Source: Anaerolineales bacterium (lineage in GTDB: Bacteria; Chloroflexota; Anaerolineae; Anaerolineales; UBA11858). Taken from it: a stretch of DNA of 64,000 nt. The stretch spans positions 98,666 to 162,665 of the forward strand of contig JAWODY010000081.1 in assembly GCA_046483045.1 (NCBI GenBank). Reading direction: 5' to 3'. The notes beneath the pieces were generated by a model. It worked only from the letters and a program-made list of their open reading frames with translations. It ran no database searches and was not told where the DNA came from. The position numbers and the translations under genes were made by a program. Below, piece by piece: positions 1 to 64,000 of the stretch (the first letter of the stretch is position 1; every line of letters starts with the position of its first letter).

Positions 1-567
1 CTTAACAGCGGCAATGCTTAAAATACCAGAACCGCAGCCGATATCGATCATGGAGGATGGGATGTCTCTTTCCCCAGAGAGGACATCCTCGATGATCAAC
101 AAGCTCAGCTGCGTGGTGGGATGTGTGCCCGACCCGAAGGCCATGCCGGGAGACATGGAAATCGTTTCCCGCCCTTGATCCGGGGCGGACATCCATGAAG
201 GGACCACCATCAACCGGTTTCCTATGGGAATGGGGCGGTAATTTTTCTGCCAGGCGGTCCGCCAATCTTCCGCTTCAATGGTCCGGAACGCGGGTTCAGG
301 GAGATCTTCAATCTGGCTCAAATGCCACAACCCCCGCTTGATCTCATGCTTCCGATCCTGGACCCAGGCATCGTTGGGGATGTACCCGTAGACTTTTACC
401 AAGGGGGACGGGGTCTGGTCATCGATCAGACTCCCTTCTCCCACCCGTTCCATAACCACTCCCTCGGATAAATGCTCCGAGAGCAAAGCGGCGACGGGCT
501 CCGCCAATTCCCCGTTGAGGAGCAGGCTCACCTCCAGCCAAGCAGGATCATCCGACTTCATATCCAT
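1..567 (-). CDS. prmA: ribosomal protein L11 methyltransferase PrmA, 3' end cut by window edge
   Basis: Not in the supplied ORF track (no stop inside the window). My minus-strand translation from the ATG at 567 gives MDMKSDDPAWLEVSLLLNGELAEP...WQKNYRPIPIGNRLMVVPSWM...GMAFGSGTHPTTQLSL...IDIGCGSGILSIAAVK. This shows a PrmA N-domain plus a SAM-binding GxGxG motif. It lies downstream of dnaJ, as in the classical hrcA-grpE-dnaK-dnaJ-prmA order. Confidence 0.8.
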   Translation of the reverse strand, partial: MDMKSDDPAWLEVSLLLNGELAEPVAALLSEHLSEGVVMERVGEGSLIDDQTPSPLVKVYGYIPNDAWVQDRKHEIKRGLWHLSQIEDLPEPAFRTIEAEDWRTAWQKNYRPIPIGNRLMVVPSWMSAPDQGRETISMSPGMAFGSGTHPTTQLSLLIIEDVLSGERDIPSSMIDIGCGSGILSIAAVK

Positions 568-636
568 ATCAAAAAGGTGCAAATCTCGGCCTCGACGCGT
601 TGATTTGCACCACAGCTCCCTCTATTAGATAGTTTT

Positions 637-1767
637 TTATCCACTCAAGACATTTTTCAGGCGGTCAAAGAATCCCCGTTCCTGAGGAAGCACTTCACTG
701 TCCATTCTTTCCGCTAACTGCTCAAACAGTTCCCTGTCTTCCTCTTCTAAGCTCTCCGGGATGCGTACATTGACAACCACCAATTGATCCCCACGCCCGT
801 TATTCCTCAAGCGCGGCACACCTTTCCCGCGCATCCGGATCACGCTTCCGGGTTGGGTCCCAGAAGGTATCTTCAACTTCACATCTCCATCCACGGTGGG
901 CACTTCCACCTTGGCGCCCAATGTCGCCTGGGCGATGTTGACATCAAGATCGAGCAGAATGTCATGATTCCTGCGCCGGAAATATTTGTGAGGACGGACA
1001 TGGATTAGGATGTACAAATCCCCGGGGGGACCGTTGTTTTGACCCGGCTGGCCCTCTCCTGTCAAGCGGATGCGCGTCCCGTCATCCACTCCCGCAGGAA
1101 TGTTCACCTTCTTTTGTCTGGTTTTACGTTCTGTCCCTTTTCCACTGCACGTCGGACAGGGTGTATCGATTGTCTTGCCCTCCCCATTACAGGTCGGGCA
1201 GGTGGTCACCTGGACCATTGAACCCAACAAAGTCTGCCGTGTTTGCCTGACCTCCCCCCGACCCCCACATTGAGGACAGCTCTGGGGAGAAGTGCCAGGC
1301 TTTGCTCCTGAACCGTCGCACGTGGAGCAGGTCTCATCCCGGGTGATTTTAATCTCCTTCTCAACGCCGAACACCGCCTCTTCAAAATCAAGCCGGACGC
1401 GATACTGTAGATCAGCTCCCCGCCGAGGGGATGTGCGCCGCCTTGTCCGGGATCGACCCCCAATTCCACCAAATCCGAAGAGGTCTCCCAGGATATCTTC
1501 AAAATCCGAGATGTTGGCGCTCCAATCCATCCCCCCATTGGCAGCTTTCACACCCTGGTGTCCAAACCGGTCATAAGCAGCCCGTTTTTCGTCATCTGAG
1601 AGCACACCATAGGCTTCGTTGATCTCCTTAAAGCGCTCTTCTGCATCGTGGGCGTCATTGACATCAGGGTGGTACTTTCGCGCTAAGTTTCGAAAGGCAT
1701 TCCGGATCTCATCCTCGGAGGCGTTTCTGGAAATGCCCAAGACCTCGTAATAGTCACGTTTTTCCAT
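637..1767 (-). CDS. dnaJ: molecular chaperone DnaJ
   Basis: 376 aa. J domain with HPD (KYHPDVN), a G/F-rich linker, and four CxxCxGxG zinc-finger repeats (CSTCDGSG, CPQCGGRG, CPTCNGEG, CPTCSGKG). Confidence 0.95.
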   Translation of the reverse strand: MEKRDYYEVLGISRNASEDEIRNAFRNLARKYHPDVNDAHDAEERFKEINEAYGVLSDDEKRAAYDRFGHQGVKAANGGMDWSANISDFEDILGDLFGFGGIGGRSRTRRRTSPRRGADLQYRVRLDFEEAVFGVEKEIKITRDETCSTCDGSGAKPGTSPQSCPQCGGRGEVRQTRQTLLGSMVQVTTCPTCNGEGKTIDTPCPTCSGKGTERKTRQKKVNIPAGVDDGTRIRLTGEGQPGQNNGPPGDLYILIHVRPHKYFRRRNHDILLDLDVNIAQATLGAKVEVPTVDGDVKLKIPSGTQPGSVIRMRGKGVPRLRNNGRGDQLVVVNVRIPESLEEEDRELFEQLAERMDSEVLPQERGFFDRLKNVLSG

Positions 1768-1819
1768 GAACCTTCTCTACCCGCTAAATTCAAGAATTCT
1801 GATTTCGCCTGTACATTAT

Positions 1820-1862
1820 ACCGAAACACGGGGAGCCCTTCAGGGACATCCCCGGTTTCGGT
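1820..1862 (-). other. intercistronic stem-loop between dnaK and dnaJ
   Basis: ACCGAAAC...GTTTCGGT outer stem, extended by ACGGGG/CCCCG(G)T. No U-tract follows on the transcribed (minus) strand. This looks more like an mRNA stabiliser or processing hairpin than a terminator. Confidence 0.4.
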
Positions 1863-1906
1863 CTATAAACTGCGCGCTTTAATCCTCTCTCAAACCGTGC
1901 CGGACA

Positions 1907-3835
1907 TTAGACGTCTTCGAATTCGCCTTCAACCACGTCTTCATCATCCTCTGTCTCTTTGGATTGTCCCTCGGGGGCACCTGCGCCGGGCATCCCGCCA
2001 GGGCCTGCGCCCTGTTCACCCTCCTGCTGGTACGCAGCTGCGCCTATCTGCTGCAGGGACTGAGACAAGCTTTCCGTCAATTCATTCAAACGATCAGGAT
2101 CCGAATCCTCCTGATCTTTTTCCAGTGCTTCACGGATTTCGGAGATCTTGGACTCGACCTCGTTTTTCGCATCGCCGGGCACCTTATCTCCCAAATCGTT
2201 CAAGGTCTTTTCCGCGGTATACGCCATGTTGTCAGCGTTGTTCCGGGCTTGAATGCGGTCCTTGCGTTTTTGGTCTTCTTGGGCATGGGCTTCCGCTTCC
2301 TGGCGCATGCGTTCTACTTCGTCTTCACTCAGCCCAGAGGAGGCCTCGATGGTAATGTTCTGGCTCTTCCCAGAAGCTTTATCCTTCGCGGTGACCTCAA
2401 GGATACCGTTGGCATTGATGTCAAAGGTAACCTCAATCTGGGGCACGCCGCGGGGCGCGGGGGGAATGCCGTCCAGGATGAAGCGGCCCAAAGATTTGTT
2501 GTCATTCGCCATGGCCCGTTCGCCCTGCAGGACATGGATCTCAACCTGCGTCTGGTTGTCACTGGCGGTTGAGAAGGTCTGTGTCTCCCGGGCCGGAATG
2601 GTGGTGTTGCGCTCAATGAGAGGTGTGGCTACACCGCCCAGGGTCTCCACCGACAGGGTCAGGGGTGTGACATCCAGGAGCAGCAAGTCATCCACTTCGC
2701 CGCCCAGGACGCCGGCCTGAATGGCAGCGCCTACCGCCACGACCTCGTCAGGGTTTACGCCTTTGTGGGGCGTCTTGCCAAAGAATTCTGAGACCTTTTC
2801 CTGCACTGCTGGCATGCGGGTCATGCCGCCGACCAGCACCACCTCGTCGATGTCTTCAGGCTTCAGGTCCGCGTCTTCAAGAGCCTGCTTCACAGGCCCC
2901 ATAGTCTTCTCGACCAAGTCATCCGTGAGCTGCTCCAACTTGGCGCGGGTGATTTTCTGGACCAGGTGTTTCGGTCCTGAAGCATCTGCGGTGACATAAG
3001 GAAGGTTGATTTCCGTCTGCTGCGTGGTGGAAAGTTCGATTTTGGCTTTCTCAGCAGCTTCTTTCAATCGCTGCAGTGACTGACGCTGCTCTCGCAGGTC
3101 AATGCCCTGCTCCTTCTTGAATTCATCCGCCAGGTAGTTGATCAACCTCTCATCGAAGTCGTCTCCACCCAGGAAGGTGTCGCCGCTGGTGGACCGCACC
3201 TGGAAAACACCTTCGCCAACATCCAACACGGAAATGTCAAACGTGCCGCCGCCCAGGTCGTAGACTGCGATGACCTCGTTTTGTTTTTTATCGAGGCCGT
3301 AGGCCAGTGAAGATGCCGTGGGTTCGTTGATGATGCGCATGACTTCTAACCCAGCAATCTTCCCCGCGTCCTTGGTAGCATTTCGCTGGCTGTCATTGAA
3401 GTACGCCGGCACCGTGATCACGGCCTTATTGACCGGTTCGCCCAAGTATTCCTCTGCATCCGATTTGATCTTGGAAAGGATCATAGCCGAGATTTCGGGT
3501 GGGGAATATTCCTTATCCCCCATCACCACACGCACGTCCCCATTAGGCGCTTTTCTGACCTCGTACGAGACCATTTCCCGGGCCCTTTCCGATTCCGGGG
3601 TGTCATATTTTCTCCCCATGAAACGCTTAATGGAATTCACTGTGTTCTCGGGGTTGATCACCGCCTGGTTACGGGCGGGCCGCCCTACGATTCGTTCTCC
3701 ATTCTTATTGACCGCTACCACCGAGGGAACCAGACGGTCACCCTCTGCTGAAGGGATGATGGTCGGCTCCCCGCCTTCCATCACGGCGGCAGCTGAGTTC
3801 GTCGTTCCTAGGTCAATGCCGATTATTTTTGCCAT
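1907..3835 (-). CDS. dnaK: molecular chaperone DnaK (Hsp70)
   Basis: 642 aa. Contains [22 protein letters not shown] and an acidic C-terminal tail. Sits between grpE and dnaJ. Confidence 0.97.
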
Positions 3836-3917
3836 AGTCTAATCCTCCAAAGTTTAATCTTATGTTGATTATTTTCGAAATAATTGCTTATCATGACTGA
3901 TGCCATTTACCTTCCCA

Positions 3918-4529
3918 TCACGCTGCCACCCGGACCAGCGCTGGGCGTAAGATCCGCTCTCCCAGAGTGTATCCTTCCTGCAGCACTTCGATAATCTCTC
4001 CGCTCTCGTACTCATCGTTCTCTTCCTGAAACACAGCTTCATGACGGTTGGGGTCAAAGATCTCCCCTTCTGCTTCCATGGGCTCCACCCCTTCCCTCTC
4101 CAGCATGAGCTGCAGTTTTTTATAGATCAATTCAATGCCTTCCGCCCATTGTTCGCCTGGGCCAGATTCCGGTCGATCTTGCAATGCCCGCCCCAGATCA
4201 TCAGAGATATCTAAATACTTCTTGATAATCTCTCCTTTGGCTCGTTCATACATTTGTTCTCTTTCACGCATGATCCGCTTTTTGTAATTTGCGAATTCAG
4301 CGCGCGAACGCTGCCATCCATCCAGGTATTCCTGGGCCTTTTCCTCCGATTCGTCCAAAGATGCTTTTAAATCCTCAATCTCCCCGAGCGAAGCCTTTGA
4401 AGAAACCTCTTCTTCCCCCTCAAGAACCTCATCCTGGATGTCTTGAACCTCCTCTACATTCCCTTCCTGCGTTTCCTCTTCACTCTTTGATTTTGCATTC
4501 TTTATATCTACCTTTTTTTTCTTTGCCAT
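3918..4529 (-). CDS. grpE: nucleotide exchange factor GrpE
   Basis: 203 aa. Acidic N-terminus followed by a GrpE core (DGWQRSRAEFANYKKR ... GYTLGERILRPALVRV). Operon position is between hrcA and dnaK. Confidence 0.9.
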   Translation of the reverse strand: MAKKKKVDIKNAKSKSEEETQEGNVEEVQDIQDEVLEGEEEVSSKASLGEIEDLKASLDESEEKAQEYLDGWQRSRAEFANYKKRIMREREQMYERAKGEIIKKYLDISDDLGRALQDRPESGPGEQWAEGIELIYKKLQLMLEREGVEPMEAEGEIFDPNRHEAVFQEENDEYESGEIIEVLQEGYTLGERILRPALVRVAA

Positions 4530-4559
4530 GCTTTTTCACTTCTCCTCACTTGTGAACGA

Positions 4560-5600
4560 TCAACTCGCAACGGTTTCTGTAAGCAATTCGCTCATCAGGT
4601 CTGACACGAACCGCACCGCAGAGACCCCTCTGCTGTAGGACATCCGCATGGGCCCAATCACACCCACAGCACCCAAAGAGTGTTTTTCCGTCCCGTAGGG
4701 TGCCAAAATCACCGAGCAGTTCTTGAGTTCTTCCCAGTTCCCTTCCCCACCAATGATGATCTGAACACCACTGCTATCCCGCTCAAAAATTGTCTTGGAA
4801 AGCAAATCGTCCAGGACAGAACGATCCTCAAAAAGACGGAGGGTTTTTTGGGCTGCCGCAGGATCCGTAAACTCGGGCTCGGAGAGCACATTCGTCAACC
4901 CATCCCGATATACATTTCCTGTAGAGATCAGATCTGTATCCTCGATCTCTTCCAGGATCACGGAGAGCACTTCGTGCTCCACTTCATCTTCCGCCTCCTC
5001 GATCAAGACACGGAGGGTTTGAATGTCTTTGATCCTCTCATCCTGGTTTATGTTTTCTGCTATCCCGCTCAACCGATGCTGGGGGATCTGTTCCTCAAAA
5101 ACCAACGTCTGCTGCCTGACTTCCCCGCCCTCTAAAACATAAACGAGCAGGACCTGGCGCCCCCGCGTCGCCAATAAAGCCACATGATTGAGCCTGGCCT
5201 CATCCATATGAAGCGCAGTCACCAGGGAAGCTCCCTGGGTATGATTTGCCAACACAGAAGCTGACAGGGAAAGCCAATCATCCACATCATGCCGCGCTTG
5301 GTAAAACTGGTGGCGGATCATCTGCTGGATGTGGGAAGGCAATTCAGCCGGTCCCATTAACTGCTGCACAAAGAAACGGTACCCTACCCGGGTTGGTATC
5401 CTCCCTGCAGATGTATATGGCTGTTGAAGGTACTCGTAGTCCGTCAACACAGCCATCTCATTTCTTACCGTGGCAGAGCTAAAATCCAAGCGGTAATTTT
5501 TAACCAAACGACCCGAACTGACCGGCTCAGCTGTGTCCACATATTCCCGCACCACCAGCGCTAGAATGAGTTTTTGGCGTTCTGTCAGGGTTTCTATCAT
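4560..5600 (-). CDS. hrcA: heat-inducible transcription repressor HrcA
   Basis: HrcA-like sequence starting MIETLTERQKLILALVVREYV. I moved the start to the ATG at 5600 (M28 of the track ORF), because the longer ORF translates straight through the CIRCE operator at 5615-5641. Confidence 0.9.
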   Translation of the reverse strand: MIETLTERQKLILALVVREYVDTAEPVSSGRLVKNYRLDFSSATVRNEMAVLTDYEYLQQPYTSAGRIPTRVGYRFFVQQLMGPAELPSHIQQMIRHQFYQARHDVDDWLSLSASVLANHTQGASLVTALHMDEARLNHVALLATRGRQVLLVYVLEGGEVRQQTLVFEEQIPQHRLSGIAENINQDERIKDIQTLRVLIEEAEDEVEHEVLSVILEEIEDTDLISTGNVYRDGLTNVLSEPEFTDPAAAQKTLRLFEDRSVLDDLLSKTIFERDSSGVQIIIGGEGNWEELKNCSVILAPYGTEKHSLGAVGVIGPMRMSYSRGVSAVRFVSDLMSELLTETVAS

Positions 5601-5614
5601 AAATCTCGTTGATT

Positions 5615-5641
5615 TTAGCACTCTCACCAAGAGAGTGCTAA
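5615..5641. promoter_or_regulatory. CIRCE operator (perfect consensus)
   Basis: TTAGCACTC-tcaccaaga-GAGTGCTAA equals the TTAGCACTC-N9-GAGTGCTAA consensus. It lies 15 bp upstream of the hrcA start. Confidence 0.9.
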
Positions 5642-5652
5642 CAACGGTTGTT

Positions 5653-5681
5653 ATGTTAACACGAGGAGGTTTAGCAGTCAA
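5653..5681 (-). promoter_or_regulatory. putative sigma-70-type promoter of the hrcA operon
   Basis: On the minus strand: TTGACT (5681-5676), 17-nt spacer, TAACAT (5658-5653). The -35 is embedded in the upstream CIRCE-like dyad, and the perfect CIRCE lies just downstream of the predicted TSS. Confidence 0.5.
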
Positions 5682-5697
5682 GCAGGGAAAGTGCTAA
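5671..5697. promoter_or_regulatory. second, imperfect CIRCE-like dyad
   Basis: TTAGCAGTC-aagcaggga-AAGTGCTAA. Spacing is 9 nt. Its left arm is identical to that of the groEL CIRCE variant. Confidence 0.6.
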
Positions 5698-5749
5698 ACA
5701 AGGTGTTCTAACAGAAAATTAACACATCGAATTTCCCCCCAACTGGAGA

Positions 5750-6493
5750 TCAGGCGTCCCCGTCCCTTTCTTCCTGCAATGAAGCAAGGAAGGCCTCATC
5801 CTCCAGGGAAAGGTCAGCATCCTGTAGCAGTTCCGGTCGGCGTTTCCACGTCCGGCGGAGGGCCTGCTCCTGCCGCCAGCGGGCAATGCGCGCGTGATGT
5901 CCCGAGCGCAGCACCTCGGGCACCTGCCAGCCCCGGAATTCTGCTGGACGCGTATAATGAGGATGCTCAAGCAAGCCTGTGGCGTGAGAATCTTTCTCCG
6001 CAGCCTGGGGATCACCAAGGACGCCAGCGATCAAGCGGGTGAGGGCATCGATCAGCACCAAAGCAGGCAATTCTCCCCCGGTGAGGACATAATCCCCTAT
6101 CGAGATTTCATGAGTGACCAAATGCTGCCGCACACGTTCATCGACGCCTTCATAATGTCCGGCCAGCAAGGCCAGATGAGGGTACTCGCTCAAGGCCGCC
6201 GCCTTATCCTGCGTCAAACGCTCTCCCTGCGGCGTCATCAGCACCACCGGGCACCGGGGAGGGCGGCCAACCACTTCCTCCACAGCCCGAAAAATTGGCT
6301 CCGGCTTCATGACCATACCCCCTCCACCCCCGTAAGGCAGGTCATCCGTGACATGGTGTTTATCCAGCGCCCAATCGCGGATATCATGAAGGCCAACCTC
6401 CAAGTAACCCTCTTCTTGAGCCCGTTTCAGGATGCTGGCGTCGAGGTAGGGATAAAAAACCTCGGGGAAAAGCGTAAAAACGTCAAATCGCAT
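5750..6493 (-). CDS. trmD: tRNA (guanine37-N1)-methyltransferase TrmD
   Basis: 247 aa. Contains [13 protein letters not shown]...[11 protein letters not shown]...[20 protein letters not shown], typical of TrmD. Confidence 0.9.
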
Positions 6494-6649
6494 GCTGTCA
6501 TTCTAGCGGAGAGGATGCCGTTTCGCAAGGTCCAGGTGGAGCCAGATGTGCGCCCACATGCTTCCATGGAGCTCCGGGCCAGGGGATTTGGCATTTCAGG
6601 GAGAAAAAAGCGGGAAGATGAGTGCAACTTAAGGCAGTTATCCAACAAC

Positions 6650-6679
6650 TTGACGTTCGTTTCCCGCCAGTGGTAAGAT
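6650..6679 (+). promoter_or_regulatory. putative promoter giving a leaderless or near-leaderless TPR mRNA
   Basis: TTGACG (6650-6655), 18-nt spacer, TAAGAT (6674-6679) preceded by TGg (extended -10). The ATG at 6686 is 7 nt after the -10 hexamer. Confidence 0.5.
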
Positions 6680-6685
6680 GAGACT

Positions 6686-7900
6686 ATGTACCTCAACGGC
6701 AGTAAATGGAAAATGACCAAAAAACCGACCAAGCGGTCCAAACCGTGGCGGATACTTATCCTGCTCGTGTTAATCGCAAGTGTCGTTTATTTTAATCAAA
6801 CTGTGGTTCCGGCCACAGAACCCCTATTCATCCCCACCTCCACCCCCACACCAAACCCGGAATCCTTTGTCAACAGGGCAGAAAGCCTTTTTGAAGAAGG
6901 GAAATTAAACCAGTCCATCGAGGCTTATAAAGAAGCCATTTTACACCAGCCTGAGGATTCCTCCCTTTATGTCGCCCTGGCTCGCACCCAGATCCTCGCC
7001 GGGCAACCTGAGAAAGCCCTGGAAAACGCGGAATTGGCCTTACTCCGCAACCCTGAAAACCCCCTGGCCTACACCATGAAAGCCTGGGCCTTAGATTTCC
7101 TGGGCGAAGTGAACAAAGCGGAAACCACCATAGAAAAAGCGATCCAACTGGCAGATAAGAACGCCCTGGCCCACGCCGTGCACGCTGAGATCCTGATCGA
7201 CAACCAGGAATATGAAGCTGCCAGCAATGCCTCCCGGCGAGCATTGGAACTGGGACCAGAACTCCTGGAAACCCACCGCGCGCGCGGGTACGTCCTGTAC
7301 TGGACCGGAAATTATGAAGAGGCGATTCGCGAATACCAGAGGGCGGTGAGCATTAACAACTCTATTCCCAATCTGCACCTCATGCTGGGATACTGCTACC
7401 AAGCAAATAACGAATATGACCAGGCGATAAAAGCTTTCAGCCAGGCAAACGCCCTCGACCCCACAGACCCCATCCCGGAGTTTGAAATCTCTCGAATTTA
7501 TCTGCTGCAGGGCTTATATAACAAAGCCATCCAATATGCCGAGTTATCCGTGGAAGATGCCCCCTCAGACGCCATGATGCACGGGAATCTAGGCGTTATA
7601 TATGCCAGAAACGGGGAAATCACAAAGGCTTTGCAACACCTCGAACTGGCTGTGCGCGGGGGAACCACAGAGAACAACGAGGTCGTTGAAGGGATCCCAC
7701 TTTCTTATAAACCCCGCGTGATCGAGATCTTTTCCTCTTACAGCCTGACGTTGGCCCGCACAGATCAATGTGAACAGGCTATACCCATTTTCCAAACCAT
7801 GCTCAGCCAGGTCGGGGAAAACGAGATCGTCGTCGCCAACGCCAACGAGGGCTTGAAAATCTGCCAGGATAGTCTAGAACAAAGCACCCCCGCCCCCTGA
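6686..7900 (+). CDS. membrane-anchored tetratricopeptide-repeat protein
   Basis: 404 aa. Basic N-terminus plus one TM segment (WRILILLVLIASVVYF), a PT-rich linker, then repeated TPR-like units (AxxxYxxAlxxxP patterns). Confidence 0.75.
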   Translation: MYLNGSKWKMTKKPTKRSKPWRILILLVLIASVVYFNQTVVPATEPLFIPTSTPTPNPESFVNRAESLFEEGKLNQSIEAYKEAILHQPEDSSLYVALARTQILAGQPEKALENAELALLRNPENPLAYTMKAWALDFLGEVNKAETTIEKAIQLADKNALAHAVHAEILIDNQEYEAASNASRRALELGPELLETHRARGYVLYWTGNYEEAIREYQRAVSINNSIPNLHLMLGYCYQANNEYDQAIKAFSQANALDPTDPIPEFEISRIYLLQGLYNKAIQYAELSVEDAPSDAMMHGNLGVIYARNGEITKALQHLELAVRGGTTENNEVVEGIPLSYKPRVIEIFSSYSLTLARTDQCEQAIPIFQTMLSQVGENEIVVANANEGLKICQDSLEQSTPAP

Positions 7901-7982
7901 GCGCTCACTTATTTCCCCTGCGCATCTGAACCGCCTTGAAAAAAGGTCAGACACCCATTAGCGCGTACATATACCAATTTAT

Positions 7983-9344
7983 ATGGATCAAAAACTGCGA
8001 GGGAAACGACCCACATACCGCCGAGACACATCTGACCTGAATCTGCTCAAGATCGGGGTCCTGTTCACTTTGATCCTGGGCGGTTTGTGGTTTGCCTATG
8101 AGGTCCTCAACCCCGAGGGGCGCTTTGACCCCCTCTTCATGCCCACACCTACAGCTACCCGGACGGTAAACTCCCTCCGCCAGGAGGCGGAAGCGTACTT
8201 TGAAGCGGGGAAAATTTACATCCCCGACGATGATGACGAGACCACCGACGACAAAGATGCAATCGATGTCTACCGGGAGGTGTTGGAACTCCACCCTGAG
8301 GACGCTTTGGTGAGAGCGGAACTCGCCCGCCTGCTGACCTACTCCTCCAGTTTGCTCTCCACCACAGAGGAGCGTTCCCAACGCCTGGCACTTGCCCGCC
8401 AGGAGATCGAGCAGGCGGTTCAGGACGCTCCCGATAACAGCACGGTGCAGGCCATCCGTGCTTTGGTCCTGGATTGGAGTGCCACCTCCACAGCCGCTAA
8501 CGTGGAAGAACAACAAGCCTGGCTGGCTGAGGCCGAGCAAGCTGCCAACCTGGCCATCAACCGGGACCCGAATAACAGCCTGGCCCTGGCCTTTTATGCC
8601 GAAGTCCTCCTAGATCTAGGCCAAAAAATCCAGGCCCTGGAAAACGCCCGCCTCGCGGTGGAGCAGGGACCGGACTCCATGGATACCCACCGCGTATACG
8701 GCACGGTGTTAGAAGCCTTGGGAGAATACCGCAGCGCGATCGAAGAGTTCGAAAAAGCAGCTGAAATTAACCCCAACCTGACGTTCCTTCACATACGAAT
8801 CGGCGTGATCTACCGAGCGCTCAAAGTCCATGAAACCGCCCTGCAGTACTTCGACAAAGCAATTTCTATCAACAACTCAAACGAGGTGCAAGACCCCCTG
8901 CCTTACATCGCCATCGCCAAAACCTATTCCCGGATGGGCGAATTCTTTATCGCGGCCCGCAACGCAGAAAAAGCCATCCAGATCAACCCCTATAACGCGA
9001 ACACGTACGGGCAATTGGGAGACATCTACGTTCGATCCCGAAATTACGAGGGCGCGGTCCCAGTGCTGAAGTGTGCGGTGGAAGGATGCACAGCGGAGGA
9101 AAACGAAGTAGCAGATGTGGCCGTGGAACCCCTGGCTTTGACGAACTACGATGTAGCGTATTATTACGCCCGATACGGATCTACTCTGGCCGCCTTGAGC
9201 CGTCCAGAGCAAAACTACTGCCCCAAGGCCATGGAAATCCTGGACTCCCTTGAAGCATCTTACGGCAGCGATCCAACGCTAAAGGATATCATCAACGAGA
9301 ACAAAGAGATCTGTGATTTCCTACAAGATTCTTCCGCTCCCTGA
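7983..9344 (+). CDS. membrane-anchored tetratricopeptide-repeat protein (paralog of preceding gene)
   Basis: 453 aa. Same architecture: basic N-terminus, TM (IGVLFTLILGGLWFAY), linker, multiple TPR units. The C-terminal Cys pair pattern resembles the upstream paralog. Confidence 0.75.
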   Translation: MDQKLRGKRPTYRRDTSDLNLLKIGVLFTLILGGLWFAYEVLNPEGRFDPLFMPTPTATRTVNSLRQEAEAYFEAGKIYIPDDDDETTDDKDAIDVYREVLELHPEDALVRAELARLLTYSSSLLSTTEERSQRLALARQEIEQAVQDAPDNSTVQAIRALVLDWSATSTAANVEEQQAWLAEAEQAANLAINRDPNNSLALAFYAEVLLDLGQKIQALENARLAVEQGPDSMDTHRVYGTVLEALGEYRSAIEEFEKAAEINPNLTFLHIRIGVIYRALKVHETALQYFDKAISINNSNEVQDPLPYIAIAKTYSRMGEFFIAARNAEKAIQINPYNANTYGQLGDIYVRSRNYEGAVPVLKCAVEGCTAEENEVADVAVEPLALTNYDVAYYYARYGSTLAALSRPEQNYCPKAMEILDSLEASYGSDPTLKDIINENKEICDFLQDSSAP

Positions 9345-9446
9345 ACAACCCTGACCGACCCCCGGACCCCATTTTACTCTCCCAGCCCTTGCCTCCCCTT
9401 TCCCTCAGATTTTTATAAGAATCATATAAATTAACTTGTCACTCGC

Positions 9447-9475
9447 TTGACTTTCACCTGGAAGCCAGTTATCAT
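9447..9475 (+). promoter_or_regulatory. putative groEL promoter
   Basis: TTGACT (9447-9452), 17-nt spacer, TATCAT (9470-9475). CIRCE lies immediately downstream. Confidence 0.55.
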
Positions 9476-9487
9476 ACTTTTCGCTGG

Positions 9488-9514
9488 TTAGCAGTCAATA
9501 TCTTCGACTGCTAA
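9488..9514. promoter_or_regulatory. CIRCE operator variant upstream of groEL
   Basis: TTAGCAGTC-aatatcttc-GACTGCTAA is a perfect 9-bp inverted repeat with a 9-nt spacer. It differs from the consensus by one position per arm (a C/G swap). Confidence 0.8.
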
Positions 9515-9622
9515 ATTCAAGGTGGTGGACAGGTCAGGAACCGGTCCCTTATTACCAGCAGTGAGGTATTCATCATCATTTTTAACTACGTTAAAATACT
9601 TAGTTTGAAGGAGTAGAAATCT

Positions 9623-11305
9623 ATGGCTGGAAAGCGAATCGTATTTTCTGAAGAAGCCCGGAGAAAATTACAAACCGGGATGGATAAATTGGCGAAAGCC
9701 GTCATTACCACCTTGGGGCCCAAAGGGCGCAACGTGGCCCTTGACCGCAGTTTTGGGAGCCCCACGATCACCCACGACGGCGTGACCGTGGCCAAAGAGA
9801 TTGAACTCAAAAACAAGTTTGAAAACATGGGCGCCCAACTCCTGAAAGAGGCGGCGACCAAGACAAACGACATCGCCGGGGACGGGACGACAACGTCCAC
9901 TCTCCTGGCCCACTCCATCGTCACGGAAGGCATGAAGAATTTGGCCGCTGGTTTCAACCCCATGCTGCTCAAGCAGGGTATTTTGGCCGCATCCGAGGCT
10001 GTTTCCAAGGAAATCGGTGAGAAGGCCATCGATGTCACCACCAAAGAGGAGATTGGCAACGTAGCTTCCATCTCCGCCCAGGATCGGTCGATTGGTGAAT
10101 TGATCGCGGACGTGATGGATAAAGTCGGCAAAGACGGTGTGATCACTGTGGAAGAGTCCAAAACCCTCGCTTTCGAGACAGAGTACGTGGAGGGTATGCA
10201 GTTTGATCGGGGCTATCTTTCCCCTTATTTCGTGACCAACTCCGAAGAAATGGAAGCCGTCATCGAAGAACCTAACCTGCTCATCCACGATTCCAAGATT
10301 TCCGCGGCACAGGACATCGTCCCTCTGCTCGAGAAATTGGTGCAAATGGGCAAACGGGATCTGGTGATCATTGCCGAAGACATTGACGGCGAAGCGCTGG
10401 CGACCCTGGTCCTCAACAAACTGCGCGGCATGGTCAACGTATTGGCCATCAAAGCCCCTGGCTTTGGTGATCGCCGCAAAGCCATGCTGCAGGACATCGC
10501 TGTACTGACCGGCGCCACCGTGATCTCCGAAGAACTGGGGAGAAAACTGGACAGCGCCACGGTAGATGACCTCGGCCAAGCCGAGAAAGTCATCTCCACC
10601 AAAGACGACACCACGATTGTGGGCGGACAAGGCGACGGCGACCAAATCAAAGGCCGCGTGGAACAGATCCGGAACGAGATCGAGGTCAGCACCAGCGACT
10701 ACGATCGGGAAAAACTGCAGGAAAGGCTGGCAAAGCTTTCCGGCGGCGTGGCTGTAATTCGCGTAGGCGCAGCAACTGAGACAGAGCTAAAAGAGAAGAA
10801 ACACCGCGTGGAAGACGCGCTCTCCGCGACACGAGCCGCTGTTGAAGCCGGCATCGTTCCCGGAGGCGGCGTGGCCCTGATCAACGCCATGGGCGTGCTG
10901 GACGACATCGAGATGGACACCCCTGACGCTCAGGTGGGCGTCAAGATCGTGCGCCAGGCTCTGGAAACCCCGATGAAGCGCATCGCGGCCAACGCCGGCA
11001 AAGACGGCGCGGTCATCCTCGAAAACGTGCGGCGCTACCAGAAAGAACAGGACGATCACTACCTCGGATATGATGTTCTGACCGAGGAATTCATCAACAT
11101 GATCAAAGACGGTGTGATTGACCCTGCCAAAGTGACCCGCGGAGCGCTCGAAAACGCAGCTTCCATCGCTGCCATGATCCTGACCACCGAGGCCCTCATC
11201 GCTGATGAACCGGAAGAAGAAGATGAAGGTATGCCCGGCGGCGGCATGGGCGGCGCTGGCATGGGCGGCATGGGCGGCATGGGCGGCGGCATGCCCGGCA
11301 TGTAA
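9623..11305 (+). CDS. groEL: chaperonin GroEL (60 kDa)
   Basis: 560 aa. Contains [12 protein letters not shown] and [25 protein letters not shown]. The C-terminal GGM repeat tail reads [21 protein letters not shown]. Confidence 0.97.
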
Positions 11306-11330
11306 TCCCCGAGGCACACCATTGAACAAA

Positions 11331-11370
11331 CATAGTGTGGACCGGAACACAGGTCCACACTATGTTTTTT
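11331..11370 (+). terminator. rho-independent terminator of groEL
   Basis: 13-bp stem CATAGTGTGGACC/GGTCCACACTATG, 8-nt loop, then T6. Confidence 0.8.
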
Positions 11371-11478
11371 GATTCCTTCCAAACCCCAATCGGCCTCCAA
11401 GGTGAGAACATACACTCCCACCCCCAAAATAGTATGGCCATATTTACATAGTGTTAACAAGAAGCAGGGGCTTCCCTT

Positions 11479-11507
11479 TTGACAAAGCCTATCTTCCGTG
11501 TTAGAAT
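11479..11507 (+). promoter_or_regulatory. near-consensus promoter upstream of rnj
   Basis: TTGACA (11479-11484), 17-nt spacer, TAGAAT (11502-11507). It leaves a ~265-nt leader before the rnj ATG. Confidence 0.65.
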
Positions 11508-11641
11508 GCACAAGGCGTTAAAGAAAAACGCAATCCGGCTGGTAGAAACAAGCCAGCTTTTAGAGAGCATGATTTGTTATCGGATTACTTGTAAGAAACA
11601 CACGTTTTCATTCGTTAGCTTAAATCATACCTGTGAGACCA

Positions 11642-11676
11642 CCCGGCCGGCAACATTCCGCCCGGGTATTTTTATT
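11642..11676 (+). terminator. terminator-like hairpin inside the rnj leader (possible attenuator)
   Basis: CCCGGCCGG / CCGCCCGGG form a 9-bp stem with one mismatch and a 7-nt loop, followed by TATTTTTATT. It lies ~100 nt upstream of the rnj start. Confidence 0.45.
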
Positions 11677-11779
11677 CACTCCGCACCTTCAGCACTTCCC
11701 TCCCGGACATAGGGTTCGAAGAGGAAAAAACTACGAAAGAAGTTGAAGGTACATAACCTAGATTAGGAAAGAGGTAAAC

Positions 11780-13417
11780 ATGAGTTCAAACGCATTAAAG
11801 ATTATCCCTTTAGGGGGATTTGGTGAAGTAGGAAAGAACATGCTGGTGTATGAGTATGGCAAGAACATCATGATCGTGGAAACGGGGATCATGTTCCCCG
11901 AGAACGACATGCTGGGCATCGATTACATCATCCCGGATTTTGAGTACGTAAAAGAACGAAAGGACTTGGTTCGCGGCATCGTCATCACCCACGGTCACGA
12001 AGACCATGTAGGCGCCATCTCCCACATTGTGGAGGAAATCGACGCGCCTATTTACGCCGCACCACTCACCCGCGGTTTCATCGAAGTCAAACTTTCGGAA
12101 GCCAATCTGCTCAACCAAGCCACGATCAACACCGTTAACGCCGGGGACACGGAACATATCGGTCCTTTTGAGGTGGAATTCTTTCACGTCAGCCACTCCA
12201 TACCCGACACCTTGGGTTTGGGCATTCATACCCCGGAAGGTCTGGTGGTCCACACCAGCGATTACAAATTTGATCCCACACCTGTCGACGGTTGGCCCAG
12301 TGACTTTGCCAAGCTGGCAGAGTTCTCCGGAGAGGGGGTCCTGGCCCTGGTCGCGGATTCCACCAACGCTGATAAGCCTGGTTGGACAGCTTCCGAACAG
12401 GTGATTAACGACGGATTAGACGAGGTCTTTTCTGAAACTTCAGGACGGATCATCGTGGCCTCATTTGCATCCCTGGTTTCCAGGATGCAGCAAGTCGCCG
12501 ACGCAACACACCGCCACGGCCGCAAGATGGCCTTCGTGGGATACAGCATGAAGAAAAACTCGAAAATGGCCCGTGATTTGGGGTACCTTGACCTCCCAGG
12601 CGATTTGATAGTGGGATTAGACGAGGCCCTGAACATGAACCCCAAAAACGTAGTGCTCATGGCCACCGGTTCCCAGGGCGAACCTTACTCCATCATGGGA
12701 CGGCTTTCGCGGGGGACAAACCGGCGCTTCGACCTCCTGGAAGATGACACCATCGTCCTCTCTTCCCGGACCATTCCCGGCAATGAAGAGGTTGTGTATA
12801 AAACCATCAACCGGCTTTTCCGCCGGGGCGCGCATGTCATTTATGAAGACCTTGCCAATGTTCACGTTTCAGGTCACGCCAGACAGGACGAGATGAAACT
12901 GATGATTAACCTCGTCAAACCCAAGTACCTGGTGCCCATGCACGGCGAGCTCCGACATCTGAAACAACACGCGGCGTTAGCAAAGGAAATTGGCTTCCCT
13001 GACCAGAATGTCCAGGTGATCGAAAATGGTCAGGTTTTGGAGTTCGAAAACGGCAAGATGCAAACCAAAGAACGCATCCCAGGAGGATACGTCTTTGTGG
13101 ATGGTTCCCGGGTGGGTGATATCGGGCCCAGTGTGGTCCGGGAACGGGAGAAACTGTCCCAGGATGGGGTGGTTCTGATTAGCCTCGTCCTCAATCAAAA
13201 CGGAAGGCTGTACGAAAATCCGGACATCATATCCCGGGGATTTGTATATAAGCACGGGGACAAAGACATTATTGAGCAGACCAAAGCCAAGGTCAGAGAG
13301 GTGGTGGACCGATCCCAGGGTGACCTGCACAACGACCTCATCCAAACCATCAAATCTTTCCTGTACAGCAAAACAAAAAAACGGCCCATTGTCCTGGTCA
13401 CTATGAATTGGGTCTAA
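11780..13417 (+). CDS. rnj: ribonuclease J
   Basis: 545 aa. Metallo-beta-lactamase motif HGHEDHVG, a beta-CASP region, and a C-terminal domain. The N-terminus IIPLGGFGEVGKNM is typical of RNase J. Confidence 0.9.
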   Translation: MSSNALKIIPLGGFGEVGKNMLVYEYGKNIMIVETGIMFPENDMLGIDYIIPDFEYVKERKDLVRGIVITHGHEDHVGAISHIVEEIDAPIYAAPLTRGFIEVKLSEANLLNQATINTVNAGDTEHIGPFEVEFFHVSHSIPDTLGLGIHTPEGLVVHTSDYKFDPTPVDGWPSDFAKLAEFSGEGVLALVADSTNADKPGWTASEQVINDGLDEVFSETSGRIIVASFASLVSRMQQVADATHRHGRKMAFVGYSMKKNSKMARDLGYLDLPGDLIVGLDEALNMNPKNVVLMATGSQGEPYSIMGRLSRGTNRRFDLLEDDTIVLSSRTIPGNEEVVYKTINRLFRRGAHVIYEDLANVHVSGHARQDEMKLMINLVKPKYLVPMHGELRHLKQHAALAKEIGFPDQNVQVIENGQVLEFENGKMQTKERIPGGYVFVDGSRVGDIGPSVVREREKLSQDGVVLISLVLNQNGRLYENPDIISRGFVYKHGDKDIIEQTKAKVREVVDRSQGDLHNDLIQTIKSFLYSKTKKRPIVLVTMNWV

Positions 13418-13438
13418 AAAGAAAAAACGAAGTCAAAA

Positions 13439-13466
13439 CCCCGCGGCAGCTGCCGCGGGGTTTTTT
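13439..13466. terminator. bidirectional rho-independent terminator (rnj / pcm convergent)
   Basis: GC-rich palindrome CCCCGCGGCAG/CTGCCGCGGGG, flanked by A4 upstream and T6 downstream. Confidence 0.85.
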
Positions 13467-13496
13467 CTTTCCACTCCAAGAAATGCAACACTGCTA

Positions 13497-14162
13497 CTAT
13501 CGAGGGGCTGAATGTCCGTGCTCCCCAATCAGGGGCACAAAAGCGACCGGGGATAAGGCTTTCACTGAGAAGTCGTCCTCCCGGCGCTGGTACAATTTCA
13601 AAACCTGACCTCCTCGGCTTCCCACGGGCATGATCAACCTTCCTCCCTCATCAAGCTGATCCAATAAAGGACGGGGAACTTCCGGCGCAGCAGCGGTGAC
13701 TATCACTCCCTGAAAAGGCGCATGCTCTGGAAGGCCTTCGGTCCCATCACCCTGGATGACATGGATGTTTTCATATCCCATATCCTGTAAACGCTGGGAA
13801 GCGATTTTTGCCAGATCTTGGTGCCGTTCCACGGTGTAGACTTCCGCAGCCAATTCCCCCAGGATGGCTGCCTGGTACCCTGAACCCGTCCCTATTTCAA
13901 GCACGCGCTCTTCCCCCTGGAGTTCCAAGGCCTCTGTCATGTAAGCTACGATATAAGGTTGGGAAATCGTCTGCCCCTTGCCGATGGGCAGCGGGCCGTC
14001 AGAGTACGCGAATTCCCGTTTATTTGGAGGTACAAAAAGGTGGCGGGGTACGGAGCGAAACGCCTCCAGGACCCGCGGTGAATCAATGCCCCGCCTGGCT
14101 ATTTGGCGCTCGACCATCCTCTCTCGTGCTTTCTGGTAATCCATATCGCCCTTCATCGCCAT
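13497..14162 (-). CDS. pcm: protein-L-isoaspartate O-methyltransferase
   Basis: PCMT sequence with SQPYIVAYMTEAL and VLEIGTGSGYQAAILG. I trimmed the start to MAMKGDMDYQK (ATG at 14162). The longer track ORF overlaps the upstream peptidase gene. Confidence 0.85.
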   Translation of the reverse strand: MAMKGDMDYQKARERMVERQIARRGIDSPRVLEAFRSVPRHLFVPPNKREFAYSDGPLPIGKGQTISQPYIVAYMTEALELQGEERVLEIGTGSGYQAAILGELAAEVYTVERHQDLAKIASQRLQDMGYENIHVIQGDGTEGLPEHAPFQGVIVTAAAPEVPRPLLDQLDEGGRLIMPVGSRGGQVLKLYQRREDDFSVKALSPVAFVPLIGEHGHSAPR

Positions 14163-14314
14163 CCACTCCCTCTCACTCAATCTAAAGGTCCAAAATTGCG
14201 CGCGGAGAACCTCGCGAATATTTAGAAGAATCAGGTACCAATATTGAAAAGCCGTAGGATCTGACCTGCCTGCCAGCGAATGACGCGGTCCATTCCGGGT
14301 TTCACGGTTTCCGC

Positions 14315-15364
14315 TCAGGAAAGAAGGTAGGCCAACACCCACTGCGTGGTAGCCAGCAAGGCATCCAGGTTTGTGCGCTCGTAATTATGGGAGGCATCCA
14401 CGCCGGGACCGATGAGCGAAACAGCCACATCGCCACCTGCCCGCCAGTATGCCTCTCCATCCGATCCGTAATAGGGGTATATGTCCACCCGATGGGCGAT
14501 CCCATGCTGCTCCGCCAAAGAGCGCAGCCGCTCATTCAAACCGTAATGATAAGGACCACCGGAGTCTTTCACACACAAGGTGGCATGGAACTCATCCGAG
14601 GTTTGCCCTTTTCCCACCGCTGCCATGTCCACAGCGACCAATTCCTCCAGCCCCTCCGGGAACCCGCTGGCTGCCCCATGGCCCACCTCTTCATAATTAC
14701 TGATGTGAAACACCGTGTCCTGGGCGGGCTTTCGTCCAGATTCCTGCAGGGCCTGGATGGCCGCCACCAGACAAGCTACACCCGCTTTGTCATCCAAATG
14801 TCTGGAGCGGATGAACCCCCCGTTTATCTCCACCCGGGGGTCAAAGCACACGAAATCCCCCACCCGGATCCCCAACTCCCGGGTCTTCTCCTTGGAACTC
14901 GTACGTGCGTCCAGGCGGACTTCCATGTGGTCCTCGTCCCGCTTCGTTTCCCCAACTTTTTTGCCGTGTACATGCACCGAGGCGGTGTCGATCAAGATCG
15001 ACCCGCGGACGTCTTCCCCCTTACTGGCGATCACGGTGCATCCTTCCCCTTCGACCGAATTCCAGGGAACGCCCCCAATCTTTGTCAGTTTGAGGCGGCC
15101 ACTGCTTTTGATCTCTTTCACCATTGCCCCCAATGTATCCACATGAGCGGTCAGTCCACGCGGGGACCGGTTGTCCTGTCCCTCCCAGACCCCGACCAGC
15201 CCCCCCTTCTTCGTCATCCGCAGGTCAAGATCCGAAAAAACCCTTAAAGTCTCCTGAAGAGACTGAAGGATGTGATCCGTATATCCTGTGGGGCTGGACC
15301 TATTCAAAAGGTCCACCAGCACTTCAAGCAAATATTCTTCGTTAATGGGGAGCAGAGATGTCAT
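14315..15364 (-). CDS. M42 family metallopeptidase (glutamyl aminopeptidase/FrvX-like)
   Basis: About 349 aa. M42-like motifs (AHVDTLG, RHLDDKAG, NYEEVGHGAA, DSGGPY). The start is set at the ATG preceded by GAGGAAG. Confidence 0.8.
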   Translation of the reverse strand: MTSLLPINEEYLLEVLVDLLNRSSPTGYTDHILQSLQETLRVFSDLDLRMTKKGGLVGVWEGQDNRSPRGLTAHVDTLGAMVKEIKSSGRLKLTKIGGVPWNSVEGEGCTVIASKGEDVRGSILIDTASVHVHGKKVGETKRDEDHMEVRLDARTSSKEKTRELGIRVGDFVCFDPRVEINGGFIRSRHLDDKAGVACLVAAIQALQESGRKPAQDTVFHISNYEEVGHGAASGFPEGLEELVAVDMAAVGKGQTSDEFHATLCVKDSGGPYHYGLNERLRSLAEQHGIAHRVDIYPYYGSDGEAYWRAGGDVAVSLIGPGVDASHNYERTNLDALLATTQWVLAYLLS

Positions 15365-15682
15365 TGTCTTCCTCACTGTGAACGTTCAGGGATATCTTCA
15401 TAAGAAGCGATCTTCTCACGCCATCCGTCCGGCAGATAGATGGACCAAGTTGAAACCCAAACCCGAAAAAACGCTTCCATCCCACAGACCCAGATCTTGA
15501 TTGCAAGAAACCCGGGCATGCTCCAGACAATTGGCGAACCGGGTATTATTGACATGCCCCTGCGGGTCAAGGTCTCAATACTTGACATCAATGGGTTGGA
15601 AAAACGGAAATCAGACATACTCCCATTATACAGGAAAGTGAGGTCCGATAAAGATCTCTTCCGACCAGCATGGGAAGGGCTC

Positions 15683-15712
15683 AAAAAATAAAACCAGCTC
15701 CCCGGAAGCCGG
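15683..15712 (-). terminator. putative terminator downstream of the acyltransferase gene
   Basis: On the minus strand: CCGGCT...AGCTGG, a 6-bp stem with one G-U pair, followed by TTTTATTTTTT. Confidence 0.5.
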
Positions 15713-15808
15713 CCCACTTCACTTATCAAAAAAGAAACGAATATCCAGAGAGATTTATACTTTGCGATCTATGAAAGGATGGAATCAATCCGCTGAAAAC
15801 ATCCAGAT

Positions 15809-16552
15809 TTAAACCTCATCCCAATCTGCCTTTTCCCAGGGGTAATCCGCGACTTCTTTGGCCGCTTCAAGTACCGCGGGGTCGCTGGAGTATTTCCCTC
15901 GCAGCTCATCTGGAAGTAACTGAGCAATGGCGCGCATGATCGCTTCCCCGATCTCATCCAACTGCTCCCGCCGTTCCCTGCCCCGGCCTGTAGTATGGAA
16001 AGGCCCAATGGGCGTCCCGACTTTGATCTTGACTTTCGCCTGTTCCCGCAGGCGGAGCGGGAAGATATCCCGGAACCCGGTAAAAGCCACCGGCAAAACC
16101 GGGGCCCCGGTCCGGGCTGCGAGATACGCCGCCCCCGGCCGCGCGGGCCGGAGCATCTCCGCCCAGGCACCCCCCTCCGGGAAGATCCCAAATAACCCTC
16201 CTTGAGAAAGCACACTTTCCGCAGAACGCAGGGCCTCTCTAGAGACGGATCCGCGCCGGACGTAAAATACTCCCCACAACTTGGGCAGAAACTCGGCCCA
16301 GGCCGGTGTGAAGGCCGGGTTGGAACCGGCGAAAAATTCTATCCGGGGAGGCGCAAGGCGGATCATAGCTACCGAATCCGCGTAGCTGAAATGATTCCCC
16401 GCGATGATCATCGGACCCTGTTCAGGCACCCTGTCCTGCCCCTCGATTTCAAAGTCCGTCAGAGCCCAAAACGCGGCATGAACCAAACCTTTCAAGGCAA
16501 AGCGAATGACCTGCCGGCGAGGGTAGTTGACTTTTGACATAAAAACGCTCAC
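15809..16552 (-). CDS. 1-acyl-sn-glycerol-3-phosphate acyltransferase family protein
   Basis: 247 aa. HX4D acyltransferase motif (NHFSYAD) and a downstream FPEGG motif. The start could alternatively be the ATG at 16540. Confidence 0.8.
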   Translation of the reverse strand: MSVFMSKVNYPRRQVIRFALKGLVHAAFWALTDFEIEGQDRVPEQGPMIIAGNHFSYADSVAMIRLAPPRIEFFAGSNPAFTPAWAEFLPKLWGVFYVRRGSVSREALRSAESVLSQGGLFGIFPEGGAWAEMLRPARPGAAYLAARTGAPVLPVAFTGFRDIFPLRLREQAKVKIKVGTPIGPFHTTGRGRERREQLDEIGEAIMRAIAQLLPDELRGKYSSDPAVLEAAKEVADYPWEKADWDEV

Positions 16553-16654
16553 TTTTGTCTACATAAAACCAATCGGCTGGAACTGAGGACGCCACATCCC
16601 ATCTAACATAACTATCAGGGACACCCTCAGCTTCCTACGCATTTCCACAGCAAA

Positions 16655-18175
16655 TCACGGCCGCTGATAAAAAACCCAGGGGGTTTCCGGGTAATAATCA
16701 TACACATCCCACCTTCCCTGGTAAGCAGCTCTCAAAGCTGCATCCCGCTTCTGACCGAGATTCCAGGCAAAAAGAAAAGGGGTGTCAAAGTAGGGTGTGG
16801 TCAGCTCCAGGTAACTGCCGTAAGGCATCCACTGTTCGCTGTGCACGATAAACAACGCCGGAGCGAGCTCACGTACCTTTTCCGTTCGAAAAGGCCGGAG
16901 ATCTTCCCGCTGAATGCCATACAAGCCGTGCAGGCCCTGTAAACGAAAGGGAAGATAAAAGATGATATTGGCAGCGAGGAGCATAAAAACCGCAGCTGTT
17001 GTCAGCAGCGGTTGAAGTTTACGCCATCCCTGGTGGGTGTGCAGGATAGACCTCCCTCTTTCCAGGGACCAGCCCCCAACCGTGATGATCCCGGCCGCTG
17101 TGAAAATGGATAATCCCAGCAAAGCGGAAAAGTAATAGCGCGGCCCCAAAAGCCAGGACCCCACCCAGTACGCCCCATACACCATCACCAAACTCGGAAA
17201 GAGGCTCCCCAACAATAATGCCCGCGTGTTTTTCCGGAAAGCCCACAATCCAAAGGGGAGAAAGAGCCAGGACAGCTTTCCCCAACCGAAAAGGTCGCTT
17301 AATCCCGTGCGCAAGCTGTGTTTGGTGTTCCACCAGGCCAAACGCAGGCTGTGGCCTCCCTCCATCACCCCGTACCCCAGGCCGAACCCCACTCTGTCAT
17401 AGGACCACCACAGCGTATAAGGGTTTTTGAATAGATCTCCCGTGAGGGCCGCCTGCCACAGAAAATGGAAAGAACCTAGCGTCAGCCCCACAGTTCCTGT
17501 CAGGATCACATGTTTGCGCTGGAGGGCATCCCCCCAGATGAGGAGGACCAGGCCGTGGATGCTGAAGGGGATGGCTATTCCCACCATGGTCAGGGGGCGG
17601 GTCAACCCCAGCAAACCCAGGCAGCTCCCTCCCAGGACCGCGGACAACCAATACGTGCTCCCTGACCGGCGGTCCTCGTCCGAAACACCTTCATACCAGC
17701 ACAGGATAAAGACCATGGACAGGACCAGGCTCCAGGGATGGGAAAGCAGTGTTCCGGTTTGAATGAGGAATAAAGGGGATGTCAGGGTTAAACCCGCAGC
17801 CAACAGGCCGACCTTCTCATTCTGGATCCGCTTCCCCAAACGGTAGGTCAGCCACACAGCAAGCCCAGCCAAAAAGGGATTGACCCAGGAACGGATTCCC
17901 AGACGAACCCCCAGGGAAAGCAAAGCTGGCCACCCCAGGGGATATTTTCCAAATCGCTGGCCCTGATAATCTACCACAAAGGGAACCAGGAAATGGTTAG
18001 GGAAATCCGGAGAGGGCACGGTAAGGTCGCCCCTGGAGATGGCCTGGGCCTGCCACACATAAGCGAACTCATCTTCCAGGTGGGCCATGTTATCAAACAC
18101 GTTTCCACCCACCAAAGCAGCGGCAAATATGGCAAACAAACATAAAAACAAGGCCAGGCGATCAGCGCTCGACAT
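16655..18175 (-). CDS. GT-C fold (family 39 / ArnT-like) membrane glycosyltransferase
   Basis: 506 aa and polytopic. DE-containing first loop (LEDEFAYVW) and an overall hydrophobic pattern like PMT/ArnT-type transferases. Assigned by resemblance only. Confidence 0.6.
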   Translation of the reverse strand: MSSADRLALFLCLFAIFAAALVGGNVFDNMAHLEDEFAYVWQAQAISRGDLTVPSPDFPNHFLVPFVVDYQGQRFGKYPLGWPALLSLGVRLGIRSWVNPFLAGLAVWLTYRLGKRIQNEKVGLLAAGLTLTSPLFLIQTGTLLSHPWSLVLSMVFILCWYEGVSDEDRRSGSTYWLSAVLGGSCLGLLGLTRPLTMVGIAIPFSIHGLVLLIWGDALQRKHVILTGTVGLTLGSFHFLWQAALTGDLFKNPYTLWWSYDRVGFGLGYGVMEGGHSLRLAWWNTKHSLRTGLSDLFGWGKLSWLFLPFGLWAFRKNTRALLLGSLFPSLVMVYGAYWVGSWLLGPRYYFSALLGLSIFTAAGIITVGGWSLERGRSILHTHQGWRKLQPLLTTAAVFMLLAANIIFYLPFRLQGLHGLYGIQREDLRPFRTEKVRELAPALFIVHSEQWMPYGSYLELTTPYFDTPFLFAWNLGQKRDAALRAAYQGRWDVYDYYPETPWVFYQRP

Positions 18176-18177
18176 AG

Positions 18178-19191
18178 TCAGGCACCGATCTCTCGCAGCG
18201 CCTTAAGGGTCTCCGGATGCAGGATCCCATTGGTCGCACAAATACCGCGGTTTGCAGTCAGGCGTTCCCCTTGGGAAAAATCTAGAGGTTTCCCATCTAA
18301 GTCGGTGACTTTTCCCCCTGCCTCTTCCACTAACAAAGAGCCCGCTGCCTGATCCCAGACCTTTTCCCTATATCCCTCGCGTCCTCCGTCCAACAATCGC
18401 AAGTAGATCTCGGCTTTACCCCCTGCCAGAAGGGCATATTTCGCCTGGCTGTCCAAACGAACCGGCCCAATGTCCACGTTCAAAGCCTTCGAAAAATCTA
18501 CAATTTGATCGACGTTCGTGTGCCCTGACTCAAAAGAGCGCAGCAGACGGGCTTGCATAGTATCCGTCTTCCGGGAAACGTGAAGAGCAGAAAAGTAAGG
18601 ACTCGAGATTGGGGAATGCAAAGGCATAACCCAGCTTCCCTGACCTCGTGCGGTCGCAAAAAGGGATCCCTCTCCGCCTAAATCCTCTTCGAGATCCGCG
18701 TTCAAATTGGGGCAACCCAAGGCACCAATCTGTTCCTTTCCCCCCTGGATATATCCCAAACACACAGCGAATTGGGCCCCCCGCAGGAAACCTTTCGTGC
18801 CGTCTATGGGATCCAGAGTCCAATACTCCTTTCCCACTCCCCCCCGACCGCGGTCAATCCAGTCAAGAACCCCTTCAGGAGAAGCGTTTGGAATCACCCG
18901 GGAGACATAGCCGGTGATCTTTTCCAGCTTCTCCGCGTTTTCTTCCAGGCGGAGAACGTCGGCGTCCTCCTCTCCAATTAAGGACACATCAGGATAATAT
19001 CGATCCAGATAGCAACCCACCACCGCCTGGGCAGCGAAATCAGCCACTGTGACAGGCGTACGATCCTCTTTCGTGAGGGCTGAAGTGACCATCTCAGTCT
19101 GGATTTCCTGGACGAGTTGGGAGGCGGTCTGGACAGCAGTAAGCGCGAAGTCAATTTTTGAGTCAGATAAATTAATCATCTCGTCTACCAT
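18178..19191 (-). CDS. 3'(2'),5'-bisphosphate nucleotidase / inositol monophosphatase family (HAL2/SAL1-like)
   Basis: IMPase motifs EED...(GEEDADV) and WTLDPIDGTKGF, plus a C-terminal WDQAAG. The stop is 2 nt from the GT-C gene start. The start is set at MVDEMINL. Confidence 0.8.
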   Translation of the reverse strand: MVDEMINLSDSKIDFALTAVQTASQLVQEIQTEMVTSALTKEDRTPVTVADFAAQAVVGCYLDRYYPDVSLIGEEDADVLRLEENAEKLEKITGYVSRVIPNASPEGVLDWIDRGRGGVGKEYWTLDPIDGTKGFLRGAQFAVCLGYIQGGKEQIGALGCPNLNADLEEDLGGEGSLFATARGQGSWVMPLHSPISSPYFSALHVSRKTDTMQARLLRSFESGHTNVDQIVDFSKALNVDIGPVRLDSQAKYALLAGGKAEIYLRLLDGGREGYREKVWDQAAGSLLVEEAGGKVTDLDGKPLDFSQGERLTANRGICATNGILHPETLKALREIGA

Positions 19192-19291
19192 AGCATGAAA
19201 CACAAACCCCTGCAAGGTGGACGGTTTAGGACAGCTCCTCAGGGATGAAAAAGAGGGTTTTGGAGCTCACGCCCTTCCTCAATATGCGTTT

Positions 19292-20683
19292 TCAGGTTAT
19301 TGATATCTGGATCGACCCGGTATCTTTGGCGGACTCATCCACGGGGACAGCGGTTAGATCGTAGACCATGGCCCCATTGATCTCCACAGGGACAATATCT
19401 CCCACAGGAACTTCGCCCTCAACGATGACCATACCGTCAATCTCAGGCGCGTCACGGTAGGAACGACCCAGAGTAATCATATCGGTGGTGCCTTCGATCA
19501 TCCCCTGCCCTTCCATCAAGACATTAAGCGTTTTCCCTACCAGGGCCTGGTTCTTTGCTAAAGAAATGTTTTGCTGCCGGACCATCAACTCCTCTTTACG
19601 GGCTTCTTTGACGTCCTCCGGGATGGGATCTCCCAAGGATTCCGAAGGGGTTCCCTGTTCAAAAGAGAATGTGAACGTACCCACGCGGTCGAACTGGATG
19701 TCTTCGATAAACCCTAACAGCGCTTCAAACTCTTCTTGTGTTTCTCCGGGAAAACCAACCAGAAACGTAGATCGCAGCGCGATCTCCGGCATCGCCTCCC
19801 GCAGTTTTTCAACGGTCTCATAGACCCATTCCACATTCGCCGGCCGATGCATGCGCCGCAGCGTATCGGGATGCCCATGCTGCAGCGGCATATCCAGGTA
19901 AGGGAGAATTTGCGGATGACTGGCCATGACATCGATCAAACGATCCGTCACATAGCCGGGATAGGCGTACAGGACACGGATCCAATCCACATCCGGTACC
20001 GCTTCCGTCAGATTTACCAACAACCGGGCCAGCCCGTTTTCCATCCCCAGATCATGCCCGTAATCCGTGGTATCCTGGGCGATGAGATTGATCTCCCGGA
20101 CTCCGTTATCTCGTAACAGACGGGCTTCATCAAGGATCTCAGCTATGGGGCGGCTGACCAGGGTGCCCTTAATCAATGGGATAGCGCAGAACGCACAGGG
20201 GCGGCGGCAGCCGTCCGCGATCTTGAGGTAAGCGCTGGTCCCCTGCAGATGGGCCTGAATGGCACCTCGTGTATCCCGGCCCACCGTGTTCACTTCAGGG
20301 AGATGATAAAGGGGTTCGGCGCGATCCCCTTTTCGCAAGGTGTTGACCACCTCGAGGATATCCATCCAGCGCCTCGTGCCCAAGACACCATCCAGGCGGG
20401 GAACCTGCCGGACGACCTCCTGTCCGTAACGTTGAGTCAAACATCCTGCTGCAATTAACACCTGACCGGGTTCTTTATGATTGACCAGATCCCTTAAAAC
20501 TTTATACGACTCCTCCCGGGCAGGTCTGATGAATCCGCAGGTATTAACGATGAGCACCTCAGCCTCGCTGGGTGAGTCCACCGGTGAAAAACCATCATGG
20601 TTCAAAATCTGAGCCATGCCATCGGAATCAACCGTGTTTTTCGCACAACCCAAAGAAACCATGTGAAACGTCTTTTCTTTCAT
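19292..20683 (-). CDS. rimO: ribosomal protein S12 methylthiotransferase RimO
   Basis: 463 aa. N-terminal MTTase domain (VSLGCAKNTVDSDGM), radical-SAM CxxxCxxC (CRRPCAFCAIP), and a C-terminal TRAM-like domain. Confidence 0.85.
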   Translation of the reverse strand: MKEKTFHMVSLGCAKNTVDSDGMAQILNHDGFSPVDSPSEAEVLIVNTCGFIRPAREESYKVLRDLVNHKEPGQVLIAAGCLTQRYGQEVVRQVPRLDGVLGTRRWMDILEVVNTLRKGDRAEPLYHLPEVNTVGRDTRGAIQAHLQGTSAYLKIADGCRRPCAFCAIPLIKGTLVSRPIAEILDEARLLRDNGVREINLIAQDTTDYGHDLGMENGLARLLVNLTEAVPDVDWIRVLYAYPGYVTDRLIDVMASHPQILPYLDMPLQHGHPDTLRRMHRPANVEWVYETVEKLREAMPEIALRSTFLVGFPGETQEEFEALLGFIEDIQFDRVGTFTFSFEQGTPSESLGDPIPEDVKEARKEELMVRQQNISLAKNQALVGKTLNVLMEGQGMIEGTTDMITLGRSYRDAPEIDGMVIVEGEVPVGDIVPVEINGAMVYDLTAVPVDESAKDTGSIQISIT

Positions 20684-20720
20684 AGATCTCTACCTTTCAT
20701 CGCGAAGACGATCCTCCCCT

Positions 20721-21968
20721 TCACTCAGCTGTAGGCTGCGGCGTGAGCGTGGGCGTCGGGGTATCTTCGGGGGTGGGCGTGATCGTGGGCGTCGGGGAAA
20801 TCGTGGGTGTCGGCGTAAATGCCCCTTCTTCTGTATACACCAGGTTAACCACCTCTCCAAACAATCCCAACACGCCCAAATCCCGCTGGTTGTAGATGAC
20901 TTTCACCGCTGCTGCGTTCCCGGTCAACAACTCCACCCGCTCCTCACCGTCGAATACGTGTACGCTGCCCGGCATAACGCGGCCGTTGAAAGCCTCCTGC
21001 CCATCTACGATCACCTGCATCCACGCCCGCTGGTTTACGATGATTTGTATATTCAAGTTCCCGACTGCGTTGGCAGGCTGGGTGGGCTGGGTGTCTGGAG
21101 TCAGCGTAGCCGTCGGGAGATCATCACCATCCCCCTCCACCCCCACGTCGATCTCATCTTCAAGGGTCTCTGTGGGCGTCATTGTTAACGTATAGGTGGG
21201 CGAAGGCAGCAGCACCTGGGCCACACCGGGAATCGTGGAGGTCCCCTTTGCATTATCCCCATCCCTGTTGAAAACCAGCAAGCTGGACCAGATGATGACC
21301 ACACCCAAAAAGAGCACAATCAACAGACCTAACATCAGATTTCCCGAGAGAAACCTCCTCCATTTAAGTGGAATGGAGAAAACCCCTTTCTTTGAGGGAG
21401 AAGCCTTCTTTTTTATGTTCAAACGCGCCTGAAGAACATCGGCATAAGAAAGGAGCAGAGTATCTGTGTCCAAGCCCAAGAACTCAGCATAGTTCTTCAA
21501 CATTCCTTTGCCCTGCACGGTGGAGGGTAAATCATCCAGCCTGCCTTCCTCTATGGCCCTCAAATAACGCGCGTGAATATGGATTTGCCTTTCTACATCC
21601 TCAACAGAAAAGCCCAGCGTTTCCCGCTGATCCTGGAGCGTTTTCCCGATATCCCCTAATTCGCCTTCTCCGGATTTTGCAGCTCGCGCAGATGAAGCCG
21701 TTTGGGGTTGATTCCCATCTTCGCGTGGGATCATTGAATACGACTCCTGCAGGAGATAGGAGTCCGCATCCAAACCAAGGTAATCGGCGTAGGAACGGAC
21801 AAACCCCCGCTGTTGAACCGCAGAAGGGAGTTCCTCTAAATGCCCTTCTTCAATCGCACGCAGGTAACGCTCCTTGATCTTGGTCGCATGCGCTGCTTCT
21901 GTCAAGGTGATGTCTTGACTGCGGCGCGCTTCTTTTATCTGCTGCCCCAACAATTGTTCCATAGCCAC
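20721..21968 (-). CDS. RodZ-like membrane protein with duplicated HTH module
   Basis: 415 aa. Two XRE-type HTH units each carry RYLRAIEEG(H/R)L..LPS.VQ. These are followed by one TM segment, a DUF4115-like beta domain (NLNIQIIVNQRAWMQVIVDG), and a PT-repeat tail. Confidence 0.7.
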   Translation of the reverse strand: MAMEQLLGQQIKEARRSQDITLTEAAHATKIKERYLRAIEEGHLEELPSAVQQRGFVRSYADYLGLDADSYLLQESYSMIPREDGNQPQTASSARAAKSGEGELGDIGKTLQDQRETLGFSVEDVERQIHIHARYLRAIEEGRLDDLPSTVQGKGMLKNYAEFLGLDTDTLLLSYADVLQARLNIKKKASPSKKGVFSIPLKWRRFLSGNLMLGLLIVLFLGVVIIWSSLLVFNRDGDNAKGTSTIPGVAQVLLPSPTYTLTMTPTETLEDEIDVGVEGDGDDLPTATLTPDTQPTQPANAVGNLNIQIIVNQRAWMQVIVDGQEAFNGRVMPGSVHVFDGEERVELLTGNAAAVKVIYNQRDLGVLGLFGEVVNLVYTEEGAFTPTPTISPTPTITPTPEDTPTPTLTPQPTAE

Positions 21969-22071
21969 CCCGCTAGATAAGTTAAGGGGTCATTGATAGC
22001 AAAGACCGGCCTGGGTTTATCCAAAGAAGGCCCCAGACCGGTTCACGCATTCTTTTTACAGAAGGGGTTGA

Positions 22072-22791
22072 TTACTCAGCTATCTCTTCCTCTGATTCAA
22101 CCTCTTCAGCTTCCTCATCCTCCAAATTTTCCTGATCCAATTCCGCTTCTTCCTCTTTAGCTTCCATGTCCCCTTGATCAGGCCCGGCTTCCTCTGAGTC
22201 AACCTCTTCCCCTTCAGCTTCAGTCTCCTCCGTCTCGCTTTCTTCCTCTTCAGCTTCACCGTCAACTTCCTCGCTGATCTCTTCTAAAGCCTCTTGGGCC
22301 TTCAAAGCTTCCTGCTCTTCTTCTTCCAAAGCGGATTCAGGAGATTCGCCCTCCCGGTGGACAATGACTTCCACTTCGGGAATCAGATCCACCGTCAGGC
22401 GTACAGATACATTGTGTAAGCCAATTTCACGCAGGGGCTGAGATTCGATTTGTTTGGCTTCGATCTCCACGCCAATTTCCTCCCCCACCGCTTCAGCCAG
22501 CATCTGCGTGTTGACAGAGCCATACAAACGGCCTGTTTCACTGGCTTTCACCGCAAAGGTGAACAATTGGCCATCCAGCTGCTCCGCTACGCCGCTCATC
22601 TCTTCATTGATGCGGGCCCGCTTCTTCTCACCTTCTTTGCGAATCCGGCCAGCCTGTTTAATGGCTCCAGGGGTAGCCAGAACCGCCAGACCCTGGGGCA
22701 TGAGATAATTCCGCGCGTAACCCGGGGCGACTTTCTTGACCTCCCCCGCACGTCCTAATTTATACACATCTTCAAGTAAAAGAATTTTCAT
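22072..22791 (-). CDS. rplI: 50S ribosomal protein L9 with long acidic C-terminal extension
   Basis: The first ~148 aa are canonical L9 (MKILLLEDVYKLGRAGEVKKVAPGYARNYLMPQGLAV). A further ~90 aa are dominated by Glu/Asp. Confidence 0.9.
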   Translation of the reverse strand: MKILLLEDVYKLGRAGEVKKVAPGYARNYLMPQGLAVLATPGAIKQAGRIRKEGEKKRARINEEMSGVAEQLDGQLFTFAVKASETGRLYGSVNTQMLAEAVGEEIGVEIEAKQIESQPLREIGLHNVSVRLTVDLIPEVEVIVHREGESPESALEEEEQEALKAQEALEEISEEVDGEAEEEESETEETEAEGEEVDSEEAGPDQGDMEAKEEEAELDQENLEDEEAEEVESEEEIAE

Positions 22792-22870
22792 TTTTCAAGC
22801 CCTTTCCTTAGTTATAAAAACTTCAAACAAAGGCCTCGGGCGAAGGGTACAACGCTCCGAGACGGAGGAA

Positions 22871-22899
22871 ATTTTACCAGATTGAGGTGGGATCGTCAA
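22871..22899 (-). promoter_or_regulatory. putative rplI promoter
   Basis: Minus strand: TTGACG (22899-22894), 17-nt spacer, TAAAAT (22876-22871). This gives a ~70-nt leader. Confidence 0.6.
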
Positions 22900-23084
22900 C
22901 AACCGGCATTCCTGTGAGCGTGAAGGCGAAAGGAAGGGTTCCTTTCCTTGTGTATAATCATAGGGATGTATGAGATAGGGGATGAAATCCTCCACTCCCG
23001 ACCCGATCAGAAGAGGAGAGCTTACTTCATTCCAATGCCTCCTTGAGGGTCAGCTTTGGGAAGATGTGAAAAGGATCAAACAGC

Positions 23085-24413
23085 ATGTCAAAAAACCTGG
23101 TAAATATACCTTTTGCACCTCGTCGTTGGCCATTTTTCTACGGATGGTTCATCCTGGCAGCCGGAACGATTGGCTTTATTTTGAGTGTACCGGGGCAAAC
23201 AATCGGGATCTCTCCCTTTACAAAACCCTTGAGGGAAACCTTGGGGCTGTCTCAAACCACTCTCAGCTTGGCATACATGGTTGGAACTCTCGCCAGCGCT
23301 TCATTGTTAACCTATGCAGGACATTTTTACGACCGCTTTGGCGCGCGTGTGACAAGCATTGCAGCAAGCATAGGGATGGGATTGGTATTGCTGTACTTAA
23401 GCCAAGCAAAGGGAATTTCCAACGCTGCAAGCCAACTCCTCTCCCTGCAAAGCTCCCCATACATGCCTCTTGTCGTCCTTGTTCTGGGTTTCTTCTTGCT
23501 CCGATTCTTTGGTCAAAGCATGCTGACCATGGCTTCCTCCAACATGATTATGAAATGGTTCAAGGCCCATCGAGGGCTGGCTGGAGGGATCATGAACGTG
23601 TTCACCCCCCTCGGTTTTTCCCTCGCTCCCCAAATTTTTAACCACATGAATGAGAACAAAGGCTGGAGCAAAACTTGGATGCTAACTGCGCTTGCCGTGG
23701 GTCTCGGATTCACGCTCTTTGCCGCTGTCTTTTACCGCGACAACCCCGAAGATTGCGGCCTGCAACCCGACGGCAAAACAAGAGCCAACGCAAAGGAAAC
23801 GCTGAACGGATGGGACGGAGGGATCTTCACATTGCCTGAAGCGCGCCAGACGTTCTCTTTCTGGGTCTTCAACTTGGCGCTCGCGTTGAATGCACTTTAT
23901 ATTACAGCGATCACTTTTCACATAGAATCCATTTTCGAGCAAGCGGGGCGGACAGGGGCTGCCGCTTTTAGGATCTTCCTCCCCATCTCTTTCACTTCCG
24001 TTGCCCTGGGCTTGATCGTAGGTTGGTTTAGCGATTACACAAAGCTCAAATTCCTGTTGATGACGATGACAGCTGGAATGCTAGCTTCTATGTTGGGGAT
24101 CCTTTTCTTAAGATCAAATTTCGGTTACATACTGATCATCATCGGAAATGGCGTATCCCAAGCCCTATTTGGGTTGCTGCTGTCCATCACCTGGCCCCGG
24201 TTCTTTGGCAAAAAACACTTGGGGGCTATCTCAGGATTCCAGCGCACGTGGATGGTATCATTCAGCTCTTTGGGGCCACACTTATTCAGCCTTTCCTTTG
24301 AAAACTTGGGTAGCTATCGACTGGCTGTCCTTTTATGTGCCCTCTTTACTGTCCTTCTTTTCGGAACAGCGCTCCTCGCGAACAAACCATCACAACCAGA
24401 AAGTAGCCCCTAG
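23085..24413 (+). CDS. MFS transporter
   Basis: 442 aa with about 12 hydrophobic segments in a 6+6 layout and a central loop. Substrate is unknown. Confidence 0.8.
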   Translation: MSKNLVNIPFAPRRWPFFYGWFILAAGTIGFILSVPGQTIGISPFTKPLRETLGLSQTTLSLAYMVGTLASASLLTYAGHFYDRFGARVTSIAASIGMGLVLLYLSQAKGISNAASQLLSLQSSPYMPLVVLVLGFFLLRFFGQSMLTMASSNMIMKWFKAHRGLAGGIMNVFTPLGFSLAPQIFNHMNENKGWSKTWMLTALAVGLGFTLFAAVFYRDNPEDCGLQPDGKTRANAKETLNGWDGGIFTLPEARQTFSFWVFNLALALNALYITAITFHIESIFEQAGRTGAAAFRIFLPISFTSVALGLIVGWFSDYTKLKFLLMTMTAGMLASMLGILFLRSNFGYILIIIGNGVSQALFGLLLSITWPRFFGKKHLGAISGFQRTWMVSFSSLGPHLFSLSFENLGSYRLAVLLCALFTVLLFGTALLANKPSQPESSP

Positions 24414-24476
24414 ATCTCTTTTTACCTTTAAGAAACGATAATCCCCTTCACAAATCAAAGCGTAGAAACCACCGTT

Positions 24477-25241
24477 TCACCGAAAGGTGAGGATGAGCCA
24501 CACTAGGGCCAACAATAAAAAAGCCATGATCAGGAACACCACATTCGCCACATCACGGGAACGTTTATCCTTAAGCTCCACAAGAGGAAATATCCCCTCC
24601 AGCTGGAAGAGAGGGCCAGCAAACCAGGTGAAGGCCACTCCTCCTAATAAACCCCCAATATGCCCCCAGTTGTCAATTCCCGGAGATAAACCGATGAGCA
24701 GGTTAATCAAAGCCACCTGGATGATCTGCCGTAGGGCTCCTTCAAAGCGCTCTCCTAAGAGATCGCGGTGCTGGTAGATGAACACCCCTTCCGCCCCCAG
24801 CAAGCCGAAGATAGCTGTGGAGGAACCCAAGGAGGACGCCTGTGTGAGCATGAAGGAGAAGATGTTTCCGCAAAACCCACTGATGATATATAAAGCCAGA
24901 AAGCGGGTGTGGCCAAAAAAACGCTCCAACCGCCGCCCCAAAATATACAGGGCGTACATGTTGAAGCCCAGATGAATGATGGAGCCGTGTAAGAGCATGG
25001 GGGTCAATAAACGCCAATACTGCCCCGCTTCGATCCAGCGATTATTTTTAACACCATAGGCCGCGGGCAGATCCTGCCCCAAGAGTAAGTTCGTCCCGAC
25101 CTGCAGTACAAAAACCAAAATGGATAACGCCAACAAGGTATAGGTGACAAGAGGTTCAGTTTGGGGAGTTTGAATGCGGGGTTGTGGGGCGGATTCCAAG
25201 CCCATTTCTTGCCCGGTTCTCTCCATTTCGCTTTCAGTCAT
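24477..25241 (-). CDS. rhomboid family intramembrane serine protease
   Basis: 254 aa. Contains HLGFNM, the catalytic-Ser motif GSSTAIFG, and the catalytic-His region GHIGGLLGG. Confidence 0.85.
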   Translation of the reverse strand: MTESEMERTGQEMGLESAPQPRIQTPQTEPLVTYTLLALSILVFVLQVGTNLLLGQDLPAAYGVKNNRWIEAGQYWRLLTPMLLHGSIIHLGFNMYALYILGRRLERFFGHTRFLALYIISGFCGNIFSFMLTQASSLGSSTAIFGLLGAEGVFIYQHRDLLGERFEGALRQIIQVALINLLIGLSPGIDNWGHIGGLLGGVAFTWFAGPLFQLEGIFPLVELKDKRSRDVANVVFLIMAFLLLALVWLILTFR

Positions 25242-25867
25242 AATTCAACGCTTCGCGGGTCTACTCGGTGCTGCTCCGCTTCGATGATGGCTTCAATAAC
25301 ATCGACCGTCTCGTCAAGCTCGCCCTCCCGATTGATGACCACATAATCAAACCACTCCATTTGTTTGAGCTCCTGGCGAACAGTTTGTAAGCGTATTTTT
25401 AGGCTTTCATCGTCTTCCGTCTCACGATTTTTCAAACGGCTCACCAGTTCTTCTTCATTCTGAGCGGTCAAGAAAATCAGGAGCGCATCCTGGACCAGAT
25501 TCCGCACCGTCTCCGCTCCCTGGACATCCACCCGCATGACGACATGTTTTCCACTTTCCAGCCCTTCCCTGACCTGCACTTTAGGAATACCTTTGTATTC
25601 ATCATAAACCACCGCGTATTCCAAAAGGTCCCCTCTGTCAATCATCTCCTCAAACTCCTCCTCGGAAACAAAAAAGTAATCCACGCCGTGCTCCTCCTCA
25701 GGACGGGGGGGACGCGACGTGGCAGTGATCACGAAATGCAAGGGCAGGTCGCGCTCTTTCAACTCTGCAATCACCGAGTCCTTACCTACCCCGGAAGGAC
25801 CGGAAATGACAATCAGCAAAGGATCCGGAGGGTTGGGGTGAAAACGGTTAGAGGGGAAATCGTTCAT
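25238..25867 (-). CDS. gmk: guanylate kinase
   Basis: P-loop GPSGVGKDS and a guanylate kinase core. The start is trimmed to MNDFPS (ATG at 25867). The stop overlaps the rhomboid start by 4 bp. Confidence 0.9.
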   Translation of the reverse strand: MNDFPSNRFHPNPPDPLLIVISGPSGVGKDSVIAELKERDLPLHFVITATSRPPRPEEEHGVDYFFVSEEEFEEMIDRGDLLEYAVVYDEYKGIPKVQVREGLESGKHVVMRVDVQGAETVRNLVQDALLIFLTAQNEEELVSRLKNRETEDDESLKIRLQTVRQELKQMEWFDYVVINREGELDETVDVIEAIIEAEQHRVDPRSVEL

Positions 25868-25895
25868 TTGAAATTCGTCCTCATTTAGATATAAT
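25868..25895 (+). promoter_or_regulatory. putative promoter of the zinc-ribbon gene
   Basis: TTGAAA (25868-25873), 16-nt spacer, TATAAT (25890-25895). Confidence 0.55.
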
Positions 25896-25938
25896 GTTTT
25901 TGATAGTCCTGCCAAAAAACTCCTGGGAGGAAGACATC

Positions 25939-26331
25939 ATGCCCACATACCAATATCGGTGTAAAGAGTGTAGGGAATCCTTTACCCTTTTCATGACATA
26001 TGAAGAGTTTGATCATCGGGACGTGCATTGTCCTCACTGCCAAAGTCCCCAGGTCGACCGTGTGATCGGATCGGTACGGGTCGCACATTCCAGCGAAAGC
26101 CGTCTGGAAGATCTGGCTGATCCCGCTGCATTAGCCAAGATGGAGGACGACCCCAAAGCTATGGGGAAAATGATGCGCCAGATGAGTGACGAAATGGGAG
26201 AGGATCTGGGTCCTGAATTTGATGAAGTCGTCGATCGTTTGGAACGGGGTCAAAGCCCAGAGGAGATTGAAAAAGACCTGCCTGACCTTGGGTCAGGAGG
26301 CGAAGAGTTCGACGACCCTTCTCCCTTTTAG
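25939..26331 (+). CDS. FmdB-family putative regulatory zinc-ribbon protein
   Basis: MPTYQYRCKECRESF...CPHCQS gives the two CxxC pairs typical of FmdB/CxxC_CxxC_SSSS zinc ribbons. The ATG is preceded by GGGAGGAAG. The C-terminal half is acidic. Confidence 0.7.
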   Translation: MPTYQYRCKECRESFTLFMTYEEFDHRDVHCPHCQSPQVDRVIGSVRVAHSSESRLEDLADPAALAKMEDDPKAMGKMMRQMSDEMGEDLGPEFDEVVDRLERGQSPEEIEKDLPDLGSGGEEFDDPSPF

Positions 26332-26395
26332 ACCATTGTACTATAAGAATTAAGGACCGAAATTCGTTGTGTTCCCTGTCCCAGCGCACCTCAAT

Positions 26396-27043
26396 TTAGG
26401 GGCCTGATCTTGCGTGCAGCCGTTCCAGTACGATGGCGAGAATCTGTTCCTGCACTGGATCAAAGGAACGTCCCGCGTCGACCACCACCCATCGCTCTGG
26501 TTCCGCTCCCGCCAACTGTAGATAGCCATCTCTCACCCGTTGGTGGAAATCCAGATCTAAAGCATCTAATCGGTTCAAGTTTCCCGCTTTGTTTCTCCGC
26601 ATCAAACCCAGGGCAGGGTCAATATCAAGCAAGATTGTCAAATCTGGCTCTAACCCCCCAGTCGCGTAGTGAATGATTTCCCGCAAAGGCGTCAAATCAT
26701 TTTGATGACCAAAGCCCTGATAGGCCAGCGTGGAGTCCGCAAAACGGTCACATAAAATCACCTGCCCTTTTTTCAGACCCGGCTTAATGACCTCTTCCAC
26801 AAGTTGAGCCCGGGATGCCTGGAGCAGTAAAGCCTCCGTACGGTCCACCATGGCTGTGTTTTCCAAGTCCAGAATCGTGTTCCGGATTTGATTCCCAATC
26901 GGCGTCCCTCCCGGTTCGCGCGTTTTCCGGACGAGGTATCCTTCCTCGATCAGGGCTGCAGCCAGAGGTTGCAACTGGGCCGTCTTCCCACTCCCCTCAG
27001 GTCCCTCGAAGGTGATGAACATCCCAGTCTTTTTTGGGTCCAT
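26396..27043 (-). CDS. tmk: thymidylate kinase
   Basis: FITFEGPEGSGKT P-loop, DRFADST and a lid region. The start may be the internal ATG at 27022. Confidence 0.9.
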   Translation of the reverse strand: MDPKKTGMFITFEGPEGSGKTAQLQPLAAALIEEGYLVRKTREPGGTPIGNQIRNTILDLENTAMVDRTEALLLQASRAQLVEEVIKPGLKKGQVILCDRFADSTLAYQGFGHQNDLTPLREIIHYATGGLEPDLTILLDIDPALGLMRRNKAGNLNRLDALDLDFHQRVRDGYLQLAGAEPERWVVVDAGRSFDPVQEQILAIVLERLHARSGP

Positions 27044-27105
27044 GATGATTTAAACACTCCCTGTACTTCTCCCCCAACCTATAGGGGTCAAGCTCTCATT
27101 TGCCT

Positions 27106-28668
27106 CTATTCTTCGTCCCGGAAGACACGCACCCGGCGGTTCGGGTCCTTGCCATAAGAATGGGAGGACAGGTTCGCTTGCCGGACCATCTGGTGTTGGA
27201 GCCGACGAATATAGGAAGTAGCAGGTGGCAGTTCCACCCATCGTTCCCCATTGAGTACAGCCTGAATCGCGCCCTGGGTTTGCTCCAAGGCCTCTTCCTC
27301 ATCCTGACTTAAAGAAGGGTCTTTGAGATTAAAGACATCCTTCAAAAAGCGCTCCATGCGTTTGCGTGTATTAGAGCGCAAGACATAAATGGGCATACCC
27401 AAGTCCTCTGCAGTCATGATCGGCTTAGGATTGTTGCGGTAGTGGTGTTTGAGGGTCACTGCCACAGACGCGTCCTGAACGCGCTCCTTCAGATCAATGG
27501 GGACTTCTAATTCCTTGGCCGCCTTTGACATCCTATCCCGGGCAATTCCATACGTAAAGAGGGACAGCGTTTCAAGCTCCCCCCTGGCCTGCTTATAATC
27601 CACGCCCGGGGTCTGATACGCGCTCTCCCGCTTTAACCCTGCGGCGGTCTTCTTCAACCTGGCCTTTTGAGGTTTTTTCCTGATCTTAATCTCCCCGCTT
27701 TCTTCGCGAGAGCGGATTTCCGGAACCAGCGGCTCTCCCCGTAACAAAGAATCCACGGCCGTGGCGACATCCTCGTGGATGGCAAGGATGTCGCGGGTTT
27801 GGATCTCTATTAGGGTATGAAAAGTGGGATTAGAGCGCCGTTCCAGGACGGTCTTTTGTGTCCCCCGCCGGCGGGCCTCTTCATCGGAGAGCGTGACCGA
27901 CTCTATTCCGCCCACCAAATCGGCCAGCGTGGGATTGATGAGCAAATTTTCCAGGGTATTGCCGTGCGCGGTGCCGATCAACTGCACCCCTCGCTCCGCG
28001 ATAGTTCGTGCCGCCAAGGCCTCCAGTTCCCGTCCGATCTCATCAATGACGATCACTTCCGGGTTGTGATTTTCCACCGCCTCGATCATAACCTCATGCT
28101 GTAAAGATGGTGAGGCAACCTGCATGCGGCGGGCTTTTCCTACTGCAGGATGAGGTACATCCCCATCCCCGCCTATTTCGTTGGAAGTGTCCACGATCAC
28201 CACCCGTTTTTTCTCAGCCAAAATCCGGGCCGCTTCCCGTAGCATGGTCGTCTTCCCCACCCCAGGTCGGCCTAAGAGAAGTAAGCTTTTGCCGCTCTCA
28301 ATAAAATCCTTGATGATATCCGTGGTCCCATACACCGCCCGGCCCACCCTGCAGGTCAAGCCCACGATATCCCCGCTGCGATTCCGGATGGCTGCAATAC
28401 GGTGAAGCGTACGTTCTAAACCTGCCCGGTTGTCGCCATCAAACTCCCCCACTCTTTGGACCACATAGGCAATATCTTCCCTGCTGATCTCCTTTTCGCG
28501 GAGCACAAGCTCCTCCTGGGAGAATCGAGCGGTGGGAACTCGTCCTAAGTCTAAAATCACTTCAATCAAGTCATCATTCCTGCCCAGCGAGTTGATCGGT
28601 TCGCTTAATCCTGGAGGCAGGATGTCGAATAGCGCATTCAAGTTATCTGTAATCTTATGATTTGACAT
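27106..28668 (-). CDS. SpoIIIAA/Ycf45-like AAA ATPase with C-terminal R3H domain
   Basis: 520 aa. Walker A GRPGVGKTT, Walker B VIVIDEIG, and a C-terminal R3H-like segment (IRRLQHQMVRQANLSSHSYGKDPNRRVRV). Confidence 0.75.
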   Translation of the reverse strand: MSNHKITDNLNALFDILPPGLSEPINSLGRNDDLIEVILDLGRVPTARFSQEELVLREKEISREDIAYVVQRVGEFDGDNRAGLERTLHRIAAIRNRSGDIVGLTCRVGRAVYGTTDIIKDFIESGKSLLLLGRPGVGKTTMLREAARILAEKKRVVIVDTSNEIGGDGDVPHPAVGKARRMQVASPSLQHEVMIEAVENHNPEVIVIDEIGRELEALAARTIAERGVQLIGTAHGNTLENLLINPTLADLVGGIESVTLSDEEARRRGTQKTVLERRSNPTFHTLIEIQTRDILAIHEDVATAVDSLLRGEPLVPEIRSREESGEIKIRKKPQKARLKKTAAGLKRESAYQTPGVDYKQARGELETLSLFTYGIARDRMSKAAKELEVPIDLKERVQDASVAVTLKHHYRNNPKPIMTAEDLGMPIYVLRSNTRKRMERFLKDVFNLKDPSLSQDEEEALEQTQGAIQAVLNGERWVELPPATSYIRRLQHQMVRQANLSSHSYGKDPNRRVRVFRDEE

Positions 28669-29617
28669 ACGTTGTATTTTTATCTTCTGTATTTACGAAA
28701 GGTGTCGTCACATCTGGTTGTGTTTCAAAAGTTCCTACCTGATAGGGCTGCTTCGCTCGAAAGTGAACGGCGACATGTTTGACCATCGCAAGCTGAAAAG
28801 CACACTGTACTGCGCCCACCCGTTCAAGGGCAGAGATGAGCTTTTTTTGATAGGTGCGGACCCGGAAAAAGGTTTTTTTCCGGCCGTGATGGGGTAATTT
28901 CTCACATAAAGCTGCGATATGATCTTCCAGGTTGGATTCCGCGGGGTCGATAATCAGGTCCATCAAAACCCCTTTTGGGCCTTCATGGAAAACCGTAAAT
29001 CCCACAAGCTCACCGTCCGCCCAAAAACTAAGCCCCTGGAGATCCTCTACCCGGGGCGGCGCTTCCACGCGCTGCACATCGCGGGGGATGACCTTCCGGT
29101 ATAAACGCTGGATCGCTTCACCTTCCCCTTTCGAAAAAGGGGTCCAGCCGGGCTGGGAGCGGTCGTGCTTCAGCGTTCCGGGAACCATCCATATCCACTG
29201 CTCCGCATACGCGCGGAATCCACTCTGGCGTAAACAATCCTTGAGAGGAGATTCCCGCTGCACTTCAGCCATAATATGGAACGCACCCCGCTCACCTGCC
29301 TGTTGGCAGAGATGAGAGATCACCCTCACCATCTGGACCCGGGAATCAGGATCGGCGGGCGCCAGAAACGTGAGCTGAGCTGAAGGTTTCTCTGGCGCGC
29401 GGTACATCTGGCCTACGGCAGGAGATGAATCCTCCACCGAGGATTGCCAGGTGGTAAAAATCCCGCTCCCGGGAAACACCAAAGAAAGCAGCACGCTGGA
29501 AAAAAACCCCGGGGCGTAGGTCAGGCGGAGGGTGTTATCCAAAAAAACCGCCCGATCCCGATATCGAATAAATGTCAACACATCACGCCAGGCAAAAGCT
29601 CGAGCCATAAATGACAC
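28655..29617 (-). CDS. hypothetical protein, possibly tandem GNAT-like folds
   Basis: 320 aa with no motif I can name confidently. Two segments resemble acetyltransferase beta4-alpha3-beta5 cores. The gene overlaps the downstream ATPase start by 14 bp and begins 3 nt after pdxT. Confidence 0.5.
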   Translation of the reverse strand: MSFMARAFAWRDVLTFIRYRDRAVFLDNTLRLTYAPGFFSSVLLSLVFPGSGIFTTWQSSVEDSSPAVGQMYRAPEKPSAQLTFLAPADPDSRVQMVRVISHLCQQAGERGAFHIMAEVQRESPLKDCLRQSGFRAYAEQWIWMVPGTLKHDRSQPGWTPFSKGEGEAIQRLYRKVIPRDVQRVEAPPRVEDLQGLSFWADGELVGFTVFHEGPKGVLMDLIIDPAESNLEDHIAALCEKLPHHGRKKTFFRVRTYQKKLISALERVGAVQCAFQLAMVKHVAVHFRAKQPYQVGTFETQPDVTTPFVNTEDKNTTYVKS

Positions 29618-29620
29618 CGC

Positions 29621-30223
29621 TTAGGCCTCCAAGGTCTTCTCCACCATGAAGAGAAAATACCGGTGAACGCGATCATCTTCCGTTAATTCTGGATGGAATG
29701 TCGTGGCCAATAGGTGATCCTGCTGGGCAGCGACGATCCGCCCATCTGGAAGGGTGGCCAACACTTCGGCGCCTTTTTCGACGGATTCAATCAGGGGTGC
29801 GCGAATGAAGATCGCATGAAATGGGGTCTGGTTAGCAGAAACGCGCGATAAAGTGGGGAAATCAATTTCCGTCTCAAAACTGGCAATTTGACGACCGAAC
29901 GCGTTTCGTTCCACTGTGATATCCATCAGGCCCAATAATGGCTGCTGGCGCTGTGCGTCTTTGGAAAGGAAGATCGCCCCAGCGCACGTGCCCCACACGG
30001 GTTGCGATCTACCAAAAGCTTTCAGCTCATCCAGTAAACCGAAATCAACGGCTAATTTTCCAATGGTCGTCGATTCGCCTCCAGGAATGATCAAGCCATC
30101 CACGTTTGCCAGATGATGAGGGAGGCGGACTTTTTGGGTCCGGACACCCAGCCTGGAGAGGGCGACCATATGTTCTGCGAATGATCCCTGCAAAGCCAAC
30201 ACCCCTATGTTCATTTTTTTCAT
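29621..30223 (-). CDS. pdxT: pyridoxal 5'-phosphate synthase glutaminase subunit PdxT
   Basis: IGVLALQGSFAEH, GTCAG (catalytic Cys) and a FHPEL motif. The start is set at MKKMNIGV. Confidence 0.9.
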   Translation of the reverse strand: MKKMNIGVLALQGSFAEHMVALSRLGVRTQKVRLPHHLANVDGLIIPGGESTTIGKLAVDFGLLDELKAFGRSQPVWGTCAGAIFLSKDAQRQQPLLGLMDITVERNAFGRQIASFETEIDFPTLSRVSANQTPFHAIFIRAPLIESVEKGAEVLATLPDGRIVAAQQDHLLATTFHPELTEDDRVHRYFLFMVEKTLEA

Positions 30224-30286
30224 ATTAACTCGGAACTTGGAGGCCCAGTGCAGGGAAGTCACGCAGGGTAAGATACGTCATTGCCA

Positions 30287-31174
30287 TTACCAACCCCGAT
30301 CGGCAATTTTTTCCTCTTCAGGCATGGTCGATATATTCCGTCCTACCATGGCCTCACCCAGGTTGCGGCTGACCTCCGCAAGGATCTCAGGGTCCTCGTA
30401 ATGTGTGACCGCTTTGACGACGGCATCTCCCCGTTTGGCTGGATTTCCCGACTTGAAAATGCCGGAACCGACGAAGACGCCATCCACGCCAAGCTGCATC
30501 ATCATGGCAGCATCCGCCGGGGTAGCAATCCCACCAGCTGCGAAATTGACCACAGGCAGACGGCCCAGTTCACGGGTTTCCACTACCAGATCATAGGGGG
30601 CGCCGATCTTTTTCGCAAAGGACATCAGCTCCTCGTCCGGCATGTTCTGCAGCCGCCGAATATCACCCATCACGCTCCGGGCATGGCGGACAGCTTCCAC
30701 CACATCTCCCGTACCCGCCTCGCCTTTGGTGCGGATCATAGCCGCCCCTTCTCCGATCCGGCGAAGGGCCTCCCCCAAGTTCCGGCAGCCGCACACAAAG
30801 GGGGTCTTGAATTGATGCTTATCAATGTGATGCTCTTCATCAGCAGGCGTCAAAACTTCGGATTCATCAATATAGTCCACTTCCAAAGCCTCTAAAATCT
30901 GGGCTTCCACGAAGTGACCGATGCGGGCTTTGGCCATCACCGGAATAGACACGCTCTCCATAATCTGGATGATCAACTCAGGGTCGCTCATCCGGGCTAC
31001 CCCGCCTTGATCCCGGATGTCGGCGGGAACGCGCTCTAAAGCCATCACTGCCACCGCACCCGCATCTTCTGCAATCTTGGCTTGATCAGGGGTGACCACA
31101 TCCATGATCACGCCGCCTTTCAACATCTGAGCAAGCCCTTTTTTGGTCGTAAAGGTACTGACTTGGGATTCCAT
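30287..31174 (-). CDS. pdxS: pyridoxal 5'-phosphate synthase lyase subunit PdxS
   Basis: [15 protein letters not shown]...[13 protein letters not shown]...[10 protein letters not shown] are highly conserved PdxS blocks. The start is trimmed to MESQVSTF. Confidence 0.95.
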
Positions 31175-31318
31175 TTTCAATCGTACTCCTGAACTACCAG
31201 AAACATTTAAACGAAGTTCCATGGACAAATCATGCGCATTGACACCTTGATACAAGGTAAAAATTTCATCTAGATTACCTTGATCTACATGAACAAAACG
31301 TCCATGGATTGCGAAGAG

Positions 31319-31347
31319 ATTCTACCATGCAAACCGGTGAGAAGCAA
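31319..31347 (-). promoter_or_regulatory. putative pdxS promoter
   Basis: Minus strand: TTGCTT (31347-31342), 17-nt spacer, TAGAAT (31324-31319) with a TGg extended -10. It leaves a ~140-nt leader. Confidence 0.6.
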
Positions 31348-31470
31348 ACACAGGGAAAACCACCCCTATTCCAATTTCCCCCTTCTGTGGATCCACGTTG
31401 AACACTCTCTCTCCGATGCTGCTCGGAAAGGCGTACAAACATTGCGGCGAAGTCACCCCTGGTTCAAACC

Positions 31471-31746
31471 TTAACGCTCTTCAACATTGATCCGAATCGC
31501 GGTCCGGATATTGCCGTCAATCTCGACATCCACAAACTCGGGAATGCTGATCACGTCATATCCATCCTCGGCCAGGTAATCACGGGCTAACGCCATCGCC
31601 TTGACCGCCTGGTTGACTGCACTGGCACCGATCGCCTGCACATTCGCAAACTTCTGTTCACGGAATATGCCTGCTATTGCCCCTGCAACAGCCGAGGTGC
31701 GGGAGGTCGCTGAAACCTTAATGATTTCCACATTGTCGGTATCCAT
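31471..31746 (-). CDS. spoVS: SpoVS-family protein
   Basis: IIKVSATSRTSAVAGAIAGIFRE...VQAIGASAVNQAVKAMALARDYL is a classic SpoVS sequence. The start is MDTDNV, preceded by GGGAGAGG. Confidence 0.85.
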   Translation of the reverse strand: MDTDNVEIIKVSATSRTSAVAGAIAGIFREQKFANVQAIGASAVNQAVKAMALARDYLAEDGYDVISIPEFVDVEIDGNIRTAIRINVEER

Positions 31747-31899
31747 GGTCCTCTCCCTGAGGTAAGACGCTAGATAGTCTCCCATTTCGGAGGAGTATTC
31801 ATTTTGTGTTATTCATTGTACATAATCCAGTAAGTTTTATCAAGCAAGAAACAATTCCACCCCACCGTTTGGACAACAAGCGGATTGTAACTTGATATA

Positions 31900-31928
31900 T
31901 TGATACACTTGACATTTATGGGTAAAAT
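31900..31928 (+). promoter_or_regulatory. putative promoter of the cupin gene
   Basis: TTGATA (31900-31905), 17-nt spacer, TAAAAT (31923-31928). It leaves a ~150-nt leader. Confidence 0.45.
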
Positions 31929-32088
31929 ACAAGAACGGAATCCCGGAGCGGAAAGGACAGTACGTGCTTTGCTGCCAGGACTCTGGCCTCACCCAGCGGT
32001 CCTGCAACCAAGGCATTTGAGAAACCTACCACCCGGGAAAGGCTCATTCACCCCGGTTGAAAAGCGGCTGTACTGCCAGGATATACCT

Positions 32089-32411
32089 ATGGAAAAAACG
32101 TACACTTTCTTAAAAACCTGCCCGTTTCAGATCAGGACGTTCCCCCGGACAGTATTCTCAGCAAGACTGTGTTTGAAGATGGAAGGGTGAAAGTTATCTT
32201 GTTCAGTTTCGCTCCCGAACAGGAATTATCAGAACATACCGCTTCCGTCCCGGCCATCCTTCACTTCCTTGACGGAAATGCCCATCTTGTCTCAGGGGAG
32301 GAGGAACAGGAAGCCGGCCCCGGCACCTGGGTTCATATGCCGGCCAATCTATCCCACAGCATTTTCGCAAAAAGCAACCTCACCATGCTCTTATATCTGC
32401 TCGAGCAATAA
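32089..32411 (+). pseudogene. cupin-domain protein, frame broken in an A6 run just after the ATG (or assembly error)
   Basis: ATG at 32089 is followed by GAAAAAAC. Adding one A (A6 to A7 at 32093-32098) would give MEKNVHFLKNLPVSDQDVPPDSILSKTVFEDGRVKVILFSFAPEQELSEHTA..., a complete ~107-aa cupin. As written, only an 80-aa GTG-started fragment (32169-32411) stays in frame. Confidence 0.6.
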
Positions 32412-32421
32412 ACCAACTCGC

Positions 32422-32594
32422 TTAACTTGACATTGTTAGATTAAAACATATGTTCTAATTTTAGGCGAAGGAAGAGTATTCCCGGCCCCTTTGATCCTAA
32501 AATTCATTCATTAGAGGCAGAGGTTTTGCCCATTTTATTCATTTTTTATTCATAATAATCGAACATCTGTGCTAATTTAACATTGTCAAGTTAA
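32422..32594. repeat. 173-bp TIR-bounded element, copy A (inverted relative to copy B)
   Basis: Begins TTAACTTGACATTGTTAGATTAAAACATATGTTC and ends GAACATCTGTGCTAATTTAACATTGTCAAGTTAA. Its reverse complement aligns with 52600-52773 at about 83% identity (hand alignment). Confidence 0.85.
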
Positions 32595-32609
32595 GTACAC
32601 CCAAAAAAC

Positions 32610-33374
32610 ATGCAAATCCTGGCCATCATTTCCGGTGAATACGGCAGGCGTCATGTAGGAAACATTACCACTCACGGGCCTCAAGAGTGGCATATAGAAA
32701 CCTGGCGGACGCCAAGGTCTTTCCCGCCCATCATTGATTATCCGGAGGATCACCTGCCGGACACCCTCCCGGAAGCGGATCTGCTGCTCTCTTTTGCTGA
32801 AGACAAAGGCGCAGCGGAACTGCTCCCCGAGATCGCCAAGATGACAGGGGCGAAAGCCGTGATCGTTGCTGTCGACGATGAGGGCTGGCTGCCGCGGGGG
32901 TTAGACCGGCAGCTCCGGGGCTGGCTGGAGGAACAAGGTGTGACCTGCGTGACCCCTAAACCATTATGCTCTTTGACCGAGAGCGAATACGGGGTAACCC
33001 AACAGAAAACCAGATCCTATCAAGACCCCTACATTGAAGCCTTCGCCCGGCACTTTGGGCGTCCTGAACTGGAACTCGAGATCGATCCGGAAACGAAGAT
33101 CATCGCCAGCGCTCAGGTCGTCCAGGACGTTGTATGCGGCTGTGCCCGCCACGTCGCGCAGGGCTTAATTGGCATATCCGTGAACGACGCGGAGGAGAAG
33201 GCAGGACTGCTGCATCACCATTATCCCTGCCTGGCGAGCATGAAGAAACTCCCCCATTTCAACCACGACACCCTGATGCACACGTCAGGTCAAATCCTGA
33301 AAAACAATGTTGCCATGCAGGTGAAACCTTACAAACACGTGCGGTACATCGAACCCGGAAAACGATCAGAGTGA
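32610..33374 (+). CDS. DUF166 (COG1810-like) family protein
   Basis: 254 aa. ILAIISGEYGRRH...IIDYPEDHLPDTLPEADLLLSF...LPEIAKMTGAKAVIVAV...CSL matches my recollection of the mostly archaeal DUF166 family layout. Function is unknown or uncertain. Confidence 0.65.
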   Translation: MQILAIISGEYGRRHVGNITTHGPQEWHIETWRTPRSFPPIIDYPEDHLPDTLPEADLLLSFAEDKGAAELLPEIAKMTGAKAVIVAVDDEGWLPRGLDRQLRGWLEEQGVTCVTPKPLCSLTESEYGVTQQKTRSYQDPYIEAFARHFGRPELELEIDPETKIIASAQVVQDVVCGCARHVAQGLIGISVNDAEEKAGLLHHHYPCLASMKKLPHFNHDTLMHTSGQILKNNVAMQVKPYKHVRYIEPGKRSE

Positions 33375-33611
33375 TCATGCCTTCTATCACATAAGCTTAA
33401 GGGCGGGGTTCTTGGAAACCCTTTTGTATCGGGTGAATAAGGAAAGGCCGCAAACATTTCTCCCTTTTCAAGATACAGTGAATACATACCGGAACAAGAT
33501 TGTCGTCCTGGAGGGACCGGATATGATCCGGTTCACCCACCAGGTTGGTCTTTTCTACAAACACCAGAAGAGGTCAGCCCGGGCCATGTCAAAAAGAAAA
33601 GGAAACCAGCC

Positions 33612-34601
33612 ATGGAAATTGCCATAGACATACACAATCTGACGAAATACTATGGAGATTTGCTCGCTGTGGACCAGATCAACTTCCAGGTCAAACGGGG
33701 AGAGGTATTCGGATTCCTGGGCCCCAACGGAGCAGGCAAGACAACCACACAGCGGATGCTGACCACCCTGCTGAAACCTACGGAGGGACGAATCCAGATC
33801 TACGGCCACGACCTGGCCCAGGACCCCATGCCCGTCAAACGGCGGATGGGGCTGGTGCCGGAGGAGTCCAACGTATATACTGAGCTCACCGCCTGGGGCA
33901 ACCTGTTGTTCACAGCCAAGCTTTACCGGGTACCTGCCGGCGACCGGGAACCACGCGCCCGTGATTTATTGGAGACGTTCGGATTGTGGGAAAAGCGCCA
34001 TGTGAAGGTGGAAGAGTTTTCCAAAGGGATGCGCCGCCGTTTGAGCATCGCCATGGCCATCATCCACAAGCCTTCCCTGCTCTTTTTGGATGAGCTCACG
34101 CCGGGGCTGGATGCCCAGAGCGCGCGAGCCATCCGGAAGATGAACCGCGATCTGAACGCGGAAGGCACAACTATTTATCTAACCACGCACCAGATCGAGG
34201 AAGCCAACCAGCTTTGCGACCGGGTGGCGATTATCAACCATGGACAAATCGCTGCCATCGATATCCCGGAGCACTTGAAAGCCGCCTTCCGAAAAGTGCA
34301 GTCAGTGGAGATAGCTCTGTCGCCGGACGGGCAAACTCATGGAGAGCGCCTTAAAACTCTTCCCGGCGTCAGCCAAGCGGTGAAGCGGGGGGACAAACGG
34401 CGGCTGTACACCGAGCAGCCTTCCGCGTTACTTCCCCGCCTTGTGGATTATGCTGAAAAGCAAAACGCAAAAATCGTCAGCCTGTGCACATTAGGGCCCA
34501 GCCTGGAAGATGTCTTCCTGCAGATCACAGGACAGGAAATCGGTGCTGTACAACATAAAACAAAAACTTCCAAGGGCAAGACCCGGAAAGGAGGACAATA
34601 A
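33612..34601 (+). CDS. ABC transporter ATP-binding protein (ABC-2/DrrA-type)
   Basis: Walker A GPNGAGKTT, signature FSKGMRRRL, Walker B LLFLDELTPGLD, and a C-terminal extension. Confidence 0.9.
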   Translation: MEIAIDIHNLTKYYGDLLAVDQINFQVKRGEVFGFLGPNGAGKTTTQRMLTTLLKPTEGRIQIYGHDLAQDPMPVKRRMGLVPEESNVYTELTAWGNLLFTAKLYRVPAGDREPRARDLLETFGLWEKRHVKVEEFSKGMRRRLSIAMAIIHKPSLLFLDELTPGLDAQSARAIRKMNRDLNAEGTTIYLTTHQIEEANQLCDRVAIINHGQIAAIDIPEHLKAAFRKVQSVEIALSPDGQTHGERLKTLPGVSQAVKRGDKRRLYTEQPSALLPRLVDYAEKQNAKIVSLCTLGPSLEDVFLQITGQEIGAVQHKTKTSKGKTRKGGQ

Positions 34602-35364
34602 TGAGTAGAGGGTGGATAACTCGTCTGCAAGATGAAATCAGCCAGGCCTGGACGGTGGCTGTCAAGGACGTCCGCGTGTACTATCTTACGCCCCCCATGA
34701 TCATGTTCGGATTAATGCTTCCCATTTTCCTCTTCTTTTCCTTTGCAATCAAACGCGAGATCGGCCTAGAAATAGGTCTGTCACGTCTGCTGGCCCTGAC
34801 CACATTCTTAACTGCTTCCTCCGCTAGCCCCGTGATCATCCCCCTGGAGCGGAGGGTCGGCACTTACGACCGCTTACTGACTGCCCCGATATCGCTGACA
34901 ACTTTACTGCTGGGCAAAACCCTGGTGGGTGCCTTCTTTGCCACACTGGTTTCTACGGCCCCTCTCCTGATCAGTATTTTGGGCCTAGGCGTTAAGTTGG
35001 CTGATGTGGGTTTGCTGTTTATAAGCGTTCCCCTGACCAGCCTTGCCTTCTCCGCTTTCAGCCTTGTTTTCGCCTCCATTCCCACTCGTTCAGTGGGCAA
35101 CATCATGAAACCCAGCACCCTGGTGCGCTGGCCGCTGGTGTTCATCAGCGGGATCTTCATCCCTCTGGAAGAGATGGCGCCCTAGGACCGAACCCTGGCT
35201 TACTTTTCCCCCTGACCTACGCCCAAGACCTGATGAACCACACCGTGCTGGGAAAAGGTTTCCTCAATCCCTGGATCAATGTCGCGATCCTGCCCCTGCT
35301 GCTCATCTTATTTCTGATTCCCGCCGTGTGCCTGCACCACCGGAGCCGCGTCATAGGGTATTAG
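34601..35364 (+). pseudogene. ABC-2 type permease disrupted by an in-frame TAG and a -1 frameshift
   Basis: The reading frame stops at TAG 35183-35185, where homologs have a conserved Trp (TGG). Thirty nt later a C5 run (35208-35212) needs one more C to continue as ...YFSPLTYAQDLMNHTVLGKGFLNPWINVAILPLLLILFLIPAVCL..., ending at 35364. Confidence 0.75.
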
Positions 35365-35472
35365 TACCAAGCCCTCCGACCTTCCTTTCCATGATATACT
35401 GGAGGGGTGGGTATACGATCCCAATTTGAGTCCTGTGGGGCGTTATTCTTATCCACAGACTTGGAGGTGGTT

Positions 35473-35844
35473 ATGAAACAGAGTAGAATGGCTGTCATCA
35501 TAGCGGTGGTAGGTGTGATATGCGCGGCCTGCACAGGGGGAGAAGAGATCCAGGAGCCGACCCAACCTGTTGAGGAGCCAGCCCAGTCCTCCGAACCCTC
35601 ATCGGAACCCATGGTCCAGGACCAACCGGTCGCGTCCTACTTTCAGGACAACTGCGCAAGGTGCCACGGTGAAAATCGGGAAGGGAGAAATGGGCCTGCC
35701 CTCCTGCCGGATAGCCTGTCACGGGATAATGCCTACTACCTTGACATCATCCGGAACGGCAAAAGAGGGATGCCATCCTTCGGGAGCAAGCTCAGTGATA
35801 AGGAAATCCAGATCCTGATCGACTTCCTGCGCACCGAATCCTGA
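35473..35844 (+). CDS. class I c-type cytochrome with N-terminal signal/anchor
   Basis: Start MKQSRMAVIIAVVGVICAAC is preceded by GGAGGTGG. One CxxCH heme site (CARCH) and a distal Met region (GKRGMPSFG). Confidence 0.8.
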   Translation: MKQSRMAVIIAVVGVICAACTGGEEIQEPTQPVEEPAQSSEPSSEPMVQDQPVASYFQDNCARCHGENREGRNGPALLPDSLSRDNAYYLDIIRNGKRGMPSFGSKLSDKEIQILIDFLRTES

Positions 35845-35872
35845 CCAACCCATAAAACGCGATCACCAAAAA

Positions 35873-35906
35873 AGCCCGGTGCAGTCATGGACTGCACCGG
35901 GCTTTT
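35873..35906. terminator. bidirectional rho-independent terminator (cytochrome c / GH57 convergent)
   Basis: 14-bp stem AGCCCGGTGCAGTC/GACTGCACCGGGCT, with A6 upstream and T4 downstream. Confidence 0.8.
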
Positions 35907-35976
35907 GGCTGTCTCCTCTCTGTCTTAAGAGCAAAGAGAGAGATGAATACACCCTTCTTTATCAAAAGAACGGGAC

Positions 35977-38900
35977 TCAAGGCCTGATCATGGGCACCTG
36001 GGGATAATCATCCGCTGTTAAGTCTTCCAACTCCACCTCTTCTTCGGGCCTGGGATTGCTGAGCAGATCCTCCTGAGTCCCCTCCCTGCCTTCCGGCCAG
36101 AGCAGATCTAGGATGCGGGTGTCCAGGTTCGACCCCGTCCCACCCCCAATCCGCCACTGCTCCGCTTCCTGCATCACGTCACGCACCCGCCACACGCCAG
36201 CGGAAGGAAAGCCTTCCTGGCTGAGGACCGTGACCGCAAAGGCCCAGGTGTTGGGATCGTTTTCTGGCAGCAACCGGCGCGGGACGTTGATCGTCACCCG
36301 CCGCTGCCCGGGATTGGTGATGATCTCCATCCCGCTCCCCAACTCCACCGGACCCTCGTCCCCCGGCTCGAAAACGCCCGGCGTCCACCCTTCAGCCCAG
36401 ATAGCATAATTCCAGGCAAAGCCCTCCTTGAGGGCGGCATTGCGGCCCGGAAGCAAAATCCGATCCCCGGATTCGCCGCCGTCCGTGTCGATGTAGATAT
36501 CCAGGGTCTGGATGCTCAACCCGTTCGGAGAATCCCACACATTTTCCACCGGGCCACGGATCCCGACCCGGAAGATGTAGTATTCCTCATCCCGGCCCAT
36601 TTTAAAGCTCGTGATATCGAAGGCACCGGACTTGAACACAGCATCTTCGGGATAGGCATAGGTCCCGGGCCCGTGGTCGTCCCCTTCGGGATCACTGACC
36701 TCCACAAAGAGGTTGGGAATGGGCAAATCCGGCACGGTGGCCAGGACTGGCCCCTCCTGGGGGAAAACCACGACATCGGACCCTACCTCACTGACCACTA
36801 GACGGGCGTTGATCCGGTTTCCGCTGCGGATCTCCGGGGCCAGCTGGCTGAAAGGCACCACAAATTCCAGGACCCCATCCCCTAAGGCGACATCCGTCAA
36901 TTCGATATCCCCCTCCTCGGCCAGGGATTCCCATCCCCCCTTCCCATCCGCAGCGTAAACCATCGCCCTCGGTGAACTGTCCTCAATAGTTACTTCGATC
37001 AGACGGTTGACGCCGAATCCCAGCAAGGTCTCCCCCTCCCCATAGCGGGTATAGGCATTAGCGCGGCTGGGCCCGGGCACATTGAGGTAAAAACCATAAG
37101 TCCGGTCCGGGGAAAGATCCCCCTCCGCGTCCAGGCGCAGGTAAAGGTTTTCCTTGTCAAAGCCGTAGGAAAGGCGGGTCAGACCAGCCTTGTCCAGGGC
37201 GTAAAATCCCGCGTTCGCCCATTCCCCTTGGCCCACAATGCCGTCCGCGGTGACCGAGGTCAGCATCTCCAAAGGCGGCTGGTCCGGCGCCTGGGCGGAT
37301 TGAGGGATGACGGGGACGTCGACAAAGGAGGGCACTTCTTCCCCAATGATCTCATAGACCTGCCCCAGGTACTCCCTGAACTGCTGGTCAAAACTCTCGT
37401 CATTGCCCGAATTCTGATCCGCGCCGTACCACCAGAACCAATCCGAGCCCTCGGCGATGTACATCGTCTCTAGAGCTTCTGCCTGGGTATCCTCGCTCAG
37501 GTCGCCCCCGATGATGGCATCCTGCAGGTCGTCCCGGGTCAGCTTCAAATACTCCCAGGCCTGGTTCTCTTCCTCTTCGCCGATCCAGGTACTGAAGGTG
37601 CCGTCGATCCAGGAACCGGGCCAGAGGTCCTCGATCATGCGCAGCTCGCTTCCCGTATCCGCCAGGGCCTCCAGGTATTCGGAAGGGGTGACGGTGACGA
37701 TGTCCTCCGCTTCCGAAAGCCGGCTGTACATGCCATGCAAAAAGGTCTTGCCGTCGTTATCATAATACTCCCAGGCGTTTTCGCCGTCCAGGAGCACAGT
37801 CACCAGGTGGGGACCCTCGCCCTCCTCCTCTTCCAAGCGGGCTTTGATGTTCCGCAGGCGGCCCATGAAATCCTCCGCCGCCGCTTCTCCCTCCATCCCC
37901 GAGTACTGGAACCCGACCATATCGGAGATGGCTTTGTCGCGGAAGAGGATGGCCACCGGTCCGCCCCGCGCTCCCTGGACCTGGTAGGGCCGATAGAGAG
38001 CATCCGCCTGCTGGACTACATCCTGATTGTCGCGAGTGAAATCCTCCACCCCAGGCAGGCTTCCGGCCAGCACGTCCTCATCGGTGGCGATCCATTCGAT
38101 GTCTGCATTGGAGATCATGCTCACCACTTCCTCCGCCACGGAACCCTCCGCGGGCCACATCCCGCGCGGATCGGTGCCAAAGTGATCGCGATAAAAGGCC
38201 ACGCCTTTCTCAATCTGGGCCACGGCATCCTGACCGTACACGAAGCGGGGGGGTAGTTCCGCGTCGGGGAGGGCTTCCGCTGCCAGGTTGGAATCCACCA
38301 GCAGGGGCAGGATGGGATGCGCAAAGGGGGTCATGGTGATTTCGATCTGCCCCTGCTCCTGCATCTCAGCGTGGAGGGGGATGACCTCCTGCACCAGGCG
38401 CAGGTGTTCGTCGAGGACGACCTGTTTGTCGCTCTCCGCATAGCCTTCCCCTTTTCCCACCAATCCCTTGAGCGGTTCCTCAGCCAGCCAGGCCGGGTCC
38501 GTCCAGGCCAGGTTGAAGAGGACCTGCAGGTCGCGGAAATCCTCCGCTGACCAGGCATCCACCGCTTCTTCCACCCCCAGCTCCTCCCGCCTATCCAGAA
38601 GCTCCTGATAGCGGGGGAACCGGGCGATGATGGTGCGGTTGGTATCAAAGAAGCGTTCCAGGATAAACTGCTTCTGCTCATCCGTCAGCTCCTCAGCGGG
38701 GATCTCGGTATAAACCCAGTAGAGGTCCTTGGCCCCAGCGTTTAGATCATCCAGCTGACGGATCAAACTGGGTGTGAGGTTGAAGGTGGCATGAACCCCC
38801 GGATAATCTTTGATCATGGCCGCCATGTCCACATAATCCTTGGATGCGTGGACCCGCACCCAGGGCCGCTGGTACACTCCTGTCTCTGGGTCTTTGAAGT

Positions 38901-39111
38901 ATACCGGCTGATGTTGGTGCCAGATCACCGCCACATAGAGCTTGTCATCCTCGATGACCAGGGGACCGCGTTCCTCTCCCGGCGTCTCCGTCGGAGAAAG
39001 CGCTGTGGGCTCAACAGTCGCGGGGGTAGTTTCCTCCTCCACAGCCGGCGCACAGGCGCTGAACAACAAAACCAAAACCAACACGAAAGAAAAGGTTTTC
39101 AATTTCATCAT
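35977..39111 (-). CDS. large secreted GH57-family alpha-glucan-active enzyme, probable lipoprotein, with glucodextranase-like C-terminal domain
   Basis: About 1044 aa. Signal plus lipobox (LLFSAC). GH57 N-terminal blocks (VIWHQHQPVY, WVRVHASKDY). The C-terminal region (DPEGDDHGPGTYAYP...FDITSF...LDIYIDTDGG) resembles the glucodextranase C-terminal module. The start is set at MMKLKTF. Confidence 0.8.
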   Translation of the reverse strand: MMKLKTFSFVLVLVLLFSACAPAVEEETTPATVEPTALSPTETPGEERGPLVIEDDKLYVAVIWHQHQPVYFKDPETGVYQRPWVRVHASKDYVDMAAMIKDYPGVHATFNLTPSLIRQLDDLNAGAKDLYWVYTEIPAEELTDEQKQFILERFFDTNRTIIARFPRYQELLDRREELGVEEAVDAWSAEDFRDLQVLFNLAWTDPAWLAEEPLKGLVGKGEGYAESDKQVVLDEHLRLVQEVIPLHAEMQEQGQIEITMTPFAHPILPLLVDSNLAAEALPDAELPPRFVYGQDAVAQIEKGVAFYRDHFGTDPRGMWPAEGSVAEEVVSMISNADIEWIATDEDVLAGSLPGVEDFTRDNQDVVQQADALYRPYQVQGARGGPVAILFRDKAISDMVGFQYSGMEGEAAAEDFMGRLRNIKARLEEEEGEGPHLVTVLLDGENAWEYYDNDGKTFLHGMYSRLSEAEDIVTVTPSEYLEALADTGSELRMIEDLWPGSWIDGTFSTWIGEEEENQAWEYLKLTRDDLQDAIIGGDLSEDTQAEALETMYIAEGSDWFWWYGADQNSGNDESFDQQFREYLGQVYEIIGEEVPSFVDVPVIPQSAQAPDQPPLEMLTSVTADGIVGQGEWANAGFYALDKAGLTRLSYGFDKENLYLRLDAEGDLSPDRTYGFYLNVPGPSRANAYTRYGEGETLLGFGVNRLIEVTIEDSSPRAMVYAADGKGGWESLAEEGDIELTDVALGDGVLEFVVPFSQLAPEIRSGNRINARLVVSEVGSDVVVFPQEGPVLATVPDLPIPNLFVEVSDPEGDDHGPGTYAYPEDAVFKSGAFDITSFKMGRDEEYYIFRVGIRGPVENVWDSPNGLSIQTLDIYIDTDGGESGDRILLPGRNAALKEGFAWNYAIWAEGWTPGVFEPGDEGPVELGSGMEIITNPGQRRVTINVPRRLLPENDPNTWAFAVTVLSQEGFPSAGVWRVRDVMQEAEQWRIGGGTGSNLDTRILDLLWPEGREGTQEDLLSNPRPEEEVELEDLTADDYPQVPMIRP

Positions 39112-39139
39112 ATGCATGTCTCCTATTCGGTCACACTGC

Positions 39140-39370
39140 TCACTCATCCAAACGGGATAAAGCCCGGGCCCCCGCCGTCATCGCTCCCCCCATGGTCCCA
39201 AAGGCGAGACCTATATAAAAACCGTTGATCGCGCCATCCGCACCGACCAGGAGGAACCCGGCCAGGGCCAAAAGCCCCCCGCCAATCAGCGGGCCCATGA
39301 CCAACCATTTCCCGATGTACCATAATGAACCCAAAAACCGTTTTGGGTCACGACCGGGGTCGAACCACAT
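39140..39370 (-). CDS. small hypothetical membrane protein
   Basis: About 76 aa from MWFDPGRDPKRF, with two Gly-rich hydrophobic segments. It lies between the GH13 and GH57 genes on the same strand. No recognisable family. Confidence 0.4.
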   Translation of the reverse strand: MWFDPGRDPKRFLGSLWYIGKWLVMGPLIGGGLLALAGFLLVGADGAINGFYIGLAFGTMGGAMTAGARALSRLDE

Positions 39371-39393
39371 CTTAAGCTCTCCTTCTGCTCTCG

Positions 39394-41040
39394 CTACCCG
39401 GACCAATCCTGCCAGGGGCGGGCCTTAAACCGCTCCTGAATGAGCTCTTGATAAAAGTGGAGCAGATCCTGGTCCTGCTCGTCTCCCCAGATCATCGGTC
39501 CGCGGCTGGCTTCCAAACCCACAGCGGTCGATTTACTAACGGTCTGCTCCAGACCAACTTCTGTCCCATAATAAATAATCGGCGGGGCAGGCTGCCTGAA
39601 CTGGACTCGCGCTGCGCTGCGCAGGGCTGATTTCTCCCCGCCTGCGATGAACAGGAAGCGGTCCATATCGTGATTATCCAAAAAGGTCGGCATCAGGAAG
39701 TGATCGGGGAAGTAGGTCCGGTGTCCTGAGAGCATGCTTTGGAAGCGCTCTTCTTGCCAATTCTTCCGGCCGTAGGTATGCCGGAGGGCATCACAGAGTT
39801 GAAAATCCAACAGCCCATCCAGGCGCCCAATATACTGGCGCTGCACATCCGGGGGTTCGACCACCTCGCCAAAACAAAAACTGTCCGCCTTGGCCTCTTT
39901 GCATACTGCATAAAAATCCGACCAGAAATCCGCCTGGGGCCCGTTGGCGTGATCCAATCGATACCCATCGACGTCAAACGTTTCCAACCAATAGCGGGCG
40001 ACATCCAACATCCAATCCCGGGCGCCGGGATGGTCAAGGTTGACCTGGGGCATATCTCGGACCCCAAAGAAGGTCCGGTAGCCGATGTCCTCATCCTCGT
40101 CAAAATAAAACCAATCCCGGTAGGGACCAGAAGGGTCCTCCCAGGCCTCCCGGAAATAAGGGTGATGGTGCGAGACGTGATTGCAGACCAGATCCAGGAT
40201 GACGCGGATCCCGCGTCGATGGGCCTGATCGATCACCTCCCGCAGGGCATCCTCTCCCCCCAGTTCTTCCTCCACATGGTAATAATCAGTTGCATTGTAG
40301 CCGTGTACGGTAGGGCTGGGAAAGAGCGGGCTGAGCCAGATGACGGTCGCACCCAGATCGGAGATGTATCCCATCTTCTCCGCCAGACCCCACAGGGTGC
40401 CCCCAAAGCGACCCCGGAGGCTGCGGGTTTTCCGCCAGTCCCTGCCTTCGCCGGGGAAAAAACGGTCCACAAAAATATGATAGATCACGGCCTCCCGGGC
40501 CCACTGCGGCGGCCTCAGCCGGTCCACGCGGTAGGCAAAGGTCTGCCCCTCATCAGGGTCCCCGTATGATCTGGCTTCGGGCAGTGGGCGATTGTGAAAG
40601 AACGCTTCCGCGGCGCGGTCCACCGTGCGTTTCACGTCCGGCCAATCCGCGTAGATTTCCCTTCCCCCATCTGACCAGGCGCTGATTCGATAGCAGACCT
40701 TGGTACCTTCCGCCTGGGGAAGGATCTCCCCCTCCCATCGGCTGACATACCCCCAGGTGAACGTATCCCAGTCCACCTTGACCCGGGTCAGGTTCACAAC
40801 CTGACCCCGGGGCGCCCGCCCTCTGCTGCCCCGGGGCGGGCTGCCGTCTAAAGTGTAGTAACAAGCGACATGATCCGCTTCGAGGTCTGAACCCACCTGG
40901 ACTCTGATTTTCACCGGCTGGCCGGGAAGGGGATCGGGGGGAAGGATGTGATTCCCATGCCGTACTCCCTGCCGCGTCGTGCGGTAGTGGACCAGTTTCA
41001 ATTCGTCAGTAGCAAGCGTGCCAAATATTAAATCGTCCAT
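39394..41040 (-). CDS. GH13 alpha-amylase family enzyme (cyclomaltodextrinase/neopullulanase-like)
   Basis: 548 aa. GH13 conserved regions are present: DLVCNHVS, DGYRLDHA, FCFGEVV and FLDNHDMDRF. Confidence 0.9.
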   Translation of the reverse strand: MDDLIFGTLATDELKLVHYRTTRQGVRHGNHILPPDPLPGQPVKIRVQVGSDLEADHVACYYTLDGSPPRGSRGRAPRGQVVNLTRVKVDWDTFTWGYVSRWEGEILPQAEGTKVCYRISAWSDGGREIYADWPDVKRTVDRAAEAFFHNRPLPEARSYGDPDEGQTFAYRVDRLRPPQWAREAVIYHIFVDRFFPGEGRDWRKTRSLRGRFGGTLWGLAEKMGYISDLGATVIWLSPLFPSPTVHGYNATDYYHVEEELGGEDALREVIDQAHRRGIRVILDLVCNHVSHHHPYFREAWEDPSGPYRDWFYFDEDEDIGYRTFFGVRDMPQVNLDHPGARDWMLDVARYWLETFDVDGYRLDHANGPQADFWSDFYAVCKEAKADSFCFGEVVEPPDVQRQYIGRLDGLLDFQLCDALRHTYGRKNWQEERFQSMLSGHRTYFPDHFLMPTFLDNHDMDRFLFIAGGEKSALRSAARVQFRQPAPPIIYYGTEVGLEQTVSKSTAVGLEASRGPMIWGDEQDQDLLHFYQELIQERFKARPWQDWSG

Positions 41041-41119
41041 GATACCCCTGTTTTTTATCCTATGCCCAGGTTTTTCTTCAGTAAGGAAGGACCGACATAG
41101 GTTAGACTGATAAACAAGA

Positions 41120-41153
41120 GGGCCTGACGCAGTGCGGACTGTCTCTCAGGCCC
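41120..41153 (-). terminator. putative terminator after malG
   Basis: 8-bp stem GGGCCTGA/TCAGGCCC with an 18-nt loop. A T-rich stretch follows on the minus strand. Confidence 0.5.
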
Positions 41154-41182
41154 TTCCTTTCTCACTCAGATATGAACTGCCT

Positions 41183-42106
41183 CTACCCTTTGACAGCGCC
41201 CGCAGTCAAACCGCCAATAATCTGGTCCTGCAGCGATTGGTAAAGTACGACAATGGGCAAGGCGCCCAGCAGCCCTCCCGCGGCAAATACGCCCCAGTTG
41301 TTGGAAAAGTTCTCCGAAACAAACAAGTACATACCAACCATCAACGTATACTGGGTCTTATCTTTCAGCAAGACGCTGGCCAGCACAAATTCCTGATAGG
41401 AGGCGATGAAGACCAGCAGGGCGACGATGACGATCATGGGCCTGGCCAGAGGGAAAATCAAACGCCAGAAGATCTGCCAGTGTGAGGCCCCATCCACCAA
41501 GGCCGACTCGTCAATATCCCGGGGGATGGAGTCAAAAAAGCCCTTCATGAGCCAGATCTGGATGCCCATTTGCGTGCCCAGGTAGGTCAAAACCAGCGGG
41601 GCATGTTGGTTTAAACCCATAGCTGGAATATACTGGCCGAGCTGTTGGAAGAGGTAAAAAATAGCCACAAACATGAGCAGGGTCGGAAAGACCTGGATCA
41701 GAAGTAATGCCAGCATCAGCTGCCTTCGCCCTTTGAAACGAAAGCGGGAAAAAGAGTAGGCGCTCAACATGATCGAGATCACACCCAAAATGGCGGTGAT
41801 GGAGGACACTTTGAGCGAGTTTACCACCCACCTCAAGAAAGGATGAATGGGGTCGTTGAGCAGCGTCTGGTAGTTTTCCAGCGAAGCGTTATCCGGGATC
41901 AGTTTTTGAGAAGCCAGGGACCCTGTGGGGTTAAAGGAGGCAGAAATGATCCAGATGATGGGAAACAAAGCAAATGCGATTGCCAGTACAGCCACCAACA
42001 AGCGCAGGATCAACCCCCAGCTGTTCCGGCGGCGGGGGGACGGCCTTGCCGCTTTAGTTTTCTTTTGAGCAACTTCCGTGGTGAGGACATCCGGTAGGTT
42101 AGACAC
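41183..42106 (-). CDS. malG: carbohydrate ABC transporter permease (MalG-like)
   Basis: 307 aa. EAA-type loop (IDESALVDGASHWQIFWRLIFPLARP) and 6 TM segments. Confidence 0.85.
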   Translation of the reverse strand: MSNLPDVLTTEVAQKKTKAARPSPRRRNSWGLILRLLVAVLAIAFALFPIIWIISASFNPTGSLASQKLIPDNASLENYQTLLNDPIHPFLRWVVNSLKVSSITAILGVISIMLSAYSFSRFRFKGRRQLMLALLLIQVFPTLLMFVAIFYLFQQLGQYIPAMGLNQHAPLVLTYLGTQMGIQIWLMKGFFDSIPRDIDESALVDGASHWQIFWRLIFPLARPMIVIVALLVFIASYQEFVLASVLLKDKTQYTLMVGMYLFVSENFSNNWGVFAAGGLLGALPIVVLYQSLQDQIIGGLTAGAVKG

Positions 42107-43706
42107 TCTCTGAAACCTCCTCCCAGCGACGCGTGAACTGGTATTGGATTAGTGTCAGCACCGCCACAATGACGAAAATGACGATGGTGATGGCGGCCGC
42201 ATAGGCGTAATCGGATCCTCGCCCTCCTTCAAAAGCAATGCGGTACGTGTAGCTGATCAGGATATCGGTATGACCGGCTGGGGTGGGCGTGCCCGTCATG
42301 GGCGGCCGACCTTCCAGGAATGGATAAATGACGGCAAAATTGTTAAAGTTAAACACAAAGGAAGCGATCAACAGCGGACCCACACTGACCAGCAGGAGCG
42401 GCAGCGTGATGTTCCAGAACTGCTGCCAGCTGTTGGCCCCATCTACCGCTGCTGCGTCGTATATATCCTTCGGGATGGCCTGTAGGGCTCCGCTGGAGAT
42501 GAGCATCATATACGGATATCCCAGCCAGAGATTAATGATCAGGATGCCGATCTTAGCCCACATGGGATGGGTGTAGAAGGGAGGAGCCCACCCGATCCAA
42601 TTCTCCAGGGTGAGGGGGATCACGCCCAGATGGGGATTGAGCAAGCCGCGCCAGATGAGGACGCCGATGATGCCCGGCAGCGTATAGGGGATCAAGAGCA
42701 AGGAGCGAATGATCTTACGCCCGGGCACAAGGGGATCGTTGAAGGCGATCGCCACCAGCAGGCCCAGGGCAAACGTGGTTAAGACGGACAAGAAGGCGAA
42801 AGCGATCGTCCAGGCGAAAATCCGCAGGAAAGGCCCGCGAAAGGCCGAGCTGCTGAACAGACGCTGGAAATTATAGAGACCGTTCCACACCATATAACCC
42901 GGCTGGAGCTTCTCTCCTTCTTCAGAGATAAAAAATCCCACTTCCTCATCCGCGTAGTAGACCACATCCTCGCGCCGATCAATCACCGCATCTCGTTCTT
43001 CATCATAGGTGAAACGCTGAACGAGAGGCGCTACGCTGTTCAGGTCCACCACCTGGACCTGATCCGGGGGCTGTCCGAACTTGACGCCGTCAAGATCGGG
43101 GAGGAATTTGATGACCTCGACTCTGGAAAGGCGTTCGTAGCCCTCCAGCTCCGCAGGTATGCCCTCCTCATCCGCGGGCCCGACGATCCCTTCGCCGGGT
43201 TCCACATTTTCAAAGCTGTCCCTCATGGCCAGGTAATCCTCGCCTTCGGGACCCACCAACCACAGGGCAAATGACCCTTCAGGACTGCGGTACCCCGTCC
43301 AGCTGTAGGTCGTATCCCCCAACGGCAGGTAGGTATCCTGCTCCAGGCGGCTGATGGCCTGCTGTTTGGAGAGGATATGCCCATCGCTGTAATTGGTAAA
43401 CGCAGAATAAAAGGTGTATACCATGGGGAAGATGATGATTAAAATGACAATAGCTGCCGCCGGGATGTGCCAGCGCACGGGAAACAACTTGGGGCTCAGA
43501 TTGAGGACATTGATGAGAAGCAAAATGGCCAGGATGGGCAGAGCCACCGGCCAGGCCCCATCACGGAGCAGCCTATAAAGCAACCAGATCCCGAGCGCGT
43601 CAAGCACTGCGAGACCCAGCAAAACCAGGACATAACGTCCGATATTATTGGAAAGGGCATCCAGGGGCCCTTTCGAGCCCCTGTGCCTTTGTACGTCAAC
43701 CGTCAT
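42099..43706 (-). CDS. malF: carbohydrate ABC transporter permease with large extracytoplasmic loop (MalF-like)
   Basis: 535 aa. EAA loop (YDAAAVDGANSWQQFWNITLPLL) and a long loop between the early TM segments, as in MalF. Confidence 0.85.
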   Translation of the reverse strand: MTVDVQRHRGSKGPLDALSNNIGRYVLVLLGLAVLDALGIWLLYRLLRDGAWPVALPILAILLLINVLNLSPKLFPVRWHIPAAAIVILIIIFPMVYTFYSAFTNYSDGHILSKQQAISRLEQDTYLPLGDTTYSWTGYRSPEGSFALWLVGPEGEDYLAMRDSFENVEPGEGIVGPADEEGIPAELEGYERLSRVEVIKFLPDLDGVKFGQPPDQVQVVDLNSVAPLVQRFTYDEERDAVIDRREDVVYYADEEVGFFISEEGEKLQPGYMVWNGLYNFQRLFSSSAFRGPFLRIFAWTIAFAFLSVLTTFALGLLVAIAFNDPLVPGRKIIRSLLLIPYTLPGIIGVLIWRGLLNPHLGVIPLTLENWIGWAPPFYTHPMWAKIGILIINLWLGYPYMMLISSGALQAIPKDIYDAAAVDGANSWQQFWNITLPLLLVSVGPLLIASFVFNFNNFAVIYPFLEGRPPMTGTPTPAGHTDILISYTYRIAFEGGRGSDYAYAAAITIVIFVIVAVLTLIQYQFTRRWEEVSESV

Positions 43707-43732
43707 GGTTGAGCACTCCTCAGTTGATTTGC

Positions 43733-45055
43733 TTATTGACCTTCTTCGATCTGGGTCCGGATCTGTTCGGCAGCGTTCTGGAAGGCTTCCTCTCCGGTCA
43801 CTTCGCCGCTGATGATCAGTTCTTCAGCGTCACCCCAGGCGGTCCATACAGATGCCATTTCGGGGATGGCAGGCATGGGTAAACCCTCCGCGCCTGCTTC
43901 GGCGAAGGAAGCCAGATCTTCGTCCTCGGTCGCCTCTCGGACCGGCAGCCAGGCTGACGGACGTGGATCGGCGTCATACAGGCCCTGCATGAACTCATCA
44001 CTGGCCACGACTTCGCTGAGAAGCGTTTGCGCCAGAAGCTGGTTCTCGCTGAAAGCGCTGACCATGAAGCCCTGCACGCCCAGGAAGGGGCGACCGTTGG
44101 TGTCATCGCCGGCAGGGAATTTGCCGATGTTGTAAGACACGCCGCTTTCGCGGATGCGGCCCAAAGCCCACGGTCCGGTGCCGATGCAGGCCACCTGGCC
44201 CTGTTCAAACAACGTGTGCATCACATCGTAATCCACACCCGCTTCAACATAGCCCTCAGCGGCCATCATCTCCAACCATTCCGCCGCGGCGATGGCGCCT
44301 TCGCTGTCCAGTCCCACATCCTGCGGATCATATCCACCCTCAGATCGCCCAAAGATATAGCCGCCGTAGGCGGTGACCAGCGGGAACATGTGATAGGGGT
44401 CATTGGTCTGAATGGTCCAGGCTGTGGCTTCACCATCGCTGTTCTCTTCGATGGTTTCCGCCAAGCTCATGACCTCATCCCAGGTCTCAGGTCGTTCGCC
44501 GTCAGCATATTCACTGAGCAGATCAGGGTTGCAGAAATAGGCGATGTTCTCTGTGGCATAAGGCATCCCATACAGCGTGCCCTGATAGGTAAAGGCGTCC
44601 ACGGCGGGCCCAAAGAAGCTGTCCGCTTTCTGGCCCAGGTCAATTTCCGCTACCAGGCCGTTGGCCACCAATTCACCCAGCCAGTCGTGCGCGCCGATGA
44701 AGATATCAGGACCTTCTCCTGCGGGTCCGGCCACTTTCACCTGGTCACGGATATCGCCAAAGCCGAGCTGGACCACTTCCACCTCAATGCCCAATTCTTC
44801 CGCGTATTTCCCGGAGATCTCTTCGATGATCGGGGAACGGGTCTCATCCGCCCAAATCACGAGGGTGGGCGCTTCAGCCTCCTGTGTGGGTTCTTCCGTG
44901 GGTTCTTCTGTGGGTTCTTCTGTGGGTTCTTCCACCACTTCTTCTGTCGGTTCCTCTGTCGGTTCCGGGATTTGTGTGGCGCACGCCCCCAGGACGAGAG
45001 CAAACGTCAGCAGCGCTACAATCATAATCCATAAAGGTTTCTTCTTCATATCCAT
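43733..45055 (-). CDS. malE: maltose/maltodextrin-type ABC substrate-binding lipoprotein
   Basis: 440 aa. Lipobox LVLGAC, an (EEPT)n linker, then a family-1 solute-binding domain (LVIWADETR...GDIRDQVKVAGPAGEGPDIFIGAHDW). Confidence 0.85.
   Translation of the reverse strand: MDMKKKPLWIMIVALLTFALVLGACATQIPEPTEEPTEEVVEEPTEEPTEEPTEEPTQEAEAPTLVIWADETRSPIIEEISGKYAEELGIEVEVVQLGFGDIRDQVKVAGPAGEGPDIFIGAHDWLGELVANGLVAEIDLGQKADSFFGPAVDAFTYQGTLYGMPYATENIAYFCNPDLLSEYADGERPETWDEVMSLAETIEENSDGEATAWTIQTNDPYHMFPLVTAYGGYIFGRSEGGYDPQDVGLDSEGAIAAAEWLEMMAAEGYVEAGVDYDVMHTLFEQGQVACIGTGPWALGRIRESGVSYNIGKFPAGDDTNGRPFLGVQGFMVSAFSENQLLAQTLLSEVVASDEFMQGLYDADPRPSAWLPVREATEDEDLASFAEAGAEGLPMPAIPEMASVWTAWGDAEELIISGEVTGEEAFQNAAEQIRTQIEEGQ
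44886..44933. repeat. 4 x 12-bp tandem repeat inside malE
   Basis: GTGGGTTCTTC(C/T) occurs four times in tandem, encoding the EEPT repeat linker. Two degenerate copies follow. Confidence 0.9.
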
Positions 45056-45176
45056 CTTTCTTTCCTCCGAAAGTTACTGCTTGAACAAAAACTTAACTTC
45101 GAACTATCCTTCATTCGATCAAAAAGTCTGAGCTGGTCATCACCTCCTTCCCCTTTTCATAGGCGGGGATGCAGGA

Positions 45177-45671
45177 TTAAGGTTCTGATTCTATAGGATT
45201 AATGCGATTTAATGACACTCGCAGGGAATGACAGAGGTTTTGCAGCAATCCGTCCAAATCTTCCTGCTGCCGGTCTGAGAACCTTCGAAATACATCATCC
45301 AGGGCTTGCTGGTGCGACCGGCAAATTTCGAGGCGTTTACGCCTACCCTCCGCCGTGAGGACCACACGCTGCGCACGGCGGTCTTCAGGATCCGGGATGC
45401 GCTCAACCCAACCCCGATCTTCCAATTCATCAATGACCCGGGTAATGGTGCTCTTGGAAAGCAACAGCCGGTCGCTGATCGTGGTCAAGCGTTTCCCCTC
45501 TTCATTTTCAAATAACAACAGGGTTCGATACTGGGAGGTGTTGAGCTGAAACCGTTCCAAGGATCGCCGGTCATAATCGTCAAATAAGACATATGCTTTC
45601 TGGATCCAGCGGTAAAGCATCTGGGAGGCCACCAAAGAGGTGTATTCCGCTTCGTCGACGTCACATGACAT
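45177..45671 (-). CDS. MarR family transcriptional regulator
   Basis: 164 aa. Winged-helix region (LTTISDRLLLSKSTITRVIDELEDRGWVERIPDPEDRRAQRVVLT). It lies directly upstream of malE on the same strand. Confidence 0.85.
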   Translation of the reverse strand: MSCDVDEAEYTSLVASQMLYRWIQKAYVLFDDYDRRSLERFQLNTSQYRTLLLFENEEGKRLTTISDRLLLSKSTITRVIDELEDRGWVERIPDPEDRRAQRVVLTAEGRRKRLEICRSHQQALDDVFRRFSDRQQEDLDGLLQNLCHSLRVSLNRINPIESEP

Positions 45672-45866
45672 TGTTTCACCTCGAATAATTAGACCTGAAA
45701 CTATTTATAATGTAACTAATTTATATTGGAAAGTCAAGTGGGTTCTTATGAACTTTTCATCTTTGCATCTGGAATACCCCCCTACACAGCGCGAGGTGTC
45801 TTCTCGCTCATCTTGGGGGTAAATATGCCTTCCTTGGGGGTACTTCATCCCCATCATGCAGAGGGG

Positions 45867-47621
45867 TTAACCAAGCCACCCCTCGGCCAGATCCTGGATG
45901 GACAGCGTGTTTAACACGTCTCCGGGCTCAAGCCATCCCCGGCGGGCCTGATCCACCCCGTAGCGCATATAGGCTAGTTCTTCCACGCGGTGGGCATCGG
46001 TGTTGATCACCACTACAGCCCCTTTCTCTTTGGCCAAACGCACCTGCATGTCGGAGAGGTCAAGGCGGTTGGGCTGGGCGTTGAGCTCCACTGCGACGCC
46101 GTGTTCGGCAGCCGCCTCCAGAACGGCTTCCATGTCGAAAACCATGGGGTTCCGCTCCTGGATTTTTCGCTCCGTGGGGTGGGCCAGGATGTTGACCCGG
46201 GGATGCTCCAGTGCGCGGAGGATGCGCTCGGTCTGATCGGGAGGGGCGAGATCGAGGTGAGAATGGATGGAGGCCACAACCAGGTCCAATTTCTCCAGGG
46301 TCTCCTCATCCATATCCAGGGACCCGTCTTTGAGGATGTCGACCTCCATCCCCCGCAGGATGCGAATCCCCTCATACTTTTCCTCGAGCCGGTTGATTTC
46401 CTCCCACTGATCCCGGGCTTTCCCGGCGTCCAGCCCTTGGGTCATGGCCAGGGACGGCCCGTGGTCGGTGATGGCGAAATATTCATACCCCCGCTCTTGA
46501 CAGCCCTGCAGCATCTCCTCCAGGGAAGTTTTTCCATCAGACCACGTGGAGTGCATCTGCAGGTCCCCACGGATATCCTCCAGGGTGATCAGCCCCGGAA
46601 GTGTTTCCTCCCGGGCAACCTCGATCTCCCCCCGATCCTCCCGCAGCTCGGGCGGGAACCAGGGTAATCCAATCTGATCGTAGATCTCTTCTTCCTTTTC
46701 CCCCGCCAGCCATTCCCCAGCCCAGGGATCATCCTCCTCTCCCTCTTCTTCCTCATTCACAGCGAAGATCCCGTACTCCGAAATGCGTAAATCTTGATCC
46801 ACCGCGATCTTTCGCAGGTGCACATTGTGGGCCTTGGAACCGGTGAAATACAACAAAGCAGCGCCAAAACTTTTCGGCTCCAGAATGCGGAGGTCCACGT
46901 CTATCCCGCTTTCCAGCCGGACCGTACCCCGCGTTTCACCCGCAGCGATCACCTCCGCAACCGGGCCGTACTCTGTGAAATATGTCATGATCTTTTGGGG
47001 ATCTTCGCTGGCGATGGCCAAGATATCGATGTCACCCACCGTTTCCTTGCGGCGCCGGTAGCTTCCGGCTACCTCCAGGCGCTCCAGTCCCGGCGCGTCC
47101 TGCAAGTAATTGGTAAGCGAGCGCACATACTGGTCCGCTTCGGCCAGCAGGGTGCGCTGTTCCAACCCCGTGTAGCGCTCGATCTCCTCCAGTATACTCT
47201 GCTGGGTCTTCTCCCCGAACCCTTCCAGGGCGGCCACATCCCCCTTTTCCGCCGCAGTCTGGAGCTCTTTCAGGTTGCGGATGTCCAGTTCATGCCACAG
47301 CTGCGCGGTGCGCTTCGGCCCCATGCCATCCAGGTTCATGATATCGATCAAACTCTCCGGCACCTCTTCAGCCAGTTCTTCATATTGAGGCATGGTCCCG
47401 GTCTGCGTGATATCCCGGATATGCTCCTGCATGTCCTCACCAATGCCTTGCAGTTCGGTCAAATCTTCGCCCCCTTCCAGAGCAGCATCCATGGGGCGCG
47501 GGAAAGTATTCACCGTCCGGGCCGCATCGCGGTAGGCCCGGACCCGGAACTGGTTCCCCCCTTTGATCTCCAATAAATCCGCAAAACGCTTCAAAACACG
47601 CGCGATCTCTGCATTTTCCAT
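45867..47621 (-). CDS. polX: DNA polymerase/3'-5' exonuclease PolX
   Basis: 584 aa. Pol-beta-like N-terminus with HhH motifs and GSYRRRKETVGDIDIL, plus a C-terminal PHP domain (HSTWSDG, AITDHGPS). Confidence 0.9.
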   Translation of the reverse strand: MENAEIARVLKRFADLLEIKGGNQFRVRAYRDAARTVNTFPRPMDAALEGGEDLTELQGIGEDMQEHIRDITQTGTMPQYEELAEEVPESLIDIMNLDGMGPKRTAQLWHELDIRNLKELQTAAEKGDVAALEGFGEKTQQSILEEIERYTGLEQRTLLAEADQYVRSLTNYLQDAPGLERLEVAGSYRRRKETVGDIDILAIASEDPQKIMTYFTEYGPVAEVIAAGETRGTVRLESGIDVDLRILEPKSFGAALLYFTGSKAHNVHLRKIAVDQDLRISEYGIFAVNEEEEGEEDDPWAGEWLAGEKEEEIYDQIGLPWFPPELREDRGEIEVAREETLPGLITLEDIRGDLQMHSTWSDGKTSLEEMLQGCQERGYEYFAITDHGPSLAMTQGLDAGKARDQWEEINRLEEKYEGIRILRGMEVDILKDGSLDMDEETLEKLDLVVASIHSHLDLAPPDQTERILRALEHPRVNILAHPTERKIQERNPMVFDMEAVLEAAAEHGVAVELNAQPNRLDLSDMQVRLAKEKGAVVVINTDAHRVEELAYMRYGVDQARRGWLEPGDVLNTLSIQDLAEGWLG

Positions 47622-47642
47622 GGCTTTCTCTATCCTCTCCCC

Positions 47643-49670
47643 TTACGCAAAATCCACACCCTTGGAAGACAGCAGCGACTTAAATGCCCCTTCATCCAGG
47701 GTTTCCACTCCCCTTTCCCGGGCTTCGTCGAGCTTAGACCCCGGGTTGTCTCCCACCACCACATAATCGGTGGCCCCGCTCACTGAGGAGGTGGCGCTTC
47801 CACCGTGGCGCTCCACAAGGTCCTGGGCTTCGCTCCGGCTCCATGTCTCCAGGCCGCCAGTGAATACAAACGTCAACCCCTGCAGAGGCTGCTGTTCGGG
47901 GATTTCGGGCTCAATCAGGTCCACCTCATCCAACAGCTCATCCAGCATCTCCTGGGATGCCTGGCCCTGGAAGAAGCCGTGGATGGCCGCCGCCATTTTA
48001 TTGGCAATGCCGGGGACCTCTTCCAAGTCCTCCAGGCTCGCTTCACGCAGGGCATCCAGGGATTGAAAATGATGGGCCAGGTCCCGGGCCACCGTCTGGC
48101 CCACTTCCGGGATGCCCAGTCCATACAAAAAGCGACGCAGCTCCACCTTACGGGCCCCGTCAATGGCTTCAATCAGCTGCCGGGAGGATTTTTCGGCAAA
48201 CCCTTCCAGGGAAAGGACCTCCTCCTCGGTCAGGTCAAAAAGGTCCAGCAGCTTCTCCACCAGGCCCTCCCTGACCAGCAGCTGCGCTGTTTCCTCGCCA
48301 ATCCCCTCAATATCCAGGGCATTCCGGGAGACCAGGTGCTCGATCCGACCCGCGAGCTGGGCCGGGCATCCAAAGCTGTTGGGACAAATCACAAACGGAC
48401 CCCGCCGCTTTAACTCGGATCCGCAGGAAGGACAGACCTCAGGCATCTCAAAGGGCGGCATCCGTTCTTCGTCTTCTTCCTCAATCCGCTCCACAACCTG
48501 GGGGATGACATCCCCCGCCCGCTGCACCCGGACTTTATCTCCCTCACGGATGTCCTTTTTATGCAGCTGCTCGATGTTATATAAACTGGCCCGGCTGATG
48601 GTCACCCCGCCTATCTGCACCGGCCGCAGCATGGCGATAGGGGTGACTATCCCTGTACGGCCCACACTGGGGATGATGCGGTCCACGTGTGTAATTTCCT
48701 TCCGGGGTGGAAATTTAAAGGCAAAGGCCCAGCGCGGATGGTGGGCGGTGCTTCCCAGGTCTTCCCGGGCAGCCAGATCGTTGAGCTTGATCACCACGCC
48801 ATCGATTTCATAATTCAACCGGTCGCGGCGCTCCTCCATATCATCGTGGTACCGGATTACCTCTTCAAAAGAATCCAGGCGTTTGGAGAGGTCGCTGACC
48901 CGGAAGCCCCAGTCCCGCAGGGCTCCCAGCACTTCCCATTGGGAACCCACATCACCGCCCTCCAGGTACAAAATATCATACACGAAAATATCCAATGGGC
49001 GTTGGGCCGTGATGCTTGGATCAAGCTGGCGCAGGGAACCGGCAGCCGCGTTCCGCGGGTTAGCAAAGGGTTCCTTACCCTCGTTGATCAACCTCTGATT
49101 GAGATCTTCAAAATTTTCTATAGAAATCAGGATCTCTCCCCGTACCGCCAGCACGTCCGGCAGGGGCCGGGCCTTGTCCATCAGTCGCAGCGGCACCGAG
49201 CCGACGGTGCGTACATTTTCCGTGATTTCATCTCCCACCTGTCCATCTCCCCGGGTGGCTGCGCGATCCAGGGCCCCGCCTTCATACACCAGTTCCACGG
49301 AAGCTCCGTCGAATTTCGGTTCTGCGACGTACGCCACCTCTCCTTGCTCACCCAGTCCGCGCAGCACGCGGTCATGAAAATCGCGGGCTTCTTTTTCCTG
49401 ATGGCTGGACTGCAGGCTGAGCATGGGCGCGGTGTGTTCCACATCCGGGAGCTCGTCCACCGGGGGAGCGCCCACCCGCTGGGTAGGAGAGTTTTCGGAC
49501 TGGAAATCAGGGAACTGCTCCTCTAACGCCTGGAGCTTTTTAAACAGCTCGTCATATTCAGCATCCGATATCTGCGGCTCATTTTTGACATAATAGAGAT
49601 AGTCATGGTGACGAATTTCTTCGCGCAGATTTTCGATGTGTTCTTTGGCACGCTCACGATCCATGTTCAT
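47643..49670 (-). CDS. ligA: NAD-dependent DNA ligase LigA
   Basis: 675 aa. Adenylation motif EPKFDG, an OB fold, a Cys4 zinc finger (CPSCGSEL...CPNSFGCPAQ), HhH repeats and a C-terminal BRCT domain. The stop is 21 nt upstream of the polX start. Confidence 0.95.
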   Translation of the reverse strand: MNMDRERAKEHIENLREEIRHHDYLYYVKNEPQISDAEYDELFKKLQALEEQFPDFQSENSPTQRVGAPPVDELPDVEHTAPMLSLQSSHQEKEARDFHDRVLRGLGEQGEVAYVAEPKFDGASVELVYEGGALDRAATRGDGQVGDEITENVRTVGSVPLRLMDKARPLPDVLAVRGEILISIENFEDLNQRLINEGKEPFANPRNAAAGSLRQLDPSITAQRPLDIFVYDILYLEGGDVGSQWEVLGALRDWGFRVSDLSKRLDSFEEVIRYHDDMEERRDRLNYEIDGVVIKLNDLAAREDLGSTAHHPRWAFAFKFPPRKEITHVDRIIPSVGRTGIVTPIAMLRPVQIGGVTISRASLYNIEQLHKKDIREGDKVRVQRAGDVIPQVVERIEEEDEERMPPFEMPEVCPSCGSELKRRGPFVICPNSFGCPAQLAGRIEHLVSRNALDIEGIGEETAQLLVREGLVEKLLDLFDLTEEEVLSLEGFAEKSSRQLIEAIDGARKVELRRFLYGLGIPEVGQTVARDLAHHFQSLDALREASLEDLEEVPGIANKMAAAIHGFFQGQASQEMLDELLDEVDLIEPEIPEQQPLQGLTFVFTGGLETWSRSEAQDLVERHGGSATSSVSGATDYVVVGDNPGSKLDEARERGVETLDEGAFKSLLSSKGVDFA

Positions 49671-50022
49671 CCATCCTTTACCCTTCTCACGATTGTGATT
49701 TATCCAACCATCAAAACCATTCCCTCAGCCAGCAGGTACTTATTCCTTGGGGATTTTAGTTTTTCACCTGTAACCTGTATGACGTATTATAAACAACTTC
49801 AAGGGGATCCATTGACAAAAAAATAGCCGCAGGTGTTCCCGTCACTCCTCCGCTGTGATACACTTCAACTGCAAAATCTGAAATGGACATCCCGAACAAA
49901 AGCCAGCCTAACCGCCTTCCGTTTTCAGCTGCGTGGTTACCTGATGTTGGTTTCACATCCTCAGCGCGACCTGAAACCTGGATACAACGAAAAAAGACTC
50001 ACAAGGAAAAGGATTCAGATAT

Positions 50023-50538
50023 ATGAAACACATCCATTTGGACACACAAAGACTTCACCTGCGTTCGATGGTTTCCGATGACCTGGATGAACTTTTAAAT
50101 ATCTTTGGAGATCCCCGGGTGATGGCCTCTTTTAACGAACCTCCATTCACCCGCCAGCAAATGCAGGGTTGGCTGGACCGGAATCTGGCCCATCAAGAAC
50201 GCTGGGGATATGGGCTCTTCGCGGTGATCTTGAAAGCAGAGGAGGTTTTGATCGGCGACTGCGGGCTGGAGCACATGGACCTGGAAGGCGAAGAAGTCAC
50301 TGAGCTGGGATATGACATATGCAGCGCGTATTGGAACCAGGGCTACGCCACGGAAGCGGCCCGCGCCGTGCGCGATTTCGCCTTTCAATCCCTAGACCTT
50401 CCAAAACTGGTCAGCCTGATCCGGGTCGGCAACCAGGCCTCAAAACGGGTGGCGGAAAAGACCGGCATGCACTTTGTAGACGTGATCGAAAGATACGACA
50501 TCGCCTATTGGAAATATGCCATCAACAGGAAAGAATAA
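50023..50538 (+). CDS. GNAT family N-acetyltransferase (RimJ/RimL-like)
   Basis: 171 aa. Typical GNAT core (YGLFAVILKAEEVLIGDCGL...WNQGYATEAARAVRDFAF). Confidence 0.85.
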   Translation: MKHIHLDTQRLHLRSMVSDDLDELLNIFGDPRVMASFNEPPFTRQQMQGWLDRNLAHQERWGYGLFAVILKAEEVLIGDCGLEHMDLEGEEVTELGYDICSAYWNQGYATEAARAVRDFAFQSLDLPKLVSLIRVGNQASKRVAEKTGMHFVDVIERYDIAYWKYAINRKE

Positions 50539-50634
50539 AATCAGACCAGCACGCACGCTGGCACAAATCATCGTCCAAAAAATTCTCCTCATCCGCTTCA
50601 GAGGTCATCCCCCCAGAATGTTATAATTTGAACC

Positions 50635-51786
50635 ATGGAAAATAATACAAGAAAACAAAAAGTAGATCCACAGCGACAACAGAAAGCCAAAGAATACGCC
50701 CGCCTCCGGCGCCGCTTCATGCTCCTGGACCTGGTCCTGGGCACCGCCTTGCTCCTGGCCTGGCTGCTCACCGGCTGGTCAGCAGCCCTGAGGGACTGGG
50801 TTTTCTCCTGGACGGACAGCGCCTGGATAGCCGTGGGGGCTTTTGGGGGGATCTTTGGCGGCGTCTTTTACCTGATCGATTTGCCGTTATCCTACTACAC
50901 GGGATATGTGCTTCCACACCATTACGAATTATCCAATCAGGACCTCAAAGGCTGGATCACCGACCAGCTCAAAGGCCTCCTCTTGGGAGCAGCTCTGGGA
51001 GGACTTCTCTTAGAGGTGGTCTATTTCCTGCTCCGCATTGCGCCCCAGACCTGGTGGCTGTGGACCGGGTTGGTTCTGCTTTTCTTCAGCGTCATCCTTG
51101 CCAATGTAGCGCCTATCCTGATCTTTCCCATCTTTTATGATTTCCAACCCCTGGAAGAGGAACATCAGGACCTCAAACAACGCTTGATCAAACTGGCTGA
51201 GAAAGCCGGCACCGAAGTGAAAGGTGTTTTTAAATTTGATATGAGCCGGCGCACCAAACAGGCCAACGCCGCCCTGACCGGTCTGGGAAACACGCGCCGT
51301 ATCATCCTGGGAGATACGCTGTTAGAGGAATTTTCCGACGACGAAATCGAGACCGTGCTGGCCCACGAGCTGGGCCACCATGTCAACAACGACATCCCCC
51401 TGGGGATCGCGGTGCAGACCATCCTCACCTTTAGCGGCCTTTACCTGGCATCCTTCCTCCTGGACTGGGGCATCGGTTATTTCGGTTTCCAGGGTGTATC
51501 GAATATTGCAGCCCTGCCTCTCTTTGGCCTGGTCATGAGCCTTTACGGTCTGGTCACCATGCCTCTCAGCAACGCCTACAGCCGCTGGCGGGAGCGCATG
51601 GCCGACTGCTACGCCCTCCAGGCCACGGAAAACGGAGAGGCCTACGCCTCCGCCCTGGTGCGCCTGGCTGACCAGAACTTGGCTGAGGCGGACCCCGAAG
51701 CCTGGGTGGAGTTCTTGCTCTATTCCCACCCGGCCCTGCAGAAGAGGATCGACATGGCGCACGATTTCTCAACGGGTAAAGCCTAG
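50635..51786 (+). CDS. M48 family (Ste24/HtpX-like) membrane metalloprotease
   Basis: 383 aa. Several TM segments and a HELGHH zinc motif. Confidence 0.85.
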   Translation: MENNTRKQKVDPQRQQKAKEYARLRRRFMLLDLVLGTALLLAWLLTGWSAALRDWVFSWTDSAWIAVGAFGGIFGGVFYLIDLPLSYYTGYVLPHHYELSNQDLKGWITDQLKGLLLGAALGGLLLEVVYFLLRIAPQTWWLWTGLVLLFFSVILANVAPILIFPIFYDFQPLEEEHQDLKQRLIKLAEKAGTEVKGVFKFDMSRRTKQANAALTGLGNTRRIILGDTLLEEFSDDEIETVLAHELGHHVNNDIPLGIAVQTILTFSGLYLASFLLDWGIGYFGFQGVSNIAALPLFGLVMSLYGLVTMPLSNAYSRWRERMADCYALQATENGEAYASALVRLADQNLAEADPEAWVEFLLYSHPALQKRIDMAHDFSTGKA

Positions 51787-51807
51787 GTCCCTTTTTTATA
51801 CCAGGGG

Positions 51808-52603
51808 ATGAACATGAAAATACATCACCTGAACTGTGAGACCCTCCACGCACCCTTTGTCCACATCGACTCCCTGGTCTACTGCCTGCTGGTGGAATCC
51901 GGCAGCCGGTTGGTGCTGGTGGATACCGGCTTCGGCTTGAGGGATTACACCCAACCCACCCCAAAAACGCGTTTTTTCTGCACTACATGGGCGTCCCCCG
52001 AGACTCGGCGGAGACTGCCCTGCACCAGATCAGAGCGTTTGGATACCAGGCAGATGACGTGACCGATATCATCTGCACCCACCTGCATATCGACCACGCC
52101 GGGGGACTGTCCGACTTTCCCCGGGCGAACGTTCACATTTATGAGAAAGAATACTTGGCCGCTCAAAAGCCCCGGGGGATGATGGGATTTGCTTATGTTC
52201 AATCCCAATGGGCGCACGGCCCGCATTGGGTCTCCCATGAGCTGGGGGATGGAACTTGGTTCGGCCTGGACGCCATCCAGGTCCTAGCCACCCCGGAAGC
52301 ATTATTCTATCTGCTACCCCTGCCCGGTCACACCCCGGTCCCTGCGGGGCAGCCATCGGCAGCACAGGAAACTGGCTGCTGCACTGCGGGGATGCAGCCT
52401 CTCCTTTTCACCCCCTGACGGATCTGCATGACCGGGGCCCTGACGCTTACCGTTTATCCTTCTTTCCCAGGAAAATTACGGAAGGGTTGGCCGGCCCCCA
52501 CGCCTCGCGCCTGAAAGCGCTCTTGACCGAGCATGCCAGGGAGATCCGCGGGATCAGCTCACATGATATTTTCAGCTTCAAAGAATATCGCCAGACGCAT
52601 TAA
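51808..52603 (+). pseudogene. MBL-fold metallo-hydrolase split into three frames (two -1 lesions, or assembly errors)
   Basis: Three pieces are visible. Piece 1: MKIHHLNCETL...VLVDTGFG (frame 1). Piece 2: LHYMGVPRDS...THLHIDHAGG...LPLPGHTP (frame 2). Piece 3: G.CGAAIG...NWLLHCGDA...SFKEYRQTH (frame 3). The shifts map to the A5/T6 runs at 51963-51977 and the GG at 52337-52338. Confidence 0.75.
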
Positions 52604-52773
52604 CTTGACAATGTTAAATTAGCACGGATGTTCGACTATATTGAGGCAAAAAGTAAACAACATGGGTAAAAGCTCTGCTTCTAGTCAGGAAATTTTAGGA
52701 TCAAAGAGGCTGGAAAAATTCTTCTTTAGCCTAAACTTAGAACATATGTTTTAATCTAACATTGTCAAGTTAA
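52600..52773. repeat. 174-bp TIR-bounded element, copy B
   Basis: Begins TTAACTTGACAATGTTAAATTAGCACGGATGTTC and ends GAACATATGTTTTAATCTAACATTGTCAAGTTAA. It is the reverse-complement homolog of 32422-32594. It sits between the MBL stop codon and the clpC terminator. Confidence 0.85.
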
Positions 52774-52795
52774 AGGCATTTTTAATTAACAAAAA

Positions 52796-52825
52796 ACAGC
52801 GTGCTGACAAAAATCAGCACGCTGT
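52796..52825 (-). terminator. rho-independent terminator of clpC
   Basis: Perfect 12-bp stem ACAGCGTGCTGA/TCAGCACGCTGT with a 6-nt loop, followed by T6 on the minus strand. Confidence 0.85.
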
Positions 52826-52847
52826 TGTGATTTCCTGATCAGGGACC

Positions 52848-55373
<2,526 letters not shown>

Positions 55374-55639
55374 ACTAGCCAAAATGCAACCTCCTGCAAC
55401 AACTCGGGGGTTCCCCCGAATTTCAGTTGCGATTGTAATAGAGAGAATTCTTGCTTACTGGTAAAAACATTCTACCAAAGAAAGCCCTCAAATATTAGGC
55501 CAGTGCCTTTTTTAATAAAAATATAATAAATATTCCTTCCCGGGTCTTACAATTTTGTATGCAGTACGTGCATCCTTTCACAAAACCCCCAGGACAGAAA
55601 AAAAGCGCACCTGGTTAGGGTGCGCTGTCTGCTACAGGG

Positions 55640-57025
55640 TCATTCCTCATCGTCAGGAGGGGCTTCGCTCCCCTTTTCTGATTCCCCCTCATCAGGAGGC
55701 TGATCTCCCTTGGCCTCCTCTTTTCCATCTCCAGAAAGCGCCTCTTCCCCGACCCCCTTCTCATCATCTTCCATGGGTTCCTCTTCCTCGCTGATTCCCA
55801 TTTCTTCCAGTCCCCCTTCCTCTTCGAACTCCTCCTGAATCTTTTCATAGTCATAAGAGGCAAATTCATCCGAATCAACTTTCTCCAAACTAAGGCCGAT
55901 TCTATGCCGTTCTTTATCAAGATTGATCACCCTTAATGTCAACTCTTCATCCACGCTGACCACTTCGGATGGATGCCCCACACGCTGCGCGCTCAGCTCT
56001 GAGATATGGATCAGCCCTTCCAATTCCGTGCCGCTGATGCGGGCAAAGGCCCCAAAATCCGTCAAATTAGTGATCGTCGCCTGCACAAGCTGACCCTCTT
56101 CCACGTCCTGGATCTTCTCTTTCCAGGGGTCATCCTCTAACCTGCGTAAAGAAAGGCCGATGCGCCGTTTCTCTTCATCCAGGCTGATGACTTCCACCTC
56201 CACTTCCTGGCCCACTTTAACCACATCCCGGGGGTGATCCACATGTTCCCAGGAAAGCTCCGAGAGGTGAACAAGGCCATCCACCCCTTGAATATTCACA
56301 AAGGCGCCAAAATCTGCCAGGCTGCTGACATATCCTGTGACATGGTCCCCCACCGCCAGGTCATCAATAAGCTGTTCTTTGATCGCTTCCCGTGTCTCTC
56401 CAATGGCATCCCGTTCTGAGAGGATCAAACGCTGCCGCTCGCGCTCTACTTCAATCACCGTCAATGTGATGGGTTCGCCAACTGCATTCTCCCAGCGGTC
56501 TTCTGGAGTTGCCCCTTCTTGTTCTCGAAACACGCTGACCAGAGAGCCGGGCACAAATCCCTGTAATTGGCCTACAGGGACGAGCAGCCCGCCTTTGTTA
56601 TATCCCTCTACAATGGTTTCCAAGGTTTCTCCACTCTCCAGCATCTCCTCCACTCGCTGCCAATCCTTTTCTTCTTGGGCGCGCGTGTAGGACAGGACGA
56701 CATTGCCGTTGGGATCTTCGGGCTCGACGATGTAGACGGAGATTACGTCTCCGACTTCAAACGTTTGTAGCGTGTCTTGATCGATTTTATCCAATTCGTA
56801 ACCGGCAATGATCCCATCTGCTTTCGATTTCACATCGATGAGAATTTCATGCTTTGTGATGGATGTGATCTCCCCATTCCGGATTTCTCCTTTTTGGGGG
56901 ATGGAGGCCAGGCCCAGCCCTTCCTGGGCGAGGAGGGTTTCCATATCAAGCGCTTCTTCACGGGCTGTATCATTCGCTGGGACCACGACTTCTTCCCTTT
57001 CTTGTTCTTGGTTTTCTTCCATCAT
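55640..57025 (-). CDS. rpsA: 30S ribosomal protein S1-like protein (four S1 domains) with acidic tail
   Basis: Four S1/OB repeats are present (for example GDHVTGYVSSLADFGAFVNI and GQLVQATITNLTDFGAFARI). About 85 C-terminal residues are rich in Glu/Asp/Gly. The start is set at MMEENQ. Confidence 0.8.
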   Translation of the reverse strand: MMEENQEQEREEVVVPANDTAREEALDMETLLAQEGLGLASIPQKGEIRNGEITSITKHEILIDVKSKADGIIAGYELDKIDQDTLQTFEVGDVISVYIVEPEDPNGNVVLSYTRAQEEKDWQRVEEMLESGETLETIVEGYNKGGLLVPVGQLQGFVPGSLVSVFREQEGATPEDRWENAVGEPITLTVIEVERERQRLILSERDAIGETREAIKEQLIDDLAVGDHVTGYVSSLADFGAFVNIQGVDGLVHLSELSWEHVDHPRDVVKVGQEVEVEVISLDEEKRRIGLSLRRLEDDPWKEKIQDVEEGQLVQATITNLTDFGAFARISGTELEGLIHISELSAQRVGHPSEVVSVDEELTLRVINLDKERHRIGLSLEKVDSDEFASYDYEKIQEEFEEEGGLEEMGISEEEEPMEDDEKGVGEEALSGDGKEEAKGDQPPDEGESEKGSEAPPDDEE

Positions 57026-57062
57026 AAAATGCTCTACTCCCTGGGGGTGAAAGGATGTGGCA

Positions 57063-57091
57063 ATTATACAGTGCAAATTTCAACTTGGCAA
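57063..57091 (-). promoter_or_regulatory. putative S1 gene promoter
   Basis: Minus strand: TTGCCA (57091-57086), 17-nt spacer, TATAAT (57068-57063). Confidence 0.6.
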
Positions 57092-57202
57092 CCTTTATGG
57101 TAAGATAGTCACGGGCAAAAAAAATTACCGGAAAAACAATTTTTTTACCAGGTAGCGTTCCATCTGGTCTTTACACGTATCTTTCTCAAAAAAAGGTAGA
57201 AC

Positions 57203-59275
57203 ATGAGGGTCATTTACCCATTTACGGCTGTCGTCGGTCAAGAACGAATGAAACGGGCCTTGGTGCTCAACGCCGTCAACACGCGCATTGGCGGCGTGTT
57301 GATTCGGGGTGAACGGGGAACGGCAAAATCCACTGCTGCCCGCGCGCTGGCGGCCCTTTTACCCGAGGTGAAAACCTTTGCGGACTGTCGGTTCGGCTGC
57401 CATCCTGATCGTCCCTCCACCTGGTGCACGGAATGCAAAGAGAAAGCGGAAAAGGGTGTGGACCGGAGCATCGAAATGCTCCCCACTCCATTCATCAACC
57501 TCCCGGTTTCCGCCACGGAAGACCGGGTTGTAGGCACGCTGGACATCGAGAAAGCCATTCAAAAAGGGGAGCGGCATTTCGAACCGGGCGTATTGGCGGA
57601 TGCCAACCGCGGGCTTCTGTACATTGACGAGGTCAATTTGCTCGATGATCACGTCGTGGATCTCCTCCTGGATTCTGCCGCCATGGGAATGAACATTGTA
57701 GAGCGAGAGGGCATCTCCTTCCGGCATCCAGCCCGCTTCATCCTGGTCGGGACCATGAACCCCGAGGAAGGGGATCTGCGCCCCCAATTATTAGACCGTT
57801 TTGCGCTCTCCGTAAATATCCGGGGCATCCGCGACACTCGCGAGCGGGTTTTGATCATGGAACGCCACCTGGCATACGAACGGAACCCGGAAGGCTTCCG
57901 GGAAACATGGCTCCCTAAAGAAAGGGAACTCTCCCAAAAGATCAAAAAGGCCCGCTCACTCCTACCCCAGGTCACATATTCCACAAAAAACATGGTCGAC
58001 ATCGCCAACTTGAGCACCTCCCTGCATGTGGACGGCCACCGCTCAGACCTGGTGATTTTGAAAACCGCCCGGGCCCACGCGGCCTTTGAGGGGCGCACGG
58101 AAATCACTGGCCGGGATATTGCTCTGGCGGCCGAATTGGCCTACCCCCACCGCCTGAAGCGCGGACCCTTCCGGGAGACGGAAATCAGCGCGGAAGAACT
58201 GGCGGAGCGGATTGACGCCTTGAAAGGATCACAAAGAGGGTCTGAGGAAAAGAAAGGCGAAGAGAGAGAAGAATCCTCGACGGAATCCACAAATTCCAGG
58301 GGGGAAAAGGGAAAAAAAAAGAAGCCAGTAGACTCCGTTAGGGAAAAGGAAGCACCCCCGCCTCCCGCTGCTGACCCGGGCGCGAAGGAAGTTTTCGAAA
58401 CGGCTTCAGCGGATTGGTGGGATGGGGGTGAAGAGGTTGATATCGGGGAAACCTTTGACCCCGACCACATAGAATCGCCCCTTGATACACTGAAAAGAAA
58501 AGACAGCGGGAGGCGGTCTGAAACCCGGTCGGACCGCAAACGCGGCCGCTACATTCAGGCCCGACCTGCCAAGGGTGACTTCCGGGACGTCGCTTTCGAC
58601 GCCACCTTCCGGGCTGCTGCTCCCTATCAAAAACAGCGCCAGGACCTGAGGGAGAACCTAGCCTTCGCCATTCGACCGGACGATGTTCAACGCAAAGTCC
58701 GGGTGCAGAAAACCGGGAATCTGATCCTTTTCGTGGTCGATGCCTCGTGGTCCATGGCGGTTGCAGAACGTATGCGCGCCACCAAAGGCGCCATCCTTTC
58801 CTTGTTAACGGACGCCTACCAGAGGCGGGACCAGGTGGGGCTGGTAGTCTTTCAGAAAGACCGCGCCCTTTTAGTTCTCCCCCCCACCAATTCCACGGAA
58901 CTTGCCACAAAAGCCCTGATTAACATTCCCATTGGCGGGAAAACGCCGCTGTCTGCCGGTTTGTCGATGGCACATGACGTGCTGAACAAAGAAAAGATAA
59001 CCCATCCAGATATCCGCCCCTTGTTGATCCTCCTCACAGACGGCGTGGGAAACGTCTCAATGACAGAGATGGCACCCCAGCAGGAAGCTTATAAAATCGC
59101 CGAACAAATCGCCAAGGATGAGATCCCCAGCCTGGTCATCAACATGGAACACCAGGATTTTGACAAGGGACTAGCCCGAAAAATATCGGATCATCTGGGT
59201 GCTACCTATTACAACATGGCGGATTTACATGCGGAAAAAATTGTCCAAACCGTGAAAGGAGAAATAGGAGAATGA
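57203..59275 (+). CDS. ChlI/BchI-like AAA+ domain fused to ChlD/BchD-like vWA domain (chelatase-like ATPase)
   Basis: 690 aa. YPFTAVVGQERMKRAL, a P-loop variant GERGTAKST, Walker B LLYIDEVNLLDDHVVD, and VGTMNPEEGDLRPQLLDRF. A charged Pro-rich linker follows. The vWA domain has a MIDAS motif DASWSM. Confidence 0.8.
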   Translation: MRVIYPFTAVVGQERMKRALVLNAVNTRIGGVLIRGERGTAKSTAARALAALLPEVKTFADCRFGCHPDRPSTWCTECKEKAEKGVDRSIEMLPTPFINLPVSATEDRVVGTLDIEKAIQKGERHFEPGVLADANRGLLYIDEVNLLDDHVVDLLLDSAAMGMNIVEREGISFRHPARFILVGTMNPEEGDLRPQLLDRFALSVNIRGIRDTRERVLIMERHLAYERNPEGFRETWLPKERELSQKIKKARSLLPQVTYSTKNMVDIANLSTSLHVDGHRSDLVILKTARAHAAFEGRTEITGRDIALAAELAYPHRLKRGPFRETEISAEELAERIDALKGSQRGSEEKKGEEREESSTESTNSRGEKGKKKKPVDSVREKEAPPPPAADPGAKEVFETASADWWDGGEEVDIGETFDPDHIESPLDTLKRKDSGRRSETRSDRKRGRYIQARPAKGDFRDVAFDATFRAAAPYQKQRQDLRENLAFAIRPDDVQRKVRVQKTGNLILFVVDASWSMAVAERMRATKGAILSLLTDAYQRRDQVGLVVFQKDRALLVLPPTNSTELATKALINIPIGGKTPLSAGLSMAHDVLNKEKITHPDIRPLLILLTDGVGNVSMTEMAPQQEAYKIAEQIAKDEIPSLVINMEHQDFDKGLARKISDHLGATYYNMADLHAEKIVQTVKGEIGE

Positions 59276-60441
59276 CCCCTCAAACCGCCTCCCGCCTCCT
59301 GCGCTTCACAGAATCCATCATCCGCGATATGACGCGTATCGCCAACCAGCATCAGGCCATTAACCTCTCACAGGGATTTCCTGATTTCGATCCTCCCGGG
59401 GAATTAATTCAGGCAGCCGTGGGGGCGCTGCGCTCTGGACACAACCAGTACGGGCTGACCTGGGGGACACAGCGTTTCCGGGAAGCATTAGCCCAGAAAG
59501 CGGGCCGCTTCATGAACCTGCCCATCGACCCGGACACTGAAATCACGGTCACCTGCGGCAGCACAGAAGCCATGCTGGCCTCGTTGATGGCGGTCGTTAA
59601 TCCCGGCGACAGTGTGATCCTCTTTTCCCCCGTTTACGAAAACTATTTTCCCGACACCATCCTCGCTGGAGCAGAACCGGTCTATGTTCCCCTCTATCCC
59701 CCTGAGTATACGTTCGATCCCCGAGAGCTCCGGGGGGCTTTCAAAAAAACGGGTGCCAAAGCGCTCATCCTCTGCAACCCTTCCAATCCCACCGGCAAGG
59801 TATTCACGCTGGAGGAGCTGTCCCTCATCGCTGAGCTTGCCTACGCACATGACGCGTTCGTGATCACCGATGAGGTCTACGAACACATCGTTTATCCACC
59901 TCACCATCACACCTATATGGCCAGCCTGCCGGATATGTTTGCGCGAACCATCACCTGCAGCTCGCTTTCCAAAACCTTTGCGGTCACCGGTTGGAGAGTG
60001 GGTTACGCGATTGCCCCCGCTGAGGTCACGGAAGGGATCCGGAAAGTGCACGATTACCTGACCATCGGAGCGCCCACGCCCCTACAGGAAGCCGCTGTCA
60101 CCGCCCTGAACTTCCCTGATCATTATTATCAGGACCTTCTGACGAAATACACGCAGCGCAGGGACCTCTTTCTGGATTACCTCGACCGCGCCGGGCTACA
60201 ATATACCCAACCTCAGGGTGCGTATTACGTGATGGTGGACATCTCGCCCTTCCAGATGGAGGACGACACCTCCTTCTGTTACTGGCTGGCCCGGGAGATC
60301 GGGGTGGCAGCCGTTCCAGGAGACAGCTTCTATCCCTACCTCCAATCCCCCACGGGGTTGATCCGTCTGCACTTCGCCAAGAGCGAGTCTTTATTAATGG
60401 AAGCTGGAGAACGCTTGTTGAAACTCGAGCAATACACATGA
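59272..60441 (+). CDS. class I/II pyridoxal-phosphate-dependent aminotransferase
   Basis: 389 aa. NPSNPTG and a PLP-lysine motif SLSKTFAVTGWRVGY. The start overlaps the upstream stop (ATGA). Confidence 0.85.
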   Translation: MTPQTASRLLRFTESIIRDMTRIANQHQAINLSQGFPDFDPPGELIQAAVGALRSGHNQYGLTWGTQRFREALAQKAGRFMNLPIDPDTEITVTCGSTEAMLASLMAVVNPGDSVILFSPVYENYFPDTILAGAEPVYVPLYPPEYTFDPRELRGAFKKTGAKALILCNPSNPTGKVFTLEELSLIAELAYAHDAFVITDEVYEHIVYPPHHHTYMASLPDMFARTITCSSLSKTFAVTGWRVGYAIAPAEVTEGIRKVHDYLTIGAPTPLQEAAVTALNFPDHYYQDLLTKYTQRRDLFLDYLDRAGLQYTQPQGAYYVMVDISPFQMEDDTSFCYWLAREIGVAAVPGDSFYPYLQSPTGLIRLHFAKSESLLMEAGERLLKLEQYT

Positions 60442-60460
60442 AATGCCCCAATAAAACGCT

Positions 60461-63040
60461 ATGATCCCCATTTCTCTCACCCTTTCTGGATTCCTCTCCT
60501 ATCAAAAACCCGTGGAGATCGACTTTACCTCTTTTGACCTGGCCTGTATTGCCGGCCGAAACGGCGCCGGAAAATCATCCATTCTGGATGCCATGACCTG
60601 GGCACTATTCGGCAGGGCCCGGAAACACGACGAGTCCGTGATCAACACCCAATCCAAACAGGCTGTGGTCAGCTTCGTTTTCTCCTACGAAGGGAACACC
60701 TATAAAATTACCCGCTCCAACCCGCGGGGTGAGACTAAAATAGTAGAGTTTCAAATCCAACAAGAGGATGAGGGCAAAGAAGACCCGAAATGGAAACCTC
60801 TCACCGAGCGCACCCTGCGTGAGACGGACCAAAAAATTGAAGAGGTGCTCCGGCTGGATTATGAAACATTCATCAACGCGGCCTTCTTCTTACAGGGGGA
60901 AGCGGATCAATTCACCAAATTGAGCCCCAGTGATCGAAAGCGGATCCTGTCCCAGATTCTGGGTCTGGAGGTGTGGGAAACATATCGAAAACGAACCTTC
61001 CAGAAAAGAAAAGAGGTGGAATCAGAGATCGACCAACTGGACGGGCGACTCAGGGAAATCTCCCAGGAGCTGGAAGAGGAGGAAACCCGCGTAGAGCGCC
61101 TCTCCCAGCTGGAATCGGAGCTTGAAAAGGCGGTCAAGGCTCGCCAGGCCCAAGAAGCCAATTTGGAGAATATCCTGGCCGTGGAAGCATCCCTGAAGGA
61201 ACAAACCAAATTCGTGGAGTCCCTGGCCAGGCAGGTGAACAAAGGGGAAGGTAAGCTGGAAAAACTTCAGGAACGCCTGCAACAACGCGAGACTGAAAAA
61301 GAATCCCTGACCGAGACCATAGACCTGGCACAGAAAATCCATAAAGAATACCAGGAATGGCAAAAAGCAAAACAGGACCTTGCTGAATGGGAAGAGATCG
61401 CGAAAAAATTCCGGGAGCAAGAAAAACTACGCCAAGCCCCTTTACAGGAGATCGCTGCTGAGAAAGCCCGATTAACCCAGGAATTAGATTCCTTCCGAGA
61501 ACGACATCGCAAACTGCAAACGCCCCTGGAAAATGTCCCTGTACTCGAAAATCAGCTGGCTGCCCTTGAAAAAGAGATCGCCGCCGCTGAGGAAGACCTT
61601 CAAAAACGGGACCAATTGCAGGAGGCATTGGAGGAGGCACGACAAAAACAAGCGGATGCCAACGCTGAAAACCCGGTCCTGCGAGAGGAAATGAACGAAT
61701 TGAAGGAGCGGATTCAAGAACTCAAAGAGGCGGAAGGGGCTGCATGTCCGTTGTGTGGGCAGGATTTATCCCCAGAAGAAAGGGAGGACCTCATCCAGCG
61801 CCTGGAATCGGAAGGGAAAGAAATGGGAGACCGGTTCCGGGAGAACAAAGCGGTTCTCTCAAAAGCGGGACAGGTCGTCAAGGATCTTCGCTTAAAGATC
61901 ACCGAGTTGAGCACAATGGAGGACAAAGTCCGGGAACGGACCAAGGAGGCAGACAAGATCCGCAACCGGCTGGCCCAAATTCAGGAGCGGAAAGAAGAAT
62001 GGGAAACGGAGTCCGCGCCGCGCCTGGAAGAAATTGAGTCCATTCTGGCGGAGGAGACTTATGCTCCGGAGGCGAGAGAGAAACTGGCAGAGATCAACGC
62101 CCGGCTGAAAGAGATTGGATATGACGCTGCCCGGCATGATGATATACAGAATAAGGTGGAGCAGGGAAACTCCATTCAAGAACGGATGGGAGAATTGGAG
62201 AAGGCCCGGGCCGCTCTCTCTCCCCTAGAACGAGAGCTTGATGAATTATCCGCCCAGATCAGGGTTGAAGAGGAAGAACTGGCGGAGCATAAGGCAGAAT
62301 TAGTGGAAGCCCAGGAAGCCCTTCAATCTGCCAAAGCACAAGCCCCGGACAAAGAAGAGGCGGAGAGGGAGTTGCTGGCTTTGAAAGAAAGGGAAAACGT
62401 CCTGCAAAGAGAGGTCGGGGCGGCGGAACAAAAGGTGAATGTGCTCGAAAAACAAAGAATCCGCAGGGCCCAACTGGAACAGGTACGGGAGGATTTACGG
62501 CGCAAGGTCAGCCAGTACAAGCAGTTAGAGGAAGCATTCAGCAAAAATGGGGTTCCTGCCTTACTCATCGAACAGGCTCTCCCCAATATCGAATCCAAAG
62601 CCAACCAGCTCTTGGAGCGGTTGAGCGGGGGAGGGATGTCCGTGCGTTTCCTGACCCAACGGGAATACAAAGATACCAGCCGGGAGGACCTCAAGGAAAC
62701 GCTCGACATCCAGATCCGAGATCAATCCGGGGTCCGTGATTACGAGATGTATTCGGGGGGTGAATCTTTTCGGGTTAATTTTGCCATCCGCCTGGCCCTG
62801 TCTCACATCCTGGCCCAACGGGCAGGGGCCCGGCTGCAAACCCTGGTCATCGATGAAGGTTTTGGAAGCCAAGATGAGATGGGCAGGCAGCGGCTGATCG
62901 AAGCTATTAACCTCATCCGGGATGATTTCAAAAAAATCCTGGTCATCACTCACATCGAGGAGATGAAAGACAAATTCTCTACACAGCTTCACGTGGAAAA
63001 AACGCCACAGGGCTCCCAGGTGACATCCAATCCTTTCTGA
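60461..63040 (+). CDS. sbcC: SbcC/Rad50-family SMC-like ATPase
   Basis: 859 aa. Walker A GRNGAGKSS, long coiled coils, zinc hook CPLCGQ at mid-length, signature YSGGESFR, and Walker B LVIDEGFG. Confidence 0.85.
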   Translation: MIPISLTLSGFLSYQKPVEIDFTSFDLACIAGRNGAGKSSILDAMTWALFGRARKHDESVINTQSKQAVVSFVFSYEGNTYKITRSNPRGETKIVEFQIQQEDEGKEDPKWKPLTERTLRETDQKIEEVLRLDYETFINAAFFLQGEADQFTKLSPSDRKRILSQILGLEVWETYRKRTFQKRKEVESEIDQLDGRLREISQELEEEETRVERLSQLESELEKAVKARQAQEANLENILAVEASLKEQTKFVESLARQVNKGEGKLEKLQERLQQRETEKESLTETIDLAQKIHKEYQEWQKAKQDLAEWEEIAKKFREQEKLRQAPLQEIAAEKARLTQELDSFRERHRKLQTPLENVPVLENQLAALEKEIAAAEEDLQKRDQLQEALEEARQKQADANAENPVLREEMNELKERIQELKEAEGAACPLCGQDLSPEEREDLIQRLESEGKEMGDRFRENKAVLSKAGQVVKDLRLKITELSTMEDKVRERTKEADKIRNRLAQIQERKEEWETESAPRLEEIESILAEETYAPEAREKLAEINARLKEIGYDAARHDDIQNKVEQGNSIQERMGELEKARAALSPLERELDELSAQIRVEEEELAEHKAELVEAQEALQSAKAQAPDKEEAERELLALKERENVLQREVGAAEQKVNVLEKQRIRRAQLEQVREDLRRKVSQYKQLEEAFSKNGVPALLIEQALPNIESKANQLLERLSGGGMSVRFLTQREYKDTSREDLKETLDIQIRDQSGVRDYEMYSGGESFRVNFAIRLALSHILAQRAGARLQTLVIDEGFGSQDEMGRQRLIEAINLIRDDFKKILVITHIEEMKDKFSTQLHVEKTPQGSQVTSNPF

Positions 63041-63179
63041 GTTGAATTAGATTACCTTTCTTTCATCAAGCATGGTAAGATGAAATCGACACATCCCATC
63101 TAACGAAACGCTTGGTAGGAATCGGTCAAAACCATATCTTGGGAAGATATGAAATTTTACAGGATGAAAAGGAGAACAT

Positions 63180-63506
63180 ATGAGTGACCTTGAATATGTC
63201 ACAGATGATACATTTGAAGAAGAAGTTTTGAACGCAGACGGCCCGGTATTAATCGACTTTACGGCCTCATGGTGTGGGCCATGCAAAATGTTAGCTCCCG
63301 TGATCACCGAATTAGCTAAGGAATGGGAAGGGAAGGTCAAAGTCCGCAAATTTGATGTGGACAAAAACAAGGAAATGCCCCAGAAATTTGGCATCATGGG
63401 TGTCCCCACCCTGATACTCTTCAAGAACGGGGAAATTTCGGAACGGGTGACCGGTTTTAAACCGAAAAAACAACTCAAAAAGAAATTTTCTCCCCACCTG
63501 GAGTAA
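63180..63506 (+). CDS. trxA: thioredoxin
   Basis: 108 aa with a WCGPCK active site. Confidence 0.93.
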   Translation: MSDLEYVTDDTFEEEVLNADGPVLIDFTASWCGPCKMLAPVITELAKEWEGKVKVRKFDVDKNKEMPQKFGIMGVPTLILFKNGEISERVTGFKPKKQLKKKFSPHLE

Positions 63507-63537
63507 TCACATCGTCCCCCACGAGTAAACCTCAAAA

Positions 63538-63567
63538 GGAGTGGAAAACGATCTTCCACTCCTTTTT
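63538..63567 (+). terminator. rho-independent terminator of trxA
   Basis: 9-bp stem GGAGTGGAA/TTCCACTCC with a 7-nt loop, followed by T5. Confidence 0.8.
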
Positions 63568-63646
63568 ATCTTCCATGCCAGGCCTGCAGCTTGATCCACA
63601 CCTTGGGGAAAAAGAAAGCAGGCAGGGCATCCTCCCAGGGGCGCCC

Positions 63647-63674
63647 TTGACAAAACCCGCCCCCAGAATATAAT
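63647..63674 (+). promoter_or_regulatory. near-consensus promoter of the Fur-family gene
   Basis: TTGACA (63647-63652), 16-nt spacer, TATAAT (63669-63674). The imperfect dyad TGCAAATATTCGCA (63684-63697) lies at the predicted start region. Confidence 0.65.
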
Positions 63675-63714
63675 TATCGTTACTGCAAATATTCGCAACT
63701 AGAAAAACTGGAAT

Positions 63715-64000
63715 ATGATCATGATCGAGGATCATAATTATCTGACCACGCTGAAAGAGCGGGGGTACCGGATCACACCCCAGCGGGAGATGATCATCGA
63801 AACCATCGCCCGCAACCCAACTCACTTCACCGCCGACGAGATCCACACCCAAATACAAACCCGTGTGAAGTCCCTGAACATAGCTACTGTGTACCGAACC
63901 CTTGAGCTCCTGGTCGAAGAGGGAATGGTGTGCCGTTCCGATTTCGGGGAGGGCCACATCATTTACGCCCCTGAAGATCACGGGCCCCACATCCATTTGG
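63715..64000 (+). CDS. Fur-family metalloregulator (Fur/Zur/PerR type), 3' end beyond window
   Basis: My translation gives MIMIEDHNYLTTLKERGYRITPQREMIIETIARNPTHFTADEIHTQIQ...IATVYRTLELLVEEGMV, a typical Fur-family winged helix. The track shows only an antisense ORF here. Confidence 0.8.
   Translation, partial: MIMIEDHNYLTTLKERGYRITPQREMIIETIARNPTHFTADEIHTQIQTRVKSLNIATVYRTLELLVEEGMVCRSDFGEGHIIYAPEDHGPHIHL

Follow-up and report, generated by a model that had tools for sequence, protein, structure and literature searches.

A MITE with IS701-type ends in a cupin–DUF166–ABC operon of an Anaerolineales bacterium, and a recA-like motif in one of its arms

Within the 64-kb window (the whole stretch of 64,000 nucleotides of Anaerolineales DNA analysed here), the 173-bp unit that separates a cupin gene from a DUF166 gene proves to be a MITE rather than a native promoter/operator module. 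This unit, hereafter element A, very probably (with a probability of about 0.9) derives by internal deletion from a 1,653-bp Anaerolineales insertion sequence (IS) of the IS701 family, and it entered the single TTAA of the ~ 30-nt cupin–DUF166 spacer of a cupin–DUF166–ABC operon in this strain. It combines inverted repeats, a small size without ORF, a target-site duplication with an empty site, dispersed copies and an autonomous partner. A preliminary description had offered three readings (a MITE, a convergent small-RNA cassette or a transplanted promoter/operator module), among which the MITE proved correct in view of the empty site, a second copy in the window (copy B), copies in another genome and the IS701-family parent; the search for copies, empty sites and duplications that it had suggested yielded a second copy, the empty site and the TTAA duplication. 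Element A comprises a 165-bp body with TTAA duplicated on either side, and on the + strand its transposase-distal-type end comes first and its transposase-proximal-type end last:

32422–32425, no strand: left TTAA of the 4-bp target-site duplication; a single TTAA in relatives L088–L091
32426–32590, + strand: 165-bp, ORF-free body of MITE copy A; missing from the syntenic position in the closest relatives
32591–32594, no strand: right TTAA of the target-site duplication; the relatives' empty site
32422–32458, + strand: IRR-type arm, 37 nt including TTAA; 100% identical to the transposase-distal IS end (blastn)
32533–32594, − strand: IRL-type arm, 62 nt over 63 alignment columns; 87% identical to the transposase-proximal IS end (blastn)
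32457–32504, + strand: perfect interior 9-bp stem (32457–32465 with 32496–32504); without similarity to the parent IS
32516–32550, + strand: weak hairpin GGCAGAGGTTTTGCC and T-rich tract, a terminator-like match; degenerate remnant of the antisense hairpin/U-run of the parent IS

By direct reading, the 34-nt arms agree at 29 of 34 positions, as first described, and the inverted arms could be followed over 43 nt (32421–32463 and 32553–32595, 81% complementary). The interior stem reported as 8 bp is present and measures 9 bp, the T-rich tract is seen at 32531–32550, and 15 nt indeed lie between the end of element A (32594) and the DUF166 ATG (32610). The only ORF listed nearby is a chance 55-aa frame on the minus strand (32586–32753), which overlaps only 5 nt at the right end of the body. 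A tblastn search of the 64-kb window with the IS transposase detected no transposase gene there.

The closest relatives (~ 94% DNA identity) carry one TTAA and a 31-nt cupin–DUF166 spacer, and lack element A. In one of them (L088), two blastn segments meet on one TTAA (positions 2980–2983), which aligns with 32422–32425 and also with 32591–32594, while in the window their equivalents are separated by 165 bp, with TTAA at either border. The single TTAA of L088–L091 against the TTAA–165 bp–TTAA arrangement of the window confirms the earlier guess of a TTAA target duplication. An ancestral 165-bp segment, precisely deleted in the relatives, is unlikely because TTAA is duplicated. Two other delimitations of the duplication were discarded. 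A 2-bp TA duplication, which would produce the same junction at TTAA sites, is disfavoured because TTAT/TTAT and TTAG/TTAG pairs also occur and the family is documented to duplicate 4 bp; a TTAA belonging to the inverted repeat, with the duplication further out, was rejected since direct repeats are absent beyond TTAA. An exact 30-mer representing the predicted empty site of copy A had no match in a metagenome scan.

The parent IS (L026+L032) is 1,653 bp long, contains an intact 502-aa ORF and shares 79% DNA identity with L006 (blastn); further related copies were recovered (L094 and L095–97), the latter flanked by TTAG/TTAG. Its two ends account for nucleotides 1–37 (100% identity) and 112–173 (87%) of the MITE. 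For nucleotides 38–111, blastn detected no similarity to the IS, so a simple deletion falls short of explaining the whole MITE interior. The L026+L032 protein is 77% identical to the L006 ORF (tblastn), and the family profiles were scanned on L006 and L049: the L006 ORF matched NCBIfam IS701 (NF033540) at 7.6e-57 and Pfam DDE_5 at 1.8e-40, L049 matched NF033540 at 2.6e-58, and both exceeded the 150-bit cut-off. Database homologues of the parent transposase are named IS701 family transposase, and it shares no more than 31% identity with IS701 transposases annotated on plasmids. As a family, IS701 lacks the YREK motif of the IS4 family.

Like members of the IS701 family (e.g. ISRso17; De Palmenaer et al. 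2008, PMC2266710), the parent encodes a DDE_5/NF033540 transposase, as scanned on L006 and L049, bears terminal inverted repeats with a 4-bp duplication of an AT-rich tetranucleotide (TTAA, TTAG, TTAT), and is broadly spread phylogenetically. Direct repeats of exactly 4 bp and a conserved target are features of this family, whose length is quoted as 1,400–1,550 bp (PMC2266710); L049 measures 1,477 bp, and the parent lineage, at 1,653 bp, lies ~ 100 bp above the quoted range. Unlike the family, the element of the window is made of two ends only, 165 bp without transposase, and the tip of the parent shows no obvious fit to the published partial end consensus, which does not represent the whole family according to its authors (PMC2266710). 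The MITE, having no gene of its own, would presumably depend for its movement on a full-length IS supplying its DDE transposase in trans, an enzyme that may recognise the terminal 22–35 bp of each end, insert into TTAA-like tetranucleotides and duplicate 4 bp.

The arms of element A recur within the window, where its 34-mer and 22-mer were found again at a single further place (shuffles predict 0):

52600–52773, − strand: MITE copy B, 166-bp body with TTAA on each side; opposite orientation to A

Copy B is located between the stop of an ORF (52256–52603) and the 3′ end of clpB (52848–55382, minus strand), two convergent genes. A and B do not stem from a recent burst here, because they are only ~ 80–85% alike. 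The MAG CAZTWV01, also from Anaerolineales, holds four complete and mutually identical copies (L002, L025, L033, L063), which are 92% identical to A and have unrelated flanks, and in addition a partial one (L031). Two further loci considered as full elements (L055 and L005) were set aside, their adjacent genes being unrelated (methyltransferase, endonuclease V, rve integrase).

On a broader scale, the 22-nt tip ends 81 loci from Chloroflexota, Bacteroidota, Cyanobacteria, Poribacteria, Gammaproteobacteria, Methanosarcinales and Jordarchaeia, many of them at contig ends and with unrelated interiors, and it adjoins IS701-family transposase genes in L006, L013, L032, L045 and L049. Because these outer 22 nt terminate IS and MITE families of many bacterial and archaeal phyla, they are, TTGACA included, primarily a transposase site. 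Flanks read TTAA/TTAA in 21 of the 37 complete elements, and TTAT/TTAT in one element not picked by the search pattern. A metagenome scan for the 23-nt distal-arm sequence and a viral-contig scan for the proximal arm gave no match.

The whole unit folds as a long hairpin (−54.8 kcal/mol, z = −5.4), as would a convergent sense/antisense small-RNA cassette or a structured RNA gene, yet this fold follows trivially from the terminal inverted repeats. Screening with Rfam covariance models gave no match to the window at gathering score, and under relaxed thresholds the region 31780–32700 returned only chance-level eukaryotic matches (E ≤ 5), none of them in the element. Moreover, the interior is the least conserved part of the dispersed copies, its stem being kept only partly in copy B and in the CAZTWV01 copies, the other MITE copies do not preserve the stem of the GGCAGAGGTTTTGCC hairpin, and the copies bear target duplications on their flanks. 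We thus abandoned the small-RNA cassette as a highly improbable account of element A.

In the parent IS, a conserved, predicted outward promoter (TTGACT-16-TAGAAT) lies where the transposase gene starts, and a strong hairpin with a U-run (−23.9 kcal/mol, z = −7) is found downstream of it and opposite the translation start. RNA-OUT of IS10 exerts antisense control of its transposase, and the parent IS resembles it in architecture only, with an outward promoter followed by a strong hairpin/U-run opposite the translation start. The parent has no sequence relation to IS10. Of this region, the MITE keeps only a degenerate tail.

The preliminary description had also proposed that the two arms act as inward-facing promoters and that the left one drives the DUF166–ABC genes, with the interior of the element as leader. 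The genes concerned are organised as follows:

31900–31928, + strand: likely native operon promoter TTGATA-17-TAAAAT, upstream of the cupin gene; 10 of 12 consensus positions, followed by a leader of ~ 160 nt
32610–33374, + strand: intact DUF166 gene, 15 nt downstream of the element; Pfam PF02593 at 2.1e-46

The cupin and DUF166 genes form an operon, since the spacer without insert is ~ 30 nt long, and the cupin promoter and leader are conserved in L088. The DUF166 protein is 93% identical to P0121; exact look-ups of the window protein and of P0242 found neither on record. In this strain, as assembled, the cupin gene has a 1-nt deletion after codon 5 (at about 32106) and the ABC-2 permease gene combines a TGG-to-TAG change (35183–35185) with a 1-nt deletion (at about 35209), so that the operon shows signs of decay.

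Both hexamer pairs are present in the sequence. The left one (TTGACA-16-TATGTT, 32427–32454, + strand) matches the sigma-70 consensus at 10 of 12 positions, which is not significant by itself because the scan count (3 sites per 1.1 kb) is within shuffle expectation (1.9 ± 1.4), and the minus-strand one (TTGACA-16-GATGTT) falls below the promoter-scan threshold. In one related IS (L095), the same TTGACA-16-TATGTT stands in the transposase-proximal end and faces the transposase gene, its -10 contained in the dyad and overlapping a perfect GAAC-CTAT-GTTC, which makes a promoter role of the tip plausible; other IS lineages have a poorer hexamer, and the promoter scan gave no match on their transposase strand. 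Several observations nevertheless weigh against a left-arm promoter of DUF166. With an ancestral spacer of 31 nt, DUF166 is an internal gene of an operon headed by the strong TTGATA-17-TAAAAT; the left arm is of the transposase-distal type, which in the IS has no gene to drive; the terminator-like hairpin/T-run remnant is interposed between this arm and DUF166; TTGACA is retained in archaeal hosts devoid of sigma-70; copy B lies between convergent gene ends; and the cupin and permease genes are disrupted. A transplanted module driving DUF166–ABC from its left arm is therefore improbable, and a positive role of element A in the expression of these genes is not indicated. Under the MITE reading, TTGACA would belong to the transposase-binding tip and could at most serve as the -35 of the transposase promoter of the parent IS itself.

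The sole departure from an otherwise ordinary element is a recA-like motif in one MITE end. It is found in the IRL-type arm, which in element A reads inward on the minus strand and was aligned with other IS IRLs, and it occurs in both copies of the window:

32561–32574, + strand: dyad GAACATCTGTGC plus TA, a putative operator for LexA; the -10-like TAATTT (32573–32578) faces DUF166
52620–52633, − strand: dyad GAACATCCGTGC plus TA, within the IRL-type arm of copy B; the recA promoter of CAZTWV01 (L031) has an identical dyad

The dyads had been described as SOS-box-like and each as one mismatch away from the Cheo box. Deriving the box from SOS genes, as had been proposed, recA promoters give a GAAC-N4-GTGC motif, which abuts the -10 in 6 of the 8 Anaerolineae recA promoters examined; in these promoters, GAACAnnTGTGC precedes TATAAT, TAAAAT or TACACT. 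The LexA-regulon comparison was made with recA promoters only. In the right arm, GAACATCTGTGCTA agrees with GAACAnnTGTGCTA, present in the same proportion (6/8) of these promoters, and GAACATCTGTGC matches all 12 specified positions of GAACANNTGTGCTA. It is one base from the canonical GAAC-N4-GTTC box of Firmicutes, Actinobacteria and Chloroflexi, and is not a defective Cheo box, being an exact match to the proposed GAAC-N4-GTGC recA operator. The SOS-box claim gains support for the right arm only and is weaker for the left one, whose dyad AAACATATGTTC (32444–32455) is one base off the canonical box in a half that is missing from recA sites. The outer TTAAC-N8-GTTA(A/G) palindrome does not stand, since its TTAA belongs to the target duplication and tip position 18 may be any base among the elements (A, G, C, T). 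The recA promoter of L031 was also considered as a decayed MITE end and rejected, the similarity ending after 18 nt and the tip sequence being absent.

The only perfect GAAC-N4-GTTC of the window is inside a coding sequence, at chance level, and looser variants of this box gave no further intergenic sites there. None of ten large ORFs of the window assigned with Pfam (DnaK, GroEL, RNase J, LigA, PolX, SbcC-like and others) has a box upstream. A tblastn search with E. coli LexA found no lexA homologue in the loci searched.

The likeness to recA may reflect LexA control or coincidence. The dyads could be part of the transposase recognition sequence, or result from shared descent, with LexA uninvolved; a version of the dyad indeed stands on both IS ends, which are mutually inverted over ~ 35 nt, and the nearest sister ISs lack it (L045 and L013, with 66% and 56% identical transposases). 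By contrast, sites of the GAACANNTGTGCTA type are limited in the window to the right arm of A and to copy B, where 0.08 are expected with one mismatch allowed, and throughout 93 loci (~ 640 kb) the motif is confined to recA promoters and IS/MITE arms. Good dyads are in the transposase-proximal arm, while distal arms have weaker ones or have lost them (L095, L071). The pattern of conservation among five IS lineages also speaks against coincidence: the half-sites carry 1.62 and 1.82 bits and the flanking stretches 1.97 and 1.78, against 0.85 for the 4-nt spacer, which is free to vary (GGAT, AGAT, AAGC, AAAC, CTAT, AATT, AAAT), and the 10 nt after the dyad are conserved. On balance, we regard LexA control of the parent transposase as plausible, at about even odds, and a coincidental likeness as a serious alternative with a little less than an even chance.

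The same arm could further be read as an outward, SOS-controlled promoter of DUF166, in which GAACATCTGTGC-TAATTT copies the recA core with a LexA box over TGC-TATAAT (extended -10). Its order of dyad and hexamer, facing DUF166, parallels that of the recA promoters, and the DUF166 ATG comes 31 nt after TAATTT; in 4 of the 5 copies with a readable IRL-side neighbour (A, L025, L033, L063), this end points at the 5′ side of the adjacent gene, with a start codon 15–50 nt away in three of these four. Yet no TTG-type -35 occurs at 16–18 nt, unlike in every recA promoter examined, TAATTT matches TATAAT at 3 of 6 positions, and 4 out of 5 is not significant. Moreover, the universally conserved 22-mer contributes this TAAT through its ATTA, which makes a promoter explanation unneeded, and the operon is decaying in this strain. 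Such a promoter is unlikely. Under the MITE reading, the dyad in element A would be a mere passenger that comes from the transposase-proximal IS end, where, at about even odds, the putative LexA operator would couple transposase expression to DNA damage.

SOS control of a transposase has been demonstrated experimentally in only a few IS elements (PMC13393415). The transposase promoters of ISCR1 and ISCR8 are repressed by LexA through CTGT-N8-ACAG boxes, as established by EMSA and reporter evidence (PMC13393415), and that of Tn5/IS50 is cited in the same work as LexA-repressed through a Proteobacterial box. As in these elements, the IS701-family end upstream of the transposase contains a LexA-type operator, putative here, that would overlap promoter-like hexamers. 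Unlike these IS91-like and IS4-family elements, the box is GAAC-N4-GT(G/T)C in an IS701-family end, the operator is deduced from the recA comparison only, and it is also carried passively by MITEs.

As for the element itself, it can be set beside bacterial MITEs already described. The Correia elements of Neisseria are bacterial MITEs. Like Correia and MITEAba12 of Acinetobacter (PMC6382973), element A falls within 100–300 bp and has inverted repeats and a short AT-rich duplication. Copies of MITEs such as MITEAba12 are intergenic and co-transcribed and fold into hairpins, and their ends may carry promoter-like hexamers or host-factor sites (PMC6382973). Unlike Correia and MITEAba12, element A has IS701-type ends and a 4-bp TTAA duplication, is represented by two diverged copies in 64 kb, and is known from sequence only.

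As a MITE, element A is routine genome furniture, which explains an odd intergenic sequence and marks a strain-specific insertion in an operon. It also documents IS701-type MITEs, of which the searchable literature makes few mentions, though these ends span more than seven phyla, archaea included. The motif GAACAnnTGTGC beside a -10 provides a first sequence-level proposal for the Anaerolineae recA operator, and this IS family may have put its transposase under SOS control. We tentatively propose, with somewhat less than even confidence, that in an Anaerolineales/Chloroflexota clade of IS701 elements the transposase-proximal end holds a functional LexA operator, so that DNA damage triggers transposition, and that the MITEs of this clade spread the operator with an outward recA-like GTGC-TAnnnT core, seeding LexA boxes before host genes (DUF166 here, recJ-like elsewhere) and rewiring the SOS regulon. 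If true, MITE copies would offer a ready mechanism for the spread of LexA sites.

Repeat finding confirmed the anatomy that the preliminary description had given for element A (32422-32594), with inverted arms of 43 nt that are 81% complementary (32421-32463 and 32553-32595), a perfect interior stem of 9 bp (32457-32465 and 32496-32504) and a 3' end at 32594, ahead of the start at 32610 of the DUF166 gene (Pfam PF02593, 2.1e-46). The 34-mer and the 22-mer of the arms were found again at 52600-52773, with 0 matches in shuffles, and a chance origin of the arms is excluded. This second copy (copy B, in the opposite orientation) could be aligned to element A (copy A) along the entire unit, including the interior, the similarity ending sharply at TTAAC...GTTAA. 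Copy B has the stop codon of a + strand ORF (52256-52603) on one side and the 3' end of clpB (52848-55382, minus strand) on the other, and therefore no gene start adjoins it. A perfect 12-bp hairpin flanked by A and T runs (52790-52830, CAGCGTGCTGAC ... GTCAGCACGCTG) was also observed between copy B and the clpB stop, and is probably the clpB terminator.

The insertion itself could be read from closely related genomes. The nearest homologues of the DUF166 protein belong to Anaerolineales, the closest (93% identity) being encoded on four contigs (L088-L091) that are syntenic with the window across SNO, SNZ, SpoVS, cupin, DUF166, ABC ATPase and ABC-2 permease. In these relatives, 31 nt separate the cupin stop from the DUF166 ATG and the spacer reads ACCAACTCACTTAAGGTACACC, whereas the window junction reads ACCAACTCGC-TTAA-[165 bp]-TTAA-GTACACC. 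Blastn aligned L088 1-2983 with window 29442-32425 (95.0%) and L088 2980-6223 with window 32591-35838 (93.1%), two segments that share the 4 bases TTAA in the relative and are separated by 165 bp in the window. A single TTAA in L088 versus TTAA-165 bp-TTAA in the window proves the insertion of element A, together with the TTAA target duplication suggested earlier. Among the comparison loci, TTAA flanked both sides of 21 of the 37 complete elements, one side being preset by the search pattern; one element outside this pattern selection had TTAT/TTAT flanks, and a full IS (L095-97) was flanked by TTAG/TTAG. Duplications in the IS701 family are exactly 4 bp long and highly conserved (PMC2266710).

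Scanning one genome per species with TTAACTTGACANTGTTANATTA as query returned 81 loci, four of which hold complete 173-bp copies, all in the Anaerolineales MAG CAZTWV01. These copies are mutually identical, share 92% identity with copy A and 81% with copy B, and have unrelated flanks. In two of these identical copies, the dyad-bearing end precedes a start codon: by 21 nt in L063 (4377-4549), where the encoded product begins, by eye, like RecJ, and by 50 nt in L025 (7618-7790), where it is a membrane protein.

The 22-nt end, TTAACTTGACAATGTTAAATTA, was 100% identical in IS and MITE families of at least seven phyla (loci L001-L081). Its bacterial hosts comprise Anaerolineales, other Chloroflexota, Saprospiraceae, Poribacteria, pleurocapsalean cyanobacteria, Thiomargarita and Parabeggiatoa, and its archaeal hosts Methanosarcinales and one Jordarchaeia MAG. 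It frequently lies at contig ends, and sequences diverge directly inside 22-24 nt. Pairing of the ends delimited dozens of short elements (94-357 bp), whose interiors are unrelated, and a pair of long elements, both coding for a transposase that matches Pfam DDE_5, i.e. L049 (1,477 bp, 444 aa; NCBIfam IS701, 2.6e-58) and L006 (1,653 bp; NCBIfam IS701, 7.6e-57). Loci L026 and L032 belong to one contig and, when joined, form the parent IS (1,653 bp), whose 502-aa ORF is intact; it is 79% identical to the L006 element in DNA, and its protein is 77% identical to the L006 ORF. By tblastn, related transposase genes adjoin the same tip in L013, L045, L043, L039 and L046, and none was detected in the 64-kb window. 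A 51-bp element, hardly more than two ends, was also seen (L015, 4827-4877). In L055 (4200-4330; 5577-5598), one IS701-type end interrupts, at a TTAA (codons L-N), the part of a transposase gene that codes for the N-terminus, the start of this transposase resembling, by eye, an IS5-family protein. A further end, apparently solo, precedes a cyclopropane-fatty-acid-synthase-like methyltransferase gene.

MITE nt 1-37 match the transposase-distal end of the Anaerolineales IS at 100% identity and nt 112-173 match its transposase-proximal end at 87%, so that the + strand order is distal end to proximal end; nt 38-111 had no match in this IS. The proximal end adjoins DUF166 but faces inward, away from it. 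Element A is a MITE of the IS701 family, flanked by a duplicated TTAA, and among the alternatives first considered the MITE was the correct one, in view of the dispersed copies, sharp ends, IS701-type ends and empty site.

The proposal that element A drives the DUF166-ABC genes was, by contrast, unsupported, the most likely native promoter lying upstream of the cupin gene and the operon apparently decaying. A strong promoter-like site, TTGATA-17-TAAAAT (31900-31928), is most likely the native promoter of the cupin-DUF166-ABC operon, and is followed by a leader of ~160 nt (to 32089) and then by the cupin gene; promoter and leader are nearly identical in L088 and partly alignable in L092, another relative. 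The cupin leader (31900-32089) had no Rfam match and might represent a so far unnoticed leader or riboswitch of the operon, the three sequences being too few for covariation. The insert is predicted to lengthen the polycistronic RNA by 169 nt, and the inserted segment is able to form a long hairpin (-54.8 kcal/mol, z = -5.4). Compared with L088 and L092, the cupin gene (32090-32411) carries a 1-nt deletion near 32106, after codon 5; its ATG frame stops at 32190 and the remainder lies in a different frame, which points to a pseudogene or to an error in the assembly. The ABC-2 permease gene (34601-35361) shows, versus L088, a TGG-to-TAG change at 35183-35185 and a 1-nt deletion near 35209, with 254 aa in L088 and an ORF of 194 aa in the window. 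Given these cupin and permease lesions, the operon is apparently decaying in this strain, which counts against the retention of element A as its promoter.

The arms had also been read as inward-facing promoters. On the + strand, TTGACA-16-TATGTT (32427-32454) scored 10/12 in the promoter scan, the three sites in 1.1 kb being within the shuffle expectation (1.9 +/- 1.4), and the minus-strand TTGACA-16-GATGTT fell below the threshold. TTGACA is part of the 22-nt tip, invariant across bacterial phyla and retained in archaeal hosts, and its main constraint is therefore transposase recognition. Because the proximal end of L095 carries TTGACA-16-TATGTT directed at the transposase gene, the tip may also supply the -35 for transcription of the transposase, as is common in IS elements. 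In other IS lineages the -10 was poorer and the promoter scan was empty on the transposase-facing strand. In three loci, these scans located an outward promoter at the transposase start codon, and it is conserved (TTGACT or TTGATT, 16 nt, TAGAAT).

Outward promoter region of the parent IS
L032, 1090-1180
L006, 229-256
L094, 319-346

In L032, this promoter is followed by a hairpin of -23.9 kcal/mol and a U-run (z = -7) opposite the translation start, an architecture like the antisense RNA-OUT of IS10. The T-rich tract and weak hairpin of the MITE (32516-32550) are a degenerate remnant of this region, and their orientation would hinder + strand transcripts toward DUF166. The MITE copies do not share this stem.

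Of the SOS-like dyads described in both arms, only the right one gained support. Using E. coli RecA in tblastn, recA was located in two Anaerolineales loci: the promoter in L031 (MAG CAZTWV01) reads TTGACG, 16 nt, TACACT with GAACATCCGTGC in its spacer, and in L004 GAACAAATGTGC adjoins TATAAT. An E. coli LexA query gave no lexA homologue in the loci compared at this step. With six Anaerolineae contigs obtained via RecA homologues (n = 8), GAACAnnTGTGC lies immediately 5' of TATAAT, TAAAAT or TACACT in 6/8 recA promoters. The G by which the dyad differs from GTTC places TGn ahead of the -10, and this extended -10 may explain its conservation. The recA leaders of L082-L086 also share a second conserved block, TGTAAACTATA (GTGTACACTATAAT in L004). 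This block lies 3' of the promoter with the dyad, some 40-70 nt ahead of recA, and might represent another promoter or operator.

The right-arm dyad of copy A, GAACATCTGTGCTA (32561-32574), agrees with the recA consensus at 12/12 specified positions and that of copy B at 11; distal arms have a weaker dyad (AAACATATGTTC) or none (L095, L071). Allowing one mismatch, the window contains only these two sites versus 0.08 expected, and a search of all 93 loci (about 640 kb) found GAACANNYGTGCTA in six recA promoters and five IS/MITE proximal arms and nowhere else. That GTGC-TAATTT in the right arm might be an outward recA-like promoter core toward DUF166 appears improbable: the proximal (IRL) end points toward the 5' end of the adjacent gene in 4/5 copies with a readable neighbour on that side (A, L025, L033, L063), with the start codon 15-50 nt away in three of these four, but this orientation count is not significant and the right arm has no -35.

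Proximal arms of five IS lineages (transposases 72-100% identical) and of independent MITE families carry G(A/C/T)AC-N4-G(T/C)TC with the spacers GGAT, AGAT, AAGC, AAAC, CTAT, AATT and AAAT, the L003/L030 MITE family having a perfect CGAACAATTGTTCG; the sister ISs L013 and L045 (56-66% identical transposases) are without a dyad altogether. Across the five lineages, information content reaches 1.97 bits in the tip and 1.78 in the 10 nt after the dyad, with 1.62 and 1.82 for the two half-sites against 0.85 for the spacer between them; judged from sequence, conserved half-sites around a variable spacer are what a dimer-bound operator would show. In Firmicutes and Actinobacteria the LexA motif is GAAC-N4-GTTC, and variants of it have been reported in Chloroflexi and Cyanobacteria (PMC4951493). 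LexA-repressed transposase promoters, known for ISCR1/ISCR8 and debated for Tn5, are described as rarely documented (PMC13393415). We infer, at roughly even odds (about 0.5), that the proximal-end dyad is a LexA operator of the parent IS.

Follow-up and report, generated by a model that had tools for sequence, protein, structure and literature searches.

A short TTAA-flanked element in an Anaerolineales genome, very probably a MITE of IS701-family origin

RUP of Streptococcus pneumoniae is a MITE related to IS630-Spn1, and the Correia elements (CREE) of Neisseria are MITEs of about 100 to 170 nt with long inverted repeats, promoter-like terminal hexamers, and a strong hairpin that forms when they are transcribed. 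The MaeMITEs of Microcystis aeruginosa are likewise bacterial MITEs (PMC2779907). Among autonomous elements, the IS701 family (De Palmenaer, Siguier and Mahillon 2008, PMC2266710) is marked by target duplications that are exactly 4 bp long and a typical length of 1400 to 1550 bp; the partial end consensus in Table 1 of that paper, ---YACT-Y--YR, covers, as the paper states, one cluster and not the whole family.

We analyzed a stretch of 64,000 nucleotides (the window) from an Anaerolineales bacterium, in which a 174-base element, B, separates clpC from a gene for an MBL-fold protein. We conclude with high confidence that element B is a MITE, a non-autonomous element that arose by internal deletion from an insertion sequence (IS) of the IS701 family. 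Like bacterial MITEs in general, it is small, non-coding, and intergenic, carries terminal inverted repeats (TIRs) matching those of an IS, is flanked by a target duplication, and occurs in several copies; unlike RUP and the MaeMITEs, it has an IS701-family parent, a TTAA duplication, and a host in the Anaerolineales (Chloroflexota). The candidate parent shares the DDE transposase (NF033540, DDE_5) and the 4-bp duplication with the IS701 family, whereas element B, unlike members of that family, has no transposase. In size, inverted repeats, and terminal hexamers, B resembles the Correia elements, which might serve as a working model only if B had been co-opted by its host; the terminus is unrelated, the duplication is TTAA in B versus TA in the Correia elements, the -10 box is not conserved in the B terminus, and B is not a member of that group. 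Our literature search, whose coverage was incomplete, found no IS701-derived MITE and no MITE in Anaerolineae. Element B is an unnamed MITE of a well-known class, and as such it is ordinary mobile DNA.

Architecture and insertion sites of the two copies

The window holds two copies of the element, A and B, whose features are as follows.

32422-32594, minus strand: copy A of the same MITE (165-nt core at 32426-32590; TTAA at 32422-32425 and 32591-32594)
52600-52773: element B in full, with TTAA, 174 bases
52604-52769, plus strand: MITE core of copy B, 166 nt, in the orientation of the parent IS, with the IRL (transposase-proximal) end at the left
52600-52603, no strand: left TTAA of the target-site duplication, containing the TAA stop of the MBL-fold frame
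52770-52773, no strand: right TTAA of the target-site duplication, called from the single TTAA at the empty site in the related contig L075
52604-52633, plus strand: left terminal inverted repeat, IRL type, CTTGACAATGTTAAATTAGCACGGATGTTC
52634-52669, plus strand: residue of the parent IS 5' leader (5' of the transposase start)
52670-52736, plus strand: interior filler, holding the local hairpin flagged in the preliminary description
52737-52769, plus strand: right end, IRR type (TIR arm proper, 52740-52769)
52662-52754, plus strand: chance 30-codon open reading frame (ORF), not a gene

The core of B has a GC content of about 33 to 38%, compared with about 51 to 65% in the flanking DNA. Its TIRs are imperfect and about 30 nt long; with the TTAA included, a repeat search paired 52600-52633 with 52740-52773 (34 nt, 85% complementary). 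The repeat search and a pairwise alignment agreed with the preliminary description that B is an inverted copy of A. The 22 nt of the shared terminus, TTAACTTGACAWTGTTARATTA, stand at each end of A and of B, giving four occurrences in the window, and were absent from 100 dinucleotide-preserving shuffles. Within the 64-kb window, we found no further degenerate copies, no parent IS, and no transposase homolog matching the element. What identifies B as a MITE is a 166-nt core with TIRs and no transposase gene, a duplication that can be read against an empty site, termini shared with an autonomous IS, and dispersed copies, two in the window and four in the Anaerolineales metagenome-assembled genome (MAG) CAZTWV01.

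The empty sites come from syntenic loci that were obtained through ClpC homologs and a SpoVS protein; exact-protein look-ups with the M48 peptidase and DUF166 proteins of the window returned no record. The ClpC encoded beside B shares 98% identity with its counterpart in an Anaerolineales MAG (L075, GCA_018335275.1), and the other named close ClpC matches are from Anaerolineales or Chloroflexota. The L075 contig is syntenic with the window (S1 protein, clpC, MBL-fold gene, M48 peptidase), and its 74-nt clpC-MBL spacer reads ...GCGCA TTAA AGTCATTTTTAATTAAC..., with one TTAA; at this position, which is the empty B site, 166 nt followed by a second TTAA interrupt the L075-like sequence of the window. 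The two flanks of B align separately, window 50021-52603 with L075 6142-3559 (93.6% identity) and window 52770-56325 with L075 3562-1 (96.0%), and the alignments overlap in L075 by exactly 4 nt, TTAA.

Copy A sits inside the short spacer between the cupin and DUF166 genes. The sites compared with it come from contigs that encode an identical SpoVS protein; by gene calls, this spacer is 29 to 31 nt long in six of them, and in all four contigs that were aligned (L076 and L079-L081) the site is empty, with a single TTAA. Here, too, the flanks overlap by 4 nt, window 32425 corresponding to L080 2547 and window 32591 to L080 2550. The single TTAA in the relatives and the 4-nt overlaps show that both copies are insertions with a 4-bp TTAA duplication, and since both sites are empty in relatives that are 92 to 96% identical in the flanks, A and B were inserted after the divergence from these relatives. 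The empty sites also ruled out that TTAA is part of the inverted repeat and not a duplication. The proposal that B is an autonomous or mobile unit is thus borne out for mobility, by the empty sites, the TTAA duplication, and the dispersed copies; autonomy has to be abandoned, as the element encodes nothing and the window holds no matching transposase.

Two details of the B neighborhood noted previously were found again: the stop of the MBL-fold frame lies at 52603, inside the TTAA, and the clpC terminator lies beyond the other end of B, as a minus-strand hairpin at 52826-52795. The MBL-fold gene (51808-52603) is spread over three reading frames, whereas its L075 ortholog is an intact protein of 263 amino acids; two single-base deletions in homopolymer runs, near 51978 (TTTTTTC-) and near 52338 (CCCCGG-), account for the split, which reflects either a real pseudogene or homopolymer sequencing error. 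In L072 (8539-8935; also in L073 and L074), where ClpC is 94% identical, the clpC-MBL spacer measures 397 nt against 74 nt; the additional ~320 nt lack any match to the terminus of the MITE, show no relationship to B, and represent a different insertion in nearly the same place. Copy A ends 15 nt 5' of the DUF166 start codon (32610) and could affect expression of that gene. A further repeat of the window, at 44868-44975, is a 12-nt tandem array of about 7 to 9 units resembling TCTTC(C/T)GTGGGT, probably a stretch coding for a repetitive peptide.

The candidate parent and a model of transposition

The outer 36 to 41 nt at both ends of the element are 97 to 100% identical to the ends of a candidate parent IS of 1,653 nt, here called IS_caz, which is composed of L024:7576-8000 and L030:1-1228, adjacent stretches of a contig from another Anaerolineales MAG. 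Window 52600-52635, the left end of B, is 100% identical to L030 1228-1193 (36 nt), and the right end, 52737-52773, is 97% identical to IS_caz 1617-1653 (37 nt); for copy A, the values are 97% (38 nt) and 100% (37 nt). The similarity extends about 35 nt beyond the left terminus into the 5' leader, IS_caz 1-71 aligning with window 52600-52669 at 83%. For the ~65-nt interior that follows (52670-52736), no detectable match was found in the parent IS; this filler is common only to copy A and the four copies in CAZTWV01. Retention of both IS ends gives B the architecture of an internal-deletion derivative.

IS_caz has an uninterrupted open frame of 513 codons, or about 500 amino acids from the first possible start. 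L006 carries a second full-length copy of 1,653 nt (118-1770); its transposase frame (222-1730) is broken into 392 and 107 amino acids, whereas that of L024/L030 is intact. Both copies have a hairpin in the 5' leader, GGTAACG...CGTTACC, ending in a putative TTG start codon. The L024/L030 protein is 75 to 84% identical to that of L006. At L044 (239-1715), a pair of termini flanks a gene; such pairs lie about 1.5 to 1.65 kb apart. The L044 transposase scored 198 bits on the NCBIfam model NF033540 (IS701 family; cut-off, 150), and the Pfam domain DDE_5 was matched by both L006 (E=1.8e-40) and L044 (E=3e-33). The full-length transposases of L006 and L044 are only 40% identical to each other.

By this transposase model and by the length of the duplication, TTAA being doubled at both MITE sites, the candidate parent is assigned to the IS701 family on sequence grounds, as a member distant from those that have been named: identity to the named plasmid-borne IS701 transposases, including that of ISRso17, is about 28 to 31%. 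Its length without the duplication, 1,645 nt (1,645 to 1,653 overall), is about 100 nt above the typical IS701 range, and its ends, CTTGACAATGTTA, do not fit the partial IS701 end consensus, which describes one cluster only. A further element, L001, is flanked by the non-palindromic pair TTAT...TTAT.

These relationships suggest how the element may have arisen and moved. B keeps some 70 nt from the left of the IS (inverted repeat and 5' leader) and about 37 nt from its right. An IS701-family DDE transposase encoded elsewhere would recognize both TIRs; staggered cuts at a TTAA target, followed by repair, would then duplicate the TTAA. B entered at the TTAA in which the MBL-fold gene has its stop codon, and the duplication preserved that stop. 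While a lineage transposes, the termini alone would be constrained. The small ORF, the promoter-like hexamers, and the whole-element hairpin are very probably by-products of this architecture. Mobilization in trans by a cognate transposase is inferred.

Divergence, internal features, and alternative explanations

Realignment of A and B gave 28 differences, including one 1-nt indel, with 146 of 174 columns identical (83.9%); the preliminary description had counted 29. Its observation that conservation is uneven was reproduced exactly at the ends, with 35 of 36 positions identical at the left and 36 of 37 at the right (71 of 73 for the termini together) against 75 of 101 in the interior (74%), and the contrast between termini and interior is significant by the Fisher exact test (P=1.8e-5, or 7.9e-5 when the TTAA is left out). 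Nearly identical ends around an interior of 74% identity are what results when the termini alone are constrained, by the need for transposase recognition. Selection on the termini, as proposed earlier, therefore stands and probably acts at the level of transposing lineages; the promoter boxes do not stand as its target, the ends being TIRs of IS701-family type. A and B differ by 16% although both insertions are young relative to their host flanks, so most of the divergence predates insertion and arose in separate transposing lineages, and A and B are best explained as two diverged sub-lineages of the MITE, as part of the account that we hold to be very probable.

The four copies in CAZTWV01, a third Anaerolineales genome (L002, L023, L031, and L056), have four sets of flanks that are unrelated, and they share a single 165-nt core sequence, with 92% identity to A and 81 to 82% to B. 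This brings the MITE to three distinct sequence variants, and homology among all six copies ends exactly at the TTAA. These copies bear on the possibility that a full-length IS inserted here and was afterward stripped of its interior by deletion, in which case the short element would never have transposed. The ends of B are indeed those of a full-length IS, and a full-length insertion would also leave a 4-bp duplication, but the same deletion and the same non-IS interior are found at six sites in two genomes, in copies that share no flanks and whose CAZTWV01 cores are identical. Independent identical deletions at six sites are implausible, and we consider such an in-place origin very unlikely.

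A different possibility, which would add to a MITE origin and not replace it, is co-option of the MITE for regulation, with the IRR arm serving as a sigma-70-like promoter that reads through the element and out of it, into DUF166 from A and antisense into the MBL-fold gene from B, and with the long hairpin altering the stability or termination of read-through transcripts, as in the Correia elements of Neisseria. The hexamers are where they had been placed (TTGACA at 52605-52610 with GATGTT at 52627-52632; on the minus strand, TTGACA at 52768-52763 with TATGTT at 52746-52741), and a region of 800 nt holds five promoter-like sites against 0.6 expected from shuffles. A consensus promoter scan called only the minus-strand TTGACA-16-TATGTT (10 of 12 positions), the plus-strand GATGTT being too weak. 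In copy A, the corresponding arm (TTGACA at 32427-32432, 16 nt, TATGTT at 32449-32454) faces the DUF166 start at 32610, having split the native short spacer, and the predicted folds of the whole element are strong (-50 kcal/mol on the plus strand and -47.4 on the minus strand; z about -6). However, this fold follows trivially from the inverted-repeat ends, and since close relatives carry neither insertion, neither locus depends on its copy. Nor are the boxes conserved as promoter elements, as had been supposed: among 83 distinct arms that share the terminus, a -10-like hexamer lies 16 to 18 nt away in 8, compared with 5 to 14 at four control spacings (conservation of positions 1 to 18 in this sample is partly imposed by the search pattern). 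Because the -10 box is not enriched, TTGACA appears to be conserved as a transposase recognition sequence and not as half of a promoter. We regard co-option as improbable, and the statement in the preliminary description that B is not a promoter for a neighboring gene is supported.

The small ORF of B had been likened to a type I toxin-antitoxin locus and, on balance, judged non-coding, and our results favor the latter. In favor of a toxin-antitoxin or small-protein locus, in which the ORF would be translated and the opposite arm would give rise to an antisense RNA, one can cite the position of the ORF between convergent promoter-like sites and a weak, sub-threshold match to the Rfam SIB RNA (20 bits; gathering level, 56). 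The ORF is intact in only one of the three variants, B itself; copy A is interrupted by a TGA at codon 10, which the CAZTWV01 copies share, and in these the ATG start is replaced by ATA. The codon differences between A and B, recounted from the translations, are again 12 non-synonymous and 2 synonymous. The peptide is hydrophilic, its C-terminal LEHMF* is the translated right inverted repeat, and a Pfam search with the 30 residues gave no match. Rfam 15 gave no match in the whole window at gathering level; in permissive mode at the locus, it returned far-sub-threshold matches only (miRNA, snoRNA, SIB, and STnc260; the best, 27.7 bits against 100). With the locus also absent from close relatives, the toxin-antitoxin layout is coincidental, and such a locus is the least credible of the alternatives, to the point that we scarcely entertain it. 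The proposed RNA structure fared little better. The stem ATTTTAGG/CCTAAA is present in A and B, as described, and is weaker in the third variant; in four cells the outer stem is disrupted with no compensating change, and two inner pairs are changed on both sides. For the three distinct variants, the RNAalifold covariation term is -0.09 kcal/mol, and this is too little for a selected structure. As the metagenome scans yielded no more copies of this sub-lineage, a covariance model from three distinct sequences was not worthwhile.

Spread of the terminus and significance

The reading of B as a MITE matters mainly for annotation: it accounts for two intergenic islands rich in AT, one spurious small ORF, and the promoter-like motifs of this genome. 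It also documents a clean, recent insertion polymorphism between closely related Anaerolineales. For a phylum that has been little studied, it adds a MITE family that has no name as yet, together with the candidate parent IS; the ends are precisely defined, and the target is TTAA. This could be of use in repeat masking and strain typing or as a basis for developing genetic tools. The understanding of mechanisms is unchanged by the finding.

In a scan that covered each prokaryotic species with one genome, the 22-mer terminus was matched exactly at 71 loci, and many of the matches form inverted pairs 86 to 241 nt apart, the pattern of short elements; lineage-specific scans of a metagenome collection with the two-arm MITE pattern and an extended IRR pattern gave 0 matches. 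The 22-mer is present in MAGs labeled Saprospiraceae, Anaerolineales, other Chloroflexota, Poribacteria, several cyanobacteria, and Ignavibacteria, and also in MAGs labeled Gemmatimonas, KSB1, Deltaproteobacteria, Methanosarcinales, and Jordarchaeia, a spread that depends on MAG labels and short contigs, for which mis-binning is possible. The terminus is common to at least 18 short elements whose interiors are unrelated. Taken jointly, these observations could be read to mean that an IS701 subgroup, present in at least nine phylum-level groups of bacteria and two lineages of archaea, has kept TTAA targeting and an almost invariant ~18-nt terminus, CTTGACAATGTTARATTA, despite transposases that are only about 40% identical, that it has repeatedly spawned unrelated MITE families, and that the one in Anaerolineales may be a mobile promoter-and-hairpin cassette; we consider this combined reading improbable.

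CAZTWV01 itself contains ten terminus loci (L002, L003, L008, L023, L028, L029, L031, L046, L056, and L067), several of them at contig ends, and, besides the MITE described here, a second family of MITEs, which has a different interior and a core of 175 nt (L003 and L028); together, these suggest a recent burst of transposition in that genome.
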